Below, in pieces: positions 1 through 64,000 of a stretch of DNA of 64,000 nucleotides. The translations under genes were made by a program, and so were the position numbers. The notes beneath the pieces were generated by a model. The model was given only the letters and a program-made list of their open reading frames with translations. It was not told the origin of the DNA and did not search any database. The stretch is taken from the NCBI GenBank assembly GCA_035319735.1, contig DATHCD010000075.1, positions 17,154 to 81,153 on the forward strand. Reading direction: 5' to 3'. This DNA is from Xanthobacteraceae bacterium (GTDB taxonomy: Bacteria > Pseudomonadota > Alphaproteobacteria > Rhizobiales > Xanthobacteraceae). The stretch's first letter is position 1; each line of letters begins with the position of its first letter.

Positions 1-183
1 ACGACGTGAACGGTGTGAATGACCAGCGCGCCGCGCTTGCGGCAGACTTCGGCGAGCCTGTTGATGCGCGGCAGGATCTCCCGACCGCGGGGCGCCGCGA
101 CCGGCGAGTTTTCGACGAAGCAATTCTGCATATCGATGTTGATAAGTGCGGTCCGACGCGGATCAAATCTGAAATCGGTCATG
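1..183 (-). CDS. Isochorismatase-family (cysteine hydrolase) protein, N-terminal 60 codons only; the gene continues past the window edge
   Basis: Missing from the ORF track because it runs off the edge. My reverse-strand translation from ATG 183..181 reads MTDFRFDPRRTALINIDMQNCFVENSPVAAPRGREILPRINRLAEVCRKRGALVIHTVHV. The ALIxIDMQNxF segment is the N-terminal signature of isochorismatase-like hydrolases. Confidence 0.7.
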
Positions 184-514
184 GTATTGCACCTTCTCAA
201 TGATGCCTAACGGGCCCGCGAGCCGTCTGCCGACATCGTGCAGAACGAGCCCGACAGAGAAGCTCAATGCGAGCGGCCCACATCAAGCATACCATGGGGC
301 CCAACACTGTCCACACGTCCGCGGCAGCGGAGCCGTCAGCCACGACCGGCGGTTGCCGTGCCTTTCGCTTCAAAACGCGTTATGGGGTCGAGGCTCCGGC
401 GCGCCGAATCTCGATCGGTCACGACGGCCCTCGCTTCTGCGCCAAGTGGTCATCAATTTAAGCGAGCAATGACCATGCTCAACTACATCCCGAAAATACT
501 GCGTTGCTCTGGAC

Positions 515-883
515 GTGACACTACGGGCGAACCGCGTACTGGCTTTGCCGCCTGAAGAAATGCGGCAACGGCAATTGGGGGCGCTGACTGCCTGGGCCAT
601 CGCGGGCGCCAAAGTTCAGCCGGTGGTGCTGGCATTCGAGGATTGGCATTGGGCTGATCCGACGACCCTCGATCTCCTGCGCGGTATTGCCGAACGAGGG
701 GCGCTGGCGTCTCTCTACGCCCTCGCAACCGCGCGGCCGGAGTTTCGGCCGCCTTGGAGCATGCGGTCCACACCACGCCACCATCTCGCTGGGGCCGCTC
801 GACTGACCAAGGAGCGGTGGCGGCAGTTGCAAGCGGCATCTCATCGCCAGAAATATGAGTATCGTATGATTGAGAATGATTAA
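515..883 (+). pseudogene. Internal fragment of a large AAA-ATPase / adenylate-cyclase-type regulator
   Basis: A 122-aa ORF. QPVVLAFEDWHWADPTTLDLL...ARPEFRPPW matches the conserved FEDxHWxDxxxLxLL ... RPEFxPPW core that follows the P-loop in ~1000-aa regulators of this class. There is no P-loop upstream and no TPR or HTH part downstream. Confidence 0.5.
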
Positions 884-1120
884 TAATGGGGTGCGGAACA
901 CCGCTACTGCACCAATCCTTTGGTTCGAGGCCCCTGCTCGCAAAGCGCACAGCAATGTCGGAATTTGGCATTCGGCGTCACGAAATTGCTGCAGCGCACT
1001 TAGTCCTGGCACAAATCGACGTTTGTGCCGCTGCGCCGTCATGTCTGAGATCGGGAGATAAACAGACCTCCTGCGGACAGCGCGCTACTTCGCCCTCTGG
1101 CCCGATTGAGACAACGGAAC

Positions 1121-1134
1121 CCCGCGGCCGCGGG
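1121..1134 (-). terminator. Possible GC-rich hairpin downstream of the ligase gene
   Basis: Perfect palindrome CCCGCGGCCGCGGG, 26 nt past the stop at 1160. On the minus strand it is followed by GTTCCGTTGTCTC. No clear U-tract. Confidence 0.25.
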
Positions 1135-1159
1135 TGCGTCAGGGCAAAGAGGCAGATCG

Positions 1160-2803
1160 TTACAATTCGCCCTCTCGCAACATGTCGCGTAGCCGGAACT
1201 TCTGGATCTTGCCGGATGGGGTGGCGGGCATCAGGTCGAGCAGGATCAGCTTCTCTGGAATGTACGGAACTGCGAGCTTCTGCGCCTTCAGGAAGTCCGA
1301 CATGCCCGCGAAGTCGATTGTCTTGCCGGGCTTGGGCACTATGACGGCGCAGGCGCGCTCGCCGAACCGTTCGTCCGGATAGGCGACGATGGCCACCTGC
1401 GCGACGGCGGGATGCTTGTAGAGCAACGCCTCGACTTCCACGACGGGGATGTTTTCGCCGCCACGAATAATGATGTCCTTGCTGCGGCCGCTGATGCGGA
1501 TGTAGCCGTTCGCATCCATATAGGCGAGGTCGCCCGTATCGAACCAGCCGTTGGCGTCCGTGGCGTTCCATTGCGGTCGCTTCAGATATCCACCGAAGTT
1601 CGAACAAGAACGCACGACGAGGTTGCCGATTTTGCCCGGCGGCAGCGTCTTTCCCTCCGCGTTGATCACCTGGACCTCGGCACCGGGCAGGGCGCAGCCG
1701 TCCGTCGTGAACGCCAGTCGATCGTCGTCATCGAGCTTGATCAGCGTGACGGCGCCATTCTCCGTCATGCCCCAAGCCGAGACGATCTTGGCGCCGAGCC
1801 CGGCGCGCGCCTGTTCCACGACCGGCCCCGGAATAGGCGCGCCGGCACACAAGAAGGTCTTAAGGGTCGGTACGCCCTGTCCGCTTTCAGCGACGACGCG
1901 CGTGAGGTCAGTCAGGAACGGTGTCGAGGCCATCGTGAAGGTGACGTTCTGCGTGCGGATGAGATCGGCCGCCTTCGCTGAATCCCAGACGTCCTGAAGA
2001 ATGGCGCTCGCCTTCAACATGATCGGCATCATCAGCCCGTACATGAAGCCAGTTTGGTGGGCCATCGGCGAGGCCATCAGGACGATGTCGTCCGCGCTCA
2101 ACCGCAGGCGCTGCGCATAGGGGATGATGTTGGCCATTAGCGTATTGGCCGAATGCATCACGCCCTTCGGCTCGCCTGTCGTGCCGGAGGTGTAAATCAA
2201 CTGCGTGATGTCGTCTGGGCCCGGACGGTTCTTTGTCAGCATCGTCAGAGCGTTCGGATCTTTCTCCCACTCCGGTCTCGTCAGCAGCGTCTCAAAATCA
2301 TCCGCGCGGCCGCCGTCGACTACGACGACCCGCTGGAGAGACGGCAGCGTCGGCTGGAGCGCCCGCGCCATTGCCTCGTGATCAAAGTTGCGGAAGGTCT
2401 TCGGAACGATTAGGACTTTCGCTTCGCCGTGCTTGAGCATGAACGACAGTTCGCGCTCCCTGAATATCGGCATCAGCGGATTGAGCACCGCACCGATGCG
2501 CGAACAGGCGAGATAAAGCACGCTGAATTGCCACCAGTTCGGCAATTGTATTGCGACTACGTCGTTGCGGCCTACGCCGAGCCGCGAAAGACCGACGGCT
2601 ATACGATCGGCGAGTCCGGCAAGTTCACGATAGGTGAACCGGCGGACGTCTCCTGTGTCGAGACGGACTGCTGTTAGAGCGATCTTGTCAGGGCATTCCG
2701 TAACGCATGTGTCGAGATCCTGATTGATTGTCCGGTCATGCCAGTAGCCACGTGCGATGCTCTCGGCGCGGCGCGGCGGCAACAATACAGCGTCGAATTC
2801 CAT
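1160..2803 (-). CDS. AMP-dependent acyl-CoA ligase, AliA-like (cyclohexanecarboxylate-CoA ligase type), paralogue 1
   Basis: ORF 1160..2983, trimmed to the internal ATG at 2803, which is preceded by GAGGGAAGGGAAC. Motifs: YTSGTTGEPKGV (AMP-binding), QLPNWWQF, GWFDTGDLAYMDANGYIRISGRSKDIIIRGGENIP, SGKIQKF. Confidence 0.9.
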   Translation of the reverse strand: MEFDAVLLPPRRAESIARGYWHDRTINQDLDTCVTECPDKIALTAVRLDTGDVRRFTYRELAGLADRIAVGLSRLGVGRNDVVAIQLPNWWQFSVLYLACSRIGAVLNPLMPIFRERELSFMLKHGEAKVLIVPKTFRNFDHEAMARALQPTLPSLQRVVVVDGGRADDFETLLTRPEWEKDPNALTMLTKNRPGPDDITQLIYTSGTTGEPKGVMHSANTLMANIIPYAQRLRLSADDIVLMASPMAHQTGFMYGLMMPIMLKASAILQDVWDSAKAADLIRTQNVTFTMASTPFLTDLTRVVAESGQGVPTLKTFLCAGAPIPGPVVEQARAGLGAKIVSAWGMTENGAVTLIKLDDDDRLAFTTDGCALPGAEVQVINAEGKTLPPGKIGNLVVRSCSNFGGYLKRPQWNATDANGWFDTGDLAYMDANGYIRISGRSKDIIIRGGENIPVVEVEALLYKHPAVAQVAIVAYPDERFGERACAVIVPKPGKTIDFAGMSDFLKAQKLAVPYIPEKLILLDLMPATPSGKIQKFRLRDMLREGEL

Positions 2804-2986
2804 GTTCCCTTCCCTCTGTCTGAAATGGTTGATCAATTGGACATCGCCAACTGCAACCGCCGCCCGGTACCGCAGATCCTCGGGTTTACGCGCGAGCATA
2901 GCATCGTAGAAGCCGACATCCGAGATTTGATCTAGATGGTAGTGCCTCAGTTTGAAATTCAGGCGCCCGAGAAAACTCCTCATTGA

Positions 2987-3283
2987 TTGCCAAAAATTTC
3001 AAAATGCGTCACTACCGCAGATACTCTCTTCTTGATCTTTGCGGGATTGCTGTTTGCGGCGCTGCTCGATTCGTGCACGCGCGGGCTTGCCAGAGTCTTG
3101 CCGATTGGCCGCGGTTGGAACTTGGCGATCGTCTGCCTTGGTTTTGCCGTTGCCATTCTCGGATTGCTTTTCTGGAGCGGCTACAGCATTGCCTTGCAGC
3201 CCGCGTCGGCGTCAACTACAAATTCGGCGGCCCGCCTTGATCGGGTGCATGAATTACTCTCGCCCCGCGGGAGAGGCAGCTGA
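2987..3283 (+). pseudogene. Possible remnant of an AI-2E (PerM) family transporter
   Basis: A 98-aa ORF. LFLIFAGLLFAALLDSCTRGLARVLPIGRGWNLAIVCLGFAVAILGLLFW resembles the early TM2-loop-TM3 part of AI-2E transporters. The rest of the ~350-aa protein is absent. Confidence 0.35.
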
Positions 3284-3290
3284 AGTAGGT

Positions 3291-4073
3291 CTAGAATTTC
3301 CAGTTGACGCCGGCGCGAACAACACTCTCGGTGAAGGAGACGGCAGCGTTTGTCGGCGGATTGGCTGTCGCTGTGGTCCCTGTGGCCTTAAAGACATATC
3401 CGCAGCTCGCGATCGCGTTGCAGGCTCCACTGCTGCCCAGGTCGACATAGAGGTACTCGACCTTGGCGCTGAGGTTTTGCGTGAGCGCGACTTCGACGCC
3501 GGCGCCGACGGTCCAGCCCCATTCCGTCGAGCTCTGAAGCGGCAAACTGGTCAAGCCGGCTTCGACACTGCCGGCGGCGGCGCCACCCGTGGCAAAGACG
3601 AGAATGCGGTCCATCGCAACACCGGCGCGCACGCGCGCCGTGGCCAGCCAATCGCTTTTCGTCTGGCAACTGAGGCCCGCCGCGGCGCCCGGCGGGGCGG
3701 CCGCGCCACCCGCCGCCGTGGTCGCAAAAACTGTGGCACAAGCGGCTGTGCTGCCGCCGAGGTCCTGCCAGTCGCCATCGACCTCGACGCCCAACACGAA
3801 CGCGTTCATCTCGTAATTGGCGCCGAACGTGCCGCCGATAAAAAAGCCGTCGGTGCTGAAGCTGCCAGTCGATCCGCCGGACGCGCTCCAGTTGCTGTTG
3901 CCAAAACCGTAGCCGCCATTGAGGCCAATATAGAAGCCGCCCCAATTGTAGGTCGGCTCTGCCATGGGCACGTAGGTCGCGCGCGGGGGCGGTGCCGGCT
4001 GCGGCAGATCGGCCGCGAGCGCGCCGCCCGCGGCCGCAAGCGACAGCACAACTGAAACAATGATCCGCTTCAT
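3291..4073 (-). CDS. Outer-membrane beta-barrel protein (Omp25/RopB/OmpA-like porin family)
   Basis: Signal peptide MKRIIVSVVLSLAAAGGALAA. YNWGGFYIGLNGGYGFG start, alternating Gly/aromatic beta-strand pattern, C-terminal ...RAGVNWKF ending in Phe. Confidence 0.85.
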   Translation of the reverse strand: MKRIIVSVVLSLAAAGGALAADLPQPAPPPRATYVPMAEPTYNWGGFYIGLNGGYGFGNSNWSASGGSTGSFSTDGFFIGGTFGANYEMNAFVLGVEVDGDWQDLGGSTAACATVFATTAAGGAAAPPGAAAGLSCQTKSDWLATARVRAGVAMDRILVFATGGAAAGSVEAGLTSLPLQSSTEWGWTVGAGVEVALTQNLSAKVEYLYVDLGSSGACNAIASCGYVFKATGTTATANPPTNAAVSFTESVVRAGVNWKF

Positions 4074-4134
4074 CGGATGCTCCGATCCCGCCTTGCTAAC
4101 GGGCGACGACGAGCGTTATGCCGTGCAGAGCGAC

Positions 4135-4389
4135 TCAACAGTGCGGCGCGAAACACAGTCCGCTCGGCTCATAGCAGCGAGGAAACGGAATCGGCGTCGA
4201 CTGACCATTGTTGCAAACATAAACCTGACACCATTGGAACTGGTCGCAGTCGGCGATGCAGCGCCCGGCTGGCTGCGCGCAGGGCCCAGCCATTCGGTGC
4301 ATGCTGCGCTTTGCCGCCAGAGCAGGTGATAACGCCACCATCGCGATTGCCGCACACAGCACAATTTGCGCTCCGCATTTGATGAACAT
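4135..4389 (-). CDS. Small secreted cysteine-rich protein (84 aa precursor, 8 Cys in the ~57-aa mature part), unknown function
   Basis: ATG at 4389 preceded by GGGGAGGA. Signal peptide MFIKCGAQIVLCAAIAMVALSPALAA. Mature part: KRSMHRMAGPCAQPAGRCIADCDQFQWCQVYVCNNGQSTPIPFPRCYEPSGLCFAPHC. Confidence 0.6.
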   Translation of the reverse strand: MFIKCGAQIVLCAAIAMVALSPALAAKRSMHRMAGPCAQPAGRCIADCDQFQWCQVYVCNNGQSTPIPFPRCYEPSGLCFAPHC

Positions 4390-4626
4390 ACCATCCTCCC
4401 CGTCATCCTGTCATAGTCACTGTCGCATGACCGGCAGCGTTCCTACAAGGGAATTCACAAGGCGCTCGATGCGTCGAAAATCGCGCTTCGCGCTCGATCG
4501 CCTCAGCCGGTATGAAATAACCCTTTGGCGCCAGGTCGCCCAGACATTATTTGCGCTCGACTGCTTAGATGCCGCAAGGCACAGGAGAGACGGCATATAT
4601 CGCAGCGTTGACACGAAAGGCGCGAC

Positions 4627-5400
4627 CTAATTGGCATAGGTCTCGACGAGCTTTTGGCACTCGTTGACGTAGATCGGCTGTCTGTTGCCCGGCACTTTTT
4701 TCTCGATATCGCGGGCGCATCTCTCGATGAGATCGACGTGCGGCTCCGATTTCAAGGAGCCTGATAGATCGTGCATTTCCTCGATCATCGCATAGCAAAA
4801 TGCACTGGTTGTCCAGAACAGCGAATGTCCGATGCTGCAGTGAACGGTTTTGTTGGGCTGCACCAATGACGCGGTTCGCATTTCTTCCAATTCCTTTGCC
4901 GCCTGCGCGGCAGCGGCTTCGCGTTTCGCCGCCTCTTCCTTGCGAGCGGCTTCCCGATGATCGCGATCCGCGTCCGTCTCCCACTTGGCATCGCGCACGG
5001 CGTAGCCGGTCATGCGTCCATCGCCATTGGTCTTCACATCGGCGACAACTTGCACGGTGCCCGGACCATTCGGGCCGTCGACGGTCTTGAGGACGCCGTG
5101 GCAGCTGAACATGCCGTCGCTGCCCGCGATCGTTTTCAGTTCGGCAGCCGAGGTCACGCGGGCAGGCGGCCCTTCAGATGTGCCAACCTTGTTGTTGAGA
5201 ATGGTGACAATGCTCTGTCTTACGTCGGATGTTTGGCAGCGTTCGCTCGGCGAGTTGGCAAAGGCGGCCATCGGGCCATCCGCCCAGCTGCCGTCGTGGA
5301 TTCCGGAAAGAGCGCAGGCGTTCAAGGACAACAGGCTCACGCATTGGGCGATTTGCAGAACACGACAGCTGCGCTGCACCGTGCCGGCGTGTGAGGTCAT
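4627..5400 (-). CDS. Hypothetical exported protein or lipoprotein candidate with a central charged coiled segment
   Basis: ORF 4627..5655. Start tentatively placed at the internal ATG 5400 (MTSHAGTVQRSCRVLQIAQCVSLLSLNACALSG, hydrophobic leader with an LNAC lipobox-like site). The C-terminal half is K/E/I/N-rich and protein-like, unlike the Arg/Ala/Pro-rich spurious frames. No clear RBS, so the start is uncertain. Confidence 0.45.
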   Translation of the reverse strand: MTSHAGTVQRSCRVLQIAQCVSLLSLNACALSGIHDGSWADGPMAAFANSPSERCQTSDVRQSIVTILNNKVGTSEGPPARVTSAAELKTIAGSDGMFSCHGVLKTVDGPNGPGTVQVVADVKTNGDGRMTGYAVRDAKWETDADRDHREAARKEEAAKREAAAAQAAKELEEMRTASLVQPNKTVHCSIGHSLFWTTSAFCYAMIEEMHDLSGSLKSEPHVDLIERCARDIEKKVPGNRQPIYVNECQKLVETYAN

Positions 5401-5714
5401 TGCTGCGATGGCCCGAAATTTATCGATTGCGCGAATTCCCCCGCGACCGAGGCCGGCGGACGGCATGGGCTTGCATGACGTCGCGCCAAAGCCCGGTCGC
5501 TTACGCGGTGACGGCGAGGCTTGCGGCAGCATGGTTAATGGGCGGTTAACCAACGAAAAAACAAATTTCCCCCGGATAAAGGCGGCCGGGGATGAGGCAC
5601 TCAGGCGACCATGGCCTGCGCGTGACAGGCGAAGGCGTGGGGGTTGTGCAACCAACCTTGATTAAAGCAAGGAAGGCGCTGAGGCGCACGGTGGCGCCTG
5701 CCAGAGGAGTCCCG

Positions 5715-6611
5715 GTGACATTACGCACTCGCATTGCCACAATTTGCTTCGCGGTCGCTTTGCTGCACGTGGCGACCGACGCCGGCTTCGGATGTGCGAA
5801 CGCCCAGGAGCGGCTGGAGGCGACCTATACGGCGACGCTTCTCGGTGCTCCGATCGGCAACGTCTTTTGGACAATCGACGTTCGGCAAAACGAATTCTCG
5901 GCGTCGCCCAGCGGCGGGACATCAGGTCTGCTGCACGTTTTCGACGACGGCCGAGGCACGGGCGCGGCGCACGGTGCCGTCTCCGCGGGACAGCCGATCG
6001 CCTCGACCTTTTCCATCAGCATGTTTTCCGGCGACTGGTCCGAACAGCTGCAGGTCTTGTTCAGCGGCGGCAAGGCCAAGGAACATTTTTTCAGTGAGCC
6101 GCCGCCGCCGAATCCAGACCTGGTGCCGCTCACGGAGGCGCACCGCACAGGCGTCGTCGATCCGATCACGGCATTACTGATCCGCATTCCCGGCGGCGGC
6201 GACGTTTTCGTGCCGGAAGCGTGCGAACGCACCCTCGCGATCTTCGACGGTCACACACGATACGATCTAACGCTCGCCTTCAAACGGCTGGACAATGTGA
6301 AGACAGACGAGGGCTACCAAGGCACGGTGGTGGTCTGCTCGGTTCGCTTCTTCCCGCTGGCCGGTTACGACCCGGACCGTGTGCTCATTAAATATCTGGC
6401 GGAACAGCCCGACATAGAAATGTGGCTTGCGCCACTTGCGGATAGCCGGCTGCTTGTACCGTACCGGATTTCGATCCCGACGCCGATTGGGCTCGGCGTC
6501 GTGCAGGCGACTAGGTTCGTCGCCGCCGCGAATCCGGCACGACGTCGCGCGAACGGCTGGATCGGTGGAACGCTTAGCCGAAGCGAAACGCCGACTCCAC
6601 CGCGCCCATGA
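5715..6611 (+). CDS. DUF3108-like periplasmic protein
   Basis: ORF 5592..6611. GTG 5715 is preceded by AGAGGAG. Leader VTLRTRIATICFAVALLHVATDAGFGCANAQ. ATYTATLLGAPIG...YDLTLAFKRL...VVCSVRFFPLAGY resembles alphaproteobacterial DUF3108 proteins, as I remember the family. Confidence 0.6.
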   Translation: MTLRTRIATICFAVALLHVATDAGFGCANAQERLEATYTATLLGAPIGNVFWTIDVRQNEFSASPSGGTSGLLHVFDDGRGTGAAHGAVSAGQPIASTFSISMFSGDWSEQLQVLFSGGKAKEHFFSEPPPPNPDLVPLTEAHRTGVVDPITALLIRIPGGGDVFVPEACERTLAIFDGHTRYDLTLAFKRLDNVKTDEGYQGTVVVCSVRFFPLAGYDPDRVLIKYLAEQPDIEMWLAPLADSRLLVPYRISIPTPIGLGVVQATRFVAAANPARRRANGWIGGTLSRSETPTPPRP

Positions 6612-7389
6612 CCACGTCCTTGAGCGTCCGGCGCCCCGGATCGCCGCCGGCGGCGCCGACCGCGACGTGAAGCGGCAGCAAATGTTCCTCGCGCGGATGG
6701 GCGTCGCGGGCGGAAGGCGCCTTGTCCCACGCGACGAGCGCCGCGGCGCGCGCCTCGGGCGTCGCCGTGGTCAGCACCTCCTCGAGCCAGTCGTCGAAGC
6801 GTTGCGAGCCGGCGTCCGGGGTGCGGCCGCCGCCGCGCATGTTCGCCATCAGCGTGCGCATGTTGTGATAGCTCATGCCGCTGCCGACGATCAGCACGCC
6901 TTCATCGCGCAGCGGCGCCAGCGCCCGGCCGAGCGCGATATGCGCTGCCGGGTCCATGCTCGCCAACAGCGAGAGCTGCACGATCGGCACGTCGGCGCGC
7001 GGGAAAGCAACTTTCAGCGGGATGAAGACGCCATGATCGAAGCCGCGGGCGTGGTCGTATTTCCACGCGATGCCCGCCGCGCCCAGCAATTCGGCGACGC
7101 GCGCGGCAACGTCCGGGGCTCCGGGAGCGGGAAAGGTGATCTGATAGGTGCTCGGCGGAAAGCCGTAATAGTCGTAGAGCAGCGGCGGCGACGGATTGTT
7201 CTGGATGGTGGCGACGTCCTCCTCCCAATGGCCGGAAATCACCACCATCGCCTTCGGCCGCATCTCCAGATCCTCGGGCACGCGGCGCAGATAATCGGCC
7301 ATGCGGTCCCAGGTGTCGGGCGGATCCCAATCCATGAAGAAACACGGGCCGCCGCCATGCGGTATGAAAAGTGTGGGCAGTCTCGCCAT
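6574..7389 (-). CDS. Class III extradiol ring-cleavage dioxygenase, 4,5-DOPA dioxygenase (YgiD/DODA) family
   Basis: ATG 7389 preceded by GGAGG. Matches E. coli YgiD landmarks: FIPHGGGP, VISGHW, FPAPGAP, GFDHGVFIPL, PIVQLS, RDEGVLIVGSGMSYHN, REEHLLPL. Confidence 0.9.
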   Translation of the reverse strand: MARLPTLFIPHGGGPCFFMDWDPPDTWDRMADYLRRVPEDLEMRPKAMVVISGHWEEDVATIQNNPSPPLLYDYYGFPPSTYQITFPAPGAPDVAARVAELLGAAGIAWKYDHARGFDHGVFIPLKVAFPRADVPIVQLSLLASMDPAAHIALGRALAPLRDEGVLIVGSGMSYHNMRTLMANMRGGGRTPDAGSQRFDDWLEEVLTTATPEARAAALVAWDKAPSARDAHPREEHLLPLHVAVGAAGGDPGRRTLKDVVMGAVESAFRFG

Positions 7390-7418
7390 GTCCAAGCCTC
7401 CCGTCGGAGTGTCCGTCT

Positions 7419-8195
7419 TCAATCATCGAGGATCGCCACGGTGCGCGTCCAACCCGCCGACGCCCGCGTAACCTTGACCGGAAAAGTCGCGACCATGAAG
7501 CCGTCCGGCGGCAGCTTCTCCAGATTGTGCAGTTTCTCGATCTGGCAGTAGCCGCGTTCGCGCCCGGCCTTGTGTCCTTCCCAGATCATGCTCGGATCGC
7601 GGCTCTGTTGAAAGCGCGCGGCGGTATGCACGAAAGGAGCGTCCCAGCTCCACGCATCGGTCCCGACCACCCGAACGCCGCGTTCGGCGAGATACAGCGT
7701 CCCCTCGCGTCCGACCCCGCAGCCGCTGTTGAAATACTCGGGTCTGCCGTAGACCGCGCCGGCGCGCGTATTCACCAGCACGATCTCGAGCGGCTTCAGC
7801 GCGTGGCCGATGCGCTTGAGCTCCGTCTCGATGTCGGCCGCGCCCGCCACATAGCCGTCCGGAAAATGGCGGAAGTCCAGCTTCACGCCCGGCTGGAAGC
7901 ACCACTCGAGCGGCACCTCATCGATCGTAATCGCCGGTTTGCCGCCGTCCATCGTCGAGTGATAATGCCAGGGCGCGTCGACATGCGTGCCGGAGTGGGT
8001 GGAGAGCTCGACGTTCTCGACCGCCCAACCTTCGCCATCCGGCAGGTCGTTTGGTTTCAATCCGGGAAAGAAGGCGCAAACGTCCGGCGCCGTCTCCTTG
8101 TGCGCGCGATATTGGATCTTCGGCCGCATCGGCGGCGGATCGGTGACGATCTCGCTGTCGACGGCGATGGACAGATCGACGAAGCGGCGTGTCAT
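7419..8195 (-). CDS. Cyclase-family protein (kynurenine-formamidase-like fold)
   Basis: ATG 8195 preceded by GGGAGGAG. STHSGTHVDAPWHY matches the HxGTHxDxPxH metal-binding signature of the cyclase/formamidase family. Confidence 0.85.
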   Translation of the reverse strand: MTRRFVDLSIAVDSEIVTDPPPMRPKIQYRAHKETAPDVCAFFPGLKPNDLPDGEGWAVENVELSTHSGTHVDAPWHYHSTMDGGKPAITIDEVPLEWCFQPGVKLDFRHFPDGYVAGAADIETELKRIGHALKPLEIVLVNTRAGAVYGRPEYFNSGCGVGREGTLYLAERGVRVVGTDAWSWDAPFVHTAARFQQSRDPSMIWEGHKAGRERGYCQIEKLHNLEKLPPDGFMVATFPVKVTRASAGWTRTVAILDD

Positions 8196-8365
8196 TGTAA
8201 ACTCCTCCCGGAGGGGCGCAGTCGCCACGGCGGCATGGATGCGCTGCTATGATTGCTGGCGCCAGGTGCGGCCACGGAGCGCGTGCCGCATTTGCGTCGC
8301 AACAATATTTAACCGCCGAGCCGCGACGCTGGAGCGCGATCGGTTCAACCTGATGCGATTGCGCG

Positions 8366-9667
8366 CTAGCATTTCTCCAGCCCGCACCAGTCGGCGATAA
8401 AGAGCGTCATCGCCTGGGTGACCCGGCGCGTGGACTCGAGGTCGACGCGCTCGTCGAAACCGTGAATCGCCTCCGAATTCGGACCATAGACGAGCGCCGG
8501 AATTCCGGCATAGAGCCCGAAGAAGCGCGCGTCCGTCGTAAAGCTCGCGGCCATCTCCTCAAGCTCCCGACCAAACACGGCGCGATGAGCAGCGCCAAGT
8601 GCGGCGACCGGCTCCTCTGCGTCGGTGAGAACGTACCCCTCCGCTTCGAAGCCATGATAGACGATTTGTGGTGGATGATTGGCCAGGAAATTGTTCTGTT
8701 GCGCTGCCGCGAGGATCGAATGTTCGATCTCGCGTTTTGCCTCCGCGATGCTCTGACCGGGATAAACTGCAACGCGGACATCGAAGCTGCACCAAGCCGG
8801 CACGCTTGAGGGCCAGTCGCCGCCTGCGATCTTGCCAACATTCAAATTGATCGGATGGTCAACCTTTTCGTAAAAGGGGTAATCCGCGCGGCGCGCATTC
8901 CATTGCTCTTCCAGCCCGTGCAGCGCCCGCATCAGCCCATAGGCGGCTTCGATGGCATTGGCGCCGGTGCCCGCCTCGCGCACATGCACGGGAACGCCCC
9001 GCACCTGCACCTGAAACCAGAGCACACCGACTTGGGCGCGGATCAGCTTGTCCCACAAAGGCTCTGGAATAAGCACCGCATCGGCGCGATAGCCGCGGGC
9101 GACACAAGCAAGCGCGCCATTGCCGGTGCATTCCTCCTCCACCACGGACTGGATGATAACGTCCGCCGCTGGTCGGCAGCCGATCCGTGCCAATGCGGTG
9201 AGCGCGGCAAAGCATCCGGCGATCCCCGCTTTCATGTCGCCCGCCCCGCGGCCATAGAGCCACTTGCCGTCGCGCCGGGGCTCGAAGGGAGGCGTTGTCC
9301 ACATATCCAACGGCCCCGGTGGCACGACGTCGATGTGGCCGTTCAAGATGAGCGATCGACCCCTAGGATTGGCCACGCGCTGACAGCCGACGACGTTGAA
9401 GGCGTTGTCATAGTTTACGTGCACCGGCGAGAAGCCGGGCAGGTGGCGAATATCCTCAAGCCTGACCTGGAAGCGATCGACTGCAAGGCCGTGGCGCCGC
9501 ATCTCGCCCGCGACGAAATCCTGTGCGGTATGCTCGGCCCCGCGCACGGACGGAAACTTCACGAGCTCCGCGGTCAGCTCTATCTGCTCCTCGAAGCCCG
9601 CGTCGACCGCCGTCATGATGGACCGGGTGATCTCCTGATCAAGCATAATGGATGTTCTCGCCGTCAT
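8366..9667 (-). CDS. ArgE/DapE-type M20 metallopeptidase / deacylase
   Basis: A 433-aa ORF. LNGHIDVVPPG, GRGAGDMKAGIAG and the EEECTGNGA acidic pair are typical of acetylornithine deacetylase-like M20 enzymes. Confidence 0.9.
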   Translation of the reverse strand: MTARTSIMLDQEITRSIMTAVDAGFEEQIELTAELVKFPSVRGAEHTAQDFVAGEMRRHGLAVDRFQVRLEDIRHLPGFSPVHVNYDNAFNVVGCQRVANPRGRSLILNGHIDVVPPGPLDMWTTPPFEPRRDGKWLYGRGAGDMKAGIAGCFAALTALARIGCRPAADVIIQSVVEEECTGNGALACVARGYRADAVLIPEPLWDKLIRAQVGVLWFQVQVRGVPVHVREAGTGANAIEAAYGLMRALHGLEEQWNARRADYPFYEKVDHPINLNVGKIAGGDWPSSVPAWCSFDVRVAVYPGQSIAEAKREIEHSILAAAQQNNFLANHPPQIVYHGFEAEGYVLTDAEEPVAALGAAHRAVFGRELEEMAASFTTDARFFGLYAGIPALVYGPNSEAIHGFDERVDLESTRRVTQAMTLFIADWCGLEKC

Positions 9668-9668
9668 G

Positions 9669-9691
9669 TTTGCGGAACGGTTGTCCGCAAA
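9669..9691. promoter_or_regulatory. Inverted repeat TTTGCGGA-N7-TCCGCAAA in a divergent promoter region
   Basis: Perfect 8-bp arms read directly. It lies immediately upstream of the deacylase start (9667), between the divergent deacylase operon and the ABC operon. Confidence 0.35.
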
Positions 9692-9727
9692 TTGCCTCGT
9701 GTCATCCCGAACCGCGCCTGCCGCGCA

Positions 9728-9780
9728 CTGTGGACGACCCCGCCTCTATTCGATAAACTTATAGAAAGTTTGGTCCACAG
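9728..9780. promoter_or_regulatory. Nested inverted repeat (CTGTGGAC...GTCCACAG enclosing AAACTT-ATAGA-AAGTTT)
   Basis: Outer arms 9728..9735 and 9773..9780 are perfect complements. The inner AT-rich palindrome is at 9755..9771. Candidate operator or RNA hairpin, 137 nt upstream of the binding-protein gene. Confidence 0.35.
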
Positions 9781-9916
9781 TGATCGACCGCCGATACCCC
9801 TCGGTCGGTGGTTTCGCCCAGGCATATCACATGATCGGGGCACGTCCAAAAGCGGGGTGCCTACTTGCTTGTCGTGGCGCTCGAAGCGGCAAGCACGCTC
9901 GACGAGAGATTCAGCA

Positions 9917-11167
9917 ATGAGGAATTCACGATTGCATTCAACGTTGCTCGCCGCATCGGCAAGCTTGGCTTTGGTCGCGAGTTTGGAAACGGCGCGCCCC
10001 CAGGAGGCGGTGAAGATCGGCGTCACCGGTCCGTTCTCAGGACCGGCAGCGCAATCCGGCCTGGCCCTCCGCCAGGGCATGATCGTGGCGGTTGAGGAAT
10101 GGAATGCCACAGGCGGGGTGGTGGCCGACAACAAGCCCCTCAAGATCGAGCCCCTCTTCGAGGATACTCAGAGCGATCCCGCGCAGGGGGTGAGCGCGGC
10201 GCAGAAATTGATCACCGGCGACCGGGTCAATTTCCTGATCGGCGATGCTTTTGCGAGCTCAGTGACCATGGCGGAAATGGATCTCGCGGATCAGTACAAG
10301 ATCCCAATGATGAGCTGCGAGCCGGTGAGTGGCGCGATCTCGGCCAAGATCGAGAAGGACCCGGAGAAATACCGGTATTTCTGGAAGGCGGACTTCAACA
10401 GTCAAGGCTACGCCGCGACCATTTATCAGACCTATGCCGCGCTGATCACAAGCGGGCAATTTACGCCGGCGAAAAAGGCTGTCGCATTTCTCGTCGAGGA
10501 CACCGACTATGGTCGCTCGATTGCGGCGAACGCAATAGACCTGTTCAAGGCCGATGGCTGGACGGTCATCGCCAACAATACCGTTCCATTAGGCAACACC
10601 AATTTCACTTCCGCGCTTGCCAAGCTCGGTTACGAGAATCCCGACGTGTTGGTCTCGGTCTTCACCTCGGTGGATTCAGGCGTCGCGCTTTCCAAGCAGT
10701 TCATCGAACAGGGCCTCACGTCCTCCCAATTCGCAATCTACTACCCGACCCGGCCGACCTATCTCAAGGGCGCGGGCGATGCGGGCGAAGGCCTGATGTG
10801 GGCACCGCTGATCTTCGACGCGGCGGAGCGCCCGGCCGATAAACTGCTGGACGAAAAGACCCGGGCCAAGTTTGCGACCGCGGCGTCGAGCGACCACGCC
10901 TACGGCTACGACTGCATGAACATCGCTCTTAATGCGGTCAAGGCTGCCGGCACGACCAACCCCGAGACCGTCGTGAAAACCTTGGCCGCCACCGACTACA
11001 ACGGCACCCTCGGCCATTACGTTTTCGATCAGAAAACCCACACGGCGCAATACGGTCCGACGTTCATCCCAATCCCAACGGCGCAAATCCGCAATGGCAA
11101 GAACGTCATCATCTGGCCGGAAACGGTAGCGACGGCCAAGTACCAGGTTCAACCCTGGATGAAGTAG
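9917..11167 (+). CDS. ABC transporter substrate-binding protein, LIV/HAAT (Peripla_BP_6) type, system 1
   Basis: The real start is the internal ATG 9917 of ORF 8855..11167. Signal peptide MRNSRLHSTLLAASASLALVASLETARPQEA. VKIGVTGPFSGPAAQSG start typical of LivJ/K-like binding proteins. Confidence 0.9.
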   Translation: MRNSRLHSTLLAASASLALVASLETARPQEAVKIGVTGPFSGPAAQSGLALRQGMIVAVEEWNATGGVVADNKPLKIEPLFEDTQSDPAQGVSAAQKLITGDRVNFLIGDAFASSVTMAEMDLADQYKIPMMSCEPVSGAISAKIEKDPEKYRYFWKADFNSQGYAATIYQTYAALITSGQFTPAKKAVAFLVEDTDYGRSIAANAIDLFKADGWTVIANNTVPLGNTNFTSALAKLGYENPDVLVSVFTSVDSGVALSKQFIEQGLTSSQFAIYYPTRPTYLKGAGDAGEGLMWAPLIFDAAERPADKLLDEKTRAKFATAASSDHAYGYDCMNIALNAVKAAGTTNPETVVKTLAATDYNGTLGHYVFDQKTHTAQYGPTFIPIPTAQIRNGKNVIIWPETVATAKYQVQPWMK

Positions 11168-11198
11168 TTCATGAGCAAGCATTCCCCCGTGCGGCGGC

Positions 11199-12005
11199 GT
11201 GCCAGGCGCCGCCCCGGATGACGCGGCGACGGCAACCCGTTTTGACGACGAAAGAGGCAGTTTGGATAGACGGCCCATTCTCGCAGTCGAGGACGTTCGG
11301 CGAAACTTCGGCGGCCTCGTGGTACTCGACGGCGTCTCATTCGAATCCTTCGCCGGCGAAACGCTGTCCCTCATCGGCCCGAACGGTGCCGGCAAAACGA
11401 CGCTCTTCAACGTCATCGCGGGTTCGCTCCCGGCCTCCGGCGGCCGCATCCTGCTCGACGGTCGAGATGTCACGCGACTGAAGCCGAGTGTCCGTTGCAA
11501 TCTGGGCATTGCCCGTACCTTCCAGATTCCGCAGCCTTTCGCCAGCCTAACCGTGCTCGAGAACGTCGAAGTGGCGCTCGAATTCGGTCGTCGGGCGGAA
11601 CGCAAAGATCCGGCTGTTGCCCGAGGCTGGGCGGAGCGTGCGGGTCTCGAGCAATGGCTTGAGGCACCGGCCGCAGAGCTTCCGCTCGGCGCCCGCAAAA
11701 AGCTCGAACTCGTGCGCGCGCTCGCCACCAAGCCGCGCGTCGTTCTGCTCGACGAAGTGATGGGCGGCCTGTCGCCTGAGGACATCGACGAAATCGCTGC
11801 CATCGTACGCGGCCTCAAGGCGGAAAACGTCGCTGTCATTTTCGTCGAGCATGTGCTGCGCGCGGTGATGAGCATTGCCGACCGAATTATCGTGCTGCAC
11901 CAGGGCCGGCTGATCGCCGACGGCACGCCGGCGAATGTTTCACGCGACCCGGCGGTGATCGAAGCCTATCTTGGAGGAGATATCGATGCCGCTGCTCAGC
12001 GTTGA
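11199..12005 (+). CDS. ABC transporter ATP-binding protein (LivG-like), system 1
   Basis: GPNGAGKTTLFN Walker A, LPLGARKKLELVRAL signature region, LLDEVMGGL Walker B. GTG start at 11199; exact start uncertain. Confidence 0.9.
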   Translation: MPGAAPDDAATATRFDDERGSLDRRPILAVEDVRRNFGGLVVLDGVSFESFAGETLSLIGPNGAGKTTLFNVIAGSLPASGGRILLDGRDVTRLKPSVRCNLGIARTFQIPQPFASLTVLENVEVALEFGRRAERKDPAVARGWAERAGLEQWLEAPAAELPLGARKKLELVRALATKPRVVLLDEVMGGLSPEDIDEIAAIVRGLKAENVAVIFVEHVLRAVMSIADRIIVLHQGRLIADGTPANVSRDPAVIEAYLGGDIDAAAQR

Positions 12006-12696
12006 AAGCATCTCCAGCTACTACGGGGATGCGCAAGTGCTCACGGACATCAATCTGGAGATTGAGGACAACGAGATTGTCGCGGTCATCGGGCCGAACG
12101 GCGCCGGCAAGACCAGCATGCTGCGCACGGTTTCCGGACTGCTGCGTCCACGCTCGGGCTCGATCCGCTTCCAAGGCAAGGCGATCGAGCGGTTGCCGGC
12201 CCACGCGCTCATCGGCCTCGGCATTGCCCACGTGCCGGAGGGGCGACACCTGTTCCCGCAGATGACCATCCGCGAGAACCTGCTGATGGGGAGCTATGGC
12301 ACATCGACCTGGAAAGATCGCGCGGCCCTGATCGACGAGGTCTGTACGATCTTCCCTCGCCTCCAGGAGCGGATTGGTCAATTGGCCGGCACACTCTCGG
12401 GTGGCGAGCGCCAGATGTTGGCGACCGCGCGCGCACTCATGGCGCGACCCCGACTCCTCATGCTTGACGAACCCTCGCTAGGGTTGGCGCCTAAGATTAT
12501 CGAAACGGTCCATTCCATCATTCGAACCATCAACCAGCAGGGCGTTGCCGTGCTCCTGGTCGAGCAGAACGCGCAGATGGCGCTCAAGGCAGCGGCGCGC
12601 GCCTATCTTCTGGAGAACGGAGCGATAGTCAAATTCGGCAGCACGGTGGATTTTCTGGCGGATCAGTCCGTCCGTCGATCCTATCTCGGGATCTGA
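11986..12696 (+). CDS. ABC transporter ATP-binding protein (LivF-like), system 1
   Basis: ATG 11986 preceded by GGAGGAG. GPNGAGKTSML, LSGGERQML, LLMLDEPSLGLAP. Confidence 0.9.
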   Translation: MPLLSVESISSYYGDAQVLTDINLEIEDNEIVAVIGPNGAGKTSMLRTVSGLLRPRSGSIRFQGKAIERLPAHALIGLGIAHVPEGRHLFPQMTIRENLLMGSYGTSTWKDRAALIDEVCTIFPRLQERIGQLAGTLSGGERQMLATARALMARPRLLMLDEPSLGLAPKIIETVHSIIRTINQQGVAVLLVEQNAQMALKAAARAYLLENGAIVKFGSTVDFLADQSVRRSYLGI

Positions 12697-12699
12697 ACC

Positions 12700-13578
12700 A
12701 TGCCGATCCAGCTCATCATCGCTCAGATCGTCAACGGCGTCATCGTGGGATCGATGTACGCGCTCTTCGCCAGCGGCCTGACGCTGATCTGGGGCACGAT
12801 GAAGATGCTAAACTTCGCTCATGGCGAATTCTTCATGCTGGCGGGCTATCTCGTTTATTTCTGCTACGCCGTGCTTGGCATCAATCCGGCGTGGTCCACC
12901 TTGATCGCCGTCGCGACGGTGTTTTTGCTTGGCATCATTGTCGAGCGCGTCGTGATCCACCATCTGCTATCGCGCCCGGTTTGGCAGCTCACCACCATCG
13001 TCGCGACGCTCGGCGCCTCGATCTTCCTGCAGAACCTGGCCCTCCATGTCTGGGGGGCGGATTTCCAGAACGTACCCTATTTCATCGGTGGCGTACTCAG
13101 TATCCACGGTGTTCGCATCGCTTACCAGCGCCTGCTGATCCTGGGCGTCTCCTGCGCCTCGATCGCAACGCTTTGGTTCGTCCTGAAATACACGCGGTTT
13201 GGCCTGGCCTTGCGTGCGACGGCGCAGGACGCGGATGCAGCGCAGCTCTATGGCGTCAACATCCTCTCGATCTATACGCTCACCTTCGGCTTCTCGGCGG
13301 CGCTCGCCGCACTTTCCGCCGCCATGCTTGCGCCCATCACTGCGGTCAATCCCTATATGGGGCTCAGCCCGCTGCTTAAGGGCTTTGTCGTGGTGATCCT
13401 CGGCGGGCTGGGCAGCTTTGGCGGCGCCATTCTTGGCGGGATACTCCTCGGGATCGCCGAAAGCTTCGGTGTCCTCTTTTCGTCGACAGAGTGGAGCGAC
13501 GTGATCGCCTTCACCCTTCTGGTGCTGGTGATTTGGATTCGACCATGGGGACTGTTCGGGGTCGAGGAGCGGAGCTAG
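12700..13578 (+). CDS. Branched-chain-type ABC permease (LivH-like), system 1
   Basis: A 292-aa polytopic membrane protein. NFAHGEFFMLAGY and ILGGLGSFGGAILGG motifs of LivH permeases. Confidence 0.9.
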   Translation: MPIQLIIAQIVNGVIVGSMYALFASGLTLIWGTMKMLNFAHGEFFMLAGYLVYFCYAVLGINPAWSTLIAVATVFLLGIIVERVVIHHLLSRPVWQLTTIVATLGASIFLQNLALHVWGADFQNVPYFIGGVLSIHGVRIAYQRLLILGVSCASIATLWFVLKYTRFGLALRATAQDADAAQLYGVNILSIYTLTFGFSAALAALSAAMLAPITAVNPYMGLSPLLKGFVVVILGGLGSFGGAILGGILLGIAESFGVLFSSTEWSDVIAFTLLVLVIWIRPWGLFGVEERS

Positions 13579-13580
13579 AC

Positions 13581-14567
13581 ATGCCGCGAGAAACCGCCGC
13601 CCAACCTCGGCGCGGCGCCGTGGTGGCAATCCTGGGGCTGCTCTGCCTCGTCCCTCCGCTTGTGCATAATCCGTATCTGCTGCACCTCTGTATCTTGAGC
13701 ATGATCTACGCCATGCTCGGCGCGAGCTGGAACCTGATCAACGGCTACGCCGGCATCTTCACCTTCGGTCATCAGGCCTTCTTCGGACTTGGCGCATACA
13801 GCTCGGCCCTGCTCGCCATGCATTCCGGATTGAGTCCGTGGATCACCTTGTGGTGCGGCGGTGTGGTCGCCGCTTTCGCCGGCCTCGTGATCGGCCTGCC
13901 CGTTCTCCGCATCCGATCGATCGCTCACGTCGCCATCATCACTCTGGCCTTTGCCGTCATCGTGCACGCCGTCGTCTCCAATTTGCCCGAGCTGACGCGG
14001 GGAACGCTCGGGCTCGCCGGAATCCCGCCCTTCACCCCTATCGTGCTGCCGAGGCTCGGCACGATTTCATTCGGCGCCGGCGCCTCGGCTGCTTCCTATT
14101 ACGTCGCGCTGGCCTTTCTCACGCTTTCCGCCGCGCTCCTGATCTGGGTCGTCAGCGGACGCACGGGACTTGCACTCAGAGCGATACGGGATTCGGAGGC
14201 TGCGGCCGCCAGCCTCGGTGTCGATCCGACCCGCTACAAACTCCTCGCCTTCATCGTCAGTTCCTTCGTCGCCGGCGTTGCCGGCGCCTATTACGCCCAT
14301 TACCTTGGCGTTCTGACGCCGGAGTCCTCAATCGGCGTCCCTATCATGATAACGGTGTTGGTGATCACGCTTGTGGGCGGCATCGGCACGACCGTCGGTC
14401 CCCTGATCGGCGCGTTCCTCGTGATCATTGGACTCGAGGTGTTACGCAGCGTTGGCGACTATCGGCTGATGGTCTACGGCGTCCTCCTTGTGCTGTTCGT
14501 CAATTTTGCACCGAACGGGCTGGCGCAGCTCACACTGTTCGATCGGCGGCGAGGAAAACGCCGGTAA
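13581..14567 (+). CDS. Branched-chain-type ABC permease (LivM-like), system 1
   Basis: Internal ATG 13581 of ORF 13491..14567, 3 nt after the LivH stop. GYAGIFTFGHQAFFGLGAY and LRAIRDSEAAAASLGV motifs. Confidence 0.9.
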   Translation: MPRETAAQPRRGAVVAILGLLCLVPPLVHNPYLLHLCILSMIYAMLGASWNLINGYAGIFTFGHQAFFGLGAYSSALLAMHSGLSPWITLWCGGVVAAFAGLVIGLPVLRIRSIAHVAIITLAFAVIVHAVVSNLPELTRGTLGLAGIPPFTPIVLPRLGTISFGAGASAASYYVALAFLTLSAALLIWVVSGRTGLALRAIRDSEAAAASLGVDPTRYKLLAFIVSSFVAGVAGAYYAHYLGVLTPESSIGVPIMITVLVITLVGGIGTTVGPLIGAFLVIIGLEVLRSVGDYRLMVYGVLLVLFVNFAPNGLAQLTLFDRRRGKRR

Positions 14568-14788
14568 TTTTCTGCGGCGCCGCCCTTCTTGCACCTCGCC
14601 CCGCCGACGCATGCGCGCCTGGCATTCACAGCTTCCTTTAGCCGGCCGCGCGCTGATTAAGGCGAGTGCGGCTTGTCGCGCTTGCGATCCCGCGCAATCA
14701 GGATATCGTGCCGCTTGCCGCATCCGTCCCATCCGGCCGGACGCTCCTCGGCGATTGCGTCGATCGGACACTTTTTGAGGAACACGTC

Positions 14789-15400
14789 ATGGGAATCAAA
14801 CTGTACTATCATCCGCTCTCGACCTATTCACGGCGCGTGCTCATCGCGTTCGCCGAGAAAGAGATCCCGCATGAGCTCGTCCTCGTCGACATGGTGGCGC
14901 GTCGGCACCGCGAGGAGCCCTATCTGTCGCTCAACCCCTATGGCCGCGTGCCGACACTCGAGGAGGACGGGTTCGTGCTCTTCGAGTCGACTGCGATCCT
15001 CAATTATCTCGAGGCGACGCGGCCGAGCCCGCCGCTGCTGCCGGCCGATCCACGCAGCCGCGCGCTGGTCGACATGCACATGAAGCTGTGCGACCTGCAG
15101 CTCACCCGCCAAGCTGGAACCATCATATTTCCCAAGCGCTTCCTGCCCAAGGAACGATGGAACGCCACCGCGATCGCCGAGGCCAAGGCCGAGATTGAGA
15201 AGCACCTGGCGATCCTCGACCGGCAGCTTGTCGGCAAGACCTACCTCGTCGCCGAGCAGTTCTCGCTCGCCGAGGTGTGCTACGCGCCGTTCCTTGAGTT
15301 CCTGCCGCTGATGGAAATCACCCCGCCGCCTTCGGTCGCGGCATGGAGCGCGCGGCTGCTCGCGCGCCCGAGCGCGGTGGCGACGCGGCCGCAGAAATAA
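14789..15400 (+). CDS. Glutathione S-transferase
   Basis: Internal ATG 14789. MGIKLYYHPLSTYSRRVL...NPYGRVPTLEEDGFVLFESTAILNYL is the thioredoxin-like GST N-domain. The C-terminal helical domain follows. Confidence 0.9.
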   Translation: MGIKLYYHPLSTYSRRVLIAFAEKEIPHELVLVDMVARRHREEPYLSLNPYGRVPTLEEDGFVLFESTAILNYLEATRPSPPLLPADPRSRALVDMHMKLCDLQLTRQAGTIIFPKRFLPKERWNATAIAEAKAEIEKHLAILDRQLVGKTYLVAEQFSLAEVCYAPFLEFLPLMEITPPPSVAAWSARLLARPSAVATRPQK

Positions 15401-15440
15401 CGCGAGGGGCGGCTGTCTGCGGCAGGTTCGGAAGCGCCAT

Positions 15441-16400
15441 ATGAGTCTAAAAGCGTTCGATACGGCGATCGCCGACGACGGCGAAACGCTGACCGGACCG
15501 TGGCGCCGGCCTCAGCAGATGCTCGCCGCGCAAATCTACGACGATCACGTTTCGATCCACGACGATGCGATGGCGCAGAAAATGGGATTCAAGGGCGGAA
15601 CGATCGAGGGCCCGACCCATTTCAGCCAGTTTGCGCCGCTGTGCGAGCAGCTGTGGGGCGACCGCTGGTTCGAGGTCGGATGCATCTCGGCGCATTATCG
15701 CTGTGCCGTCTTCGCCGGCGAAGAGGTGCAGGCGATCGTCACCAAACCGAGAGCCAGCGAGGCGCAAGCCGACATTCGCATGGTCAAGCGCGACGGCACC
15801 GAGGTCCTGCGCGGCACCGCGTCGGTTGCGCCGAAAACGTCGGCGACCGCGCTCGACAAGCGCCTGCGCGACGAACTGAAGCCCTTGACCGACCCGGTGA
15901 TCTTAAGGGACGTCAAGGTCGGCATGAAGACGCGCCGGCAGACGGTGCGCATGGATTTCAATCAAAAAATGGGGCCGCTCTATCCATTCTCACTGCGTGA
16001 GAAGCTCGCCGTGATCACCGAGCCGTCCTGGCTTTACCAGCCCGAGCGCGCGGCGGAAAGCAAATGGGGGCGCCCGATTATCCCGTTGGAAATGCTAAGC
16101 GTCCTCTTTCAGTATTGCTCGATGCATGACGGGCCGCCGATCAAGCGACCCTCCGTCGGATTGTTCGCGGATCAGGAGATCCGGCTCCTCGATGGGCCGC
16201 TGTTCGTCGGCGAAAGCTATGAACTCGAGCGCGAAGTGGTGGCGCTCAGCGCAAGCCGGAGAACCGAGAGCCTGTGGCTGCGCACGGCCGTCTTTACGGG
16301 GCAAGCGGCGCATCCAGTGGCGGAGATGCTGCTGAACATGGCCAGCATCAAGGATTCTTACGCCGGCTACGCGAAGGAACACGCCCGGCTCTACGGCTGA
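15441..16400 (+). CDS. Hot-dog-fold protein, MaoC-dehydratase-like (probable double hot-dog), function unknown
   Basis: A 319-aa ORF. IHDDAMAQKMGFKGGTIEGPTHFSQF resembles the MaoC hydratase segment (H-x-D...GF...I-x-G). The second half has a comparable beta-rich pattern. Function not assignable by eye. Confidence 0.55.
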   Translation: MSLKAFDTAIADDGETLTGPWRRPQQMLAAQIYDDHVSIHDDAMAQKMGFKGGTIEGPTHFSQFAPLCEQLWGDRWFEVGCISAHYRCAVFAGEEVQAIVTKPRASEAQADIRMVKRDGTEVLRGTASVAPKTSATALDKRLRDELKPLTDPVILRDVKVGMKTRRQTVRMDFNQKMGPLYPFSLREKLAVITEPSWLYQPERAAESKWGRPIIPLEMLSVLFQYCSMHDGPPIKRPSVGLFADQEIRLLDGPLFVGESYELEREVVALSASRRTESLWLRTAVFTGQAAHPVAEMLLNMASIKDSYAGYAKEHARLYG

Positions 16401-16418
16401 CGACTAAGCGGCTGTCGC

Positions 16419-17219
16419 CTAATCCTTCCTCGCCGGGGCGTTTGCATAGACGATACCCCCGTCGACCACGATGGTGGCGCCGACGACATAGTCGCCCGCC
16501 CGCGACGCCAGATAGATCGCCGCGCCCGCCATGTCCTCATCGGTGCCGATTCTCCCCGCCGGCACGTGGCGCGCCACGGCGTCGGGATGGTCGCGCGCGG
16601 CTCTGTTCATGTCGGACTTGAACGGCCCGGGCGCGATCGCCGTGACGACGACGTGGTCCTCGATCAGCTTCGCTGCCATCCGGCGCGTCAAATGAATCAA
16701 TGCCGATTTGCTCGCCGCATAGGAGTACGTCTCTAGCGGATTGACGAAGATACCGTCGATCGAGGCGATGTTGATGACCTTGGCGGGCCGCTGGCGTGAC
16801 GCCGCGGCGCGCAACGGCGCGGCCAGCGCCTTGGTCAGGAAGAACGGCGTTTTGACGTTGAGGTTCATCACCTTGTCCCAGCCGTTCTCGGGAAATTCGT
16901 CAAACTCGGCGCCCCATGCGACCCCGGCATTGTTGACCAGGATATCCAGCTTCCGCTCGCGCTTCTTCATCTCCGCCGCGAACGTCTCGATCCCGGACAT
17001 CGAGGAGAGATCAATCGGCACCGCGATGCATTCTCTGCCGTATTCGCGGCTCAGCTCCTTGGCGGCCGCTTCGCACGGTTCGACCTTGCGGGCAGTGATG
17101 TAGACTTTCGCCGCGCCCTGGGCGAGAAATCCGGCGGCGATCATCTTGCCGATGCCGCGCGAGCCGCCGGTGACGATGGCAATCCTGTCCTGTAGCGAAA
17201 AAAGATCCTTCGGCAACAT
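16419..17219 (-). CDS. SDR-family oxidoreductase (3-oxoacyl reductase-like)
   Basis: ATG 17219 preceded by GGAGGAGG. TGGSRGIGK, NNAG, YSYAASKSAL (YxxxK). Confidence 0.9.
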   Translation of the reverse strand: MLPKDLFSLQDRIAIVTGGSRGIGKMIAAGFLAQGAAKVYITARKVEPCEAAAKELSREYGRECIAVPIDLSSMSGIETFAAEMKKRERKLDILVNNAGVAWGAEFDEFPENGWDKVMNLNVKTPFFLTKALAAPLRAAASRQRPAKVINIASIDGIFVNPLETYSYAASKSALIHLTRRMAAKLIEDHVVVTAIAPGPFKSDMNRAARDHPDAVARHVPAGRIGTDEDMAGAAIYLASRAGDYVVGATIVVDGGIVYANAPARKD

Positions 17220-17378
17220 CTTCCTCCTCCAAGCTTCTTTCGGTTGCGCATCGTGCCAAGAATTATGCGCGGCTCAACCGCCGCGCTGCCGCGCAACGAC
17301 ATCCTGCTGCCGATATCGGGAAAAGACTCCCTGGTCAAACGGACGGTAACTGAGATACACGTCAATGACCGCGAGCCG

Positions 17379-18617
17379 TCACGACGCGCGCAAGATGCCA
17401 TGGGCGGCGCGCTCTAGGCCTTCGCGGAATTTCGGATCGGCGATGGCGATCATGGCGTCGGCGCGTTCGCGCAGCGTCTTGCCGCGCAGCTCCGCGATGC
17501 CCCAATCGGTCACGACAGCGTCCGCGTCGCAGCGCGAGTTGGTGGTCGGCCCCGAGAGGGCGGCGACGATGCGGCTCGTCTCGCCGCCCATCGCGGTCGA
17601 CGGCAACGCGATCATGGAACGGCCGCCGGTCGCCGCGAACGCGCCGTGGACGAAGTCGGGCTGGCCCCCGACCGCGCCGACATAGCGGCCCTTTACTTCT
17701 TCGGCATTGACCTGGCCGCTGAGATCGACCTCGATCGCCGAATTGATCGCGCGGAAATTAACCAGACGCGCCAAGGTCGATCCGCCGTGCGAATGCGATG
17801 TCGGCACGACCCGGATGGCGGCATTGCGATCGGCAAAGCGGTTCAGCCGGCGCGTGCCGAACAAGGCGCCGGCGACCGTGATGCCGCGGTCGAAACTCTT
17901 GTGCGCGTTGGTCACCACACCGGCCTCGATGAGATCGACGACGCGGTCGCTGATCATGCCGGAATGGAAGCCGAGATCGCGATGGCCGCCGAGCGCCGCG
18001 AGAATCGCATCCGGGATCGCGCCGATCCCGATCTGGATGGTGGCGCGATCGGGAATCAGCGAGGCGACGAGCGCGCCGATGCGCCGTTCGGCCTCGCCGA
18101 TCGGCGCGGCCTGCAACTCGACCGGCATTTCATCGCATTCGACGACGTGATCGATGCGCAGATCCGGCGATACCTCGGAGCCATGAGTCCACGGCATCTG
18201 CGCGTTGATTTCCGCGATGACCATGCGGGCATGGCGTGCGGCAGCGGCGACATAGTCGTTGACCGGGCCGAACGAGAGGCCGGAGGTTGAGCGGGCAAGA
18301 GAGAGGAGCACGACATCGGGCCGGCGATCTTCGCTGAACAGAGCCGGCAGCCTGCTATACGGCACCGGCAGGATGTCGAGCCGGCCTGCCGCGGCGAGAG
18401 CGGCGGCGCCGCCGATCGCGCCATAGCTGGAAAAGGCGATGCCGTCGGTCGCTTCCGCGGTGAAGCTGTCCGAGAAGACGGCGCCGAGGAAAAGCCGCAG
18501 CCCGGGAATTTCGTGCCGCCGGCGCAGCAGCGCTCGCGTGAGAGCGCGCGGCTCGGCCGTCCCCTGCCCGACCAAAACCAGCGAGCCCGGCCCGATGAGG
18601 GAGAGTGGGTCGTCCAC
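17379..18617 (-). CDS. Acetyl-CoA hydrolase/transferase family protein
   Basis: A 412-aa ORF with a GTG start. GIGAIPDAILAAL, INSAIEVDLSGQVNAE and GGQPDFVHGA are characteristic of the 4-hydroxybutyrate/acetyl-CoA transferase family. Confidence 0.85.
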   Translation of the reverse strand: MDDPLSLIGPGSLVLVGQGTAEPRALTRALLRRRHEIPGLRLFLGAVFSDSFTAEATDGIAFSSYGAIGGAAALAAAGRLDILPVPYSRLPALFSEDRRPDVVLLSLARSTSGLSFGPVNDYVAAAARHARMVIAEINAQMPWTHGSEVSPDLRIDHVVECDEMPVELQAAPIGEAERRIGALVASLIPDRATIQIGIGAIPDAILAALGGHRDLGFHSGMISDRVVDLIEAGVVTNAHKSFDRGITVAGALFGTRRLNRFADRNAAIRVVPTSHSHGGSTLARLVNFRAINSAIEVDLSGQVNAEEVKGRYVGAVGGQPDFVHGAFAATGGRSMIALPSTAMGGETSRIVAALSGPTTNSRCDADAVVTDWGIAELRGKTLRERADAMIAIADPKFREGLERAAHGILRAS

Positions 18618-18633
18618 GACCGTGCTTCATCTG

Positions 18634-18698
18634 TTGAAATACATTTTCAAATCGGAGTATTTTCGACATCACCGTTTGGGTCAAGCGACCTTGGTCGC
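18634..18698. promoter_or_regulatory. Two palindromes in the CoA-transferase / IclR divergent promoter region
   Basis: TTGAAA-TACAT-TTTCAA at 18634..18650 and GCGACC-TT-GGTCGC at 18685..18698, both read directly. They lie between divergent starts 18617 and 18751. Candidate IclR operator(s). Confidence 0.35.
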
Positions 18699-18750
18699 AA
18701 AGTGGTCGCGCGTCAGCCGCGGGCCTCGAGGCGCATATTCGAGGGGTGGT

Positions 18751-19548
18751 ATGCCGTCTTTCAGACCGGTTGTTGCGCTCGCCCGCGGCATCGAGATTCT
18801 CCGCATCGTCAACGAGGAGCGGCTGTCGACGGTCGGTTCGCTGCACAAGGCGACCGGCCTCGACAAGGCGACGATCGTGCGCATGCTGGAAACGCTCGAG
18901 CACGAAGGCTATGTCCTGCGCGATGCGGAGCGCGCCACCTACGCTCCCACCGGCCGCTCTTTGCTCTTGAGTCAAGGGTACGACCAGCATCTCTGGATCG
19001 GCAGCGTGGCCGAGCCGATCATGCGGGCGTTCCGCAAGGAGATCGGCTGGCCCTCCGATATCGCGCTGTTCGATCGCGACGCCATGATCGTCGCGCAGAC
19101 GACGCGCGTACCCGGCTCAATGCTGATCAGCAGGCGGCCTGGCTTTCGCTTTCCCGTGCTCGCCACATCGATGGGCCGCGCCTATCTGGCATTCTGCGAC
19201 GCAAAGGAACGCGACGCGATCGTCGCCAGGCTCGCGGAGATTCCCGAGCATTGGAACGATCTCGCGCGCCAACCACGGCGCTTGCGCAAGATGATCGCGG
19301 AGACGCGCGCGCGCGGCTATGCGCTCATGGACGACCGCTACAGTCGCGACGTGTTCGAGGGCAAGGCATGGGCCCTCGGCGTGCCGATCCGCGGCGACAA
19401 CAAGGTGTTCGCCAGTATCAACGTCGTGCTGCTGTCGAGCGCGGTCGATTTCAAGAACGGCGTGCGGCAATTCCTCGGGCCGCTGCAGCGCACGGCGGCC
19501 GAGATCGCCGCCGCCCTGACCGCGAGAGCGGCGCCGTCCTTGCGCTGA
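18751..19548 (+). CDS. IclR-family transcriptional regulator
   Basis: Internal ATG 18751 of ORF 18439..19548. LARGIEILRIV...VGSLHKATGLDKATIVRMLETLEHEGYV wHTH domain plus an IclR effector domain. Confidence 0.9.
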   Translation: MPSFRPVVALARGIEILRIVNEERLSTVGSLHKATGLDKATIVRMLETLEHEGYVLRDAERATYAPTGRSLLLSQGYDQHLWIGSVAEPIMRAFRKEIGWPSDIALFDRDAMIVAQTTRVPGSMLISRRPGFRFPVLATSMGRAYLAFCDAKERDAIVARLAEIPEHWNDLARQPRRLRKMIAETRARGYALMDDRYSRDVFEGKAWALGVPIRGDNKVFASINVVLLSSAVDFKNGVRQFLGPLQRTAAEIAAALTARAAPSLR

Positions 19549-19553
19549 GTCGG

Positions 19554-20549
19554 TCAGGCCCGTTCCGGCGATCGCCGGACCGCCTTGCGGTCGAACCACG
19601 AGCCGAACAATGGCAGCAAGCCGCGGGGCGACAGCATGATGGTTGCGATCACGATGAGGCCATAGACGAAGGCGTGCAGGCCCGGCAGCACGCCGCCGAG
19701 CTTGCCGCGCAAGATTTCTCCGAGCGGCAGCAGCACGATGGCGCCGAGCGCCGGCCCGAAGGCGCTACCAAGACCGCCGACCGTCGCGAACAGCACGATC
19801 TCGATGGTGATGAGCGGCGACACGAGCTGATAGGGATCGACGAAGGCAAGATAGCGCGCATAGACGGTGCCCACGATCGACGTCAGCATGGCGGAGATCA
19901 CCATGGCGAGCATCTTGGTGCGCAGGAGCCCGACCCCGATCGCCTGCGCGGCGTCCTCGTTGTCGCGAATGCAGCGCAGCGAATAGCCGAGCGGCGCGTT
20001 GAGAATCGCGAGGTTGGCGAGCACGCAAAGCGCCGCCACCGTCAGCGCCGCCCAATACGATCCGTTGCCGCCGCCGAACTGGAAGGCAAGGAAGTCGCCA
20101 GTGTCGCGCGGCAGCAGCAGTCCCGACGCCCCGCCAACGAAATCCCAGCCGATGGCGACGATTTCCGCCATTTCGGCGAAGGCCAGCGTGATCAAGGCGA
20201 AGGACAGATGACCAAGACGGAAGCGAAAATCGATCCAGGCGATCACGGCGCCGAGCGCCGCGGACAGCACCGCCGCAATCAGCATGCCGGCCCACATGTT
20301 GATGCCGAGCTTCAGCAGCAGCGCGCTCGCCAGCAACGATCCGGCGCCGACGAACAGGCTGTGGCCGAGCGAGATTTGCCCGCCGATGCCGCCAACGATG
20401 TTCCAGGCCGAGCAGAGCGCCACATAGATGAGGGCGAGCGTGGCGACATGCAAGTAGTAGCTCGACATTTCGAACGGCCCGAGGGCGGCGACCGCAAAGA
20501 CCAGCCAAAGCAGCGGCGACCGTAGGGTTGCAAAGAATTCCGCGCGCAT
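19554..20549 (-). CDS. Branched-chain-type ABC permease (LivM-like), system 2
   Basis: A 331-aa membrane protein. GGQISLGHSLFVGAGS and LRCIRDNEDAAQAIGV motifs. The start overlaps the LivH-like stop (TAATG). Confidence 0.9.
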   Translation of the reverse strand: MRAEFFATLRSPLLWLVFAVAALGPFEMSSYYLHVATLALIYVALCSAWNIVGGIGGQISLGHSLFVGAGSLLASALLLKLGINMWAGMLIAAVLSAALGAVIAWIDFRFRLGHLSFALITLAFAEMAEIVAIGWDFVGGASGLLLPRDTGDFLAFQFGGGNGSYWAALTVAALCVLANLAILNAPLGYSLRCIRDNEDAAQAIGVGLLRTKMLAMVISAMLTSIVGTVYARYLAFVDPYQLVSPLITIEIVLFATVGGLGSAFGPALGAIVLLPLGEILRGKLGGVLPGLHAFVYGLIVIATIMLSPRGLLPLFGSWFDRKAVRRSPERA

Positions 20550-21415
20550 TACGAGGCTCCCCAGGTGAGACCGCGCGGGCGAAACAGCATGATCAGTACG
20601 AAGATCGCGTAGGGCAGCAAGCTGCCCAGCGTCTCGGAGAGATAGACGGTGCCCAGCGCCTCCGAGCAGCCGATGACGAGGCCGCCGAGCATGATGCCGA
20701 CGAAATTGGTCATGCCGCCGAGGACGATGACCAGAAGCGTAATCACGGTATAGCGCAGCCCGTCGCTGGGCTGGATCGAGGCGCCGGGGGCCAGCAGCGC
20801 CGCCGCGACTGCGAGAATGCCGATACCGATCGCGAAGGCGAGCGTCTGCACGCGCCCGACGTCGATGCCCATGAGGGCGGCGGCACGCGCATTCTGATGC
20901 ACGGCACGGATCGAACGCCCGACATCAGTCGAGCGCAGGATGACGAACAGCGCGCCGGCCAGCGCGAAGGAGATGAGACACGCGATGACCTGCGGCCCGC
21001 GCATCACCACGTCGCCGACGACAAAAAGCTTCGCTTCGACGATCGACGGCGTGCGCTGCCCCTGGCCGCCGAACACCATCAGCAACGCGCTTTGGATGAC
21101 AAGCGTGATGCCAAGCGTCAACTGCACGACCATCAGCAGATGATGGCTCGCGATCGGCCTGATCACAAAGCGATAGACCAGCGCACCGACCACCGTCATG
21201 GCCGGCAAGGTGATGATGAGCGACACATAGGGATCGAGCGTCAGCGCCGAATAGAGACCAAGGCACATGTACATGCCGAGCAGGATGAAGTCGCCATGCG
21301 AAAAGTTGACGATGCCGCTGACTCCGTAGACGAGACCCATGCCGAGCGCGATAAGCCCGTATGTGCTTCCGATCAGGATGCCCTCGACCAGGGCTTGCAG
21401 CAATTCATCCATCAA
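20549..21415 (-). CDS. Branched-chain-type ABC permease (LivH-like), system 2
   Basis: NFSHGDFILLGMY and VLGGMTNFVGIMLGG motifs. Confidence 0.9.
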   Translation of the reverse strand: MMDELLQALVEGILIGSTYGLIALGMGLVYGVSGIVNFSHGDFILLGMYMCLGLYSALTLDPYVSLIITLPAMTVVGALVYRFVIRPIASHHLLMVVQLTLGITLVIQSALLMVFGGQGQRTPSIVEAKLFVVGDVVMRGPQVIACLISFALAGALFVILRSTDVGRSIRAVHQNARAAALMGIDVGRVQTLAFAIGIGILAVAAALLAPGASIQPSDGLRYTVITLLVIVLGGMTNFVGIMLGGLVIGCSEALGTVYLSETLGSLLPYAIFVLIMLFRPRGLTWGAS

Positions 21416-21427
21416 GCGGGCTCCGGA

Positions 21428-22124
<697 letters not shown>

Positions 22125-22132
<8 letters not shown>

Positions 22133-22844
22133 CGAGTTGATCGCCAAAATAGGCGTCGATCACGCTGCGGTTCTCGACGATCTCCTGAGGCGCCCCCTCC
22201 GCGATCTTGCTGCCGAAATCGATCACGACGATGCGTCGGGCGGTGCGCATGACCACCGGCATCACGTGTTCGACCATCACGATGGCGACCCCTTGTTGAT
22301 TGAGCTCACGGATGACGCCGAGCGGCACCTCGGTTTCGGCCAGCGTCAAGCCGGCCATGACCTCGTCAAGCAGGATGAGGCGCGGTTCGGTGGCGACGCA
22401 TTTGGCAAGCTCCAAGAGTTTCTTGTCCTGGAGCGACAAGGCCGCCGGCGTCAGATGTTCCTTGCCGGAGAGACCGACGCGCGCGAGCACCTCCGCGGCG
22501 TAGGCGACCGCCGCGCGCATCGGGCGACGGACGAGCGCCGCCGTGGTGACGACATCGAGCGCGGTCATGTCGGCGAAGGTCTGGACGATTTGAAAGCTGC
22601 GGACGAGACCGCGCTTCACTAGCTGATGCGGCGAGAAGCCGTCGGCGCGGGCGCCGTCGAAGATGACCTCACCTTCGCTTGGCGCGAGGAAGCCAGAGAT
22701 CAGGCCAAACAGCGTGGTCTTGCCCGCGCCATTCGGCCCGATGACGCCGAGGATCTCTCCCGCTTCCACGGCAAAGCTGACGGCTTTGACGGCGATCAGG
22801 CCGCCGAAGCGCTTGGTCACGCCATTGACTTCGAGCAGCGCCAT
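22125..22844 (-). CDS. ABC transporter ATP-binding protein (LivG-like), system 2
   Basis: Internal ATG 22844 of ORF 22125..23096 (MALLEVNGVTKRFGG). GPNGAGKTTLF, LSLQDKKLLELAK, LLDEVMAGL. Confidence 0.9.
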
Positions 22845-22863
22845 CGCCGTCGCGACCGGACCG

Positions 22864-24141
22864 TTACGCCCGCGGTCGCGGCGCCGTCTGGGCGAAGGCG
22901 TCCGGGTAGACGACTTCCTGCGTTTGCTCCGCCGTCCACTGAATGAACATGGCCGAACCGTCGGTAAGAAGCCGGTCCTCAGCGAAGCGCAAGCCATGCG
23001 GCTTGGCCAGATAGAGGTCGGGGTCGCCGAACGGAAAATCCACCGTCGTGAATGCCTTGAGCAGCGCATCCGGCTCGGTCGAGCCCGCGGTTTCAAGGAC
23101 GCGCTGAATGATGCGCGCCGATTGTGCCGAGTGGATCGCCGCTTGACCGATCTGGCTGAGCTTCGCCTGGTCCCGCAGCTCGACGATGATCTTCTGCATC
23201 GAGTCGATCTTCGCCCCGGGGCTGAAGCCGGTCATGCCGAACAGGTTCTTGGTCAGCACCGCGCGACCGATTTCGAGGCCGAGGTCGCGCCACAGCGACA
23301 GATCGGAATAGCCGCCGGTGCCGCCGGCAAAGATGCTGCCGTGGTAGCCGAGATTGTAGCGCGCCTGATGCAGCAGCAGGCCGTCGCGCGGCGTGACCAG
23401 GCCGATGACGAGATCGGGTTTCTGCGCGCGAATGCGGATCATTGCCGCGGTCTGGTCCTGCGCCTTGGTGTCGAGCGGCGCCTCGCCGACGATCTCAAAC
23501 CCGCTCTGCTTCAGTTTCTCGGTCAAGAATTTGTTGGTCTGCTGCCCGGCCTCGTAGTTCGAATACCCCGGCATCACCGTCTTCAGCGCGAAGCCTTGCT
23601 TGTCGCGCAGCCAAACGGCGAAATCGTGCATCGATTGCGCGTAGCCGCGGTCATAGGGATAGCCGAGCGAAAAGAGGTAGGGAGATTTCGAGCCGCCCGC
23701 CCATACCGAGAGTGTCGGCACCTTGAACTCGTCAAGAACGGGGGTGAGGGCGAGCATCTGCGCGCTGAGCATGCTGCCGGTGAGGACAGCGACCTTTTCC
23801 TCGGTAATCAGCCGCCGCGCCTCGACCGCGGTGCGTGCCGGCTGGCTGGTGTCGTCGGCCAGCACCAACTCCAATTTGGCGCCGCCCAGGCTCTTGATGC
23901 CGCCGGTCGCGTTGATCTTGTCGACAATGTAGACGAAGGCCGGATGACCTTCCTGCGCATAGGCCGAATAGCTGCCGCTCATCGAGTTGACGACGCCGAT
24001 GCGGACCGCCCGGCCTTGCCCCGCGCCGCGTCGGACGAACGGCGCGGCGAAGCTGCCCAGCGCAAAGGACGCCGCGGCGGCGGCAAACCTTCGCCGCGAC
24101 AGCACCAACCTGGTCCGGCGGATCTGCACGCCCCGTACCAT
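22864..24141 (-). CDS. ABC transporter substrate-binding protein, LIV/HAAT type, system 2
   Basis: Internal ATG 24141 of ORF 22864..24201. Leader MVRGVQIRRTRLVLSRRRFAAAAASFALGSFAAPF (RR-containing). VRIGVVNSMSGSYSAYA start. Confidence 0.9.
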   Translation of the reverse strand: MVRGVQIRRTRLVLSRRRFAAAAASFALGSFAAPFVRRGAGQGRAVRIGVVNSMSGSYSAYAQEGHPAFVYIVDKINATGGIKSLGGAKLELVLADDTSQPARTAVEARRLITEEKVAVLTGSMLSAQMLALTPVLDEFKVPTLSVWAGGSKSPYLFSLGYPYDRGYAQSMHDFAVWLRDKQGFALKTVMPGYSNYEAGQQTNKFLTEKLKQSGFEIVGEAPLDTKAQDQTAAMIRIRAQKPDLVIGLVTPRDGLLLHQARYNLGYHGSIFAGGTGGYSDLSLWRDLGLEIGRAVLTKNLFGMTGFSPGAKIDSMQKIIVELRDQAKLSQIGQAAIHSAQSARIIQRVLETAGSTEPDALLKAFTTVDFPFGDPDLYLAKPHGLRFAEDRLLTDGSAMFIQWTAEQTQEVVYPDAFAQTAPRPRA

Positions 24142-24373
24142 CGCTTCCCCCAAATCTCTTTGTGGCCTGACAGGAGGCCACGACGGTATCAGCGACCACA
24201 CCGGCTCACAAGCGCCACTCGTTCAAGGAATTTCGTTTGCGATCATCGCAACGACGCCAACGCGCGCGGCGATGACGCGAGCTGTTGAGCACGAGGATGT
24301 CGCGGTCGAGCGTGCGGGGCAGGCAACGGTACCGTCTCGCGGTCTTTCACGCGCGCCGATCGGCTGATCAGCT

Positions 24374-24392
24374 TATTTCTTAAAATGAAATA
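24374..24392. promoter_or_regulatory. Palindrome TATTTC-N7-GAAATA upstream of the SDR/thiolase operon
   Basis: Read directly. Same ATTTC-N7-GAAAT architecture as the site at 29766..29782. Confidence 0.4.
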
Positions 24393-24407
24393 GCGTTTCA
24401 CGATTGG

Positions 24408-24436
24408 TTGACAGCACTGTGCGTCGATGCCAATGT
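24408..24436 (+). promoter_or_regulatory. Candidate sigma-70-type promoter (TTGACA-17 nt-CAATGT)
   Basis: -35 TTGACA at 24408..24413, 17-nt spacer, -10-like CAATGT at 24431..24436, about 50 nt upstream of ATG 24487. The -10 is weak. Pattern match only. Confidence 0.3.
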
Positions 24437-24486
24437 CGCGCGACCCGCGCGCGGCGTGGAATTGCACGGCAAGGAGGGGATGGGGG

Positions 24487-25407
24487 ATGACCGACGGCGC
24501 AGCGTTGGACGGCAAGGCGGTGATCGTAACCGGCGCCGGGCGCGGCATCGGTCGCGAGATCGCTCTCCTCGCCGCCGCCGAGGGCGCCAAGGTCGTCGTC
24601 AACGATCTCGGCGGCGCCGCCGACGGCACCGGCGAGAGTGCAGGCCCCGCCGAGGAGGTCGCGGCGCTGATTCGGCAGCGCGGCGGCACGGCGGTGCCGA
24701 ACTTCGACAGCGTGGCCGAACCGGCCGCCGCCGCGAACATCGTCAAGACGGCGCTCGATCATTTCGGCAGGCTTGACGGCGTCGTCAACAATGCCGGCAT
24801 TTTGCGCGACGCCATCTTCCACAAGATGAGCGTGGCCGATTTCGAGTTGGTGATCAAAGTCCATCTGCTCGGCTCATTCTATGTGTCGCACGCCGCGGCG
24901 CGGCTTTTCCGCGACCAGAACAGCGGCGCCTTCGTCCATTTCACCTCGACCTCCGGCCTGGTGGGTAATTTCGGTCAGGCCAATTATGCCGCCGCCAAGC
25001 TCGGTATCGTCGGCCTGTCGAAGTCGATCGCGCTCGACATGGCGCGCTTCAACGTGCGCTCGAATTGCGTATCGCCCTTTGCCTGGAGCCGCCTTATCGG
25101 TACGATCCCGACCGACACCGAGGAGGAGAAAGCGCGGGTCGCGCGCATCCAGGCCATGGGGCCGGAAAAAATCGCGCCGCTCAGCGTTTTTCTGCTTGGC
25201 GACGAGGCGAGGGATGTGACCGGGCAGATCTTTGCCGTGCGCATGAATGAGATTTTCCTCATGAGTCAGTCGCGCCCGGTCCGCTCGGTCCACCGCGCCG
25301 GGGGCTGGACCTGCCGTTCGATCGCCGAGCACGGCATGCCGGCGCTCAAGGCCTCGTTTTATCCACTCGATCGGTCGGCGGATGTTTTTTGCTGGGATGC
25401 GATCTGA
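24487..25407 (+). CDS. SDR-family dehydrogenase resembling the N-terminal (3R)-hydroxyacyl-CoA dehydrogenase domain of multifunctional enzyme type 2
   Basis: Internal ATG 24487 preceded by AAGGAGGGG. VTGAGRGIGR, VVNNAGILRD, ANYAAAKLG (YxxxK). A ~60-aa C-terminal extension as in MFE-2-type SDRs. Confidence 0.8.
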   Translation: MTDGAALDGKAVIVTGAGRGIGREIALLAAAEGAKVVVNDLGGAADGTGESAGPAEEVAALIRQRGGTAVPNFDSVAEPAAAANIVKTALDHFGRLDGVVNNAGILRDAIFHKMSVADFELVIKVHLLGSFYVSHAAARLFRDQNSGAFVHFTSTSGLVGNFGQANYAAAKLGIVGLSKSIALDMARFNVRSNCVSPFAWSRLIGTIPTDTEEEKARVARIQAMGPEKIAPLSVFLLGDEARDVTGQIFAVRMNEIFLMSQSRPVRSVHRAGGWTCRSIAEHGMPALKASFYPLDRSADVFCWDAI

Positions 25408-25437
25408 GGCGGCAGCATCAACGGAGGGGCGGAACGG

Positions 25438-26886
25438 ATGGCATTCGGGGTTCTCGCTTACGGCGCTTATCTCCCGCGGCTCCGCCTGTCCCGGCGCTCG
25501 ATCGCCGAGGCCAATGCCTGGCTCAACCCCGCGCTCAAGGCGCAAGGCAAGGGCGAGCGGGCGATCTGCAACTGGGACGAAGACAGTGTGACGATGGCGG
25601 TCGAGGCCGCGCGCGACGCCCTCCTCACCCGCGACCGCTCCTCGATCAGCGCGCTGCGCTTTGCCTCTACCACCTTTCCGTTCCTCGACTGTCTCAATGC
25701 GAGCCTGGTCGCCAAGGCCTTGCGCCTTTCCGAGGAAATCGCGGCGCTCGACGTCACCGCGACGCAACGCGCCGGCACCTCGGCCCTCGCCGACGCGCTC
25801 GCCAGGGGCGGCGAGACGCTCGTCGTCGCCGCGGAAAAGCGGCCGGCAAAAGCGGCCAGCCCAATCGAAATGTCGGCCGGCGACGGCGCGGCGGCAATCC
25901 TCGTCGGCGAGGGCGAGCCGGTCGCAAGACTCATTGCCAGCGCGACCTGCGCTGCCGATTTCGTCGACCATTATCGCTCGATCGAGTCGGGCTATGACTA
26001 TCAATGGGAGGAGCGCTGGATCCGCGACGCCGGCTATCTTCCTATTGTTCCTCCGGTCATTGCCCGCTGCCTGGAGCAGGCGGCGATGAAACCTACGGAC
26101 GTCACCGCTTTTTGCATGCCGGCGGTCCTGCCGCGGCTCGCTAACGCCATTGCCAAGGCTGCGGGCATTGCCGATGCCGCAGTCAGGGACAACCTCAATT
26201 CAAGCTGCGGCGAGACCGGAGCCGCCCATGCGCTCGTGATGTTCGTCGCGGCCCTGGAAGAGGCCAAACCCGGCGATCGCATTCTCGTCGTCGGCTTCGG
26301 TCAAGGCGCCGACGCCCTGCTGTTCGAGGCGTTGCCGGCCATCGAACGCCGCCCGGACCGGCTCGGCGTCAGCGGCCATCTCGCCCGGCGACGCCCGGAA
26401 GAAAATTACTCAAAGTTCCTCGCCTTCAACGATACGGTCGAGATCGAGCGCGGCATGCGGGCGGAGGCCGACAAGCTGACGCCGCTATCGGCGCTGTGGC
26501 GCAACCGCGATACAGTGATGAGTTTCGTCGGCGGCAAATGCGCAAGGTGCGGCACCTTGCAGTTTCCGAAGAGCCGCATCTGCGTCAACCCAAACTGTAA
26601 TGGCAGGGACACGCAGGAGCCGGAGCCCTTCGCCGAAAAAACCGGACACATCATCTCCTATACCGCCGACCGCCTCACCTATTCGCCCGATCCACCGGCC
26701 TGCTATGGCATGATCCAGTTCGAGGAAGGCGGCCGCTGGATGATGGATTTCACCGATATCGAGGAGGCCGACCTTGCGGTCGGCCGCGCGATGAAGATGA
26801 TGTTCCGCATCAAGGACATCGACACGCAGCGAGGCTTCAGACGTTACTTCTGGAAGGCGGCCCCGGCCGCCGGCGGGGGAGGCTGA
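25438..26886 (+). CDS. Fusion protein: thiolase-fold HMG-CoA-synthase-like domain plus C-terminal DUF35 (Zn-ribbon + OB-fold) domain
   Basis: A 482-aa ORF. The N-terminal ~330 aa have the HMGCS/KAS-III-like layout (GVLAYGAYLP..., DEDSVTMAVEAA, GDRILVVGFGQG). The C-terminus carries the rubredoxin-like CARC...CVNPNC (about 26538..26600) followed by an OB-fold segment (GHIISYT...YGMIQFEEGGRWMMDF), as in DUF35 proteins. Confidence 0.8.
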   Translation: MAFGVLAYGAYLPRLRLSRRSIAEANAWLNPALKAQGKGERAICNWDEDSVTMAVEAARDALLTRDRSSISALRFASTTFPFLDCLNASLVAKALRLSEEIAALDVTATQRAGTSALADALARGGETLVVAAEKRPAKAASPIEMSAGDGAAAILVGEGEPVARLIASATCAADFVDHYRSIESGYDYQWEERWIRDAGYLPIVPPVIARCLEQAAMKPTDVTAFCMPAVLPRLANAIAKAAGIADAAVRDNLNSSCGETGAAHALVMFVAALEEAKPGDRILVVGFGQGADALLFEALPAIERRPDRLGVSGHLARRRPEENYSKFLAFNDTVEIERGMRAEADKLTPLSALWRNRDTVMSFVGGKCARCGTLQFPKSRICVNPNCNGRDTQEPEPFAEKTGHIISYTADRLTYSPDPPACYGMIQFEEGGRWMMDFTDIEEADLAVGRAMKMMFRIKDIDTQRGFRRYFWKAAPAAGGGG

Positions 26887-26887
26887 C

Positions 26888-28093
26888 ATGGCAAAAGGCA
26901 TCCGCGACAAGGTCGCCATTCTCGGAATGGGCTGCTCGAAATTCGGCGAGCGCTGGGAGATGAACGCCGAAGACCTGATGGTCGAGGCTTTTGCCGAAGC
27001 GGTGGCCGATGCCGGCATCGAGACGAAGCAAATCGACGCCGCGTGGCTCGCGACCGCGATTGAAGAGCAGCATGTCGGCAAATCCGCCGTGCCGCTCGCC
27101 GTGGCGCTGCGCCTGCCCTACATCCCGGTGACCCGCGTCGAGAACTACTGCGCCTCCGGCACCGAAGCATTCCGCGGCGCGGTCTACGCGGTCGCCTCGG
27201 GCGCGGCCGACATCGCGCTCGCGCTCGGCGTCGAGAAGCTGAAGGACACCGGCTATGGCGGCCTGCCACAGCGCGGCCGCGGCACGGTCAACAATATGAC
27301 CTGGCCAAACCTCTCGGCGCCCGGCTCCTTCGCCCAGCTCGCCGCCGCCTACCGCGCCAAGCACGACAGCGCGCCGCAAGACCTCAAGCGGGCGATGGCG
27401 CACATCTCGGTGAAGAGCCACGACAACGGCGCCAAGAATCCCAAGGCGCACCTGCGCAACAAGATCACCATCGACACGGTGCTCAACGCGCCGATGATCG
27501 CCGAGCCGCTCGGCCTCTACGATTGCTGCGGGGTTTCCGACGGCTCGGCCTGCGCGATCGTCACCACCCCCGACATCGCCAAGGGACTCGGCAAGCGCGA
27601 CCTGATTACCGTCAAGGCGCTGCAGCTCGCGGTTTCCAACGGCACCGAAGCGCAGCACAATTCCTGGGACGGCAGCTACTTCGCGACGACCCGCATTGCC
27701 TCGAAACGCGCCTATCAGGAAGCCGGCATCGACAAGCCGCGGGAGACGCTCGATCTCATTGAGGTGCACGACTGCTTCTCGGTGACCGAGCTCGTCACCA
27801 TGGAGGATTTGCACGTCTCCGGGGAAGGGACGGCGATTCGCGATGTGCTCGACGGCTTCTACGACGCCGACGGCGCCCTGCCCTGCCAGATCGATGGCGG
27901 CCTCAAATGCTTCGGCCACCCGATCGGCGCTTCTGGTCTACGCATGATCTACGAGCTTTATCTGCAGATGCAGGGCCGCGCCGGCGAGCGGCAGCGCAAG
28001 GACCCCCCCGCAATCGGCCTCACCCACAATCTCGGCGGCTTCCCGCATCAGAACGTCTCCTCGATCTCGATCGTGGGTCGCTACGGCGCGTAA
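26888..28093 (+). CDS. SCP-x / nonspecific lipid-transfer-type thiolase
   Basis: The ATG lies 1 nt after the upstream stop. VAILGMGCSKFGERW, VENYCASGTEAFR (nucleophilic Cys), EVHDCFS and CFGHPIGASG are typical of SCPx-like thiolases that pair with DUF35 proteins. Confidence 0.9.
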   Translation: MAKGIRDKVAILGMGCSKFGERWEMNAEDLMVEAFAEAVADAGIETKQIDAAWLATAIEEQHVGKSAVPLAVALRLPYIPVTRVENYCASGTEAFRGAVYAVASGAADIALALGVEKLKDTGYGGLPQRGRGTVNNMTWPNLSAPGSFAQLAAAYRAKHDSAPQDLKRAMAHISVKSHDNGAKNPKAHLRNKITIDTVLNAPMIAEPLGLYDCCGVSDGSACAIVTTPDIAKGLGKRDLITVKALQLAVSNGTEAQHNSWDGSYFATTRIASKRAYQEAGIDKPRETLDLIEVHDCFSVTELVTMEDLHVSGEGTAIRDVLDGFYDADGALPCQIDGGLKCFGHPIGASGLRMIYELYLQMQGRAGERQRKDPPAIGLTHNLGGFPHQNVSSISIVGRYGA

Positions 28094-28104
28094 CAGACCT
28101 CCGC

Positions 28105-28125
28105 CGCGGCGCGTTCCGCGCCGCG
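28105..28125. terminator. Candidate bidirectional hairpin between convergent genes
   Basis: CGCGGCGCG-TTC-CGCGCCGCG, a perfect 9-bp stem with a 3-nt loop, between thiolase stop 28093 and ligase stop 28158. No strong U-tract. Confidence 0.4.
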
Positions 28126-28157
28126 ATCGGACCTCGCTGAGGTTTCAGCAACCGGCG

Positions 28158-29690
28158 TCAAATCCGACGGCCCGCGGCCTGCCAATAGGGCTCGCGCAAG
28201 CGGCGCTTGAAAATCTTGCCCGAATCCTCGCGCGGCAGGCCGCTGCGGATCTCGATGCGCTTCGGCACTTTGTAGCCGGCAAGATGCTTCGCGAGTTCGC
28301 GACGCAATGAAGTTGGCTCAAGCGCCGCGCCGGCGACCGGTTCGACGAACGCGACCAAGGCCTCGCCGAACTCCGCATCCGGCACGCCGAACACGGCGCA
28401 GTCATGCACGCCGGGAAGAGCATGCAGCACCGCTTCGATCTCTGCAGGATAGATATTCACCCCGCCGGAGATCACCATGTCGCGCTTGCGATCGCACAGA
28501 AAGAGGTACCCGTCCTCGTCGAGATAGCCGACATCGCCGCAGGTGATGAGGCCGTTGCAGACGACCTCGGCGAGCTCGTGCGGCAAATTGTGATAGGTGA
28601 AATCCGGGTAGCCGTCGATGCGCGCAAAGATCTCGCCGATCTCGCCGGCGGGCAACACATTTCGCGCCTCATCGAGAATGCGCAGATCGGTGCCCGGCGT
28701 AGCCTTGCCGACCGTTCCGGGTTTGCGCCGCGCATCTTCGCTCGAGGCGAGCGTCACCGGGCCGGTCTCGGTGCCGCCGTAGAACTCCCATATTACTGGC
28801 CCCCACCATTCGATCATCGCTTTCTTGACTTCGATGGGACAGGGCGCCGCAGCATGAATGACGAAGCGCAGCGAGGAGACGTCGTAACGGTCGCGGACCG
28901 CTTGCGGCAGCTTGAGCAGCCGGACGAACATGGTCGGCACCATGAAAATCGTATCGATCCGCTCGCGTTCGATCAGACGCAGCAGCTCTTCCGCGTCGAA
29001 CCGCGGCATCAGCACCAGGACCTCGCCGAGACGCCCCGCCCTGATGCCGAAGGAATTCGGCGCCGAATGATAAAGCGGACCCGGCAGCAAAACGCGCACG
29101 CCGGGTTTTATGCCGTAAACGAGCGACCGCAGGGCCTCGGTCTTGGCGTGTTCTTCCGCCGTTGGCGCCTTGCGGCGGACACCCTTGGGCCGGCCCGTCG
29201 TGCCCGAGGTATAGATCATGCTCTGCGGTTGCGGCAGCGGCGCTCCGGCATAAGGTTGCTGGGCGGAAATCCAGGACTCGAATGGAAGCGCGCCGGCCGG
29301 CGTGGCGACAAGCGCCGGATCGACTCGATGGGCCGCGACAATTTCCGGCGGCGTTTCGGCGCAGAGCACCGGAATCCGCGGCTCTTTGGCAAGGCCATGA
29401 AGAGTCAACAGGTCGGCATGGCCGATCAGTGCTTTCGCGTCGCTGTCACTGAGAATGTAGGCGATTTCCTCCGCCGCAAAATGCCAGTTGATCGGCACCG
29501 CATAGGCGCCAAGCATCATCGCGCCGTAACTTGCCGTCAGAAAGGCGATATCGTTGCGCATCAAGAGCGCAACGCAATCGCCCTGGCGAACGCCGAAAGC
29601 GGCGAGGCCGCCGGCAATGCGGCGGGATTGCTCTTCGATCTCGGCTTTGCTCGCGGTTCGAGCGCCGCACACGATGCCGGTCGAGACCAT
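28158..29690 (-). CDS. AMP-dependent acyl-CoA synthetase (fatty-acid-CoA ligase type)
   Basis: A 510-aa ORF. ATG preceded by AGGAGC. YTSGTTGRPKGV, GDVGYLDEDGYLFLCDRKRDMVISGGVNIYPAEIE, SGKIFKRRLR. Confidence 0.9.
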   Translation of the reverse strand: MVSTGIVCGARTASKAEIEEQSRRIAGGLAAFGVRQGDCVALLMRNDIAFLTASYGAMMLGAYAVPINWHFAAEEIAYILSDSDAKALIGHADLLTLHGLAKEPRIPVLCAETPPEIVAAHRVDPALVATPAGALPFESWISAQQPYAGAPLPQPQSMIYTSGTTGRPKGVRRKAPTAEEHAKTEALRSLVYGIKPGVRVLLPGPLYHSAPNSFGIRAGRLGEVLVLMPRFDAEELLRLIERERIDTIFMVPTMFVRLLKLPQAVRDRYDVSSLRFVIHAAAPCPIEVKKAMIEWWGPVIWEFYGGTETGPVTLASSEDARRKPGTVGKATPGTDLRILDEARNVLPAGEIGEIFARIDGYPDFTYHNLPHELAEVVCNGLITCGDVGYLDEDGYLFLCDRKRDMVISGGVNIYPAEIEAVLHALPGVHDCAVFGVPDAEFGEALVAFVEPVAGAALEPTSLRRELAKHLAGYKVPKRIEIRSGLPREDSGKIFKRRLREPYWQAAGRRI

Positions 29691-29759
29691 GCACGATTGC
29701 TCCTGTGCGGACGCGTCAGTGGGTTTTTTCTTCCGTCAACCGTTCATTCACCGCAGCGC

Positions 29760-29788
29760 TTGTCAATTTCTCACATTGAAATGATACT
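29760..29788 (+). promoter_or_regulatory. Candidate promoter TTGTCA-17 nt-GATACT whose spacer is the palindrome ATTTC-N7-GAAAT
   Basis: -35-like at 29760..29765, palindrome at 29766..29782, -10-like at 29783..29788. Located in the divergent region between acyl-CoA synthetase (start 29690) and enoyl-CoA hydratase (start 29852). Confidence 0.35.
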
Positions 29789-29851
29789 TCGCAAGTCGAG
29801 CGCCCGATCTACCGCGCGCAGGACCCCGCCGTCGTGCCAGGAAGGAACACG

Positions 29852-30637
29852 ATGAAGGACGAAGCACCATCCGTGATCATCCGGCGCGAAGCCGCCGTGG
29901 CGATTCTGACGCTAAACGAGCCGAGAGCGATGAACGCGCTCTCGTCGGGAATCAAGACCGGGCTCGAGCGCCATCTGCCGTCCTTGCTCGGCGATCCCCA
30001 GATCCGCGTGCTCGTCGTCACCGGCGAAGGGCGCGCCTTTTGCGCCGGCGGCGACGTGCGCAGCATGGACGAGCGCGGTTCGGTCGCGGTGCGCGCGCGG
30101 TTGAGCCGCAGCCACGGTTGGTTGATTCCGCTCATCCGCGCCGAGAAGCCGGTCATTACCGCGATCAACGGCGTAGCCGCCGGCGCCGGACTGTCGCTGG
30201 CTTTGACCGGCGATTTCGTCATCGCCGCGCGCTCGGCGATCTTCAAGGCCGGCTTCCTCGGCCTCGGCGCCGTCCCGGATCTCTCGCTCGCCTACACGCT
30301 GCCGCGCGCGGTCGGCCTCTTGCGCGCCAAGGACATTCTCCTCACCGGCCGTGAGATAGCCGCGGAAGAAGCGCTGTCTTTGGGATTGGTGACGCGGGTC
30401 GTCGATCAAGACGCGCTGATGCCGGCGACCCTTGAACTCGCCCACAGCTTGGCACAGGGGCCGACGGTCGCTCAGGGTCTGACCAAGCAGCTTCTGCAGC
30501 GCAGCTACGAGTATTCTCTCGAAGGCTTCGTCGACTTCGAGGCGATGGCGCAGGCCATCGCCTTCGGAAGCGAAGATTTCGCCGAAGGCGTCGAGGCCTT
30601 CCGCGCCAAGCGCAAACCGAGTTTCCGCGGGCGATGA
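29852..30637 (+). CDS. Enoyl-CoA hydratase/isomerase (crotonase family)
   Basis: Internal ATG 29852 preceded by AGGAAGGA. LTLNEPRAMNAL, FCAGGDV and ITAINGVAAGAGLSLAL oxyanion-hole segments. Confidence 0.9.
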   Translation: MKDEAPSVIIRREAAVAILTLNEPRAMNALSSGIKTGLERHLPSLLGDPQIRVLVVTGEGRAFCAGGDVRSMDERGSVAVRARLSRSHGWLIPLIRAEKPVITAINGVAAGAGLSLALTGDFVIAARSAIFKAGFLGLGAVPDLSLAYTLPRAVGLLRAKDILLTGREIAAEEALSLGLVTRVVDQDALMPATLELAHSLAQGPTVAQGLTKQLLQRSYEYSLEGFVDFEAMAQAIAFGSEDFAEGVEAFRAKRKPSFRGR

Positions 30638-30699
30638 AACGGCGGGTCGCGCGTTTGCGTCAGGCGTCGACGTGAACTTCGGCTGGCGAAGCTCGCGCG

Positions 30700-32337
30700 C
30701 TAAGAGCCGAGGCCTTTGGCCATTTCCCGCAGTTGAAATTTCTGTATCTTGCCGCTCACCGTCATCGGCATCTGCGGAAGCACTTTGAGATATTCGGGCA
30801 GGTATTGCCGAGCCACTTGCTGCTTTTCCAGGTAAGCCACCATCTCGGCAAAGTCGAGGTGTTTGCCTTCGCGCAGCACGACGAAGGCGCAGGCCCGTTC
30901 GCCCAGCCGCGGGTCGGGCACGCCGACGATGGCGACCTGACGGATGCTTGGGTGGCGGTAGAGCAGGTTCTCGATTTCCACGACCGGGATGTTTTCGCCA
31001 CCGCGAATGATGATGTCTTTCGCGCGCCCGGTGATGCGAATGTAACCATCGGCATCCATGCGCGCGAGATCGCCGGTGTCGAACCAACCGTCGGCAGTCG
31101 GCGCATTGAGCTCGGGACGGCGGAAATATCCCACGAACATGCTGATGCCGCGGCACTGCAGATGTCCTTCCACTCCGCTGGCGACCGCCTTGCCGTCGCC
31201 GTCGACGACGCGAACTTCGATGCCCGGCAAGGCGACGCCATCGGTGCCAAAGATGCGATGATCGGGATCGCCGGGAACGGTCGTGGTGACCGATCCGTTC
31301 TCGCTCATGCCCCACGCGGAAATGATGCGCGCGCCCAGCCGGCGGGTGGCGCGCTCGACCAGCGTGCTGGGTATGGGCGCGCCGGACGAGACAAAGGTGC
31401 GCAGCGACGACATGTCGGCATTCTCCACCATCGGCGAATCGGTCAGGTCGGCGAGGAAAGGAGTCGAGCCCATGGTGTAGGTGACGCCCTCGTCCTGGAT
31501 CAGGAGTGCCGCTTGGTCGGCGTTCCAGATGTCCTGCAGCACCAGCTTGGCGCCGAGCATGGGGCCCATCATGAGCCCATACATGAAACCGGCCTGATGA
31601 CCCATGGGGGACGCCATGAAGACGATGTCATCGCCGCCGAGCCCCAGGCGTTCCTGATATTTGGCCAGAATGCTGAGCAGCGTATTCGAGGTGTGCAACA
31701 CACCCTTCGGCTCACCCGTCGTTCCCGATGTGTAAAGGAGTTGCGTGACGTCATTGGGTGACGGAGCATGGCGAGCGAACAAGGCCGGCAAGTCCACCTC
31801 GTCCTCCCAGCGGCGTTCGAGCAAACGCCGCTCGAAGGACTCTTCGCCGCCGGCGCCGACCACGAGCAGATGGGCGAGCCGCGGTAGATCGGCGCGGATA
31901 TCGGCGATCATCGCCGGATAGTCGCAGCCGCGAAAAGACCGCGGCACGACCAGGACTTTGGCTTCGGCAAAGCCGAGCATGTAACGCAGCTCGCGCTGCC
32001 GGAAGATCGGCATCAGCGGATTGATGATCGCACCGAGGCGCGCGCACGCCAGATAGAGCGCAACGAATTGCCACCAGTTCGGCAATTGGCAGGCAACAAT
32101 GGTGCCTTTTTCCACCCCCATCGCCGCCAAGCCGCCGGCGATGCGGCCGACAGTGCGGCGAAGCTGCCGATACGACAGGGTGGTATCCTCGCCGCTCATG
32201 CTGTTGTGGCCAACCATCGCCGCCTTATCGGGATGGCGGTTCACGGCATCGTCGAGATAGTCGGTGAGCATGCGCTGCGGCCAGTGGATGCGGGCCCAAT
32301 CGGCCGGCGTCCATGCAGGAAGAGCTGCCTCAGTCAT
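30700..32337 (-). CDS. AMP-dependent acyl-CoA ligase, AliA-like, paralogue 2
   Basis: ORF 30700..32358. Start at ATG 32337 or GTG 32358. QLPNWWQF, YTSGTTGEPKGV, GWFDTGDLARMDADGYIRITGRAKDIIIRGGENIP, SGKIQKF. Clearly paralogous to 1160..2803. Confidence 0.9.
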   Translation of the reverse strand: MTEAALPAWTPADWARIHWPQRMLTDYLDDAVNRHPDKAAMVGHNSMSGEDTTLSYRQLRRTVGRIAGGLAAMGVEKGTIVACQLPNWWQFVALYLACARLGAIINPLMPIFRQRELRYMLGFAEAKVLVVPRSFRGCDYPAMIADIRADLPRLAHLLVVGAGGEESFERRLLERRWEDEVDLPALFARHAPSPNDVTQLLYTSGTTGEPKGVLHTSNTLLSILAKYQERLGLGGDDIVFMASPMGHQAGFMYGLMMGPMLGAKLVLQDIWNADQAALLIQDEGVTYTMGSTPFLADLTDSPMVENADMSSLRTFVSSGAPIPSTLVERATRRLGARIISAWGMSENGSVTTTVPGDPDHRIFGTDGVALPGIEVRVVDGDGKAVASGVEGHLQCRGISMFVGYFRRPELNAPTADGWFDTGDLARMDADGYIRITGRAKDIIIRGGENIPVVEIENLLYRHPSIRQVAIVGVPDPRLGERACAFVVLREGKHLDFAEMVAYLEKQQVARQYLPEYLKVLPQMPMTVSGKIQKFQLREMAKGLGS

Positions 32338-32450
32338 GGACGGCAACCTTGCACGCAAGGCGGTCCGGCATTCTCGCGAAATGACCGCGCCAGAATATGG
32401 CCGACAACTGATCCGTGCGGATTGTCTTTCCTTGCATGTCTGCCCGCTCG

Positions 32451-33443
32451 TTATTCCCTCATCGCCAGAACTATTTTCCCTTTGACCAAGCGGTCGCGCA
32501 GCTGCCGCAGCGCTTCCACCACCTGCCCGACGGGGTAGACCTTGATCACTTTTTGACTGAGCAGTCCCTGCCGATAGAGATCAAACAGAAGCTCGTGGCC
32601 GCGCCGCATCATTGCCGGATGCCATTCGCGATAGTCGCTCCAATGCAGGCCGATGACGGCAATGTTCTTGAGCAACACATAATTGGCGGGAATCGAGGAG
32701 ATGCGGCCGCCGGCGAAGCCGAGCACTACCAGACGGCCGCTCCAGGCCAGGGCGCGGAGACAGCCGTCGAAGACCTCGCCGCCAACTACCTCGCAGATCA
32801 CATCGGCGCCTTTGCCGTCGGTCAGCGCGCGCACGTCTTGCCGGATGCGATCGCGCAGACCTTCGCCGCTGAGATCGATCACGCGCGCGGCGCCGGCAGC
32901 GCGCGCCACCTCGGCCTTCTCCGCACTGCTGACGCCGCCGATCACCGTGGCGCCAAGCGCGCGGGCAACCTGCACGCAGGCGAGACCCACCCCGCCGGCG
33001 GCGCCCGTCACCAAGACGGTTTCGCCGGACCTCAGGCCGGCTCGCTCCACCAGGGCGAAATAGGCGGTCTGCAGCGTCAATCCGAACGCCGCCGCTTCAG
33101 TCATTTCCATGCCTTCCGGCAGAACGAAACAATTCGCCGCGGGCGCCAACAGGTGCTGGCAATAGGCCCCGTGCTCGACCAGCGCCATCACGCGGTCGCC
33201 GACTTGGCAGGTGTCGACGCCGGCGCCAACGGAAAGCACTACGCCGGCCGCCTCCTTGCCGGGGACGAAGGGCGGCTGCGGCAGGATTTGGTATTTGCCG
33301 CCGATGACGAGCAGGTCGGGATAATTGACCCCGGCGGCGGCGACGTCGATCAGCACTTGGCCGGGACCGACGACTGGATCGGGCAGATCCGTCACCGCCA
33401 ACGCTTCGATGGGGCCGAACGAGGGAGCGATGACCGCCTTCAT
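32451..33443 (-). CDS. NADPH:quinone oxidoreductase / zeta-crystallin-type MDR oxidoreductase
   Basis: ATG preceded by GGAGG. VNYPDLLVIGGKYQ, VTGAAGGVGLACVQVA (Rossmann). No Zn-ligand Cys/His pattern. Confidence 0.9.
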   Translation of the reverse strand: MKAVIAPSFGPIEALAVTDLPDPVVGPGQVLIDVAAAGVNYPDLLVIGGKYQILPQPPFVPGKEAAGVVLSVGAGVDTCQVGDRVMALVEHGAYCQHLLAPAANCFVLPEGMEMTEAAAFGLTLQTAYFALVERAGLRSGETVLVTGAAGGVGLACVQVARALGATVIGGVSSAEKAEVARAAGAARVIDLSGEGLRDRIRQDVRALTDGKGADVICEVVGGEVFDGCLRALAWSGRLVVLGFAGGRISSIPANYVLLKNIAVIGLHWSDYREWHPAMMRRGHELLFDLYRQGLLSQKVIKVYPVGQVVEALRQLRDRLVKGKIVLAMRE

Positions 33444-33467
33444 GACCCTTGCGGCCTCCGTCCGGCG

Positions 33468-34178
33468 CTATTTCCTTTTACGCGGGTCGGCGCGCCGCTT
33501 CGGGGCCCGCTGTTGCCGCGATGCTTCCTCCGCGCCGATCAGCGAGTACCAATGCTGCCAGCCGAACGGCGTGAGCAGGGCGTGCAGGAATTGATCGAGT
33601 CCCTCTTCGATATAGCCCTCAAGCGTGATGATGTCGCGAAAGTGCCAGTGCTTCAGCGCCCAACCATGGGCGAACAGGACCAGGCGGAACGTAAACAGAT
33701 CGGCATTGACCGATCGAAAATACCCGGCCTTCATGCATTCCCTCACCGGGCCGGCGATCAATTCGTTGGTTTCCAGCTCGAGCGCCTTGACGATCTTGCG
33801 CCGTTCCGCATTGAGCGACTTGCTTTCCTGATAGCCGACGACCGTGGCGCCGATGTTGCTGCCAACCGATTCGCAATAGGCGCGCACCGCGGCGCAAAAT
33901 CGCTGCAGCGGATCATGCAACCCTTCGAGCTGCTTCGGTATTTCCTCCTGATATTTCTTGAAGATGATCATGAACACGAGAAGCAGCAGTTCCTCCTTGT
34001 CCTTGACGTAGGAATAGATCAGTCCGGGGCTGACGCCCGCCGTTTCTGCGATCTCCTTGATCGTCGTGCCATGATAGCCGTTGATGGCAAAACGCTCGAC
34101 GGCAGCGCGTACGACCTGATCGCGCCGCCATTCTACCCTTTCGGCGTCCTCAACCTGGCTCGTGAATTCGATATCCAT
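33468..34178 (-). CDS. TetR-family transcriptional regulator
   Basis: Internal ATG 34178 of ORF 33468..34307. RAAVERFAINGYHGTTIKEIAETAGVSPGLIYSYVKDKEEL is the TetR HTH. First gene of a minus-strand TetR / oxidoreductase / ligase set. Confidence 0.9.
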   Translation of the reverse strand: MDIEFTSQVEDAERVEWRRDQVVRAAVERFAINGYHGTTIKEIAETAGVSPGLIYSYVKDKEELLLLVFMIIFKKYQEEIPKQLEGLHDPLQRFCAAVRAYCESVGSNIGATVVGYQESKSLNAERRKIVKALELETNELIAGPVRECMKAGYFRSVNADLFTFRLVLFAHGWALKHWHFRDIITLEGYIEEGLDQFLHALLTPFGWQHWYSLIGAEEASRQQRAPKRRADPRKRK

Positions 34179-34242
34179 TTTTTCCTGCGACCCACGATGA
34201 TTCCGCATCCAGCCGGCGGCGAGACAGGTCCAAAGGCGATTA

Positions 34243-34256
34243 AATGAACATTCATT
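34243..34256. promoter_or_regulatory. Candidate TetR operator, copy 1 (AATGAA-CA-TTCATT)
   Basis: Perfect 6-bp inverted repeat, 65 nt upstream of the tetR start. Its reverse complement shares the 11-mer GAATGTTCATT with copy 2. Confidence 0.5.
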
Positions 34257-34444
34257 CAAATGGCACAGACTGCCTTTGGCTGTCAAGGACTCGCATAGAA
34301 TAACCATTTGTTGCGTCGGCTATCCGAGGCATCCAGGCGGGAAGGCCGGACGACAAGCTTGGTGCGCCGGTTTGACCGCCGCGCGGAAATCCCTATTTTT
34401 TCGCTAAAGTGCCATATTGACGTCGTCACGAAAGGGAATTAAAC

Positions 34445-34456
34445 GAATGTTCATTC
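34445..34456. promoter_or_regulatory. Candidate TetR operator, copy 2 (GAATG-TT-CATTC)
   Basis: Palindrome in an AT-rich patch 115 nt upstream of the ABC operon start (34571). Shares GAATGTTCATT with copy 1 in the opposite orientation. Confidence 0.5.
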
Positions 34457-34570
34457 ATTTTTCCGGCCTCGCAGCGCGAACGATGATTTAATCGGCTATG
34501 GTTTTGTTGAAATCCCGCAGTTCGACCAGGAAGGCGAGTGAAAAGGTCCTGCGGGGCAAGAGGGGGGTCG

Positions 34571-35419
34571 ATGGCAATTCAGCTGCTGAACGGTCTCGTC
34601 TACGGCGCCCTGTTGTTCACCGTCGCCTCGGGGCTCGCATTGATGTTCGGCTTGCGACGGATCGTCAATTTCGCCCATGGCTCGCTCTACATGCTGGGCG
34701 CCTATATCGGCTATAGCGCCAGCAAGCTGTTCGGGTTCTGGATTGGGTTGATTGCCGCCGGCGCCTGCCTTGCGGCGCTCGGCATACTGCTCGATGGCGC
34801 GGTATTTCGGCCGCTGCACCGGCGCGGCCCGCTCACGACGCTGTTGGTAACCTTCGGCCTTGCCTTGATCGCCGAAGACTTGGTGCTGGCGGTTTGGGGA
34901 AAAGACACGCTGTCTCTCGCCGCACCGTCCGTCCTCGCCAGGGAATTGTCACTCTTCGGAACCCGTTTTCCAGCTTACCGCCTGATGATGATCGCCTTCG
35001 GGGCGATCGCGGCAATCGCCCTGCTCCTTTGGCTCAAGGGCACGCGGGTCGGTCTGTTTGTTCGTGCCGCCAGCTACGACCCCGTGGTTTCGGCGGTGCA
35101 GGGAATCAATACCGACCGCGTCAGCGCGCTGGTGGTCGCGGTCAGCGCCGCGCTCGCCGGCATGAGCGGCGTGGTGGCGGCACCGCTGTTGTCGCTCGCC
35201 CCCAGCATGGCGAGCGACATCCTGGTCGATTCCTTCATTGTCGTTGTCGTCGGCGGACTCGGCAGCGTCGGTGGCGCCTTCATCACCTCCCTCGTGCTCG
35301 GCCAGATCAACGTCCTCGGCGTGGTTTTCATGCCCGAGCTGACCGCGCTGCTTCCGTTCTTTCTGATGATCGCCGTCTTGGTGTGGAAGCCCGCGGGTCT
35401 CGCCGGAGAACGCGTATGA
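34571..35419 (+). CDS. Branched-chain-type ABC permease (LivH-like), system 3
   Basis: Internal ATG 34571 preceded by AGAGGGGGG. NFAHGSLYMLGAY and VVGGLGSVGGAFI motifs. Confidence 0.9.
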   Translation: MAIQLLNGLVYGALLFTVASGLALMFGLRRIVNFAHGSLYMLGAYIGYSASKLFGFWIGLIAAGACLAALGILLDGAVFRPLHRRGPLTTLLVTFGLALIAEDLVLAVWGKDTLSLAAPSVLARELSLFGTRFPAYRLMMIAFGAIAAIALLLWLKGTRVGLFVRAASYDPVVSAVQGINTDRVSALVVAVSAALAGMSGVVAAPLLSLAPSMASDILVDSFIVVVVGGLGSVGGAFITSLVLGQINVLGVVFMPELTALLPFFLMIAVLVWKPAGLAGERV

Positions 35420-36384
35420 GCGCCGGGCGGTTTCTCGCATGGGTCGTGCTGGCGTCGATCGGCCCCGCTATCGCTGCGCTGACCACCTCGGCACTGGCAC
35501 AGTCGCTTATCGCGCAGGCGACATTTTCCGCGATGTTCGCGCTCGGCGTCGGTCTGCTGTTGCGGCAGAACGGCATGGTCAGCTTCGGCCACGCGGCATT
35601 CTTCGGCCTGCCCGGATATATGCTTGGCGCTCTCCTTCCGCTCAATTTGCTGCCCGTTGAAGTGATGATCTGCGCGACCGTGGTGCTGATCGGCATCCTG
35701 GCGTTCATCATCGGCCTGGTGATCGTGCGCGCCCACGGCATTGCATTCGGCATGCTCACGCTTGCCGTCGGGCAGGCGGTGTACGAGGCGGCAACCCGCC
35801 TGCGCGGACTGACCGGCGGCAATGACGGTCTCAGCCTGCGCTTGCCGAAGCATCTGTTCGGTCTATCGCTGAAGACCCTGCAACAGCCCGCGGGAATGCT
35901 GACGGTGTCTTGGCTCGTCATGGTGGCGATGCTCGCGATCGTTTCCGTCTTCGCCGCCAGCCGGTTCGGAATTCTCACTGAGGCCATCCGCGACAACGAG
36001 GAGCGAGCGCGCTTCCTTGGATACCGCACCCTGTTGCCGCGCGCCGCCGTGTTGGGTCTGTCGGCCGCAGTGACCGCGGTCGGCGGCGTAATGTTTGCGC
36101 TCTACAACGCCTTCATTTCACCGGACAATGTGCATTGGACCGCTTCGGGTTCGGCCTTGATCATGGCGATCCTCGGCGGCAGCGGCGCGCCCTGGGGCCC
36201 GGTGGCCGGGGCGTTTGTCTACTTCTTCTTGAAGGAATCGCTGGATAGCTTCACGACACACTGGCTGAGCATCATCGGCGCTGCCCTGATCATCATTACG
36301 GTCGTCTTTCCGGCGGGGCTCGCCGGACTGGTTCCCTGGGCAATCGCCCTTCGGCAACGGGAGGCTCACATTGCCCGCGCTTGA
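35416..36384 (+). CDS. Branched-chain-type ABC permease (LivM-like), system 3
   Basis: The real start is ATG 35416, which overlaps the LivH stop (ATGA), inside ORF 34894..36384. NGMVSFGHAAFFGLPGY and TEAIRDNEERARFLGY motifs. Confidence 0.9.
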   Translation: MSAGRFLAWVVLASIGPAIAALTTSALAQSLIAQATFSAMFALGVGLLLRQNGMVSFGHAAFFGLPGYMLGALLPLNLLPVEVMICATVVLIGILAFIIGLVIVRAHGIAFGMLTLAVGQAVYEAATRLRGLTGGNDGLSLRLPKHLFGLSLKTLQQPAGMLTVSWLVMVAMLAIVSVFAASRFGILTEAIRDNEERARFLGYRTLLPRAAVLGLSAAVTAVGGVMFALYNAFISPDNVHWTASGSALIMAILGGSGAPWGPVAGAFVYFFLKESLDSFTTHWLSIIGAALIIITVVFPAGLAGLVPWAIALRQREAHIARA

Positions 36385-37072
36385 GGTCAAAAACGTCAGC
36401 AAATCCTACGGCGGCTTTACCGCGCTCAACGGCGTCAACCTGACGGTCGCCACGGGCGAGATTCGCGCGCTGATCGGCCCGAATGGAGCGGGCAAATCCA
36501 CCCTCATCGACGTGATTTCCGGTCGCGCGGACAATTGGACGGGCGAAGTTCGTCTGTTCGATCGAGACATCAGCCGCCTTGCCGCCTCGCGGCGCCGCCT
36601 GATCGGCGTATCGCGCTCGTTCCAAAGGACAAGCATCTTTCCCAATCTGACGGTGCGGTGCCAACTGCGTCTGGCCGCCGAGCGGGTGGGCGACCGCGAC
36701 GGTGATTCCATATTGGAAGAGTTTGGCCTTGCCGCGCTGGCGGACCGCAATGGCGGCGCCATCGCCTACGGCGATCAGCGCCGCCTCGACCTCGCTCTGG
36801 CTCTCGTCGGACGGCCTCCCCTATTGCTTCTCGACGAGCCTGCGGCGGGGTTGTCGTTGGAGGAGTCGAAGCATCTCGCCGCGCATCTGCGCACGCTGGC
36901 GCAACGCTGGAACGTCACGGTGCTGCTGGTGGAGCACGACATGGAGGTCGTCTTCTCCATTGCCGACCAAATCACGGTTCTGCAACTGGGGACGGTGCTG
37001 GCGCAAGGCGTTGCCGACGACATACGCCGCAACCGCTCGGTCGTCGAAGCCTATTTGGGATCAATGGCGTGA
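36371..37072 (+). CDS. ABC transporter ATP-binding protein (LivG-like), system 3
   Basis: TTG start. GPNGAGKSTLIDV, YGDQRRLDLALAL, LLLLDEPAAGLS. Confidence 0.85.
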   Translation: MPALEVKNVSKSYGGFTALNGVNLTVATGEIRALIGPNGAGKSTLIDVISGRADNWTGEVRLFDRDISRLAASRRRLIGVSRSFQRTSIFPNLTVRCQLRLAAERVGDRDGDSILEEFGLAALADRNGGAIAYGDQRRLDLALALVGRPPLLLLDEPAAGLSLEESKHLAAHLRTLAQRWNVTVLLVEHDMEVVFSIADQITVLQLGTVLAQGVADDIRRNRSVVEAYLGSMA

Positions 37073-37767
37073 ACACGCTTTTGGCATTTGACTCCGTTGC
37101 GGCCGGCTACGGCCAAGCCCGCATCCTCGACGGCATCTCATTTGCGATCGGCAAGGGCGATGCCGTCGCCGTCCTCGGCCGCAACGGCGTCGGCAAGACG
37201 ACGATCGTCAACACCTTCCTCGGCATCGCCCGGCTGCTTGCCGGCCGCGTGCACCTGCAGGACAGGGAATGTCGCGACATAAGAAACTATTCGGCCGCTT
37301 GCGCGGGCATCGCGACGGTTATTCAGGGGCGCGGCATTCTGCCCAACATCACGGTGCGCGAAAATCTGTTGCTGGGCGCCGCGCCGCGGCGCCGCGGGCC
37401 CTGGTCGCTACGCCAAGTCTATGACCTATTTCCGATTCTGCGGGAGCGGGCCGACAGCAAAGGCAGTGCGCTAAGCGGCGGCCAGCAGCAAATGTTGGCC
37501 ATCGGCCGCGCACTCATGGCAAATCCGGATCTGCTGGTGCTCGACGAGCCGAGCGAGGGCTTGGCGCCGGTCATCATCGACGACGTCGCCGCCGTCCTGC
37601 GACGGCTGTCCGGCGAAGGCACCGCGATCCTGCTCATCGAACAGAATCTGAGCCTGGTCGAACGGGTGGTCCGTTCGTATCACGTGCTCTCCAAGGGGCG
37701 AGTGGTCGAACAGGGCTCACTCACCGACACGACGATGGCCGAGCTGCAACGGCACATCGCCATTTGA
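37069..37767 (+). CDS. ABC transporter ATP-binding protein (LivF-like), system 3
   Basis: GTG start overlapping the upstream stop. GRNGVGKTTIV, LSGGQQQMLAIGRAL, LLVLDEPSEGLAP. Confidence 0.9.
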   Translation: MNTLLAFDSVAAGYGQARILDGISFAIGKGDAVAVLGRNGVGKTTIVNTFLGIARLLAGRVHLQDRECRDIRNYSAACAGIATVIQGRGILPNITVRENLLLGAAPRRRGPWSLRQVYDLFPILRERADSKGSALSGGQQQMLAIGRALMANPDLLVLDEPSEGLAPVIIDDVAAVLRRLSGEGTAILLIEQNLSLVERVVRSYHVLSKGRVVEQGSLTDTTMAELQRHIAI

Positions 37768-37778
37768 AAGGAGGCACT

Positions 37779-38969
37779 ATGCGTAACGCGTCATTACTAT
37801 CAATGCTGGCCATCGCCGCGACGAGCCTGATCGGCGCCGACGCGGCCATGGCCAAAGACCCGATTCGGATCGGCGTGCCGACGTCGCTCACTGGTCCCTA
37901 TGTCGAGCTGGGCGCGGAAGCAAAACGCGGGGCCGAGTTTGCCGCCGATGAAGTCAACGCCAAGGGCGGCGTCGATGGCCGCAGGGTCGAGCTCGAATTC
38001 GCCGACACCGAGGGCAACCCCGATGCCGGTCGGCGCGCGGCCGAGAAACTCGCGCGCAGCGGCTATCGTCTGCTCACCGGCGCAATCTCGTCGGCGGTCG
38101 GACTGGCGATCGCCGGCCAAGTGCAGAAATGGGACGCGCTTTACATCTCCTCCATCAACAAGAGCGACCGGCTGACCGGCGAAGCATGCAATCCGCGGGT
38201 GTTCCGTGCCAATCATTCGGATTCGATGGACATGGCGTTGATCGGTCCGTGGCTGAAGCAACGGCCCGAAGCCGAGTGGAGCGTGATGGCCGCCGACTAT
38301 GGCTGGGGCCACGATTCCGCCGATGCCTTCTCGGCCGCCGCGACTGCCGCCGGCAAGTCGCTCAAGATCAAGCTTTTCGCTCCGCTCGGCACCAAGGATT
38401 ACGCGCCCTACATCCAACAGATCAAGGACGCCAATCCACGCGGCCTGTGGGTTGCCTTGTCGGGCCGCGACGCCGTCAATTTCGGCATTCAAGCCAAGCA
38501 GTTCAATCTGCTCGACTCGGTTTTCGCGGTCAGCCAGAGCTTTGCCGTGCCGGCGACCATCAAGGGCATGGGCGACTTGGCGGAGGGCGTGTGGGGCATC
38601 GTCAACTACACGTCCACACTCGACACGCCCGGCAACAAGGCCTTCGTTGCCGCCTGGGTGAAGGCTTACGGCAAGGAGCCGGGCAATTTCGAGGCGGAAA
38701 CCTATGTGGCGATGAAGGCCCTGTTCGCCGCGGTCGAAAAGGCCGACAGCGTCGAACCCGAGGCGGTGGCCGCAGCGTTGTCCGACATCGCCTTCGAGGT
38801 GCCGTTCTACGGAAAGGTGACCATGCGGCCCGCCGATCACCAGTTGATGCTGCCTAACTATATTGGCCGCGTCACGCGGGTGAACGGCGAGCTGAAACCG
38901 GTGGTCAGCGTCACGGTCGATGCCGAACACGCAATCGGGCCGCCCTCGCCCGCCTGCAAGATGATGTGA
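37779..38969 (+). CDS. ABC transporter substrate-binding protein, LIV/HAAT type, system 3
   Basis: ATG 37779 preceded by AAGGAGG. Signal peptide MRNASLLSMLAIAATSLIGADAAMA. IRIGVPTSLTGPYVELG start. Confidence 0.9.
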   Translation: MRNASLLSMLAIAATSLIGADAAMAKDPIRIGVPTSLTGPYVELGAEAKRGAEFAADEVNAKGGVDGRRVELEFADTEGNPDAGRRAAEKLARSGYRLLTGAISSAVGLAIAGQVQKWDALYISSINKSDRLTGEACNPRVFRANHSDSMDMALIGPWLKQRPEAEWSVMAADYGWGHDSADAFSAAATAAGKSLKIKLFAPLGTKDYAPYIQQIKDANPRGLWVALSGRDAVNFGIQAKQFNLLDSVFAVSQSFAVPATIKGMGDLAEGVWGIVNYTSTLDTPGNKAFVAAWVKAYGKEPGNFEAETYVAMKALFAAVEKADSVEPEAVAAALSDIAFEVPFYGKVTMRPADHQLMLPNYIGRVTRVNGELKPVVSVTVDAEHAIGPPSPACKMM

Positions 38970-39017
38970 CACCGAGCCGGCTGCGGCCATCCGCAGCCGG
39001 CGCTTTTGCTCGCCGCC

Positions 39018-39634
39018 ATGCGCATCGAAACTTCCCTCACGCCTGCGCGCCGTGCTGCGATGACAGCAGCCGGCTTGTGGCGCGACCGCACTCTGCTCGA
39101 TCATCTGGATGCCACCGTTGCCGCGCATCCCGACAAGATAGCGGTGACCGCGTTGGAGGTCTGCCGCCCGACGCTGCCGGCCGATTGGAGGTGCGCGGCG
39201 CGGGCAATTTCGTCGGCTACCTCAAGCGCCCCGAATATTACGCGGTCGATGCCGACGGCTGGTTCGACACCGGCGACCTTGCCCGCATGGATGCCGACGG
39301 CTACATCCGCATCACCGGCCGGGCCAAAGACATCATCATTCGCGGCGGCGAGAACATCCCGGCGGTGGAGATCGAGAACCTGCTCTTTCAGCATGCGGCG
39401 GTGCGCGAAGTGGCCATCGTCGGCATGCCTGATCCGCAGCTGGGCGAGCGCGCCTGCGCCTTCGTCACGCTGCGCGAGGGGCAAACTCTGACCCTCGATG
39501 AAATGGTGGCGTTCCTGGAAAAGCAAAGCATGGCCAAGCAGTATTTTCCGGAGCGCCTCGAAGTGCTGGGCGAAATGCCGCGTACCGCCAGCGGAAAAAT
39601 TCAGAAATTCCGTCTCCGCGAAATGATCCGGTAA
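39018..39634 (+). pseudogene. AliA-like acyl-CoA ligase paralogue 3, inactivated by a large internal out-of-frame deletion
   Basis: Frame A (ATG 39018) gives MRIETSLTPARRAAMTAAGLWRDRTLLDHLDATVAAHPDKIAVTA, which aligns with residues ~8-50 of paralogue 1. From about 39158 a different frame gives GLPPDAAGRLEVRGAGNFVGYLKRPEYYAVDADGWFDTGDLARMDADGYIRITGRAKDIIIRGGENIPAVEIENLL...SGKIQKFRLREMIR, the last ~155 residues of the family. The ~350 central codons, including the AMP-binding motif, are missing. Confidence 0.8.
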
Positions 39635-39678
39635 GCCTCCGCGTTCTCACTCGGTCCTATCATCCTGCTGGTGCGCCC

Positions 39679-40815
39679 ATGATGCTCAACGAACAACAAT
39701 CCATGATCCGCGACACGGCGCGCCAGTTCGCGCGCGAGCGCCTCAAGCCCAATTCCGCTGCCTGGGACCGAGACAAGACCTTCCCACGCGACGCGCTGGC
39801 TGAGATGGGACGCCTCGGCTTCCTCGGCATGACCGTGCCGACCGAGTGGGGCGGCGTCGGCGCGGATGCCGTGTCGCTTGCGGTTGCGCTGGAAGAAATC
39901 GCGGCCGGCGATGCCGCCTGCGCCACGATTATGAGCGGCCACAATTCGGTTGGCTGTATGCCGATCGCCATGTTCGGTACGCCCGAACAGAAGGAGCGTT
40001 TCCTGCGCCCGATGGCGCAAGGCAAGATGCTGTCGGCGTTCTGCCTGACCGAACCGCAAGGCGGCTCTGATGCCGGCGCGATGACGACACGCGCGCGGCA
40101 GGAGGGCGACCATTACGTCCTTTCAGGCGTCAAGCAGTTCATCACCACCGGCAAGCATGCCGACGTCGCGCTGATCTTCGCCAAGACCAACCCCGACGCG
40201 GGCAGCCGCGGCATCAGCGGCTTCATCGTGCCGGTCGACTCGCCCGGCTATACCGTCGGGCGGGTCGAATCGAAGATGGGCCAAAATGCCTCCGATACCT
40301 GCCAAATCGTTCTCGAGGGCCTGCGCATTCCGGCCTCGTTTCGCCTCGGCGCGGAGGGAGAAGGCTACCGCATCGCGCTCTGCAATCTGGAGGGTGGTCG
40401 GATCGGCATCGCCGCGCAGGCGGTCGGGATCGCGCGCGCGGCGCTTGACGTCGCATTTGCCTACGCCCGCGAACGCATCACATTCGGCAAGCCGATCATC
40501 GAGCATCAGGCGGTCGGGTTCCGACTGGCGGCGATGGCGACGCGCATCGAGGCGGCGCGGCAATTGGTGCTGCATGCCGCGCAATTGCGCGACGGTGGCG
40601 CGCCATGTCTGAAGGAGGCCTGCATGGCCAAGCTGGTCGCCTCGGAAACGGCGGAATGGGTCTGTTCAGAGGCGATCCAGACCCTTGGCGGCTACGGCTA
40701 CCTCAGCGACTTCCCCGTCGAACAGCTCTATCGGGACGCGCGCGTCACCCGCATCTATGAGGGCACCAACGACATCCAGCATCTTGTCATCCTGCGCGAA
40801 ATGATGCGGCCATGA
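39679..40815 (+). CDS. Acyl-CoA dehydrogenase
   Basis: A 378-aa ORF. FCLTEPQGGSDAG, GEGYRIALCNLEGGRIGIAAQAVG, QTLGGYGYLSDFPVEQLYRDARVTRIYEGTNDIQ. Confidence 0.9.
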   Translation: MMLNEQQSMIRDTARQFARERLKPNSAAWDRDKTFPRDALAEMGRLGFLGMTVPTEWGGVGADAVSLAVALEEIAAGDAACATIMSGHNSVGCMPIAMFGTPEQKERFLRPMAQGKMLSAFCLTEPQGGSDAGAMTTRARQEGDHYVLSGVKQFITTGKHADVALIFAKTNPDAGSRGISGFIVPVDSPGYTVGRVESKMGQNASDTCQIVLEGLRIPASFRLGAEGEGYRIALCNLEGGRIGIAAQAVGIARAALDVAFAYARERITFGKPIIEHQAVGFRLAAMATRIEAARQLVLHAAQLRDGGAPCLKEACMAKLVASETAEWVCSEAIQTLGGYGYLSDFPVEQLYRDARVTRIYEGTNDIQHLVILREMMRP

Positions 40816-40918
40816 CCTCATCGAGCGCGCTTTGCACGGCATCGGCGCCACCGCTTTCCTGCATCAAGGGGCTTGACTTCATCGCTTTGCTGCGTGGCCC
40901 ATTGAGCGGGCGCGGCCG

Positions 40919-42109
40919 CTAGAGCCGTTTCGCGACTTCCTCGAGCATTACCTCGGTCGCGCCGCCGCCGATCGCCTGTACGCGCGCATCGCGGGCCATG
41001 CGTTCGATGGTGCTCTCGCGCATAAAGCCCATGCCGCCGTGAAACTGCAGGCAGTCATGCATGACCTCGTTGACGAGTTCACCGCAATAGGCCTTGATCA
41101 TCGAGACTTCCTTAGTGGCGTCGATTCCCCGCGTGGCCAGCCACGCGGTGTGGTAGACGAGTTGACGGCCCGCCTCGACCTTGGCCGCGAGCATCGCCAG
41201 GCGTTGCCGGATCGCCTGCTTTTGCCAGAGCGGAGCGCCGAAGGCCTTGCGGGTGCGCACATATTCGAGCGTCAGCTCGATGGCGGCCGAAGCCTCCCCG
41301 ATGGCCATTGCCGCGATCACGGTCCGCTCGTTCTGGAAATTCTTCATGATCGCATAAAACCCGCGGCCTTCCTCGCCGAGCCTGTTCTCGGCGGGAATGC
41401 GACAAGCCTCGAAGTGCAGCTCGGCCGTGTCGGACGACCGCCAGCCATGCTTGTCGAGCGCGCGGCTGACGGTAAAGCCGGGGGCGCCCTTCTCGACGAT
41501 AAACATCGTGATCGACCGGCTCGGCGGACCCGAGGGATCGGTCTTCGCCGCCACGCAATAGAGATCGCCGTAGACGCCGTTGGTGATGAACATTTTTGCG
41601 CCGTCGAGGACGTAGCAATCGCCGTCGCGCCGCGCCACCGTGCGAATGCCCTTCACGTCGGAGCCCGCGTCCGGCTCGGTCACGGCAACGGCGGTAATGA
41701 CCTCCCCGGAAACGATGCGCGGCATCCATTTGTCCTTCTGCGCTTCACTTCCGGCATTGAAGAGATGCACCGACGCCATATCGGTGTGGACGAGAGCGGT
41801 GATCGCAACGCCGCCGAAGGTCGAGCAACCGAGTTCCTCGGCAAACACGACGGTCGCCAGCGTATCCATCTCCGATCCGCCATAGCGGGCCGGATAGCGG
41901 ATGCCGAAGAACCCAAGATTGCCCATGCGGCGCAGCACCTCGCGCGGCACGTAGCCCTGCTCCTCCCAGGCGGCCGCCTTCGGCTTGATTTCGGTATTGA
42001 CGAAGCGGCGCACCTGAGCGCGCAGCAGCTCATGCTCAGCCGAGAAGTAGGGCGAACGGTGCGCGGAGGACGCAGCGTCCGCAGGCGTGATGTCGGCAAT
42101 TCTATTCAT
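40919..42109 (-). CDS. Acyl-CoA dehydrogenase
   Basis: A 396-aa ORF. VAVTEPDAGSDV, FQNERTVIAAMAIG, QFHGGMGFMRESTIERMARDARVQAIGGGATEVM. Confidence 0.9.
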   Translation of the reverse strand: MNRIADITPADAASSAHRSPYFSAEHELLRAQVRRFVNTEIKPKAAAWEEQGYVPREVLRRMGNLGFFGIRYPARYGGSEMDTLATVVFAEELGCSTFGGVAITALVHTDMASVHLFNAGSEAQKDKWMPRIVSGEVITAVAVTEPDAGSDVKGIRTVARRDGDCYVLDGAKMFITNGVYGDLYCVAAKTDPSGPPSRSITMFIVEKGAPGFTVSRALDKHGWRSSDTAELHFEACRIPAENRLGEEGRGFYAIMKNFQNERTVIAAMAIGEASAAIELTLEYVRTRKAFGAPLWQKQAIRQRLAMLAAKVEAGRQLVYHTAWLATRGIDATKEVSMIKAYCGELVNEVMHDCLQFHGGMGFMRESTIERMARDARVQAIGGGATEVMLEEVAKRL

Positions 42110-42232
42110 GAGAGTTCGGTTCAGTCATCGCCCGCGCGGCAGGCACGGGTGCGAACATACTCGCAAATGCGCCGCCGCCATAGCAATACGCTTGCACCGG
42201 CGAATCGCGGACGAGGCGATCGTCCGCGACGG

Positions 42233-43126
42233 TCAAAGCGCGTCGACGAAGGCCACCATTTGCCGACGCTGGTCGGGATCGGGCAACAGGCCGCTCATGG
42301 CGCCGAGATTGTCGGTCATGTGCGCCGGATCGGACGTGCCGGGAATGACCGTCGTCACTCGCGGATCAGCCAAAAGATATTTGAGGAAGAATTGCGCCCA
42401 GGTCTCGGCAAACCCGCGCGCCCAGTCGGGAATTTCCTTGCCGCGTACGGCGCGGAACAGCCGGGCGCGGCCAAACGGCAACGCCGTGAGCACGCCGGCC
42501 TTGACCTCCGCCGCGAGCGGCAGGATGCGCTTCTCCGCTTCGCGGTCGTCCAGTGAATAATCGATCTGCACGAAATCAGGTTTTTCCCGCGCCAGCACCG
42601 CCTCGACCGCGGCAAAGTCGGCGTGGCGGGTCGAGGTAATACCGATGTAGCGGGCGACGCCTTGCGCTTTCCACTCCCTGAACTGCGCGAGGGATTGCTG
42701 CGGGTCGCGCACATTGTGGAGTTGCAGCAGGTCGAGCTTCTCGGTCTTCAGCCGGGTCTGCGAGCGCTTCAGCTCGGCAGCGTCGGGCGCCTCGAGCTTG
42801 GTGGCGATAAAGAGCTTGTCGCCCAGGCCGGCAGGTCCGATCACGTCACCCAGCACGCTCTCGGCATCGCCATAGACCGACGCCGTGTCGATCAGGCGCC
42901 CGCCGCCTGCGGCCAGCGCCTGCACCACCGCGGCCGCCTTCTGCCGGGTCGCGTCGTCATTGGTGTTGAACACCTGGGCGGTGCCGAGGCCAACCACCGG
43001 CAGCCGCTCGCCGCTACTGGGAATGGCGCGGGTGAGGATCGCGGGAGCCTGCGCGAAGGCTCGCGGCGCCAACGCCGCCGCGCCAGTCGCTATCGTGAAT
43101 TCGCGTCGCGTCATGCGGATGCTCAT
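42233..43126 (-). CDS. Aldo/keto reductase with a twin-arginine (Tat) signal peptide
   Basis: The real start is ATG 43126 inside merged ORF 42233..44065; it overlaps the upstream stop as ATGA. Leader MSIRMTRREFTIATGAAALAPRAFAQA. AKR landmarks IDTASVYGDAE (Asp/Tyr), FIATK (Lys), LQLHN (His). Confidence 0.85.
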   Translation of the reverse strand: MSIRMTRREFTIATGAAALAPRAFAQAPAILTRAIPSSGERLPVVGLGTAQVFNTNDDATRQKAAAVVQALAAGGGRLIDTASVYGDAESVLGDVIGPAGLGDKLFIATKLEAPDAAELKRSQTRLKTEKLDLLQLHNVRDPQQSLAQFREWKAQGVARYIGITSTRHADFAAVEAVLAREKPDFVQIDYSLDDREAEKRILPLAAEVKAGVLTALPFGRARLFRAVRGKEIPDWARGFAETWAQFFLKYLLADPRVTTVIPGTSDPAHMTDNLGAMSGLLPDPDQRRQMVAFVDAL

Positions 43127-44421
43127 GCTCGTTCTCCTTGCGTTGCGGCGGCGTCCACCGCAAGCGCAGCGTGACGTTCCTGGGCCCATCCTAACGCCGC
43201 CGACAGGACGAGCCAGCCCGCCGCGACCGGCAGCGCAACAAGCGCGATCGCGCCGAGTTTCAGACCGAGCGCCTGCAGGCTGTCGAAAACCCAGCCATAC
43301 AAGGCGTCGGAGCCGCGATAGATCACCACGTCGATCAGGTTCTTGGCTTTGTACTTCTCCTCGCGCGCCAGCACGGTGAAGAACACTTGCCGCGCCGGAT
43401 TGGCGATAGCGAAATTCATCCAGCGCTGAACCACTTGCACGCCGACGACGACGGCAAGCGTCGGCGCCAAGAACAGCGCGGCGAAGCCGATGATGTAAAC
43501 CGCCGGCAGCGCGCCGGCTCCGGCGCCGGTGCCAAAGCGCTTGAGCAGCCGCCCGGTGGCGAAGACCTGCGTCGCCAGGCTGAGCAAATTCACCGCCAGA
43601 TCCATACCGGCGAAAATGCGCGTCTGCGCGCCGGCGCCTTGCACCGCGGCCGAGACGATGTGGGCCTGTTCGAAATAAAGGATGGTGGCGCAGAACGAGA
43701 GCAGGCTGACCCAAGCGCCGACGCCGAGGAGATAGGGCGACCAAATCAGCTCCGGCAGCGCCGCGAAGGCGCTGCCGCCGAGGCGTCGGGGTTCGCTGGC
43801 GGCTCCGGTTGGCGCCGTGGCTGCGCGTTCGAGACGGTGAACGCAGAACACCGCCAGCTCCAACAAAATCGCCGCCGCGATCAACAGGTTGACAGGGCCC
43901 AGCGGTTCGGAAAGCCCAATCGTGATGCTCGGACCTAACAGCGCCCCGGCAGTGCCGCCGGCACCGATGAAGCCAAACAGCCGCTTGCCCTGCTCGGCGG
44001 TAAACAGGTCGGCCATGAACGACCAGAAAACGGCGACCGCGAACAGGTTGAACACGCTGACCCAAACGAAGAACACGCGCGCGATGATCACTGCGGCGAC
44101 ATCAAGCGTCAGCAGCACCCAGAACAAGGCTAGGTTGGCGACGAAGAAGTGATAGACAATGGGGATGAAACGCGCGCGCGGCAGCCTCGCCACCAGCGCG
44201 CCGTAGACCGGCTGCGCAACGACGAGGGTCACGAAGGTGGCGGTGAACATCCACGGCAGGTTCCGCACGCCCCCGGCGATGCCCATCTGGTCGCGCAGGG
44301 GCCGCAACACGTAATAACCGGCAAGCAGCGTGAAGAAGTAGGCGAACGACCACAACGTCGCCGCGCGCTCCTGCGGCGTTGCCGGCACCGCCCAGCCGAC
44401 CCAGCGTCGCAGCGCGTTCAT
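43123..44421 (-). CDS. TLC / ATP:ADP antiporter family (COG3202-type) transporter homologue
   Basis: A 432-aa polytopic protein. FFTLLAGYYVLRPLRDQMG, VWVSVFNLFAVAVFWSFMADLFTAEQGKRLFGFIGAGGTAGALLG and KYKAKNLIDVVIYRGSDAL parallel the Rickettsia Tlc1 segments NYTILRDTKD, LWGSVMLSLLFWGFANEI..EAKRFYALFGIGAN and KVKGKAAIDVVAARFGKSGGAL, recalled from memory. Confidence 0.8.
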   Translation of the reverse strand: MNALRRWVGWAVPATPQERAATLWSFAYFFTLLAGYYVLRPLRDQMGIAGGVRNLPWMFTATFVTLVVAQPVYGALVARLPRARFIPIVYHFFVANLALFWVLLTLDVAAVIIARVFFVWVSVFNLFAVAVFWSFMADLFTAEQGKRLFGFIGAGGTAGALLGPSITIGLSEPLGPVNLLIAAAILLELAVFCVHRLERAATAPTGAASEPRRLGGSAFAALPELIWSPYLLGVGAWVSLLSFCATILYFEQAHIVSAAVQGAGAQTRIFAGMDLAVNLLSLATQVFATGRLLKRFGTGAGAGALPAVYIIGFAALFLAPTLAVVVGVQVVQRWMNFAIANPARQVFFTVLAREEKYKAKNLIDVVIYRGSDALYGWVFDSLQALGLKLGAIALVALPVAAGWLVLSAALGWAQERHAALAVDAAATQGERA

Positions 44422-45167
44422 GGCGTCAGTGACAGTTTCTGCTTCAGCTCAGCGGCACTGACGGCCTGTCCGTAACCCGGCGCACCGCGCTGGAAACGGC
44501 TCGCATCCTTGAGCGTGCCGACGACTACCGGATCAAAACCAGCATCGCGCACCAGGTCCTCCGCGACCCGCACCGCCTCGGGATCATCGCCGGCGATCGG
44601 AATCGCGAGCTTCGGATCCGGACGGTTCGCCTCGCGGGCAAAGATCGTGTAGTTGAGCGTGTTGAAGGCGCGGACGAGCCGGGTGCCGGGGAGGTATTTC
44701 TGCGACGTCGCGCCGATGCCGTCGTGCTCGGCCTCCTCGGCGAGGGCGGCACCGTCACGCCCGGCGACGGCATTGCAGGCGTCAAGGACGATTTTGCCCT
44801 TGAGCGCCGCGCCGTAATCCTCACCGATCTGCGGCAGCGCGCCGTATGGCACGGCGAGGAAGAGCGCATCACCAAACGCGATCGCCTGTTCGACCGTGCC
44901 GGCGTCGGCCAGCGCGCCGAGACCAGCCACCAGATCCTTTAACTCCTCGGGGTGGCGCGAGGAGAACAGCACATTGTGACCGGCCTTGACCCACAGCCCG
45001 CCAATCGTGCCGCCGATATGGCCCGAACCGATGACGCCGATGCGCGGCTTGATGCCGCTGCTGGTTTGCGCGGACGCGCCTGCCGGCCACAGCGCCGCCG
45101 CGAGCAGCACACCGCCCGCGCCGAGAAGCGTGCGGCGATTGCGGTCAACACGATCTTTCTCATGCAT
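44418..45167 (-). CDS. NADP-oxidoreductase, coenzyme-F420-dependent-like Rossmann protein, with a twin-arginine signal peptide
   Basis: Internal ATG 45167 of ORF 44418..45218. Leader MHEKDRVDRNRRTLLGAGGVLLAAALWPAGASAQ. RIGVIGSGHIGGTIG (GxGxxG) followed by FSSRHP, an NADP-type signature. The stop overlaps the transporter start (ATGA). Confidence 0.8.
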   Translation of the reverse strand: MHEKDRVDRNRRTLLGAGGVLLAAALWPAGASAQTSSGIKPRIGVIGSGHIGGTIGGLWVKAGHNVLFSSRHPEELKDLVAGLGALADAGTVEQAIAFGDALFLAVPYGALPQIGEDYGAALKGKIVLDACNAVAGRDGAALAEEAEHDGIGATSQKYLPGTRLVRAFNTLNYTIFAREANRPDPKLAIPIAGDDPEAVRVAEDLVRDAGFDPVVVGTLKDASRFQRGAPGYGQAVSAAELKQKLSLTP

Positions 45168-45575
45168 CCAAGTCTCCTCGCGTCGGGTAACGGGTTCACC
45201 ATGTGTTTGTGGCAGCATGCGCGATCAGCAGTGACACATACTGCAGAGCGACGCCAACATAGTCCGCCCCAGCACGCGACCAAAGGGCCGCCGATAACGG
45301 CACGCCGCGGTTCAGCCGGCAGATCATAAACGCGCCGCGAGCATGCAGGATCCGGCCGAGCGCGGCGATTCAGGCCTGCTTTACCTTAACCCGACCTGCC
45401 CGCGTCCTGGCGATGCACCCTTAGCGATTCTCAATTATCACGCTGCAGTGGAGTCTCATCTCCTTTTGTTAATGCCGTGACGCGTGCGACGACATTTATG
45501 GCATTTGGTAACGCAACCGCGCCGACGGACGTGAGCGCCGCCGCATTTGCGCCGCGCGGCGAGTCGCGCGGAGAA

Positions 45576-46760
45576 ATGCCGGCGAACCTGAGCCTCAGCG
45601 TCTACAGCGAATTGGGCGCGATCGAAAGCGAGTGGCGTAGCTTCGAGCAGGTCGCCGCATGCACGCCATTCCAAACATTCGACTGGCTGGCGGCCTGGCA
45701 TCGACACATCGGGCTGCGCGAGGGCATCCGGCCGGCGATCGCGGTCGCCCGGTTCGCCGGCGGGGAGATCGCCTTCCTGCTGGCGCTCTGTGTCACGCCG
45801 AAGCGTTGGGCGCGACGGCTCTGCTGGCTTGGTCAGCAGGCGGGCGACTACAACGCTCCGCTCCTCGCTCACGACTTTTCCCAGCGCGTGCCGCCCGAGC
45901 GCTTCCGTGCGGTCTGGGAGGAGCTGTGCGAACGACTCCAACACGACCCGCTCTTTCGCCACGATTGGATCGAGCTGGAGAAGATGCCGGAAACGATCGG
46001 CGCTCAGCCCAATCCGTTCACCTATCTCGATGTCAGACGCAACGCCAGCAGCGCGCATCTCATGCAATTGGGCGGCGATTGGCAGGAATTCTACCTCGCC
46101 AAACGCTCGTCGGCGACGCGCCGGCACGACCGCGCCAAACGCCGGCGCATTTCTGAACATGGCGAGATCCGTTTCCTGACCAGCGTGGACCCGGAAGACG
46201 CGCGGCACACGCTCGAAACGCTGATGCGACAAAAAAGCCGTTCCCTGGCGCGCAAGGGAATTGCCGACATGTTCGGGCCCCCGGGACGTCGAGAATTCTT
46301 TTTCGACCTCGCGACCGATCCGAAGACGCGACATCTGGTTCACATCGCCCGTTCACAGGTCGGCACAATCTGTGCGGCGACCAATTTCGGCATCGTGTTC
46401 GGCGACTGCTATTACCACGTGCTTGCGAGCTACAATGAAGAGAGCGAGTTGTCGCGCTATGGGCCGGGCGCGCTGCACCTGCGCGAGCTTCTGAAGTACG
46501 CGATCGGACTCGGCCTGAAGCGCTTCGATTTCACCATCGGGGACGAACGCTACAAGCTGGAATGGTCCGATACCGAGCTGACGTTGTACGATCATGTCGC
46601 GGCCGCGACCTGGCGCGGCTGGCCAGCATGCCGCTTTTCCATCGTGCGGCGGCGGATCAAGCGCTCCATCAAGCAAACGCCGTGGGCCTTGCGCCTATTC
46701 TCTCGGCTGCGCGCCGCGCTCGGCTCGCGCGTTCCATACGGCTCGGTGCTGGCGCGCTGA
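45576..46760 (+). CDS. GNAT-fold acetyltransferase, CelD/BcsL-like
   Basis: ORF 45477..46760; the internal ATG 45576 is preferred. W..F......TPFQTFDWLAAW near the N-terminus and GPGALHLRELLKYAIGLGLKRFDFTIGDERYKLEWSD at the C-terminus are typical of the CelD-like family. Confidence 0.75.
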   Translation: MPANLSLSVYSELGAIESEWRSFEQVAACTPFQTFDWLAAWHRHIGLREGIRPAIAVARFAGGEIAFLLALCVTPKRWARRLCWLGQQAGDYNAPLLAHDFSQRVPPERFRAVWEELCERLQHDPLFRHDWIELEKMPETIGAQPNPFTYLDVRRNASSAHLMQLGGDWQEFYLAKRSSATRRHDRAKRRRISEHGEIRFLTSVDPEDARHTLETLMRQKSRSLARKGIADMFGPPGRREFFFDLATDPKTRHLVHIARSQVGTICAATNFGIVFGDCYYHVLASYNEESELSRYGPGALHLRELLKYAIGLGLKRFDFTIGDERYKLEWSDTELTLYDHVAAATWRGWPACRFSIVRRRIKRSIKQTPWALRLFSRLRAALGSRVPYGSVLAR

Positions 46761-46977
46761 CGGCATGGTCGAAAGCCAGTCGCGCGACGGCGTTGGCTCG
46801 CGGAGCCGACCGGCAGACGTGACCCGGCTTCCCGACGATGAGCTCGCGTCCCTCGCGGATTTGCGATTTCGCGTTCCTGTCGCGACGGGCTAATGTCGGC
46901 CGTGGCGCGACGGAGACCTTCGGCCGGCGCACGGTAAATGACCTGATGGTCCGCGGCGAGCGAATGGAACGGCGAGC

Positions 46978-47427
46978 ATGACGGCACTTTTTGTCAATGG
47001 AAGAACCTACGAGGTCGATGTCGAGCCGGATACACCGCTGCTTTGGGTGCTGCGCGACACGATCGGATTGACCGGCACGAAATACGGTTGCGGGATTGCC
47101 CAATGCGGCGCTTGCACCGTGGACATCGACGGCGTCGCGATGCGCTCGTGCCAGATCCCGGTCGGCAGCGTCGGCGCTAGGCACGTCACCACGATCGAGG
47201 CACTCGCGCAGGACGGCAAGCTGCATCCCGTGCAGCGGGCCTGGCTCGATCTCGATGTACCGCAGTGTGGCTATTGTCAGAGCGGAATGATCATGGCCGT
47301 GGTGGCCCTGCTCAGGGAGAAGCCGAAGCCGACGGACGCCGACATCGACGCTGCGATCACCAATATCTGCCGCTGCGGCAGTTATCAGCGGGTGCGCGCC
47401 GCGATCCACGCCGCGGCCAGCGCCTGA
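46978..47427 (+). CDS. (2Fe-2S)-binding small subunit of the isoquinoline oxidoreductase / aldehyde oxidase (IorA/CoxS) type
   Basis: A 149-aa [15 protein letters not shown] (plant-type cluster) and [11 protein letters not shown]...CRCGSY (second cluster). Confidence 0.9.
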
Positions 47428-47522
47428 TGGCAGTCGCCGTGACCGACGCGCCGAAGCGTAGGCAAAAACCAGTCGCCGCTGCGGCACCGGACGCGCCGAT
47501 TAGCCCGGCTGCGCCGGCGCGG

Positions 47523-48266
47523 ATGCGCAAGCTCGGAGCTCTCTTGCTGCTCATCGCCGCGGCATTGGCGCCGAGCGTTGCCGCGGCCACCGAGCAAGTC
47601 GATTTGCTGTTGGTACTGGCGGCCGACGTGTCGCGCAGCATCGACAGCGTGAAATTCCAGTTGCAGCGCGAGGGCTATGCCGCCGCGGTCTCCGATCCGC
47701 GGGTACTCGACGCCATTCGCTCCGGTCGCAACGGCCGCATCGGATTGACTTTCATCGAATGGTCGGGCGTCGGCTCACAGCGGGTACTGATCGACTGGAC
47801 GACCGTCGGCGACGCCGAGTCGGCGAAAAGCTTCGGCGATCGCCTTTTGGAAATGCCGCGCTCGTTTGCGGACCGCACCTCGATCTCGGGCGCGATCGAA
47901 TTTGCCATGGGCCAGCTGGCGCACGCTCCCTGTGAATCCGCTCGCCGTACCATCGACGTCTCCGGCGACGGCACCAACAATGCCGGCCGCGACGTGACGT
48001 CGGCCCGCGACGAAGCCCTCGCGGAAGGGGTCACCATCAACGGGCTCGTGATCCTCAGCGCCACCCCGCTGCCATGGAATCCCGATCACACCAACCCGCC
48101 GGGCGGCCTCGACAATTACTACCGGAACAACGTCATCGGCGGCCCCGGCGCATTCGTCCTGGTGGCGAAAGACTTCAACTCGTTCGGCGAGGCGATGATC
48201 GAGAAGATGATTGCCGAAGTGGCGCAGTCGCGCGATGGGCGGCCGCGGCGCTCGGCCGCCCATTGA
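47523..48266 (+). CDS. DUF1194 (vWA-like) exported protein
   Basis: ORF 47265..48266. ATG 47523 yields signal peptide MRKLGALLLLIAAALAPSVAAA. An alternative start at 47427 overlaps the upstream stop. MIDAS-like LVLAADVSRSID (DxSxS). IDVSGDGTNN. Confidence 0.75.
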   Translation: MRKLGALLLLIAAALAPSVAAATEQVDLLLVLAADVSRSIDSVKFQLQREGYAAAVSDPRVLDAIRSGRNGRIGLTFIEWSGVGSQRVLIDWTTVGDAESAKSFGDRLLEMPRSFADRTSISGAIEFAMGQLAHAPCESARRTIDVSGDGTNNAGRDVTSARDEALAEGVTINGLVILSATPLPWNPDHTNPPGGLDNYYRNNVIGGPGAFVLVAKDFNSFGEAMIEKMIAEVAQSRDGRPRRSAAH

Positions 48267-48459
48267 GCGTTGGCTGACCGGCGCGAATGGGCGCGGCTTC
48301 GGCGGCCGACCGGCAAGGCCGTTTTTGCCCTTTCGTAGCAACCCCTTGGGCTGGCGAGGCGCGAGCCCGGCCACGAAAGCGACACAGATGCCGGGCAGGT
48401 TGTATCCCCCTGCAGCTCCGCAAAATGCGACTGGCCCAGCAAATATCGGAAGGCGCCTC

Positions 48460-50388
48460 GTGACTGCGGCTACTGGCTTGAGACGCCTGGTGATTGCCGT
48501 TGCCGCCGTGGCCGCGGCGGCCTTCGCCACCCTGGTCGCGTTGTCGTTCCTCATCCCGACCGGGTCGGTGCGGGACGCCGTCGACCGTGAGATCCACGCG
48601 GTCACCGGGCTCGATCCGGTGCTGCGCGGCTCGATCTCGGTATCGCTGTTTCCCTCCGGCACGGCAAGCTTCCACAACGTGCTGCTGGGCAATGACCGCA
48701 CCGGGCAGCCGGCAGTCGTGGTCGACGAATTGATCGCGCATTTGCGCTATTTCCCGCTGCTCGCCGGGCGCATTGAAATCGCCGACGTGACGCTCGTGCG
48801 GCCGACCATCACCGTCACTTTCCTGGCGGACGGCCAGTCGAACTGGTCGGGGTTGCTCTACTCGCTTGCCCAGGCACTTAAGCCCGATCCCAGCCGCACC
48901 GCGTCCTTCTCGGAGATCGGCATCCACGACGGCACCGTGATCGTCCATAATTATTACGGCGGGAAGGACGCAACCGACAGACTGGACGGCGTGGAATTCC
49001 AGCTCGCTTGGCCGTCGATTTCGCGCAGCTTCGGCGCCAACGGTCGTTTCGTTTGGCATGACGAATCGATCGAGGCGAGCCTCACGCTCAGCGATTTTCT
49101 CTCGGCGCTGACCGGCGAGCGCTCGGGCCTCAAGCTCCGGCTTTCCGGCGCGCCGGTGAAAGTCGCCTTCGACGGCGCCGCAAGCTATCAGCCGACGCTC
49201 AAGGTCGAAGGCACGTTGAGCGTCGATTCTCCGTCGCTGCGCGAGGCCATGCGCTGGACCGACGCCAGTAACCTGCCGTTCGGCGGCTTCGGCCGTTTCG
49301 CGCTGCGGGCGCAGAGCCAGATCGGCAGCGGCCTGATCTCACTGTCCGGCGTCAACGTCGAAGTCGACGGCAACGCAGCCGAGGGCGCGCTCACGCTCGC
49401 AACCGACGGCCATCGCGCGGTGCAGGGCACGCTCGCTTCCGAGGCGATCGATCTGACCCCCTATGTTTCCGGCATCCGCCTGCTGGCCGCCAACGAACGC
49501 AACTGGAATCGGCTGCCCATTGCGCTTGACGGGCTCGCCGATTTCGACCTCGATCTGCGGCTCTCGGCTGCGAGCATCAAGATCGCGGGCGCGCAATTTG
49601 GCCGCACGGCGATCGCCGCCAACATGCGCGGCGGCAAGCTCGACGTTACCATCGGAGAATCGCAGGCGTTCGGCGGCACCGCGAAGGGATCGCTCGGGCT
49701 CGCCAGTGCTGGCGGCGGCGTTGCGGTCACTTCGCATGTGCAATTCGTCGATGTCGATCTCGAAAATTGCCTCGGCCAGCTTTTCGGGATGCACAAGCTC
49801 GAGGGCCGCGGCAATCTCGCGCTCGATGTCGAGGGATCGGGCGCTTCGGTGCTCGCGGTGACCGATGCGCTCAGTGGGACAGCAAGCCTCACCGCCCATG
49901 GCGGCGCGCTCGCCGGCATCAATGTCGAGCAATTGCTACGCCGGCTCGAACGCCGGCCGCTATCCGGAAACGGCGATTTTCGTACCGGTCGTACTCCGTT
50001 GGACCAGCTCACCTTGACCCTCAAGATCGCGCAGGGCGTGGTGTCGGTGGACAACATGCGCATCGACGGTCCGGCCGTGCGCATCGCGGCGGGCGGCCAG
50101 GCCTCGGTGCCGGCGCGCGAACTCGACCTCAAAGGCGTCGCGACGCTGGTTTCGAACGCGACCGCCAACCAGTTCGAACTGCCATTCGTCGTGCAGGGTC
50201 AGTGGGACGATCCGATCATGCTGCCGGACCCGCAAAGCCTGATCCGCCGCTCCGGCGCGGCTGCGCCTCTGCTCGACGCCATCAGGGACCGCACCGCCGG
50301 CACGGCCGTGCGCTCGGTGATCGACCGGCTCTTGGCGGCGCCGGCCGCATCTCCCGCCCCGCCGCCGGGGCCGAAAAATCCCGAGTAA
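48460..50388 (+). CDS. AsmA-family outer-membrane-biogenesis protein
   Basis: ORF 48211..50388. GTG 48460 preceded by GGAAGG (alternative ATG 48388). N-terminal anchor LRRLVIAVAAVAAAAFATLVALSFL, then the long beta-rich repeat architecture typical of AsmA. Confidence 0.75.
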   Translation: MTAATGLRRLVIAVAAVAAAAFATLVALSFLIPTGSVRDAVDREIHAVTGLDPVLRGSISVSLFPSGTASFHNVLLGNDRTGQPAVVVDELIAHLRYFPLLAGRIEIADVTLVRPTITVTFLADGQSNWSGLLYSLAQALKPDPSRTASFSEIGIHDGTVIVHNYYGGKDATDRLDGVEFQLAWPSISRSFGANGRFVWHDESIEASLTLSDFLSALTGERSGLKLRLSGAPVKVAFDGAASYQPTLKVEGTLSVDSPSLREAMRWTDASNLPFGGFGRFALRAQSQIGSGLISLSGVNVEVDGNAAEGALTLATDGHRAVQGTLASEAIDLTPYVSGIRLLAANERNWNRLPIALDGLADFDLDLRLSAASIKIAGAQFGRTAIAANMRGGKLDVTIGESQAFGGTAKGSLGLASAGGGVAVTSHVQFVDVDLENCLGQLFGMHKLEGRGNLALDVEGSGASVLAVTDALSGTASLTAHGGALAGINVEQLLRRLERRPLSGNGDFRTGRTPLDQLTLTLKIAQGVVSVDNMRIDGPAVRIAAGGQASVPARELDLKGVATLVSNATANQFELPFVVQGQWDDPIMLPDPQSLIRRSGAAAPLLDAIRDRTAGTAVRSVIDRLLAAPAASPAPPPGPKNPE

Positions 50389-50478
50389 ATCCCGTCTCGC
50401 CTGAGCACTGCCCAAGCCAGCGTCGCTCGCCAAGCGGGGGCGGGCGAACCGCTTGCAATGGCGCGCTTCGGCGATCGG

Positions 50479-51276
50479 TCATCGCCCCGGCCCGCTCCTC
50501 GCTGCGGTGAACTTGCCGAGCAGCGAAGCAGCGATGACGGCGATGCCGACCACGCCGACCATGATAGCGCACACGGCGTTCATCTCCGGCTTAACCCCGA
50601 GACGGACCTCGGAATAGATGCGAATCGGCAACGTGGTCGCGCCCGGCCCGGTCGTGAAACTCGCGATGACGAGATCATCGAGCGAGAGCGCGAAGGCGAG
50701 CATCCAGGCGGCGGCGATCGCCGGCAAGATGAGAGGCAAGGTCACGACCAGAAACGTGCGCAGCGGCGAGGCACCGAGATCCATCGCCGCCTCCTCGAGG
50801 CTCCGATCGAAATCGACCAGACGCGACTGCACGATCACCGTGACGAAGCACATCGCCATCGTGGTGTGGGCGACGGCGACGGTCCAGAACCCGCGATCGA
50901 CGGCGATAGCGACGAAGAGCAGGAGGAGCGACAACCCGGTGATCACTTCCGGCATCACCAGCGGTGCATAGATCATGGCGCTGAATAGCAGCCGGCCGCG
51001 GAAGCGGCCGAAACGCACGAGCGCCAGCGCCGCCAGCGTGCCCAGCAAGGTTGCCGTGGTCGCCGAAACAAGCGCCAAGCGTACGCTGATCAAGGCCGAG
51101 TCGATGAGCGGCGCATCGTCGATGAGCGCGGCATACCAGCGCGTCGACCAGCCGCCCCAGACGGCGACCAGACGCGAGGCGTTGAACGAATAGATCACCA
51201 GAACGACGATCGGTAGATAGAGGAAGGCGATGCCGATGACGATGGCGCCCAGGTTGAAGGCGGAGATCTTGCGCAT
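50479..51276 (-). CDS. Polyamine-type ABC transporter permease (PotC/PotI-like)
   Basis: A 265-aa ORF. EAAMDLGASPLRTFLVVTLPLILPAI is the EAA loop. Confidence 0.9.
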   Translation of the reverse strand: MRKISAFNLGAIVIGIAFLYLPIVVLVIYSFNASRLVAVWGGWSTRWYAALIDDAPLIDSALISVRLALVSATTATLLGTLAALALVRFGRFRGRLLFSAMIYAPLVMPEVITGLSLLLLFVAIAVDRGFWTVAVAHTTMAMCFVTVIVQSRLVDFDRSLEEAAMDLGASPLRTFLVVTLPLILPAIAAAWMLAFALSLDDLVIASFTTGPGATTLPIRIYSEVRLGVKPEMNAVCAIMVGVVGIAVIAASLLGKFTAARSGPGR

Positions 51277-51277
51277 G

Positions 51278-52222
51278 TCAATCCCGCTCCACCGCCCGCA
51301 TCGCCTGGTTCTGATAGACGATAATCGGCGTCACCAGGAGACAAACGAGCACGACCGCAACCGCAGCCGCGGCCGGCCAATCCTGGTTGCCGAAGAATTC
51401 GATCCAGATCGTCTGCCCGATCATCGGCGACCGCGAGCCGCCGAGCAGATCGGGAATGACGAACTCGCCGACGATCGGAATGAAGCACAGCAGCACGCCG
51501 GCAATCACACCGGACGACGACAGCGGCAAGGTCACCAGCCAAAACGTCTTCCAGCGCGGGCAGCCGAGATCGGCTGCCGCCTCGAGCAGCGTTTCGTCCA
51601 ATTTCTCGAGCGTCGCGTAGAGCGGCAGCACCATGAACGGCAAATAGGAATAGATGATGCCGACATAGGTGGCGGTATCGGTCGAGAGCCAAGCCACCGG
51701 CTCCCTCACGATCGACAGCGCCAGGAGTGCCTTATTGAGCGGCCCGTCGCGCTGCAAGATGTTCATCCAGGCATAGATGCGGATGAGCAGCGAGGTCCAG
51801 AACGGCAGCACCGTAAGCAGCACGAGCACCGCCTGCCACCGCGGCGACGTGCGCGCGATCGCATAGGCGACGGGGTAGCCGATGACGAGCAGAATGAGCG
51901 TCGAGAATGCCGCGATTTCGACGCTCTTGAGATAGGACAGGAGGTAAAGCGGATCGCTGCCGATAAGCAGGTAGTTGTCGATCGAAAGCCCGGCGAAAAA
52001 GGCGGTGACGCCGTGCCAGCCGGCCGCGAGGTCGAACACCGGCGTGTAGGGCGGCTGTGCGATCGCGGTCTGCGACAGGCTGATCTTGAGCACGATCAGA
52101 AACGGCACGAGAAAGAAGACGAGCAGCCATGCATAAGGAATGCCGACGACTAGGTTTGCGAGAAAGGAACCTCCGCGAGTTCGCTTCATGGCCATTCCGT
52201 TTGCGTGACCCGATAGGGTCAT
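51278..52222 (-). CDS. Polyamine-type ABC transporter permease (PotB/PotH-like)
   Basis: ORF 51278..52264. ATG 52222 overlaps the ATPase stop (ATGA). EAAADLGCPRWKTFWLVTLPL is the EAA loop. Confidence 0.85.
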   Translation of the reverse strand: MTLSGHANGMAMKRTRGGSFLANLVVGIPYAWLLVFFLVPFLIVLKISLSQTAIAQPPYTPVFDLAAGWHGVTAFFAGLSIDNYLLIGSDPLYLLSYLKSVEIAAFSTLILLVIGYPVAYAIARTSPRWQAVLVLLTVLPFWTSLLIRIYAWMNILQRDGPLNKALLALSIVREPVAWLSTDTATYVGIIYSYLPFMVLPLYATLEKLDETLLEAAADLGCPRWKTFWLVTLPLSSSGVIAGVLLCFIPIVGEFVIPDLLGGSRSPMIGQTIWIEFFGNQDWPAAAAVAVVLVCLLVTPIIVYQNQAMRAVERD

Positions 52223-53400
52223 CGCGTCAGCACGACTGCCGCCTCCGGCGGAAAGCTCAGCCACACGCGCTCGTCAACGCCGATCGCGCGCTCGCTGAGG
52301 CTGCCGGCATTGGCGATCGCCGCCTTCACCTGCACACCCTCGTCGGTGCGCAGCTTGTAGACCGACATATCGCCGAGATAGCCGATGTCGACGATTGTCC
52401 CGGCAAGGCTGTTGGCGGGTTCCGGCGCGGGCGGCTCTCGCCCTACGCGGACCTTCTCCGGGCGCACCGCCACCCATACCATTGCGCCCGGCTCGGCCTC
52501 GACCACGGCCGCAACGCGCAGCCGCCCCGCCTCCGTGCCGTCGACGCATTGCCGATCGTCGCCGAGACGGCCCGCGAACAGATTGACGTCGCCGACGAAG
52601 TCGGCGACCCAGCGCGAGTTCGGGCGCTCATAGATCTCGGCCGGCGGCCCCACCTGCATGAGCCGGCCGCGGTCCATGACGCCGATGCGGTCAGCCAGCG
52701 TCATCGCTTCGCCCTGGTCGTGGGTAACGATGAAAAAGGTGAAGCCGAGCCGCCGCTGCAGCTCCATCAGCTCGAACTGCGTTTCGCCGCGCAGTTTCTT
52801 GTCGAGCGCCGCCAGCGGCTCGTCGAGCAGCAGCACCCGCGGCCGCTTGACGAGCGAACGCGCCAAGGCGACGCGCTGGCGCTGGCCTCCGGAAAGCTCA
52901 TGCGGCTTGCGGCCGCCGAAACTTTCCAGTTTGACCAAGGCAAGCATGTCGGCGACACGACGCGCGATCTCCGGTTTGGGCAGACCCTCTTGCTTGAGGC
53001 CGAAGGCGACATTGGCCTCGACGTTGAGGTGGGGGAACAACGCGTAGCTCTGAAACATCATGTTGACCGGGCGCCGATAAGGCGGCACCGGAGCGAGATC
53101 GACCCCGTCAAGCATGATGCGACCGGCGTTCGGCCGCTCAAAACCGGCGATCAGGCGCAGAAGCGTGGTCTTGCCGCAACCCGAGGGTCCGAGCAGGGCG
53201 AAGAATTCGCCCTCATAAATGTCGAGCGACAAATGATCGACCGCGGACACGCCGCCGAAGCGCCTGGTCAGGGCCTCGATGCGCAGCAGCGGACGCAGGT
53301 TCGGATCGGTCCACGGTGCAAAAGCTCGTTTGGCTGCGACGGTCTGCATTCCCACTCCGGCCGCGGCGGCCCGCGAACCGAGGGCGCGCATCGCCGTCAC
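52219..53400 (-). CDS. Polyamine-type ABC transporter ATP-binding protein (PotA/PotG-like)
   Basis: GPSGCGKTTLLR, LSGGQRQRVALAR, LLLDEPLAALD, plus the C-terminal regulatory/TOBE-like domain. The start may instead be ATG 53349. Confidence 0.9.
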   Translation of the reverse strand: MTAMRALGSRAAAAGVGMQTVAAKRAFAPWTDPNLRPLLRIEALTRRFGGVSAVDHLSLDIYEGEFFALLGPSGCGKTTLLRLIAGFERPNAGRIMLDGVDLAPVPPYRRPVNMMFQSYALFPHLNVEANVAFGLKQEGLPKPEIARRVADMLALVKLESFGGRKPHELSGGQRQRVALARSLVKRPRVLLLDEPLAALDKKLRGETQFELMELQRRLGFTFFIVTHDQGEAMTLADRIGVMDRGRLMQVGPPAEIYERPNSRWVADFVGDVNLFAGRLGDDRQCVDGTEAGRLRVAAVVEAEPGAMVWVAVRPEKVRVGREPPAPEPANSLAGTIVDIGYLGDMSVYKLRTDEGVQVKAAIANAGSLSERAIGVDERVWLSFPPEAAVVLTR

Positions 53401-53486
53401 ACCTAGAGCATGATCGTGAAAAGTGGAACCGGGTTTTCCGGCAGAGAACCTGATCGGGCGGCCGGCAGCCGATTGCCGTCATTCCG

Positions 53487-53711
53487 TCATTCGTCGCGCT
53501 CCAATTCGGCGAGCGCGCGCTCGGCGAGAGCGGTCGGACCGCGAACGCCCCGCTGCGCCAACGCGATGATTTTCTTGGCGACGGCTTCGGATGCCGGATC
53601 AGGACCGACGAGCAGCCCCAGCGACTTGCAGACATCTTCGAAGGCCACTGACATGGCGCGGACGACCTCGGGGTCGAATGCCTGCCCAGCAAGGAAGGGG
53701 GTAATCGGCAT
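53487..53711 (-). CDS. Small hypothetical protein (74 aa)
   Basis: MPITPFLAGQAFDPEVVRAMSVAFEDVCKSLGL... Balanced, helix-rich composition. Resembles short conserved proteins I recall from Bradyrhizobiaceae. No clear RBS. Confidence 0.45.
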   Translation of the reverse strand: MPITPFLAGQAFDPEVVRAMSVAFEDVCKSLGLLVGPDPASEAVAKKIIALAQRGVRGPTALAERALAELERDE

Positions 53712-53877
53712 CAGGCCACGCTGCGAACAGGCCGGAGCACAACCGGCCCCTCGGCCACCGACCCCTGCCCGCCCTTGCCAGGGATCACAAAGATTGCGTC
53801 GCGACGTCCAGTTTGTCGAGTCGCAAAATCCGGCGCTCGGGATGCCCGCACGTGGGCAATTGGTGGAGCGGCCGAGA

Positions 53878-54411
53878 TCAGTTTACACCGGTTTCGGCGA
53901 GCGGCGCGGCAGGCGGGGCGTTGTCGATGCTTTCGCTGGCCAGCCTGCGCGGCTGCGGACCGTAGTAGTCGCCCATCTGCACGGCCGGCCGCGGCTGCGC
54001 CGTGATCGAGACCAAACGGTCGTACAGGGCTTTCGCCGAAACCGGCTTGATCAGATATTCGTTGACGCCGAGTCGCATGGCCTCGACGACGCGCCAGCGT
54101 TCGCCGTGTCCGCTCAGCATGATGATCGGCACGTCCGGCACCGGGAACACGCCGGGCGAACGCACGATGCGCACAAGTTCGGCGCCGCTCAGGAGTGGCA
54201 TCTCCCAGTCGAGAATCACCACATCGGGACCGACAGTGCGAATTGTGTCCAGGGCGGCGATTCCGTCCGCAGCCTCGTAAATGTCCTTGACCCCGCAATT
54301 GACGAGCAGATTGCGGATCATCTTGCGCATGTATTGGTTGTCGTCGACCACCACGACGCAGAGCGACTGGATCAGGTCCGCAACTTCCTTCTTCGACAGC
54401 TTGGATGGCAT
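53878..54411 (-). CDS. Single-domain CheY-like response regulator with a C-terminal extension
   Basis: Internal ATG 54411. VVVVDDNQYMRKMI, DVVILDWEMP (phospho-acceptor Asp), IIMLSGH, LIKP. Confidence 0.85.
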   Translation of the reverse strand: MPSKLSKKEVADLIQSLCVVVVDDNQYMRKMIRNLLVNCGVKDIYEAADGIAALDTIRTVGPDVVILDWEMPLLSGAELVRIVRSPGVFPVPDVPIIMLSGHGERWRVVEAMRLGVNEYLIKPVSAKALYDRLVSITAQPRPAVQMGDYYGPQPRRLASESIDNAPPAAPLAETGVN

Positions 54412-54620
54412 GACTCGACCGGCAGTGACGGCTAACGGGCGCCCCTCGCGATACCGTCGCATCAGAGCATGAGCGCCTTGCAGGTTGGTAAAGCCAAGGC
54501 CGACAGTTCGAGCGGTCCAGGCCGGCGAACCAAGCCGCGCTCGCCGGAATGGTGAGCGTTCAGTTAATTTCCTGCGCGGCGTCGCTGCGCCTTGCGATGA
54601 AGGCGAAGCGCCCGGCGTGA

Positions 54621-55271
54621 TCAGTTGACCACAACGATTTCACTCAAGTCGTGATCGGATTCCGGCTTATAGGACGAGAGCTTGCGCGGTTCGGGCCCGT
54701 AATAGTCGCCCTTCTTCACCATCCGACGCGGCTTGCAGAGGATGGAGACCAAGCGCGCGAGCAAGGCCTTCGAGGAAACCGGCTTGACGAGAAATTCATT
54801 GACGCCGAGCCGCACCGCTTCAACCACGCGCGAACGCTCGGCATAGGCGGTGAGCATGATGATCGGCACGCTGGGGAGCGGAAAGCTGCCTGGCGAACGA
54901 ACCGTGCGCATGAATTGCCCCCCGTTTGGGCTCGGCATTTCCCAGTCGAGAATGACCACGTCCGGCGTCAGCGTGCAGATCGCTTCGAGGCCGCTGCGGC
55001 CATCGTGGGCCTCGTGGATGTTGCGCACTCCGATCACCTGCAGAAGCGAGCGGGTCACCTTGCGCATGGTGTGTTCGTCGTCGACGATCAGCACCTTGAG
55101 CGCTTCGAGCCGTCTGGCAATTTCCGGTTCCACGACGCGCTCCGCGATCTCGGCGGCGAAGGGTGACGCAATTTCCCCGGGCAATATCGCCACAAACCCT
55201 AAACTTGGCCTGAAATAGATCGATAAAATTTGAACGATCGGCAACGATATTTCCGCCTGCGCGCGAAACAT
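54621..55271 (-). CDS. Single-domain CheY-like response regulator, tandem paralogue with a ~60-aa N-terminal extension
   Basis: Internal ATG 55271. VLIVDDEHTMRKV, DVVILDWEMP, IIMLTAY, LVKP. The C-terminal KKGDYYGPEPRKL parallels QMGDYYGPQPRRL in the neighbour. Confidence 0.8.
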   Translation of the reverse strand: MFRAQAEISLPIVQILSIYFRPSLGFVAILPGEIASPFAAEIAERVVEPEIARRLEALKVLIVDDEHTMRKVTRSLLQVIGVRNIHEAHDGRSGLEAICTLTPDVVILDWEMPSPNGGQFMRTVRSPGSFPLPSVPIIMLTAYAERSRVVEAVRLGVNEFLVKPVSSKALLARLVSILCKPRRMVKKGDYYGPEPRKLSSYKPESDHDLSEIVVVN

Positions 55272-55285
55272 CGAGGCGGGGCCGG

Positions 55286-56770
55286 CTAGGTGCCGGCCTG
55301 CGCCATGAAGCGGTCGAGCATCGCGCGCTGCGCATCGGAAAAGCGCAAGCCGAGCTTCGAGCGGCGCCACAGCACGTCGTCCCCCGTCTGCGCCCATTCC
55401 TTAGCCATCAGGTAACGCACCTCGGCGGCGGTGAGATCGGCGCCGAAGCGCATGCCGAGATCGTCGAGCCGGGTGGCGGACTTCAGTATGTTGTCGACGC
55501 GCGTGCCGTAGGCGGCGATCAGACGCCGCACGTGGTCAGCAGTAAGGAATGGCCACCGCCGCTGCGTGCGTGCGATGAGCGCCGGCGCGCCGTCATAGGT
55601 GAAGTCGCCGCCGGGCAATCGGCTCTCGGCGGTCCATGGTTGCGACGGCGGGAAGAAATGCGAAAGCTTCGCCAGCGCAGCCTCGGCGAGGCGGCGATAG
55701 GTCGTCAGCTTGCCGCCATAGACCGTGAGCAACGGCGCCGCGCGCGAGCGCCGGTCGAGGATGAGGACGTAATCGCGGCCGACGTCCTGCGCCTTGCGGG
55801 TGCCACGCGCGTACAGCGCACGCACACCGGCAAAGGCCCACACCGCGTCCACAGCTGCGATCGCGGTGCGGAAATACTCGTTCACAACGCCGCAGAGATA
55901 GTCCATCTCCTCCGCCGTCGCCATGACCGCGGCGGGATCGCCGGAAAAATTTCGGTCGGTCGTGCCGATGAGGGTGAAGTCGCGCTCGAAAGGGATGGTG
56001 AACACGACCCTGCCGTCGGCCGCCTGCAAGAGGTAGGCGCGTTCATGCTCGTAGAGGCGACGCACGACGATGTGGCTGCCCTTGTCGAGCCGAAGCCGCC
56101 GCGGCGGCGGTTGCCGCAGCACGGTCTCGGCCACCATCCCCACCCAGGGGCCAGCCGCGCTCACCAGCACCCGTGCCGTCACCACCTCGCGCCGGCCCTG
56201 CGCGTTGAGGGTCAACCGCCAACCGTCGGCCCGCTCGGCGCGCACGCAGCGCGTGCGGGTGCGGATCGTCGCGCCGCGCTCGGCGGCATCGACGGCGTTG
56301 AGTACTACAAGGCGCGCATCATCGGCAAAGCAGTCGGAATATTCGTAGCCGTCATGGAAGGCCCGCTTGAGCGGCAGGCCCGCCTCGTCGGTGAGAAGAT
56401 CGACGGCGCGCGAAGGCGGCAGGATTTCCCGCCGGCCGATGCAGTCATAGACGAGAAGGCCGAGCCGAATAAGGAGCGGCGAGCGCCTCGCCGCATCGAG
56501 CGGCAGCACGAAGCGCAGCGGCCGAATGAGGTGCGGCGCCATCCGCAACAGCACCTCGCGTTCGGCGAGCGCGGCGCGCACCAGCCACAACGCGCCGTGC
56601 TCGAGATAGCGCAGCCCGCCGTGAATGAGCTTCGAGGACGCGGCCGACGTGCCTGAGGCGAGGTCGTTCTGCTCGACCAGCACGACCTTGAGGCCGCGCC
56701 CAGCGGCATCGCGGGCAATGCCGACACCATTGATGCCGCCGCCGATGATGGCGAGATCGAAATCGGGCAC
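55286..56770 (-). CDS. glpD: FAD-dependent glycerol-3-phosphate dehydrogenase
   Basis: GTG start preceded by GGGGAG. DLAIIGGGINGVGIARDAAGRGLKVVLVEQNDLASGTSAASSKLIHGGLRYLE is the canonical GlpD N-terminus. 494 aa. Confidence 0.9.
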   Translation of the reverse strand: MPDFDLAIIGGGINGVGIARDAAGRGLKVVLVEQNDLASGTSAASSKLIHGGLRYLEHGALWLVRAALAEREVLLRMAPHLIRPLRFVLPLDAARRSPLLIRLGLLVYDCIGRREILPPSRAVDLLTDEAGLPLKRAFHDGYEYSDCFADDARLVVLNAVDAAERGATIRTRTRCVRAERADGWRLTLNAQGRREVVTARVLVSAAGPWVGMVAETVLRQPPPRRLRLDKGSHIVVRRLYEHERAYLLQAADGRVVFTIPFERDFTLIGTTDRNFSGDPAAVMATAEEMDYLCGVVNEYFRTAIAAVDAVWAFAGVRALYARGTRKAQDVGRDYVLILDRRSRAAPLLTVYGGKLTTYRRLAEAALAKLSHFFPPSQPWTAESRLPGGDFTYDGAPALIARTQRRWPFLTADHVRRLIAAYGTRVDNILKSATRLDDLGMRFGADLTAAEVRYLMAKEWAQTGDDVLWRRSKLGLRFSDAQRAMLDRFMAQAGT

Positions 56771-56880
56771 TGATTCTCCCCTTGGCGCAACATAGCAAAT
56801 CCCGTCTTCTCGCCTGGGCGCAAATGAAGGATTATCTCCCGTCCGTCCGCTTCGGCGGTGAGATCGGCGAGGCGCGCAAA

Positions 56881-57585
56881 ATGGATTTCCATGGTCGTCA
56901 CATCGTGATCACCGGCGGCGCCGGCGCGCTGGGCGGCGCCGTGGTCGAGGCGCTCCTCGACGCCGGCGCGACCTGTCACGTGCCCTGCTTCGACGAGGCG
57001 GAAGCGCAGCGTTTTCGTCTGCGCGAGCACCGGCAGGTCGCGCTCACCGTCACCGGCAGCCTCGCCGATGAGCGCGCCGTCAACCGCCTCTATCAGGGAA
57101 TAGCGCCGCTCTGGGCCTCGATCCACCTGGCTGGTGGTTTTGCCGCAGGACCGCTACGGGAGACCAGCGCAGCAACACTGCAACAGCAGATCGAGATGAA
57201 CCTCGTCACCTGCTTGCTTTGCTGCCGCGCGGCGGTGAGCGCCATGACAAGCGGTGGCGGGAGCGGCGGCCGCATCGTCAATGTCGCCGCCCGCGCGGCG
57301 CTCGAATGGCGCAGTGGTGCCGGCACGGCCGCCTACACCGCGAGCAAAGCGGCCGTCGCCGCGCTGACCGTCGCCCTCGCCCAGGAGGTCGCAAACGACG
57401 GCATCCTCGTCAACGCAGTCGCGCCGTCCATCATGGACACGCCGACCAATCGCCGCGCCATGCCTAAGGCCGATTACGGCCTTTGGCCGAAGGTCGAAGA
57501 GGTCGCAGCGACGATTCTGTTCCTCGCCTCCCCGGAGAACCGCGTCACCCGCGGCGCCGTTGTCCCGGTCTACGGGCGGTCGTGA
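56881..57585 (+). CDS. SDR-family oxidoreductase
   Basis: Internal ATG 56881. ITGGAGALGGA, YTASKAAVAAL (YxxxK). Confidence 0.85.
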   Translation: MDFHGRHIVITGGAGALGGAVVEALLDAGATCHVPCFDEAEAQRFRLREHRQVALTVTGSLADERAVNRLYQGIAPLWASIHLAGGFAAGPLRETSAATLQQQIEMNLVTCLLCCRAAVSAMTSGGGSGGRIVNVAARAALEWRSGAGTAAYTASKAAVAALTVALAQEVANDGILVNAVAPSIMDTPTNRRAMPKADYGLWPKVEEVAATILFLASPENRVTRGAVVPVYGRS

Positions 57586-57599
57586 ATGGCATCGAGCGG

Positions 57600-58013
57600 C
57601 TAATAGCCCGGCCACAATCCCGGCGTCGCCAGCTCGACGAGGTGGCCGTCTGGGTCGCGGAAGTAGATGCTCTCGCCGCCGCGCGGCCATCTGGTGCGGC
57701 CTTCGATCGGAATATCCTCCGCCTCGAGCCGCTCCTCCCAGGCGGGCAGATCATCGGCCGCGATCGAGAAGGCGATGTGCACCGGTCCATGACCGTCATG
57801 CGGCGGGATGGTGCCGCCGGGCAGCTGCACGGTCTCGAACGAGCGGCCGCGCAAGAAAAGAAGCAGCACGCCGCGCGAGCCGACATCGTAGGCGCACAGC
57901 CGCTGATCGCGATAGATGCTGTTGAGGCCGAGCACCTGCTCGTAGAACGGGCACGCGCGCTCGAACTCCTCGACGTAGAGCGCAGTTTCAAGAATACCGA
58001 GCAGATTGGGCAT
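57600..58013 (-). CDS. VOC / glyoxalase-family protein
   Basis: A 137-aa ORF. Paired beta-alpha-beta-beta-beta modules; HIAFSI...IYFRDPDGHLVEL. Confidence 0.85.
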   Translation of the reverse strand: MPNLLGILETALYVEEFERACPFYEQVLGLNSIYRDQRLCAYDVGSRGVLLLFLRGRSFETVQLPGGTIPPHDGHGPVHIAFSIAADDLPAWEERLEAEDIPIEGRTRWPRGGESIYFRDPDGHLVELATPGLWPGY

Positions 58014-58019
58014 GACAGT

Positions 58020-59384
58020 TTAACCCGAGACCGGGACGACGTCGCGCGCCGGGAAGCGTACCAGCCGGCTGACGGCACCGGCGGCGACCACGGCATGCTG
58101 CTGCGCATAGGCCTCGTGGTTCTGCTCGATGTAATCGAGGTCGTAAAGGTAGTTCACCATCAGGCCGTAGGACTGCTGCAGCGCCCGTTCCGACGTGTCG
58201 GCGGGCCAGTCGAGCCGTTCGAGCCGTGCGCCATTGCCGAGGTGGAACCGGGCCACCGAATCGACCGGCAATCCCCGGCTGTTGCGCGCGCGAATGAAAT
58301 ACCAGGCCGCGGCGCGCTGCAATGGCGCCCTAATCGTTTCGATCACGTCCGGCGCGCGCCACCAAGCGCTGGCATCGAGTGCCGCGAGCGCCGCGCGATC
58401 CTCCTCATCGATCGCCAGCGAGCCTTCATTGGCGCGCTCGCGCTTGAGCCATTGCGCAAAGTCGGGCGCCGGCGACAGCGTGACGAAAGCGGAGATGCGC
58501 GGCATCTCGCGCGAGACTTCCTCCACCACCTGCTTGATGAGAAAGCTGCCGAAGCTCACGCCGGCGAGACCGCGCTGGCAATTGGTGATCGAGTAGAACG
58601 TCGCCGTCGTGGCGCGCGTCGGCTCGACGACCTCGCGCTTGTCGGAAAGAACCGGGGAGATCGCCGCGGGAATTTCCCGCGTCAACGCCACCTCGACGAA
58701 GATCAAAGGCTCGTCGACCAACGCCGGATGAAAAAAGGCGTAGCAGCGGCGGTCGGGCAGGTCGATGCGGCGACGCAGATCCGCCCAGTCGCGGATCTCG
58801 TGCACGGCCTCATAGCGGATGATCTTTTCCAGGATCAGGGCCGGCGTTGACCAGTCGATCCGGCGCAGCACCAGGAAGCCGCGGTTGAACCACGACGAGA
58901 ACAGGTGGATGAAATCGCTGTCGACGACGCTCAGATCGCCGCGGTGATCCACGGCGTCGAGGAGCTGCTCGCGCATGCGCACCAGCGCGGCGGTGCCGCC
59001 AGGCGCAAGATTGAGGCGGCGAAGGAGCTCGAGCCGGCGTGGCTCGGCGGCGCGGTTGAGCCCGGCCGCGGTCTTCGCCGAGGGGGACTGGCGCCAAGCG
59101 GCGATCGCTTCGTCGATGCGGGCGGGATCGTGACCGAAGGTGGTCGCCAGCGCCTCGAAGAAGGCGATGCGCGGCCCGATGGTCAGCTCCGCATAATCGG
59201 CAAGGATCTCGTCCGCCAGCGCGACGCCGGAGGCCTCGCCGCGGCCCGTGAGCAATGCCTCGCACAGCTCGATGAGACCGGCCGAGCGCTCACGGGACCG
59301 CTCGCGGCGCTCGCGCAGTATCAATGCGCGGCTGCGGTCGGCGATGCTCTGCAGCAATTCGCTGAAGAATGAGGTGTTCACCAT
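58020..59384 (-). CDS. Malonyl-CoA decarboxylase
   Basis: A 454-aa ORF. FFHPALVDEPLIFVEVAL, FYSITNCQRGLAGVSFGSFLIKQV and VARFHLGNGARLERL are hallmark MCD segments. Only 6 nt separate it from the VOC gene. Confidence 0.9.
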   Translation of the reverse strand: MVNTSFFSELLQSIADRSRALILRERRERSRERSAGLIELCEALLTGRGEASGVALADEILADYAELTIGPRIAFFEALATTFGHDPARIDEAIAAWRQSPSAKTAAGLNRAAEPRRLELLRRLNLAPGGTAALVRMREQLLDAVDHRGDLSVVDSDFIHLFSSWFNRGFLVLRRIDWSTPALILEKIIRYEAVHEIRDWADLRRRIDLPDRRCYAFFHPALVDEPLIFVEVALTREIPAAISPVLSDKREVVEPTRATTATFYSITNCQRGLAGVSFGSFLIKQVVEEVSREMPRISAFVTLSPAPDFAQWLKRERANEGSLAIDEEDRAALAALDASAWWRAPDVIETIRAPLQRAAAWYFIRARNSRGLPVDSVARFHLGNGARLERLDWPADTSERALQQSYGLMVNYLYDLDYIEQNHEAYAQQHAVVAAGAVSRLVRFPARDVVPVSG

Positions 59385-59543
59385 GGTCCCATTCGCCCGG
59401 CGTAGCTGAGCTAGTAACTGCCGGCGACGATGACAAGCCAGGCCCGCCCCCTACCCTCCGCGCAGGACGAAACGGCAGGAAGCCGACCGTAGACAAAGTG
59501 GCGCGGCTTTGTCACTTAGAGCGCGTTGCTTCGGGAGTCTGTG

Positions 59544-60716
59544 ATGCCGGGTCCATTGGCCGGTCTGCGCGTGCTCGAGCTTGCTCGCATCCTGGCGGGA
59601 CCGTGGGCCGGGCAAATCCTTGCCGATCTTGGCGCCGACGTGATCAAGGTCGAGCGTAAGGGCGTCGGCGACGACACACGCAGCTGGGGGCCGCCTTTCG
59701 TTCCCGCCGCCGACGGCGGTCACCTCGATTCCGCGTATTTCCACGGCACCAATCGCGGCAAGCGCTCGATCGAACTCGATTTCGACAGCGAGGACGGACG
59801 GCGCATCGTCAGGAAGCTCGCCGCCCGCTCCGACGTGGTGATCGAGAACTTCAAGGTCGGCACCCTCGCCAAGTTCGGCTTCGATTATGAAAGTCTGGCG
59901 CGCGACAACCCGCGGCTCGTTTATTGCTCGGTGACCGGCTTCGGCCAGAGCGGCCCAGACGCCGCGCGCCCCGGCTACGATCTCATGGCGCAAGGCATCG
60001 GCGGGATCATGGATCTCACCGGCAATCCCGACGACGAGCCACTGCGGGTCGGCGTGCCCGTGTCCGATCTCTTCACCGGCGTCTATTCGGTGATCGGCAT
60101 CCTCGCGGCGCTGGCACGGCGGGAAAAGACAGGGCGCGGCGGCTATATCGATACCGCGCTCATCGATTCGACCGTCGGCGTTCTCGCCAACCAGGCGCTC
60201 AATTACCTCGTTTCCGGCAAAGTCCCACACCGCATGGGCAATGCGCATCCGAACATCACGCCCTATCAGGTCTTTCCGGTCGCCGACGGCCACATCATCA
60301 TCGCCAGCGGCAACGACAGCCAGTTCGCCAAGCTGTGCGGCGCATTGGGCGAGCCGGAGCTCGCCAAGGAGCCGGCCTATTCGGACAACAAGGCGAGACT
60401 CGCGCACCGCGGCGAGCTCGTCGCGCGCATTAGCGCGTTGACCGCCCGCCTGTCGCGCGCCGAGCTGTTGGACAAACTCGAAGCCGTGGGCGTGCCCGCA
60501 GGCCCGATCAACGATCTCGCCCAGGTCTTTTCCGATCCGCAGGTGATTCACCGCGCCATGCGGCTCGAACTGCCGAGCGCCGCGGCCGCGGGGGCAAAAA
60601 TCCCCGGCGTGCGCACGCCGATCATGCTTGACGGTACGCCGATGGCGGCGGAACGCCCCTCGCCGCGACTCGGCGAGCACACCGCCGAAATCCTACGCGA
60701 GATCGGTGAGGCGTGA
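59544..60716 (+). CDS. Family III (CaiB/BaiF) CoA-transferase
   Basis: ATG 59544 preceded by GGGAG. PLAGLRVLELARILAGPWAGQILADLGADVIKVE...GDDTR, GYDLMAQGIGGIMDLTG. Confidence 0.9.
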   Translation: MPGPLAGLRVLELARILAGPWAGQILADLGADVIKVERKGVGDDTRSWGPPFVPAADGGHLDSAYFHGTNRGKRSIELDFDSEDGRRIVRKLAARSDVVIENFKVGTLAKFGFDYESLARDNPRLVYCSVTGFGQSGPDAARPGYDLMAQGIGGIMDLTGNPDDEPLRVGVPVSDLFTGVYSVIGILAALARREKTGRGGYIDTALIDSTVGVLANQALNYLVSGKVPHRMGNAHPNITPYQVFPVADGHIIIASGNDSQFAKLCGALGEPELAKEPAYSDNKARLAHRGELVARISALTARLSRAELLDKLEAVGVPAGPINDLAQVFSDPQVIHRAMRLELPSAAAAGAKIPGVRTPIMLDGTPMAAERPSPRLGEHTAEILREIGEA

Positions 60717-60772
60717 GCCGAAAGCCGGTGATATTTCGAGGCGATCGAGCGCGCGCCGCGGCCGTTCTTCGT

Positions 60773-61363
60773 CTAGCCGTACAGCTTTCGTGTCGTGCCG
60801 CTGCGCTCGACTTCGCGCGCGGCCCGGTAGGTACGACCGACGAAATCCATCGACGGGTTGGAGACGCCGAACCAGAATTTCTCGCTGATGTAGTGATGGC
60901 GCAGGTGATACTGCTTCTGCCAGCGCCCGAAACGCGTTCGCGGCTGATAGGGAATGTGGGCGACGTAATGCACCCATTCGTAGTGAAGGATCGCCAGCGT
61001 CACGCCGAACATCGCCGAGGCGACAGCGGCCCAGCCGAAGATGAGAGCGAAGGCGAGCGCGGTGACGGCGAAATTGGGGATGAGAAACCAGACCGGCAGA
61101 AACAGAAGATCGAGACGATCGGGCTCGGCGTGATGATCGTAATGGAGCCGATGCTGCAATTTGCGTACAAAGGCAAAACGCGACGGTTCGGCGTGGAAGG
61201 CGTAGCGGTGATAGCCGTATTCGCTGACATAGAACGTCAAGGCGCCGATGGCGACGAATGGTAACGAAAACGGCCAGACCCCGGCAACAAATCCCACGGC
61301 GAGCATCGCGACCCCGAGCGCCAGCCAGACGTTGGAGCCATGCCGCAAGAAGGTGGGGATCAT
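60773..61363 (-). CDS. Fatty-acid hydroxylase / sterol desaturase superfamily membrane protein
   Basis: ATG preceded by GGAGAAGG. Histidine boxes HRYAFH, HRLHYDHH, HYEWVHYVAH and HLRHH. Confidence 0.8.
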   Translation of the reverse strand: MIPTFLRHGSNVWLALGVAMLAVGFVAGVWPFSLPFVAIGALTFYVSEYGYHRYAFHAEPSRFAFVRKLQHRLHYDHHAEPDRLDLLFLPVWFLIPNFAVTALAFALIFGWAAVASAMFGVTLAILHYEWVHYVAHIPYQPRTRFGRWQKQYHLRHHYISEKFWFGVSNPSMDFVGRTYRAAREVERSGTTRKLYG

Positions 61364-61470
61364 CGGCCTTCTCCGAATTCGAACCCGTGCGTCGTAATTG
61401 CTCGTGCCAAATCGGCCGCGCTTTGATCTCTGCAGGCCGGCAGAACGCAGAAAGCTCGTCCGCCAGCCGA

Positions 61471-62073
61471 CTATGCTCGCACGGAATCGGAATTCGCGCC
61501 AGGCGGCGCGTTGCGACGCCGGATCAGTTCAACGATGCTGGCGGCGAAGGCGTCGACCGCAGGCCATGAGGTATATTCGATACGGGCGTCGGGGTCGGTC
61601 GGTCCCCCAGTGAGCAGCATGATGAAGCGGATGATCTGGCGATCGAGCGCGCCATACAGCCGATAGTCGAGGCGTCCGGCAAAGGCGACCGCCACGGCCG
61701 GCTCGAGGCGATGACGCGCAATGGCCTTGCGTAGATAGACATTGCCCGCGATCGTGGTTTTGCCGGCCTTGCGGGCGGTCAGATTGACCGAGGCGAGCGC
61801 CAATGGCGGCGGCGACGGAAGTGCCCGATAGGCCGCCAGGAAACGATCCGCCTCCGGCAAGTGCCGGCCGTAGCGGACGGCAGCAACCACTATCACCGCC
61901 GCGGCGGCAGCGAGCTCGGAAGGCGGAGGCGGTGCCGCCGCAATGTCCCGCGCGGGAGCGGATATTTCGCTCTCCGCCAGGCGACGGGATATGTGCTCCG
62001 CAATACGCCGCGATTGCCCGTCGCGCGTCGCGTAATAGACCGCAGCGATCGTATGTCGATCAACCGTCGACAT
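61471..62073 (-). CDS. hemG: HemG-type (flavodoxin-like, quinone-dependent) protoporphyrinogen IX dehydrogenase
   Basis: [19 protein letters not shown] parallels E. coli ILFSTRDGQTREIA. The HemG-specific loop [23 protein letters not shown] parallels [53 protein letters not shown] parallels [28 protein letters not shown] (E. coli sequence recalled from memory). Confidence 0.75.
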   Translation of the reverse strand: [200 protein letters not shown]

Positions 62074-62120
62074 CGAGCGTCCGAATCCAGCGCACTATGA
62101 CTCCAGCGAGCTAAAGCGGA

Positions 62121-62140
62121 GGCGGCGTCGACACGCCGCC
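62121..62140 (-). terminator. Possible hairpin between the small CXXCH gene and hemG
   Basis: GGCGGCGT-CGAC-ACGCCGCC, an 8-bp stem, about 105 nt downstream of the stop at 62246. On the minus strand it is followed by TCCGCTTT. Confidence 0.3.
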
Positions 62141-62245
62141 GATCACGACGACAATCGGGGCGCCGTGTTTGCTGGTGCGGCTAGCAAGCGTCGAACGCGT
62201 GCGGCGACTCACGACTTCCTGCCGCCCTTAGCTCTCCTTCCGGCG

Positions 62246-62440
62246 TCATTTTTTCAGATTAGACTTGCTCGGCGGTGAGCCCGCATGGCAGTTGCCGCAT
62301 GGCTGGCCCTTCGCAATAGCCGGCGTTGCCTGTGCATTCGGCGTCGCGACGGTGAGCATCGCCGCCGTCAGCAAGACCAGCGTCGCCGTGCCGACGAACC
62401 CACTCACAATCGCCAATTTGATCGTTTTCGCGTATTGCAT
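62246..62440 (-). CDS. Very small exported or anchored protein with a CXXCH haem-c motif (64 aa precursor)
   Basis: Internal ATG 62440 of ORF 62246..62533, preceded by GGAGAATGACA. MQYAKTIKLAIVSGFVGTATLVLLTAAMLTVATPNAQA (signal or anchor), then TPAIAKGQPCGNCHAGSPPSKSNLKK. Confidence 0.55.
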   Translation of the reverse strand: MQYAKTIKLAIVSGFVGTATLVLLTAAMLTVATPNAQATPAIAKGQPCGNCHAGSPPSKSNLKK

Positions 62441-62868
62441 TGTCATTCTCCGATTTATCCGGACCGTTTGCACAAGGCATGTCCCGAAGACGCGTCGGAT
62501 CATAGTCGGATGACCGCGCCAGGCAACATCCAAGAACTCGAAGTCAACCGTTTATGCAGTACGCGGCCGCGGAGAGAACGCAGCACGGGCGAAGCGAGCG
62601 GCACCCGGCGGCAGACGGTGACCGCCCCCTGGAGGCGGCTCAACTGGTGCCGCCACGCCTCACCGCTTCCGCCGAGGCCCGTTTTCCGAACCGATTGACG
62701 GGCAATGACCGTCTGATGACCGGTTTGATACGTATCAATGACCCTCCTCCGGCTCGACGGCTAAGCTGTTTGCGAGATCGGCGGATCCTGGGCGCGGTGG
62801 GGACGCCTGCGTCGATGATTTGGCGTTGTTGAAAGGCCGCGGCCCTTTCCGGCGCCGAAAGAGAAGTG

Positions 62869-64000
62869 ATGGCACGCATGTGGCCGCAGACCCTGAAGTT
62901 CAAGGTCATCCTCTACCTCACCATCGGACTGTCGGTGGCCATGCTGTTGTTCACCGGGGTGGTCGCCTGGTTTCTGCACAATCAAATCCTCGGCAAGGTG
63001 TCCGATCACGTCATGCAGCTCTCGGAAGTGATCACCAAGAGCACGCGTTTCGCCATGCTGCAGAACGAGCCCGCCTATGTCGATCAGATCATCCACGATG
63101 TAGCCGCCCAGGAAAAAATCGACCGGGTGAGAATTCTGAGCAAGGACGGGCGAATCATCCATTCGACCTACGCGCCGGAGATCGGCCAGACGGTGGACGC
63201 CAATGCCGAGGCGTGCTCGCGCTGCCATCAGAGCGGGCGTCCAATCGCGCAGGTTCCCCGAAACGAGCGAACCTGGACGTTCAAAGCACCGAACGGCAAG
63301 CCACTGCTCGGCAGCATGGAGGTGATCCGCAACGAACCGTCCTGCTACAACGCCGCCTGTCATCAGCACAAGAAAGAGACTTCCGTTCTCGGCATTCTCG
63401 ACATCAACTATTCGATCGAGGAAATCGACACCAAGTTGCGCACCAACACGCTGGAGATCGCCGGATTTTCCGTGGGGTTCATCGCGCTGGCTTCGCTGGC
63501 TGTCGGGTTCTTTGTGCACCGTCTGGTCTACCTGCCGCTGCGCGACCTCGAGACCGGAGCGCAACGGCTCTCCGCCGGAAATCTGGACCAGCCGATTCCG
63601 GTGCGCGGTGGCGACGAATTCGGCAGGCTCGCCTGCTCGTTCAACAGCATGACCGACGCCTTGCGTAATTCGCGGGCGGAGCTGCGCGATTCGGCTCATA
63701 CGCTCGAGCAAAAGGTGGAAAAACGGACGCAGGAACTGCGACGCGCGCAGGCGGAAACCATGCGCGGGGAGAAGCTCGCCTCGGTCGGGCTGCTGGCCTC
63801 GGGCGTCGCTCATGAATTGAACAACCCCCTCACCGGCATCCTGACCTTCTCGCATCTGCTGCGCCAGAAAATGCCCGACAACAGCCCCGACGCCGAGGAC
63901 ATGGACCTGGTGATCCGCGAGACCAAACGCTGTGCGGCCATCATCAAGCGGCTGCTCGATTTTGCCCGTGAAAAGCAACCGGAGAAGAAATTTAGCGATA
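62869..64000 (+). CDS. Sensor histidine kinase (partial; continues past the window edge) with a periplasmic domain carrying CXXCH and CX4CH motifs
   Basis: Missing from the ORF track because there is no stop in the window. My translation from ATG 62869: MARMWPQTLKFKVILYLTIGLSVAMLLFTGVVAWFL (TM1), then a ~150-aa domain with ACSRCH (63214..63228) and SCYNAACH (63343..63363), then IAGFSVGFIALASLAVGFFV (TM2), a HAMP domain (LPLRDLETGAQRLSAGNLDQPIPVRGGDEFGRLACSFNSMTDAL), a coiled coil, and the H-box LASGVAHELNNPLTGI. Confidence 0.85.
   Translation, partial: MARMWPQTLKFKVILYLTIGLSVAMLLFTGVVAWFLHNQILGKVSDHVMQLSEVITKSTRFAMLQNEPAYVDQIIHDVAAQEKIDRVRILSKDGRIIHSTYAPEIGQTVDANAEACSRCHQSGRPIAQVPRNERTWTFKAPNGKPLLGSMEVIRNEPSCYNAACHQHKKETSVLGILDINYSIEEIDTKLRTNTLEIAGFSVGFIALASLAVGFFVHRLVYLPLRDLETGAQRLSAGNLDQPIPVRGGDEFGRLACSFNSMTDALRNSRAELRDSAHTLEQKVEKRTQELRRAQAETMRGEKLASVGLLASGVAHELNNPLTGILTFSHLLRQKMPDNSPDAEDMDLVIRETKRCAAIIKRLLDFAREKQPEKKFSD

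Follow-up and report, generated by a model that had tools for sequence, protein, structure and literature searches.

A transporter whose nearest solved relatives are the NTT1 ATP/ADP translocators is found, in many bacterial genomes, next to oxidoreductases that appear to bind NAD(P) and to be exported. We describe this arrangement from an operon of a Xanthobacteraceae bacterium, contained in a 64,000-nucleotide stretch of DNA (the window), and from homologous loci elsewhere. The systematic adjacency of the transporter to exported NAD(P) enzymes suggests, without proving it, that cofactor is being supplied to the periplasm. Both the substrate and the direction of transport are what we infer from such sequence comparisons.

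The operon and its two reductases

The operon consists of three minus-strand genes. Gene A (44418..45167) encodes an F420_oxidored-type NADP Rossmann protein of 249 residues, gene B (43123..44421) a 432-residue MFS-fold transporter distantly related to the TLC/NTT nucleotide exchangers, and gene C (42233..43126) an aldo/keto reductase (AKR) of 297 residues. The first-pass annotation had described the genes as joined by ATGA stop/start overlaps, and these are indeed present on the minus strand, between the stop of A and the start of B at 44418..44421 (read from 44421 to 44418) and between the stop of B and the start of C at 43123..43126 (43126 to 43123). The 4-nt overlap of A and B is also present in loci L001-L004. 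A is preceded by the Shine-Dalgarno site GAGGAG (45174..45179, minus strand), 6 nt 5' of its ATG at 45167, and C by AAGGAG (43134..43139, minus strand), which lies within the 3' end of B, 7 nt 5' of the ATG at 43126. A search for such a site at the start of B found none, which is consistent with translational coupling to A. A, B and C are one translationally coupled operon.

Both enzymes belong to the families first proposed for them. A scores 57 bits against PF03807 (cut-off 21.6), and its GxGxxG and S69-S70-R71 motifs are kept in the 59 homologues compared, with G47 in 59, S69 in 58, S70 in 55 and R71 in 57 of them; R137 and R166 are likewise conserved. S69-S70-R71 corresponds to the Ser-Arg motif for the 2'-phosphate of NADP that is expected of the PF03807 family. 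The closest solved relatives of A are 4huj, the STEAP3/4 oxidoreductase domain and FNO. PGAP labels homologues of A 'NADPH-dependent F420 reductase', but as an NpdG equivalog A falls far below the TIGR01915 cut-off (33.8 against 149.8 bits), and the name 'F420 reductase' should therefore not be transferred. C scores 103 bits against PF00248 (cut-off 24) and has an intact and nearly invariant catalytic tetrad, with D80, Y85 and K110 in all 95 homologues and H137 in 94. Its closest solved relatives, 6kik and 5dan, are of the 2,5-diketogluconate-reductase type.

The leaders of A and C are found as they were first quoted. That of A (45069..45167, minus strand) reads ..NRRTLLGAGGVLLAAALWPAGASA followed by Q, in full MHEKDRVDRNRRTLLGAGGVLLAAALWPAGASA followed by Q, and has an RR pair, a Gly/Ala-rich core and an ASA site. 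That of C (43052..43126, minus strand) reads ..TRREFTIATGAAALAPRAFA followed by Q, in full MSIRMTRREFTIATGAAALAPRAFA followed by Q, and has T-R-R-x-F, a short core and a basic residue before AFA. The Tat-like motifs are thus N-R-R-T-L-L-G ... ASA in A and T-R-R-E-F-T-I ... AFA in C, each after a Shine-Dalgarno site and an ATG. Since good Shine-Dalgarno sites precede the ATGs at 45167 and 43126, translation of both genes begins upstream of the RR motifs, and not downstream of them; the homologues of A begin at the equivalent Met. A rule asking for RR, an uncharged core and an AxA-like site is satisfied by 57 of 60 A homologues, 92 of 100 C homologues and all 12 homologues of an extended SDR described below, compared with 6.9% of the other ORFs from the same loci. 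The C homologues without an RR leader retain T-R-[KSA]-x-F-L-[KR]. From these conserved leaders we infer that A and C are exported in folded form via Tat.

The transporter and its nearest relatives

B had been proposed to be a TLC homologue, and this holds at the level of profiles and structure but not by a plain HMM search. Against PF03219 (TLC) B itself scores 15.2 bits, from a single 47-residue stretch and below the gathering threshold of 21, and against MFS_1 it scores 29.6 bits (cut-off 33.4). Across the family, 41 of 60 members match Pfam TLC at E <= 0.01, the best at 1.8e-18. A profile of these 60 members matches 9j3n (C. pneumoniae NTT1) with an E-value of 2.9e-22 over profile positions 4-106 and 116-432, and 9j3j (Arabidopsis NTT1) with 6.6e-17, both over nearly the full length, while the next MFS protein, OxlT, follows at 1.3e-5. 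An AF2 model of B (pLDDT 94) predicts a 12-TM MFS fold, for which Foldseek returns the NTT1 structures 9j3o (E 1e-12, TM 0.77) and 9j3j (E 2e-10, TM 0.78) ahead of other MFS proteins, which begin at 7.7e-8. The three TLC segments quoted for B coincide exactly with the stretches that the family profile aligns to the solved NTT1 structures. The NTT1 ATP/ADP translocators are the nearest solved relatives of B, well ahead of other MFS proteins, and B does not group with non-nucleotide carriers. The identity to the NTT1s is 15-18%. The branch is large: clustering at 50% identity leaves no fewer than 1,313 clusters (E < 1e-30). Its members carry automatic names from JGI and PGAP such as 'ATP:ADP antiporter' and 'NTP/NDP exchange transporter'.

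Of 69 columns conserved in the B family, 22 have the same residue in both NTT1s, R40, K360 and D364 among them, and conservative R/K replacements are found at positions 43, 82, 147 and 333. A set of charged residues is kept across B clades with differing partners, namely E18, R40/K, R43, D44, R147, R333, R344, K358, K360, D364, R369 and D372. The comparison with NTT1 covered all of these but D44, R344 and K358: at R43, R147, R333 and R369 one NTT1 or both have the identical residue or a conservative replacement, E18 is identical in CpNTT1, the sole NTT1 compared at this position, and D372 aligns with Lys in both. That these charges are common to clades with different partners fits one shared anionic substrate.

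Genes beside the transporter across genomes

For a view of the gene neighbourhood we used 116 B loci that are flanked on both sides by 1 kb or more of sequence and counted partners within 1.5 kb. An AKR is found near B in 89 of these loci and an A-type gene in 53, in the orders ABC, BC, AB, CB, BCA, CBA, CAB and cB. Half of the remaining 16 loci hold a Tat-leader extended SDR (PF01370) instead; such SDRs adjoin B in 18 loci. In total B is adjoined by an AKR, an F420_oxidored-type protein or an extended SDR, each with a Tat leader, in 108 of the 116 loci, and about 7% lack such an exported NAD(P) partner. Among plasmid and chromid records, all seven with an A-type gene also hold B. The genes therefore occur together in many genomes, but the trio that was first proposed as the unit is syntenic only in the closest clade of B. 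The core conserved in these comparisons is B with at least one predicted exported NAD(P) enzyme, most often an AKR, and A is an accessory.

A clade of transporters with 30% identity to B, which PGAP names 'NTP/NDP exchange transporter', extends this pattern over three phyla, with members in Verrucomicrobiota, Bacteroidota and Alteromonadales. A classical SDR with TGANRGLG, GTAR and YxxxK motifs and a Sec-type leader lies directly upstream of the transporter in 8 of 8 loci. Proteins cross the membrane unfolded in the Sec pathway, so these SDRs cannot bring their cofactor along and must gain it outside the cytoplasm. Altogether the adjacency to exported NAD(P) enzymes involves four unrelated enzyme families and four phyla. 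In the marine B clade glycoside hydrolases and sulfatases are also neighbours.

The named hosts of the B family are all diderms. Cultured carriers include Cupriavidus metallidurans CH34, Azotobacter chroococcum NCIMB 8003, Variovorax species, Pantoea sp. At-9b and Catenovulum adriaticum, which makes the link between transporter and enzymes directly testable. The host of the window is a soil bacterium.

A proposed cofactor exchange, its rivals and known systems

We suggest that B would be an inner-membrane exchanger of the TLC/NTT lineage, partnered with the putatively Tat-exported NADP(H) oxidoreductases A and C. It would most likely move the nicotinamide dinucleotide itself; NTT proteins are obligate counter-exchangers, by analogy with which NADPH would go outward against NADP+ inward. 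Such an exchange carries one net negative charge outward, and the membrane potential would thus drive it. The periplasmic reductases could then turn over with a cofactor that is otherwise missing from their compartment. At about 744 Da NADP(H) is above the usual porin size limit, so its retention in the periplasm is possible. Inner-membrane exchange of NADP(H) by B, serving periplasmic reductases, is the reading we favour, a tentative one to which we would give not quite an even chance. The wider proposition, that many diderms keep a working periplasmic NADP(H) pool through NADPH/NADP+ exchange by this branch and use it to power exported AKRs, FNO/STEAP-like proteins and extended and classical SDRs, is possible but more doubtful. 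The first-pass annotation had suggested a self-contained periplasmic redox module with a cofactor carrier. The conserved leaders, the grouping with NTT proteins and the adjacency to four enzyme families speak for the idea, whereas the accessory status of A and several loci that run counter to it do not.

In the main rival reading B transports not the cofactor but what the enzymes consume or make: it would import the product or export the substrate, such as a carbonyl compound or sugar acid, and its likeness to NTT would be due to shared ancestry only. The reductases would hold non-dissociable NADP from before Tat export and work by a ping-pong mechanism like Zymomonas mobilis glucose-fructose oxidoreductase (GFOR), which offers a precedent for tightly bound NADP. 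As Tat substrates can take bound NADP out in this way, A, C and the extended SDR are not strictly dependent on a carrier. On plasmid pPAT9B03 of Pantoea sp. At-9b a PQQ dehydrogenase is followed by a B homologue and then by a leaderless AKR, which is presumably cytoplasmic; such an order suits oxidation in the periplasm followed by uptake and reduction in the cytoplasm. Related Tat-AKRs also occur without an adjoining B: they are found on 158 plasmids and chromids, mostly of Sinorhizobium and Rhizobium, against 12 records with B at all. Two of their loci were examined, one in Sinorhizobium and one in Azospirillum, and in both a DUF6064 membrane protein follows the Tat-AKR, with no B nearby. 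We regard the Pantoea locus and these Tat-AKRs with DUF6064 in place of B as real counter-evidence to a cofactor carrier. The marine clade, in its context resembling a polysaccharide utilisation locus, is a further point for the rival, as an MFS sugar importer would be unremarkable there, and the type of partner is largely particular to each B clade. Against the rival, NAD(P) binding and export are all that the four structurally unrelated enzyme families have in common, and a single B is often accompanied by both A and C. The rival also leaves the cofactor source of the Sec-leader SDRs unexplained, and the charged residues of B, in part common to NTT1, persist from clade to clade although the partners change. 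We consider it rather unlikely, but the most serious of the alternatives.

It is improbable in our view that B is a conventional ATP/ADP or NTP/NDP exchanger or importer, for nucleotide scavenging or periplasmic energy supply, to which the oxidoreductases are unrelated or only loosely related. The ATP/ADP translocators as nearest solved relatives, the basic residues in common with NTT1 and the JGI and PGAP names would all favour this. But adjacency in 93% of loci, rearranged gene orders and translational coupling are difficult to account for if the genes are not functionally linked, and the surroundings of B encode no periplasmic partner that uses ATP. At such low identity to NTT1, and with the TLC cut-off failed, substrate specificity need not be kept. 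Another question is whether A and C reach the periplasm at all, since the Tat HMMs PF10518 and TIGR01409 found no match on the window's own two leaders and the PGAP start of Pantoea PAT9B_RS27865 is set downstream of its leader. The N-termini might be membrane anchors or untranslated, and the genes an ordinary cytoplasmic reductase with an MFS efflux or uptake partner. We think this very improbable given the Shine-Dalgarno sites before the upstream ATGs and the frequency of the leader pattern over background. The positive n-region and AxA site also suit a cleaved signal rather than an anchor with its N-terminus outside, and one homologue of A, in locus L050, passes TIGR01409 (19.1, cut-off 16.7), the other homologues being under threshold. 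Least credible of all is a module built on deazaflavin F420 or flavin, with A a true F420:NADPH oxidoreductase and B a carrier of F420 or flavin. A matches PF03807, PGAP names its homologues accordingly and some Proteobacteria make F420, but A is remote from the NpdG equivalog, and most B loci are without A and have AKRs and SDRs using NAD(P)(H) as partners.

The arrangement ties together two problems, the role of free-living TLC-like transporters and the supply of periplasmic NAD(P)H enzymes. If there is an NADP(H) pool, the 'free-living' TLC homologues would gain a function, and the supply of such enzymes would have a general explanation. A cofactor carrier would also open a new compartment for NADPH chemistry, such as detoxification, envelope lipid or sugar modification and biocatalysis. 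If B is not such a carrier, the gene pairs still hint at what this large, uncharacterised family of transporters carries. In the literature we found no earlier description of the arrangement.

The TLC/NTT family (Pfam PF03219, TCDB 2.A.12) includes C. pneumoniae NTT1, Arabidopsis NTT1 and Protochlamydia NTT4, an NAD+/ADP exchanger and thus a precedent for a nicotinamide dinucleotide as substrate. These carriers are known from energy parasitism and plastids; homologues in free-living bacteria are many, and we know of no role assigned to them. B shares with the family the 12-helix MFS fold and the motifs LRxxK/RD in TM1, FWxF...KRxF and K-x-K-x-x-I-D-x-x-x-x-R. It differs in its length (about 430 residues, compared with about 500), in its divergence from the NTT1s and the Pfam model, and in its hosts, which are free-living soil and marine diderms and not obligate intracellular bacteria or plastids. 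It is also genetically tied to putatively exported oxidoreductases, and the proposed direction of transport would feed the cell's own periplasm and not tap a host.

The textbook periplasm is free of NAD(P)H, and the known exceptions either keep their cofactor bound permanently, like GFOR, or stay unexplained. GFOR, which contains NADP and reaches the periplasm via Tat, is the classic proof that nicotinamide-cofactor enzymes can work in this compartment. A and C resemble it as NADP-type enzymes with Tat leaders, their export being predicted here. The likeness is functional only: GFOR is a Gfo/Idh/MocA protein, a domain that a Pfam search found in neither A nor C, and the enzymes here are an AKR, an FNO/STEAP-type Rossmann protein and SDRs, some of the partners being of Sec type. 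GFOR furthermore has no dedicated transporter, whereas here a homologue of nucleotide carriers adjoins the enzymes. For CerR, the periplasmic ceramide reductase of Caulobacter and an NDUFA9-like extended SDR, the authors state that the source of reductant is unknown (PMC11087976); they suggest that a membrane partner hands on electrons, and cofactor transport is not what they propose. The Tat-leader extended SDRs beside B share a broad fold class with CerR. Systems of the DsbD, MsrQ and CcdA type answer the same problem of bringing reducing equivalents to extracytoplasmic enzymes, but there the electrons travel by way of thiols, haem or flavin inside a membrane protein, whereas B would move the soluble cofactor itself.

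Operon layout and predicted export of the two oxidoreductases

The three coupled minus-strand genes encode an F420_oxidored-type Rossmann protein (A, 44418..45167, 249 aa), a transporter (B, 43123..44421, 432 aa) and an aldo/keto reductase, AKR (C, 42233..43126, 297 aa). Each junction is an ATGA on the minus strand in which the stop codon of one gene overlaps the start codon of the next, for A and B at 44421..44418 and for B and C at 43126..43123. Shine-Dalgarno sequences are found 6 nt ahead of the ATG of A at 45167 (GAGGAG) and 7 nt ahead of the ATG of C at 43126 (AAGGAG). We found none at the start of B, as is expected of a coupled reading frame. A longer reading frame of A could begin at 45218, a start without a Shine-Dalgarno sequence, and the homologues of A begin at the methionine matching 45167. 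The G+C content of the region is the same as that of the remainder of the window. Both neighbouring genes are unrelated: a divergent GNAT-type acetyltransferase gene upstream and, 124 bp downstream, an acyl-CoA dehydrogenase gene with its own promoter-like site. This was the only promoter-like site in our promoter and terminator scan around the operon, which gave nothing else usable, and an Rfam search of the window returned no matches.

Both enzyme assignments of the first-pass annotation hold. C is a clear AKR (103 bits), in which D80, Y85 and K110 of the Asp/Tyr/Lys/His tetrad are invariant in 95 homologues and H137 is found in 94 of the 95; its nearest AKRs are of the 2,5-diketogluconate-reductase type, at low similarity. 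A matches PF03807 (F420_oxidored) with 57 bits and keeps its GxGxxG and Ser-Ser-Arg motifs across 59 homologues, the latter being typical of NADP 2'-phosphate binding. Its closest solved relatives are the Rossmann protein 4huj, itself uncharacterised, the NADPH-binding domain of the STEAP metalloreductases and F420:NADP oxidoreductase. Against the NpdG equivalog model A scores 33.8, far short of the cut-off of 149.8, so we reject F420 reductase as its function and the name should not be transferred.

Export of A and C through the Tat leaders proposed earlier is well supported at the level of sequence. Following their Shine-Dalgarno-preceded starts, the leaders (MHEKDRVDRNRRTLLGAGGVLLAAALWPAGASA in A and MSIRMTRREFTIATGAAALAPRAFA in C, each then followed by Q) combine a twin arginine with a modestly hydrophobic core rich in Gly and Ala and with an AxA site, and that of C additionally has a basic residue ahead of the AxA site. 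All of these are features of Tat signals. The curated Tat-signal HMMs did not match the window's own A and C leaders, and one A homologue passes TIGR01409. Since the models were silent on these leaders, we used a conservation test with a background control, in which a twin arginine, an uncharged core and an AxA-like site had to follow an in-frame start. This pattern is present in 57 of 60 A homologues, 92 of 100 C homologues and 12/12 members of an extended-SDR family found beside B, against a background of 6.9% of the other ORFs in the same loci. The exceptions retain T-R-[K/S/A]-x-F-L-[K/R], the Tat consensus being S/T-R-R-x-F-L-K (PMC3383694).

Elsewhere in the window, at 38966-39634 (+), an acyl-CoA synthetase is represented by its C-terminal AMP-binding_C domain alone, and an ORF overlapping it in another frame (39006-39491) resembles an acyl-CoA synthetase N-terminus; we probably see a remnant left by a large internal deletion or by a frameshift. 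The gene at 46978-47427 (+) encodes a [2Fe-2S] small subunit of the xanthine-dehydrogenase/aldehyde-oxidase type. It has no adjoining gene for a molybdopterin large subunit and is followed by a DUF1194 protein gene (47265-48266, +).

Kinship of the transporter with nucleotide exchangers

The first-pass annotation placed B in the TLC family. This placement stands by family profile and Foldseek but not by the Pfam cut-off: B alone scores 15.2 bits with TLC (cut-off 21), and its 29.6 bits with MFS_1 are also below the threshold (33.4). NCBIfam models gave no match to B and a single-sequence phmmer search of PDB sequences found nothing; only the family profile, and not the single sequence, reached NTT1, the ATP/ADP translocators with solved structures. 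The B family is very large, with at least 1,313 clusters at 50% identity (E < 1e-30). A profile of 60 diverse members aligns over nearly the full length with NTT1 of C. pneumoniae (9j3n, E 2.9e-22) and of Arabidopsis (9j3j, E 6.6e-17), the next MFS protein being OxlT (E 1.3e-5). TLC is matched by 41 of the 60 members (best E 1.8e-18) and MFS_1 by 54. An AlphaFold model of B built from the family alignment is confident (pLDDT 94), and its top Foldseek matches are the NTT1 structures (E 1e-12 and 2e-10, TM about 0.78), with LmrP, SV2A, YajR and VMAT behind them. Taken together, the profile and structure matches and the sub-threshold Pfam scores show that B is truly related to the nucleotide exchangers, though divergent from them, and is not a member by Pfam threshold. 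The three segments earlier called diagnostic of TLC are indeed those that align with NTT1.

In a comparison by conserved residues, both NTT1s show the B-family residue in 22 of the 69 family-conserved columns, and several basic positions have conservative replacements. The charged residues E18, R40 (or K), R43, D44, R147, R333, R344, K358, K360, D364, R369 and D372 are common to the B clades whatever their partner enzyme, and this set is partly in common with NTT1. Such conservation fits one common polyanionic substrate. The nucleotide transporters nearest to B are obligate exchangers, and Protochlamydia NTT4 carries NAD+.

Leader-bearing NAD(P) enzymes beside the transporter

Among 80 species-representative genomes with a relative of B (48-88% identity), the A-B-C order is kept by all those in which B reaches about 72% identity or more. 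They include Xanthobacteraceae and Pseudolabrys as well as Variovorax, Xenophilus, Rhodoferax and Casimicrobiaceae, which are betaproteobacteria. In the 48-64% identity range most loci lack A, and an AKR still lies directly downstream of B. The expected synteny of the trio was thus borne out among the closer relatives but not beyond them, and we reject the trio as a conserved unit. Comparison of 42233-45167 with eight loci (L030, L031, L035, L036, L047, L014, L039 and L045) gave trio identities of 66-83% between Xanthobacteraceae and the betaproteobacterial Variovorax, Xenophilus and Casimicrobiaceae. These values are much above the expectation for vertical descent and, with the betaproteobacterial spread, the sequence comparison suggests that the operon moved laterally as a unit.

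A metagenome scan seeded with distant B members added 80 loci (B at 39-60% identity) with the further orders CB, AB, CAB, CBA, BCA and divergent cB. Where B is flanked by 1 kb or more of sequence on either side (116 loci), an AKR is found within 1.5 kb in 89, an A-type gene in 53 and neither in 16. An extended SDR stands beside B in 8 of these 16 (18 loci in all), which brings the loci with a leader-bearing NAD(P) enzyme next to B to 108 of 116 (93%). Chance adjacency of B and its partner enzymes was rejected. The extended SDR has 375-400 aa, a textbook twin-arginine leader (e.g. MSTTRRTFLKASGLAVSALHFAG) and a PF01370 extended-SDR/epimerase domain with GGTxFxGP and YxxxK.

A fourth partner is found in a clade of B at about 30% identity, named 'NTP/NDP exchange transporter' by PGAP. 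Here a classical SDR lies immediately upstream on the same strand in 8/8 loci (L171, L176-L182; Catenovulum, Rubritalea, Seonamhaeicola, Saccharobesus, Luteolibacter, Haloferula, Agaribacterium and Algibacter), often amid glycoside hydrolase and sulfatase genes. These SDRs carry the motifs TGANRGLG, GTAR, NNAG and S...YxxxK, including a glycine-motif Arg and basic residues after the second strand, which we take to be an NADP(H)-preferring pattern. All eight have a Sec-type leader without twin arginine (e.g. MKMTKLIKYLLALTLLNSAFAYSA). As the Sec pathway moves proteins across the membrane in the unfolded state, these enzymes cannot take a cytoplasmic cofactor out with them.

Beyond A, C, the two SDR types and an occasional LemA, our search for conserved neighbours of B found none. 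In close relatives (L001:3023-5114, L004:1-1989) the trio is closely preceded by LemA and TPM_phosphatase-domain genes, and in some betaproteobacterial loci (L069, L071, L074) a LemA gene follows shortly after B, about 10 loci altogether.

Among cultured carriers, the order is C-B in the Cupriavidus metallidurans CH34 chromid and Cupriavidus sp. EM10, B-A on plasmid pAcX50f of Azotobacter chroococcum NCIMB 8003, where A starts MTRSRRSLLKSLG, and B-A-SDR on pPAT9B04 of Pantoea sp. At-9b; Catenovulum adriaticum also carries a B homologue. All 7 plasmid or chromid records in which an A-type gene occurs contain B as well. On pAcX50f one strand (L166:945-6038) encodes an SMP-30/gluconolactonase, an SDR, a membrane-anchored MBL-fold hydrolase, B and finally the Tat-leader A, a row that may make up a larger module for lactones or sugar acids. 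On pPAT9B04 the twin-arginine leader of the A-type protein PAT9B_RS27865 (L169:5170-5970) is encoded in frame upstream as MSLSRRQLIKLAAITGAMS and omitted by the annotated start, so automatic annotation can hide the export signal. The public names are generic ('MFS transporter', 'ATP:ADP antiporter, AAA family', 'aldo/keto reductase', 'NADPH-dependent F420 reductase'). Tat-leader AKRs of Sinorhizobium meliloti pSymB (L173:3902-5511) and Azospirillum ramasamyi (L174:3890-5493) are followed, in place of B, by a polytopic DUF6064 membrane protein of ~220 aa, which may be an alternative membrane partner of these enzymes.

A putative NADP(H) carrier

What the four partner families share is NAD(P) binding together with export, not fold or substrate class. 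Together with the kinship to nucleotide exchangers and the conserved charges, this favours NADP(H) exchange, and we tentatively read B as an NADP(H) carrier, at slightly below an even chance. Sharpening the first-pass idea of a nucleotide or nicotinamide-cofactor carrier serving exported enzymes, B would pass NADPH through the inner membrane in return for NADP+. Such an antiport would be electrogenic (4- versus 3-) and driven outward by the membrane potential; mitochondrial exchange of ATP4- for ADP3- is an electrogenic, membrane-potential-driven analogue. NADP(H), of about 744 Da, would be held back by porins. A pool confined to the periplasm would require a diderm host, in agreement with the named B hosts, which are all diderms.

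It is rather unlikely, though far from negligible, that B instead carries a substrate or product of the enzymes. Tat substrates can take NADP along, as does Zymomonas glucose-fructose oxidoreductase, and A, C and the extended SDR are not strictly dependent on a carrier. Pantoea pPAT9B03 has a B homologue flanked by a membrane PQQ dehydrogenase and a leaderless AKR, the arrangement one would expect if oxidation in the periplasm were followed by uptake and by reduction in the cytoplasm. We counted 158 plasmids and chromids that carry Tat-leader AKRs of about 40% identity to C, and in the inspected Sinorhizobium and Azospirillum loci the DUF6064 protein comes after them and B is not adjacent. In the marine clade of B, with its glycoside hydrolase and sulfatase neighbours, a sugar importer would be ordinary. 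These points keep the explanation alive, but it leaves the cofactor source of the Sec-exported SDRs unexplained. For all its kinship with NTT1, we think it improbable that B is a conventional nucleotide exchanger. That A and C are not exported would go against the conservation of their leaders and is very improbable, and a module built on F420 or a flavin, given the low NpdG score of A, is the least probable of all.

Our literature search found no earlier description of an association between B and exported NAD(P) enzymes, and found neither a bacterial NADP(H) carrier nor a periplasmic NAD(P)H pool described. For the Caulobacter periplasmic ceramide reductase CerR, the source of reductant was called an open question in 2024 (PMC11087976). 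A periplasmic NADPH economy fed by a transporter would, if true, represent new physiology; the superfamily of B is itself already known, with a precedent for NAD+.

Follow-up and report, generated by a model that had tools for sequence, protein, structure and literature searches.

The window analysed here, a stretch of 64,000 nucleotides from a Xanthobacteraceae bacterium, ends within a gene for a sensor histidine kinase with two cysteine-histidine motifs in its periplasmic domain, and a gene of only 64 codons with a single CXXCH motif is encoded upstream of it on the other strand. These are the only two stop-to-stop frames of at least 50 codons with a CXXCH motif in the whole window. The locus thereby leads one to ask whether the kinase is a haem-c sensor, whether so small a frame is a gene at all, and whether the two products act together, as had been suggested in a first-pass annotation. 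The features of the locus are listed in Table 1.

Table 1. Features of the kinase and mini-gene locus. Positions are those of the window; residues are those of the encoded protein.
Feature	Position	Strand	Remarks
HemG-like long-chain flavodoxin gene	61471..62073	-	downstream of the mini-gene; PF12724, E 3.4e-29
Mini-cytochrome gene (putative)	62246..62440	-	64 codons + stop; translation ends ...AQATPAIAKGQPCGNCHAGSPPSKSNLKK
Predicted mature mini-peptide, 26 aa	62249-62326	-	
C48-G-N-C51-H52	62285..62299	-	sole CXXCH of the mini-protein; translation
Predicted signal peptide of mini-protein	62327-62440	-	
Sigma-70-like promoter match TTGCCT-16-TATGAT	62499..62526	-	~60 bp upstream of the mini-gene; weak candidate
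Perfect FNR/FixK-type box TTGATACGTATCAA	62725..62738		motif match
Sensor histidine kinase gene	62869..64000	+	377 of 546 codons within the window; cut by the window end
TM1 of kinase	~62902-62970	+	
Periplasmic PDC/sCache sensor domain	62980..63444	+	~residues 38-192, between TM1 and TM2
Motif 1, C116-S-R-C119-H120	63214..63228	+	residues 116-120; additional putative haem-c CXXCH
Motif 2, C159-YNAA-C164-H165-Q-H167	63343..63369	+	CX4CH, family-wide putative haem-c site; CYNAACH residues 159-165, 63343-63363
TM2 of kinase	~63451-63519	+	
HAMP	63532..63666	+	PF00672, residues 222-266, E 6.6e-16
HisKA dimerisation/phospho-acceptor domain	63787..63975	+	PF00512, residues 307-369, E 1.3e-14
H-box His315	63811-63813	+	within AHELNNP of the translation

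The forward-strand frame from 62869 to 63999 was translated without a stop into 377 amino acids, and the translation together with the Pfam matches bore out the two transmembrane segments, periplasmic domain, HAMP and HisKA domains that had been read from it. The contig was extended through contigs L001-L005, whose sequence agrees with that of the window at every shared position (100% identity), and this recovered the whole kinase of 546 amino acids with its HATPase_c domain (in the order TM, periplasmic domain, TM, HAMP, HisKA, ATPase) as well as a cognate sigma-54 response regulator of the NtrC type. The phospho-accepting H315 is nearly invariant among 74 diverse kinases. An antisense frame of 405 amino acids (62761-63978, minus strand) is present in the mechanical list of open reading frames, but the forward frame is the coding one because the GC content at its third positions exceeds that at its second positions (GC3 0.80 vs GC2 0.40) and because its homologues number in the hundreds; the antisense frame had rightly been dismissed as spurious. 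Judged from the homologues, whose N-termini it fits better, the second ATG at 62878 (MWPQTLKFK) may be the start of the kinase.

The AlphaFold2 model of the sensor contains an alpha2-beta5 domain (two helices and five strands) flanked by helices at residues 7-64 and 184-235, and low confidence within the domain is confined to the two cysteine motifs, both of which are located where the first-pass annotation had placed them. The extracellular domains of WalK, CitA and DctB were matched to this model by Foldseek with a probability of 1.0 and a TM score of ~0.74; the sensor domain of DcuS was also matched, and 3B42 and 3B47 were absent from the top 50. A search of the PDB with the sensor sequence from the window alone gave no match, but a profile of the family (A5) matched the haem-c sensors 3B42 (E 1.8e-7) and 3B47 (E 3.4e-5), so that the homology to the Geobacter haem-c domains depends on the family profile and not on the window sequence alone. 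NEPsCynaaCH of the profile is aligned with NEqrCq--sCH of both structures, which sets the CX4CH of motif 2 opposite their CXXCH.

Conservation of the cysteines and histidines, to which the first-pass annotation had tied its interpretation, was evident among the relatives. Motif 2 was retained in 86/86 close kinases and motif 1 was intact in 74 of these, its histidine or the entire motif being gone in the other 12. Motif 1 was also intact in ~96% of 127 diverse representatives, and all seven Cys/His positions were retained in 111 of the 127 at 30-40% identity; C164 and H165 were invariant in the 74 diverse kinases. The kinase family comprises 1179 representative clusters, and Planctomycetota occur among the ten distant representatives that were looked up. 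No family was assigned to the sensor domain by Pfam or NCBIfam. PF21563 was matched by 58 of the 74 diverse members, with those shown individually below the 27-bit cut-off (best E 1.3e-7), and its match to the window kinase was not significant (E 2.8). PF11845 (Tll0287-like, sCache_haem) gave no match to the window kinase at E up to 1 and was outside the 25 most-matched families of the 74 diverse members (E up to 10).

By these comparisons, the kinase is a member of the Geobacter-type haem-c sensor family (GSU0582/GSU0935, with two-motif forms GSU0591/GSU0599), and the part of it that faces outward very probably has haem attached covalently. The earlier reading as a haem-c sensor kinase is upheld by the PDC/sCache fold, the profile match and the retention of the motifs in distant relatives, and its pointer to the Geobacter chemoreceptors was correct in that the profile matches their solved sensor domains. 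Like GSU0582 and GSU0935 (3B47 and 3B42), the kinase has a PDC/Cache periplasmic domain between two TM helices, homologous at the profile level and with the haem motif at the same place, after a conserved NE(P). It differs from them in that the output module is a histidine kinase rather than a chemoreceptor, that the conserved site is CX4CH instead of CXXCH, and that a second CXXCH (motif 1) is situated between strands 2 and 3, within a short helix of the model. With the sCache_haem/Tll0287-like domains of PF11845, which are proposed NO sensors (PMC12889525), the kinase shares a Cache fold, a motif for covalent haem c and, in many of them, fusion to a kinase, whereas its nearest Pfam model is PF21563, it has no match to PF11845, and its family has two motifs.

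In the identical contigs, the stop codon of the kinase is directly abutted by the response regulator, which contains Response_reg, Sigma54_activat and HTH_8 domains. Every related species genome with enough flanking sequence (58/58) has the kinase-regulator pair next to an operon for a nonahaem cytochrome and a cytochrome b, which is convergent in 48 and divergent in 10. In these related loci, the operon encodes receiver proteins, a small membrane protein, a nonahaem cytochrome c with nine CXXCH motifs and a C-terminal TM, and a dihaem cytochrome b that matches PhsC (E 5.5e-33), and matches to the sigma-54-type (-24/-12) motif TGGCAC-N5-TTGC recur at ~+5800 and ~+7400, or at -300 to -800. The window's own genome differs: there the regulator is faced by a convergent gene, at which the contig ends, that is NarI-like and not a Cbc-like cytochrome b; a NarI match was absent from all other loci examined. 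Two receiver genes at 53878-55397 of the window were considered as parts of a Cbc-like operon and rejected, with a similarity that was only generic (~30%).

A comparable arrangement has been described in Geobacter. Two CX2-4CH motifs are present in the PAS-like sensor of GSU0599, a two-component protein (PMC8396549, PMC3831638), and the induction of cbcBA at low potential requires the sigma-54 activator GSU0598 (BccR), whose locus-tag number is next to that of GSU0599 (10.1101/2021.04.15.440034). Behind a sigma-54 promoter, the cbcBA operon comprises genes for a receiver protein, small hypothetical proteins, a C-terminally anchored multihaem cytochrome c and a cytochrome b similar to that of thiosulfate reductase (10.1101/2021.04.15.440034). 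Here as there, a two-motif kinase adjoins a sigma-54 response regulator, a likeness to GSU0599/GSU0598 that is drawn from the published descriptions (PMC8396549, PMC3831638, 10.1101/2021.04.15.440034), and the gene content of cbcBA is matched in the related loci. The hosts differ, being Alpha- and Betaproteobacteria of peat and groundwater here and Desulfuromonadota there; the cytochrome c has nine haems rather than seven; the layout is mostly convergent; and in the genome of the window the NarI-like gene takes the place of the operon.

The only perfect TTGAT-N4-ATCAA of the 64-kb window lies between the mini-gene and the kinase, with its centre 134 bp from the ATG of the kinase and 291 bp from that of the mini-gene, upstream of both. 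In 67 of 83 loci, an FNR/FixK-type box with at most one mismatch was found between -600 and +100 relative to the start called for the kinase, and 65 of the 148 FNR-type matches in 1.4 Mb fell within the 500 bp before a kinase start. FNR-like boxes also precede 34 of 84 distinct mini-gene upstream regions. A scan for the sigma-70 consensus gave two matches vs 0.4 expected, including the one listed ahead of the mini-gene. A sigma-54 promoter ahead of the mini-gene was considered and dropped, with matches in only 2 of the 84 distinct upstream regions, and the window contains no sigma-54 promoter match with at most one mismatch.

The divergent small gene, with a CXXCH motif and a good ribosome binding site about 430 bp upstream of the kinase, was found as the first-pass annotation had described it: GGAG is positioned 7-11 nt ahead of the ATG, 428 bp lie between the gene and the ATG of the kinase, and the PCGNCH region is present. 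Its conservation, which had been left to be checked, was also observed. In 68 close homologues the signal peptide is variable and the mature part near-invariant, C48, C51 and H52 are invariant in two alignments (A1 and A6), dN/dS is ~0.08, and sites vary at 27/27 third positions vs 7-8 first and second positions. By this pattern of substitution, the mini-ORF is a real gene under purifying selection. A search of sequencing runs for the locus returned no RNA-seq run and only three peat DNA metagenomes.

Within a large unannotated family of at least 2153 clusters, with members of 64-85 codons and predicted mature peptides of 26-42 amino acids, the window's mini-protein represents the shortest branch. 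Pfam and NCBIfam contain no model for this family, and the best matches of the mini-protein itself (E 0.04-0.09) were far below the cut-offs. The position of the stop codon and the length are conserved in the family, as is an N-terminal hydrophobic segment (183/183), the predicted A-x-A-type cleavage site has Ala at -1 in 183/183 and A, S or T at -3 in 179/183, exactly one CXXCH was present in 119 of the 120 members listed, and a Shine-Dalgarno-like GGAG stands ahead of most mini genes listed. The mini-protein has the Sec export signal and the CXXCH of a class I cytochrome c and lacks the class I fold (~70+ residues, a distal Met/His and a family model); its predicted mature peptide of 26 residues contains neither a Met nor a second His as sixth haem ligand. 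In the family, the first Cys is at a fixed distance of 9 or 11 residues from where the mature peptide is predicted to begin, which would allow the alpha-amino group to act as the sixth ligand, as in cytochrome f. Literature searches on natural mini-cytochromes or rhizobial CXXCH small proteins yielded nothing relevant.

Small periplasmic electron shuttles of 70-100 residues are known from metal-respiring and metal-oxidising bacteria, among them PpcA (a trihaem c7 fold), CctA/STC (tetrahaem) and PioC (HiPIP). The mini-proteins resemble these in being small exported redox proteins near porin-cytochrome and quinol-oxidase clusters and differ in having only 26-42 residues and one haem motif, the window's form being without an evident sixth ligand. 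The Ccm system (System I) attaches haem even to CXXCH peptides of only 12 residues (Braun and Thony-Meyer 2004, cited in PMC3601427). Microperoxidases and artificial Ccm-matured peptides are likewise short exported peptides with a single CXXCH, but these are proteolytic or engineered, whereas the mini-family consists of natural conserved genes under purifying selection.

We also compared the genomic surroundings of the mini genes. Of 80 species genomes, ~28 have a mini-family gene a short way (135-420 bp) upstream of the kinase, divergent in 6 of them and co-oriented in the rest. It is absent nearby in about half of the 80 kinase loci, some of which have a large multihaem or c551-type gene there, and a full c551-type gene occupies the position of the mini-gene in some betaproteobacterial loci (L069, L071). 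Among 53 close metagenomic homologues of the window's mini subtype with enough flanking sequence, only 5 adjoin a kinase; most close homologues are found in unrelated contexts, and clustering of the neighbours in 80 metagenome loci revealed no conserved partner for stand-alone mini genes of this subtype. Mini genes also occur in Mtr/Pio and Cbc-type cytochrome clusters that lack a kinase, and all six long contigs (6/6) showed Mtr/Pio, CbcL-like, NrfCD-like or CycH-like cluster contexts, which places the family, by gene content, in clusters for respiration on external electron acceptors. Because few subtype members are beside a kinase and other mini genes are in kinase-free clusters, the mini-protein appears to belong to the cytochrome and electron-transfer clusters and not to be a partner dedicated to the kinase. 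Of the partnership proposed earlier, the conserved gene and its invariant CXXCH thus stood, and the partnership itself was not established. The adjacent HemG-like gene, which scored 130.5 bits against the NCBIfam HemG model (cut-off 142), had been set aside as a possible coincidence; this was not borne out, since it recurs beside the kinase or a mini gene in 13 species loci and in L172, and lies directly beyond the mini gene in five metagenome loci.

The explanation that we consider best, and probable, is that of a haem-c sensor kinase with a sigma-54 activator and, separate from it, an exported mini-cytochrome of electron-export chains. The periplasmic domain of the kinase would hold one haem at the family-wide CX4CH and a second at the added CXXCH, and the kinase would be co-transcribed with the NtrC-type activator. 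An FNR/FixK-type regulator may turn the pair on at low oxygen, to judge from the conserved box. The sensor haems would report the periplasmic redox state, or possibly a gas ligand, and the signal would pass via TM2 and HAMP to the kinase core, whereupon the phosphorylated regulator would activate sigma-54 promoters. In the related genomes, where gene content and motif positions were observed, we infer that these promoters act ahead of the nonahaem-cytochrome b operon, a target that would be akin to the Geobacter CbcBA quinol-oxidising module controlled by BccR. The mini-gene would be promoted separately, its Sec-exported product cleaved by signal peptidase to ~26 residues and most likely supplied with one haem at its CXXCH by the Ccm system; the peptide is most likely a small periplasmic electron carrier or subunit, and a role as dedicated co-sensor is not required.

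Other readings differ in what the sensor detects and in what the small protein does. It is possible, if doubtful, that the haem reads nitric oxide or a related diatomic gas and ties expression to nitrogen-oxide respiration instead of redox potential. NO binding, and not O2 binding, has been reported for sCache_haem domains fused to signalling modules (2026 preprint, PMC12889525), and NarI is the nitrate reductase gamma subunit, but the family tested there, PF11845, does not match this one, the NarI-like neighbour is found in no other locus, all 58 related loci pair the kinase with a Cbc-like operon and not with nitrogen-oxide enzymes, and a second haem would fit electron exchange better than ligand binding. 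Small proteins such as MgrB and SafA modulate other kinases. By analogy, the mini-protein might be a dedicated accessory that docks on the sensor and passes electrons or a conformational signal; the ~28 linked genomes, a linkage that survives gene inversion, and the FNR box common to both genes in the divergent layout agree with such a role, which is nevertheless unlikely given the 5 of 53 homologues beside a kinase, the roughly half of the 80 kinase loci without a mini gene and the Mtr/Pio clusters with mini genes and no kinase.

That the motifs bind no haem at all, and serve as sensor disulfides or a metal site in a redox switch while the mini-peptide binds copper or another metal, appears improbable. 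Of the 12 kinases without the motif-1 histidine, 9 still have both cysteines (CPNCS, CVDCD, CLHCS and similar), and the model is of low confidence at both motifs, but motif 2 is aligned with the CXXCH of crystal structures with covalent haem, the histidine after its second cysteine is present in every close kinase and invariant in the 74 diverse ones, and both genes are found amid multihaem cytochrome genes in related genomes. Sec-exported CXXCH peptides are moreover Ccm substrates with few other requirements (PMC3601427). There is only a very slight chance that a class I cytochrome c gene has decayed here and left its N-terminal part, the mini-ORF, as a functionless relic. In its mature part the mini-protein is similar to the N-terminal helix and CXXCH of c551-type cytochromes, and a full gene of that type is in the same position in L069 and L071; against this stand the conserved stop position and length, a dN/dS of ~0.08 with saturated synonymous change, the GGAG ahead of most mini genes listed and the thousands of family members of 64-85 codons.

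Returning to the favoured reading of a haem-c sensor kinase beside a separate mini-cytochrome, its placement extends a Geobacter-type haem-c sensor to uncultured Alpha- and Betaproteobacteria of peat and groundwater, in which BccR-type control of a Cbc quinol oxidase is probably also present. The passage of electrons to humic substances and iron shapes how carbon is turned over in these habitats. The conserved putative haem position in this kinase branch is CX4CH and not the canonical CXXCH. The more interesting part is the mini-protein family, which has thousands of members and neither a database model nor a name. As a tentative possibility, its members may be natural microperoxidase-like cytochromes c of 26-42 residues with one covalent haem each, which act as electron carriers, or as a redox signal for the kinase, in chains for extracellular electron transfer in uncultured Proteobacteria of peat and groundwater. 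Should they bear haem, no smaller natural cytochromes would be known; they would be far below any characterised cytochrome c in size and would offer a simple system for the study of minimal haem-peptide electron carriers and of substrate recognition by Ccm.

The features that the first-pass annotation had read from the sequence, namely the kinase frame, both cysteine motifs of its sensor domain and the divergent mini-ORF with a ribosome-binding site, were all present (see the table). A 405-residue antisense ORF over the kinase, already suspected to be spurious, is a by-product of the high G+C content: the plus-strand frame has a GC3 of 0.80 versus a GC2 of 0.40 and hundreds of homologues. Among frames of 50 codons or more in the whole 64-kb window, only those of the kinase and the mini-ORF contain a CXXCH motif, and the single perfect TTGAT-N4-ATCAA in the window lies between them.

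Features of the kinase and mini-gene locus in the window
Feature	Position	Strand	Evidence or description
Kinase ORF	62869 to window end	+	stop-free translation, 377 residues
HAMP	kinase residues 222-266	+	Pfam
HisKA	kinase residues 307-369	+	Pfam
CSRCH (motif 1)	residues 116-120, 63214-63228	+	translation
CYNAACH (motif 2)	residues 159-165, 63343-63363	+	translation
Perfect box TTGATACGTATCAA	62725-62738		centred 134 bp 5' of kinase ATG
Mini-ORF	62246-62440	-	64 residues, C-terminal end AQATPAIAKGQPCGNCHAGSPPSKSNLKK; GGAG 7-11 nt 5' of ATG
HemG-like gene	61471-62073	-	flavodoxin fold, beyond the mini-gene; HemG model 130.5 bits vs. cut-off 142

The full kinase of 546 residues, with a HATPase_c domain, was recovered from peat-metagenome contigs with 100% identity to the window. 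The next gene on these contigs encodes a response regulator, such as had been looked for, of 473 residues and composed of a receiver, a sigma-54 activation domain and an HTH_8 domain. Several long-read (ENA) contigs break both genes into two ORFs each (L010:10001-13049), most likely due to frameshift errors, which accounts for many of the truncated "homologues" that the protein search had returned. Two neighbouring stand-alone receiver-domain genes in the window (53878-54462 and 54621-55397, minus strand) were considered as part of the cytochrome operon described below; they show only a generic similarity of about 30% to its receivers, and are probably unrelated to the kinase system.

The AlphaFold2 model of the sensor domain (33 homologues, mean pLDDT 75) has two helices and five strands between TM1 and TM2, with low confidence at the two cysteine motifs only, as is expected where a cofactor is missing. 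Its Foldseek matches were extracellular domains of the PDC/Cache type, from WalK, CitA, DctB and DcuS (probability 1.0, TM ~0.74). No Pfam model scored above threshold for the sensor domain of the window kinase, and PF21563, an MCP sensor model, was touched by 58 of 74 diverse family members (best E 1.3e-7). The top two matches to a profile of 30 diverse sensor domains among all PDB sequences were GSU0935 (3B42, E 1.8e-7) and GSU0582 (3B47, E 3.4e-5), the Geobacter chemoreceptor domains whose solved structures contain covalently bound haem c. Structure prediction and profile searches of the periplasmic domain, as suggested earlier, thus yielded a PDC/Cache fold and a family-profile match to haem-c sensors.

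The CXXCH of these two Geobacter domains aligned to motif 2 of the kinase family (NEPsCynaaCH), not to motif 1, and CX4CH would thus be the ancestral haem site, to which the upstream CXXCH was added. The pattern of conservation agrees with this reading, since CX4CH-x-H was retained in 86 of 86 close kinases, of which 12 have a motif 1 that lacks the His or is missing altogether. Conservation of the Cys/His motifs, on which the earlier proposal depended, extends to representatives only 30-40% identical to the query kinase, with all seven positions kept in 111 of 127. The family comprises 1179 clusters (50% identity, E up to 0.001). Ten of the 12 kinases that lose motif 1 read CHHH rather than CHQH at motif 2 (L039-L043, L046-L051; residues equivalent to 116-120 and 164-167), possibly as compensation.

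The box between the kinase and the mini-ORF has the established FNR/FixK consensus, for which reason low oxygen probably induces the kinase operon. With up to one mismatch allowed, 67 of 83 loci have such a box between -600 and +100 relative to the called start of the kinase, and 65 of the 148 boxes in 1.4 Mb fall in the 500 bp before a kinase start. FNR-like boxes were also identified upstream of mini-genes, in 34 of 84 distinct upstream regions.

Taking one genome per species, 263 relatives were found, every one in metagenome-assembled genomes of uncultured organisms, including Xanthobacteraceae, Hyphomicrobiales, Roseiarcus, Beijerinckiaceae and Betaproteobacteria from peat and groundwater. 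Downstream sequence of at least 4.5 kb was available for 58 loci: in 48 of them a convergent operon ends beside the regulator gene, and in the other 10 the same operon is divergent and located upstream of the kinase. This Cbc-like operon encodes one or two receiver-domain proteins, a small membrane protein, a cytochrome c of 460 residues with nine CXXCH motifs and a C-terminal TM helix, and a cytochrome b of 215 residues with matches to PhsC, a subunit of thiosulfate reductase (E 5.5e-33), and to PF01292. Strong -24/-12 motif matches (TGGCACGGCGCTTGCT and similar) repeat at about +5800 and +7400 on the operon strand, and at -300 to -800 in the divergent layout. Only one contig of the window's own genome passes the regulator (L002, which covers window 60030-64000 and then continues). 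Here, the C-terminus of a NarI-like protein (nitrate reductase gamma subunit, PF02665; L002:3-293) is convergent on the regulator, where relatives have the PhsC-like cytochrome b, and the target of the window's own kinase copy is therefore not visible; the fragment had no match in any other fetched locus.

The operon of the relatives resembles Geobacter cbcBA in content and order, which has a sigma-54 promoter and encodes hypothetical proteins, a receiver protein, the multihaem CbcA with a C-terminal anchor and the "thiosulfate reductase-like" CbcB, and is activated by BccR (GSU0598) at low redox potential (10.1101/2021.04.15.440034). The two-motif arrangement of the window kinase is exactly that published for the PAS-like haem sensors GSU0591, GSU0599, Adeh_2011 and Adeh_3383, which have "an additional haem-binding motif" (PMC3831638). 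GSU0599 carries two CX2-4CH motifs and is listed among the two-component proteins (PMC8396549); its locus tag is adjacent to that of BccR, and the likeness to GSU0599/BccR is drawn from published descriptions. The kinase belongs to this Geobacter-type family of haem-c sensors, which has received little study and for which Pfam has no model that detects the window kinase.

The small ORF, the conservation of which had been in question, has 68 close homologues with a variable signal-peptide part and a near-invariant mature part. Among 25 distinct DNA versions, 27 of 27 third codon positions are variable, as compared to 7-8 of the first and second positions, and the median dN/dS is 0.08 at a dS of 0.95; the pattern is that of a translated gene under strong purifying selection. 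A profile of three subtypes collected at least 2153 clusters of the mini family at 90% identity, with lengths of 64-110 residues. No cluster has a Pfam domain, and the names given are "hypothetical", "exported hypothetical" or occasionally cytochrome c551/c553. Around the predicted site of signal-peptidase cleavage, all 183 members have Ala at -1 and 179 have A, S or T at -3. The predicted mature size is 26-42 residues, and the first Cys follows the new N-terminus at a fixed distance of 9 or 11. Exactly one CXXCH is present in 119 of the 120 members listed. The window mini-protein is the shortest form, and its mature part contains neither Met nor a second His. System I (Ccm) is reported to require little beyond CXXCH and to mature peptides of 12 residues (PMC3601427), so that the exported mini-peptide would very likely receive haem.

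The suggestion that the mini-protein may be a partner of the kinase was followed up through gene neighbourhoods. In about 28 of 80 species loci, a mini-family gene is located upstream of the kinase at a distance of 135-420 bp, co-oriented in most and divergent, as in the window, in six; in seven further loci it is about 7-8 kb downstream, past the Cbc-like operon. However, the window's subtype adjoins a kinase in only 5 of 53 close metagenomic homologues with enough flank, and no conserved neighbour was found for the remainder. For the other subtypes, all six long-contig members examined are located in cytochrome-rich clusters with MtrB/PioB porins and MtrA-like cytochromes, CbcL-like cytochrome b-multihaem fusions, NrfD and 4Fe-4S subunits and CcmH/CycH-like proteins, one of which includes the kinase described here. 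On the best reading, the mini-protein is a small redox component of these electron-export chains that is induced at low oxygen, and its gene is often found next to that of the sensor but need not be.

Some loci differ in layout. In one genome, two tandem mini-genes of the longer subtype (…CGYCHVNPAGGG…NGHKF; L027:15472-15762 and 16338-16634, minus strand) immediately precede the nonahaem gene and look like members of its operon. In nine loci (L012, L015, L017, L038, L056, L063, L065, L079, L086), the position of the mini-gene relative to the kinase is taken, about 0.1-2.5 kb upstream, by a gene for a multihaem cytochrome of 450-700 residues, and in L069 and L071 by a c551-type monohaem gene. 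Multihaem cytochromes c fused to a Ni_hydr_CYTB-type cytochrome b (CbcL-like) are encoded a few kb from mini-genes at L175:8358-10418 and L176:6546-7928. Stand-alone mini-genes of the window's subtype (L007:7921-9204 with flanks, L092-L171) often occur among short unconserved ORFs without a family match, and the copy in L007 follows a phage-type integrase gene at a distance of about 800 bp, which hints at island-like regions.

The HemG-like gene had been set aside as a possibly coincidental neighbour. Such genes recur beside the kinase or a mini-gene in 13 species loci, directly past the mini-gene in five metagenome loci and after a distant mini-gene in an MtrB/PioB cluster (L172:6980-7456); the copies include L015:9232-9795 and L025:741-1334. 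Since an oxygen-independent protoporphyrinogen oxidase suits haem-rich clusters, the adjacency is probably not due to chance, and its recurrence points to a functional link with haem supply or with quinone chemistry.

Building on the observed order of the genes, the fold class, the homology by profile, the conserved and the promoter-like motifs and the selection on the coding sequence, we propose that FNR/FixK, as indicated by the motif, would turn on the kinase operon at low oxygen. The two haems would follow the periplasmic electron pool in their redox state, or else bind a gas, and the signal would pass via HAMP to His315. The phosphorylated regulator would then open the sigma-54 promoters of the Cbc-like quinol oxidase operon, and the mini-peptide would carry one haem and shuttle electrons or feed the sensor. 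The main rival for the signal is NO sensing by the haem domain, as proposed for sCache_haem domains (PMC12889525), to which the NarI-like neighbour in the window's genome lends weak support. The alignment with haem-bound structures makes a metal or thiol switch in place of haem unlikely. Unlike the kinase, the mini family has no counterpart that could be found in databases or searchable literature, and would represent a minimal variant of c-type cytochromes.
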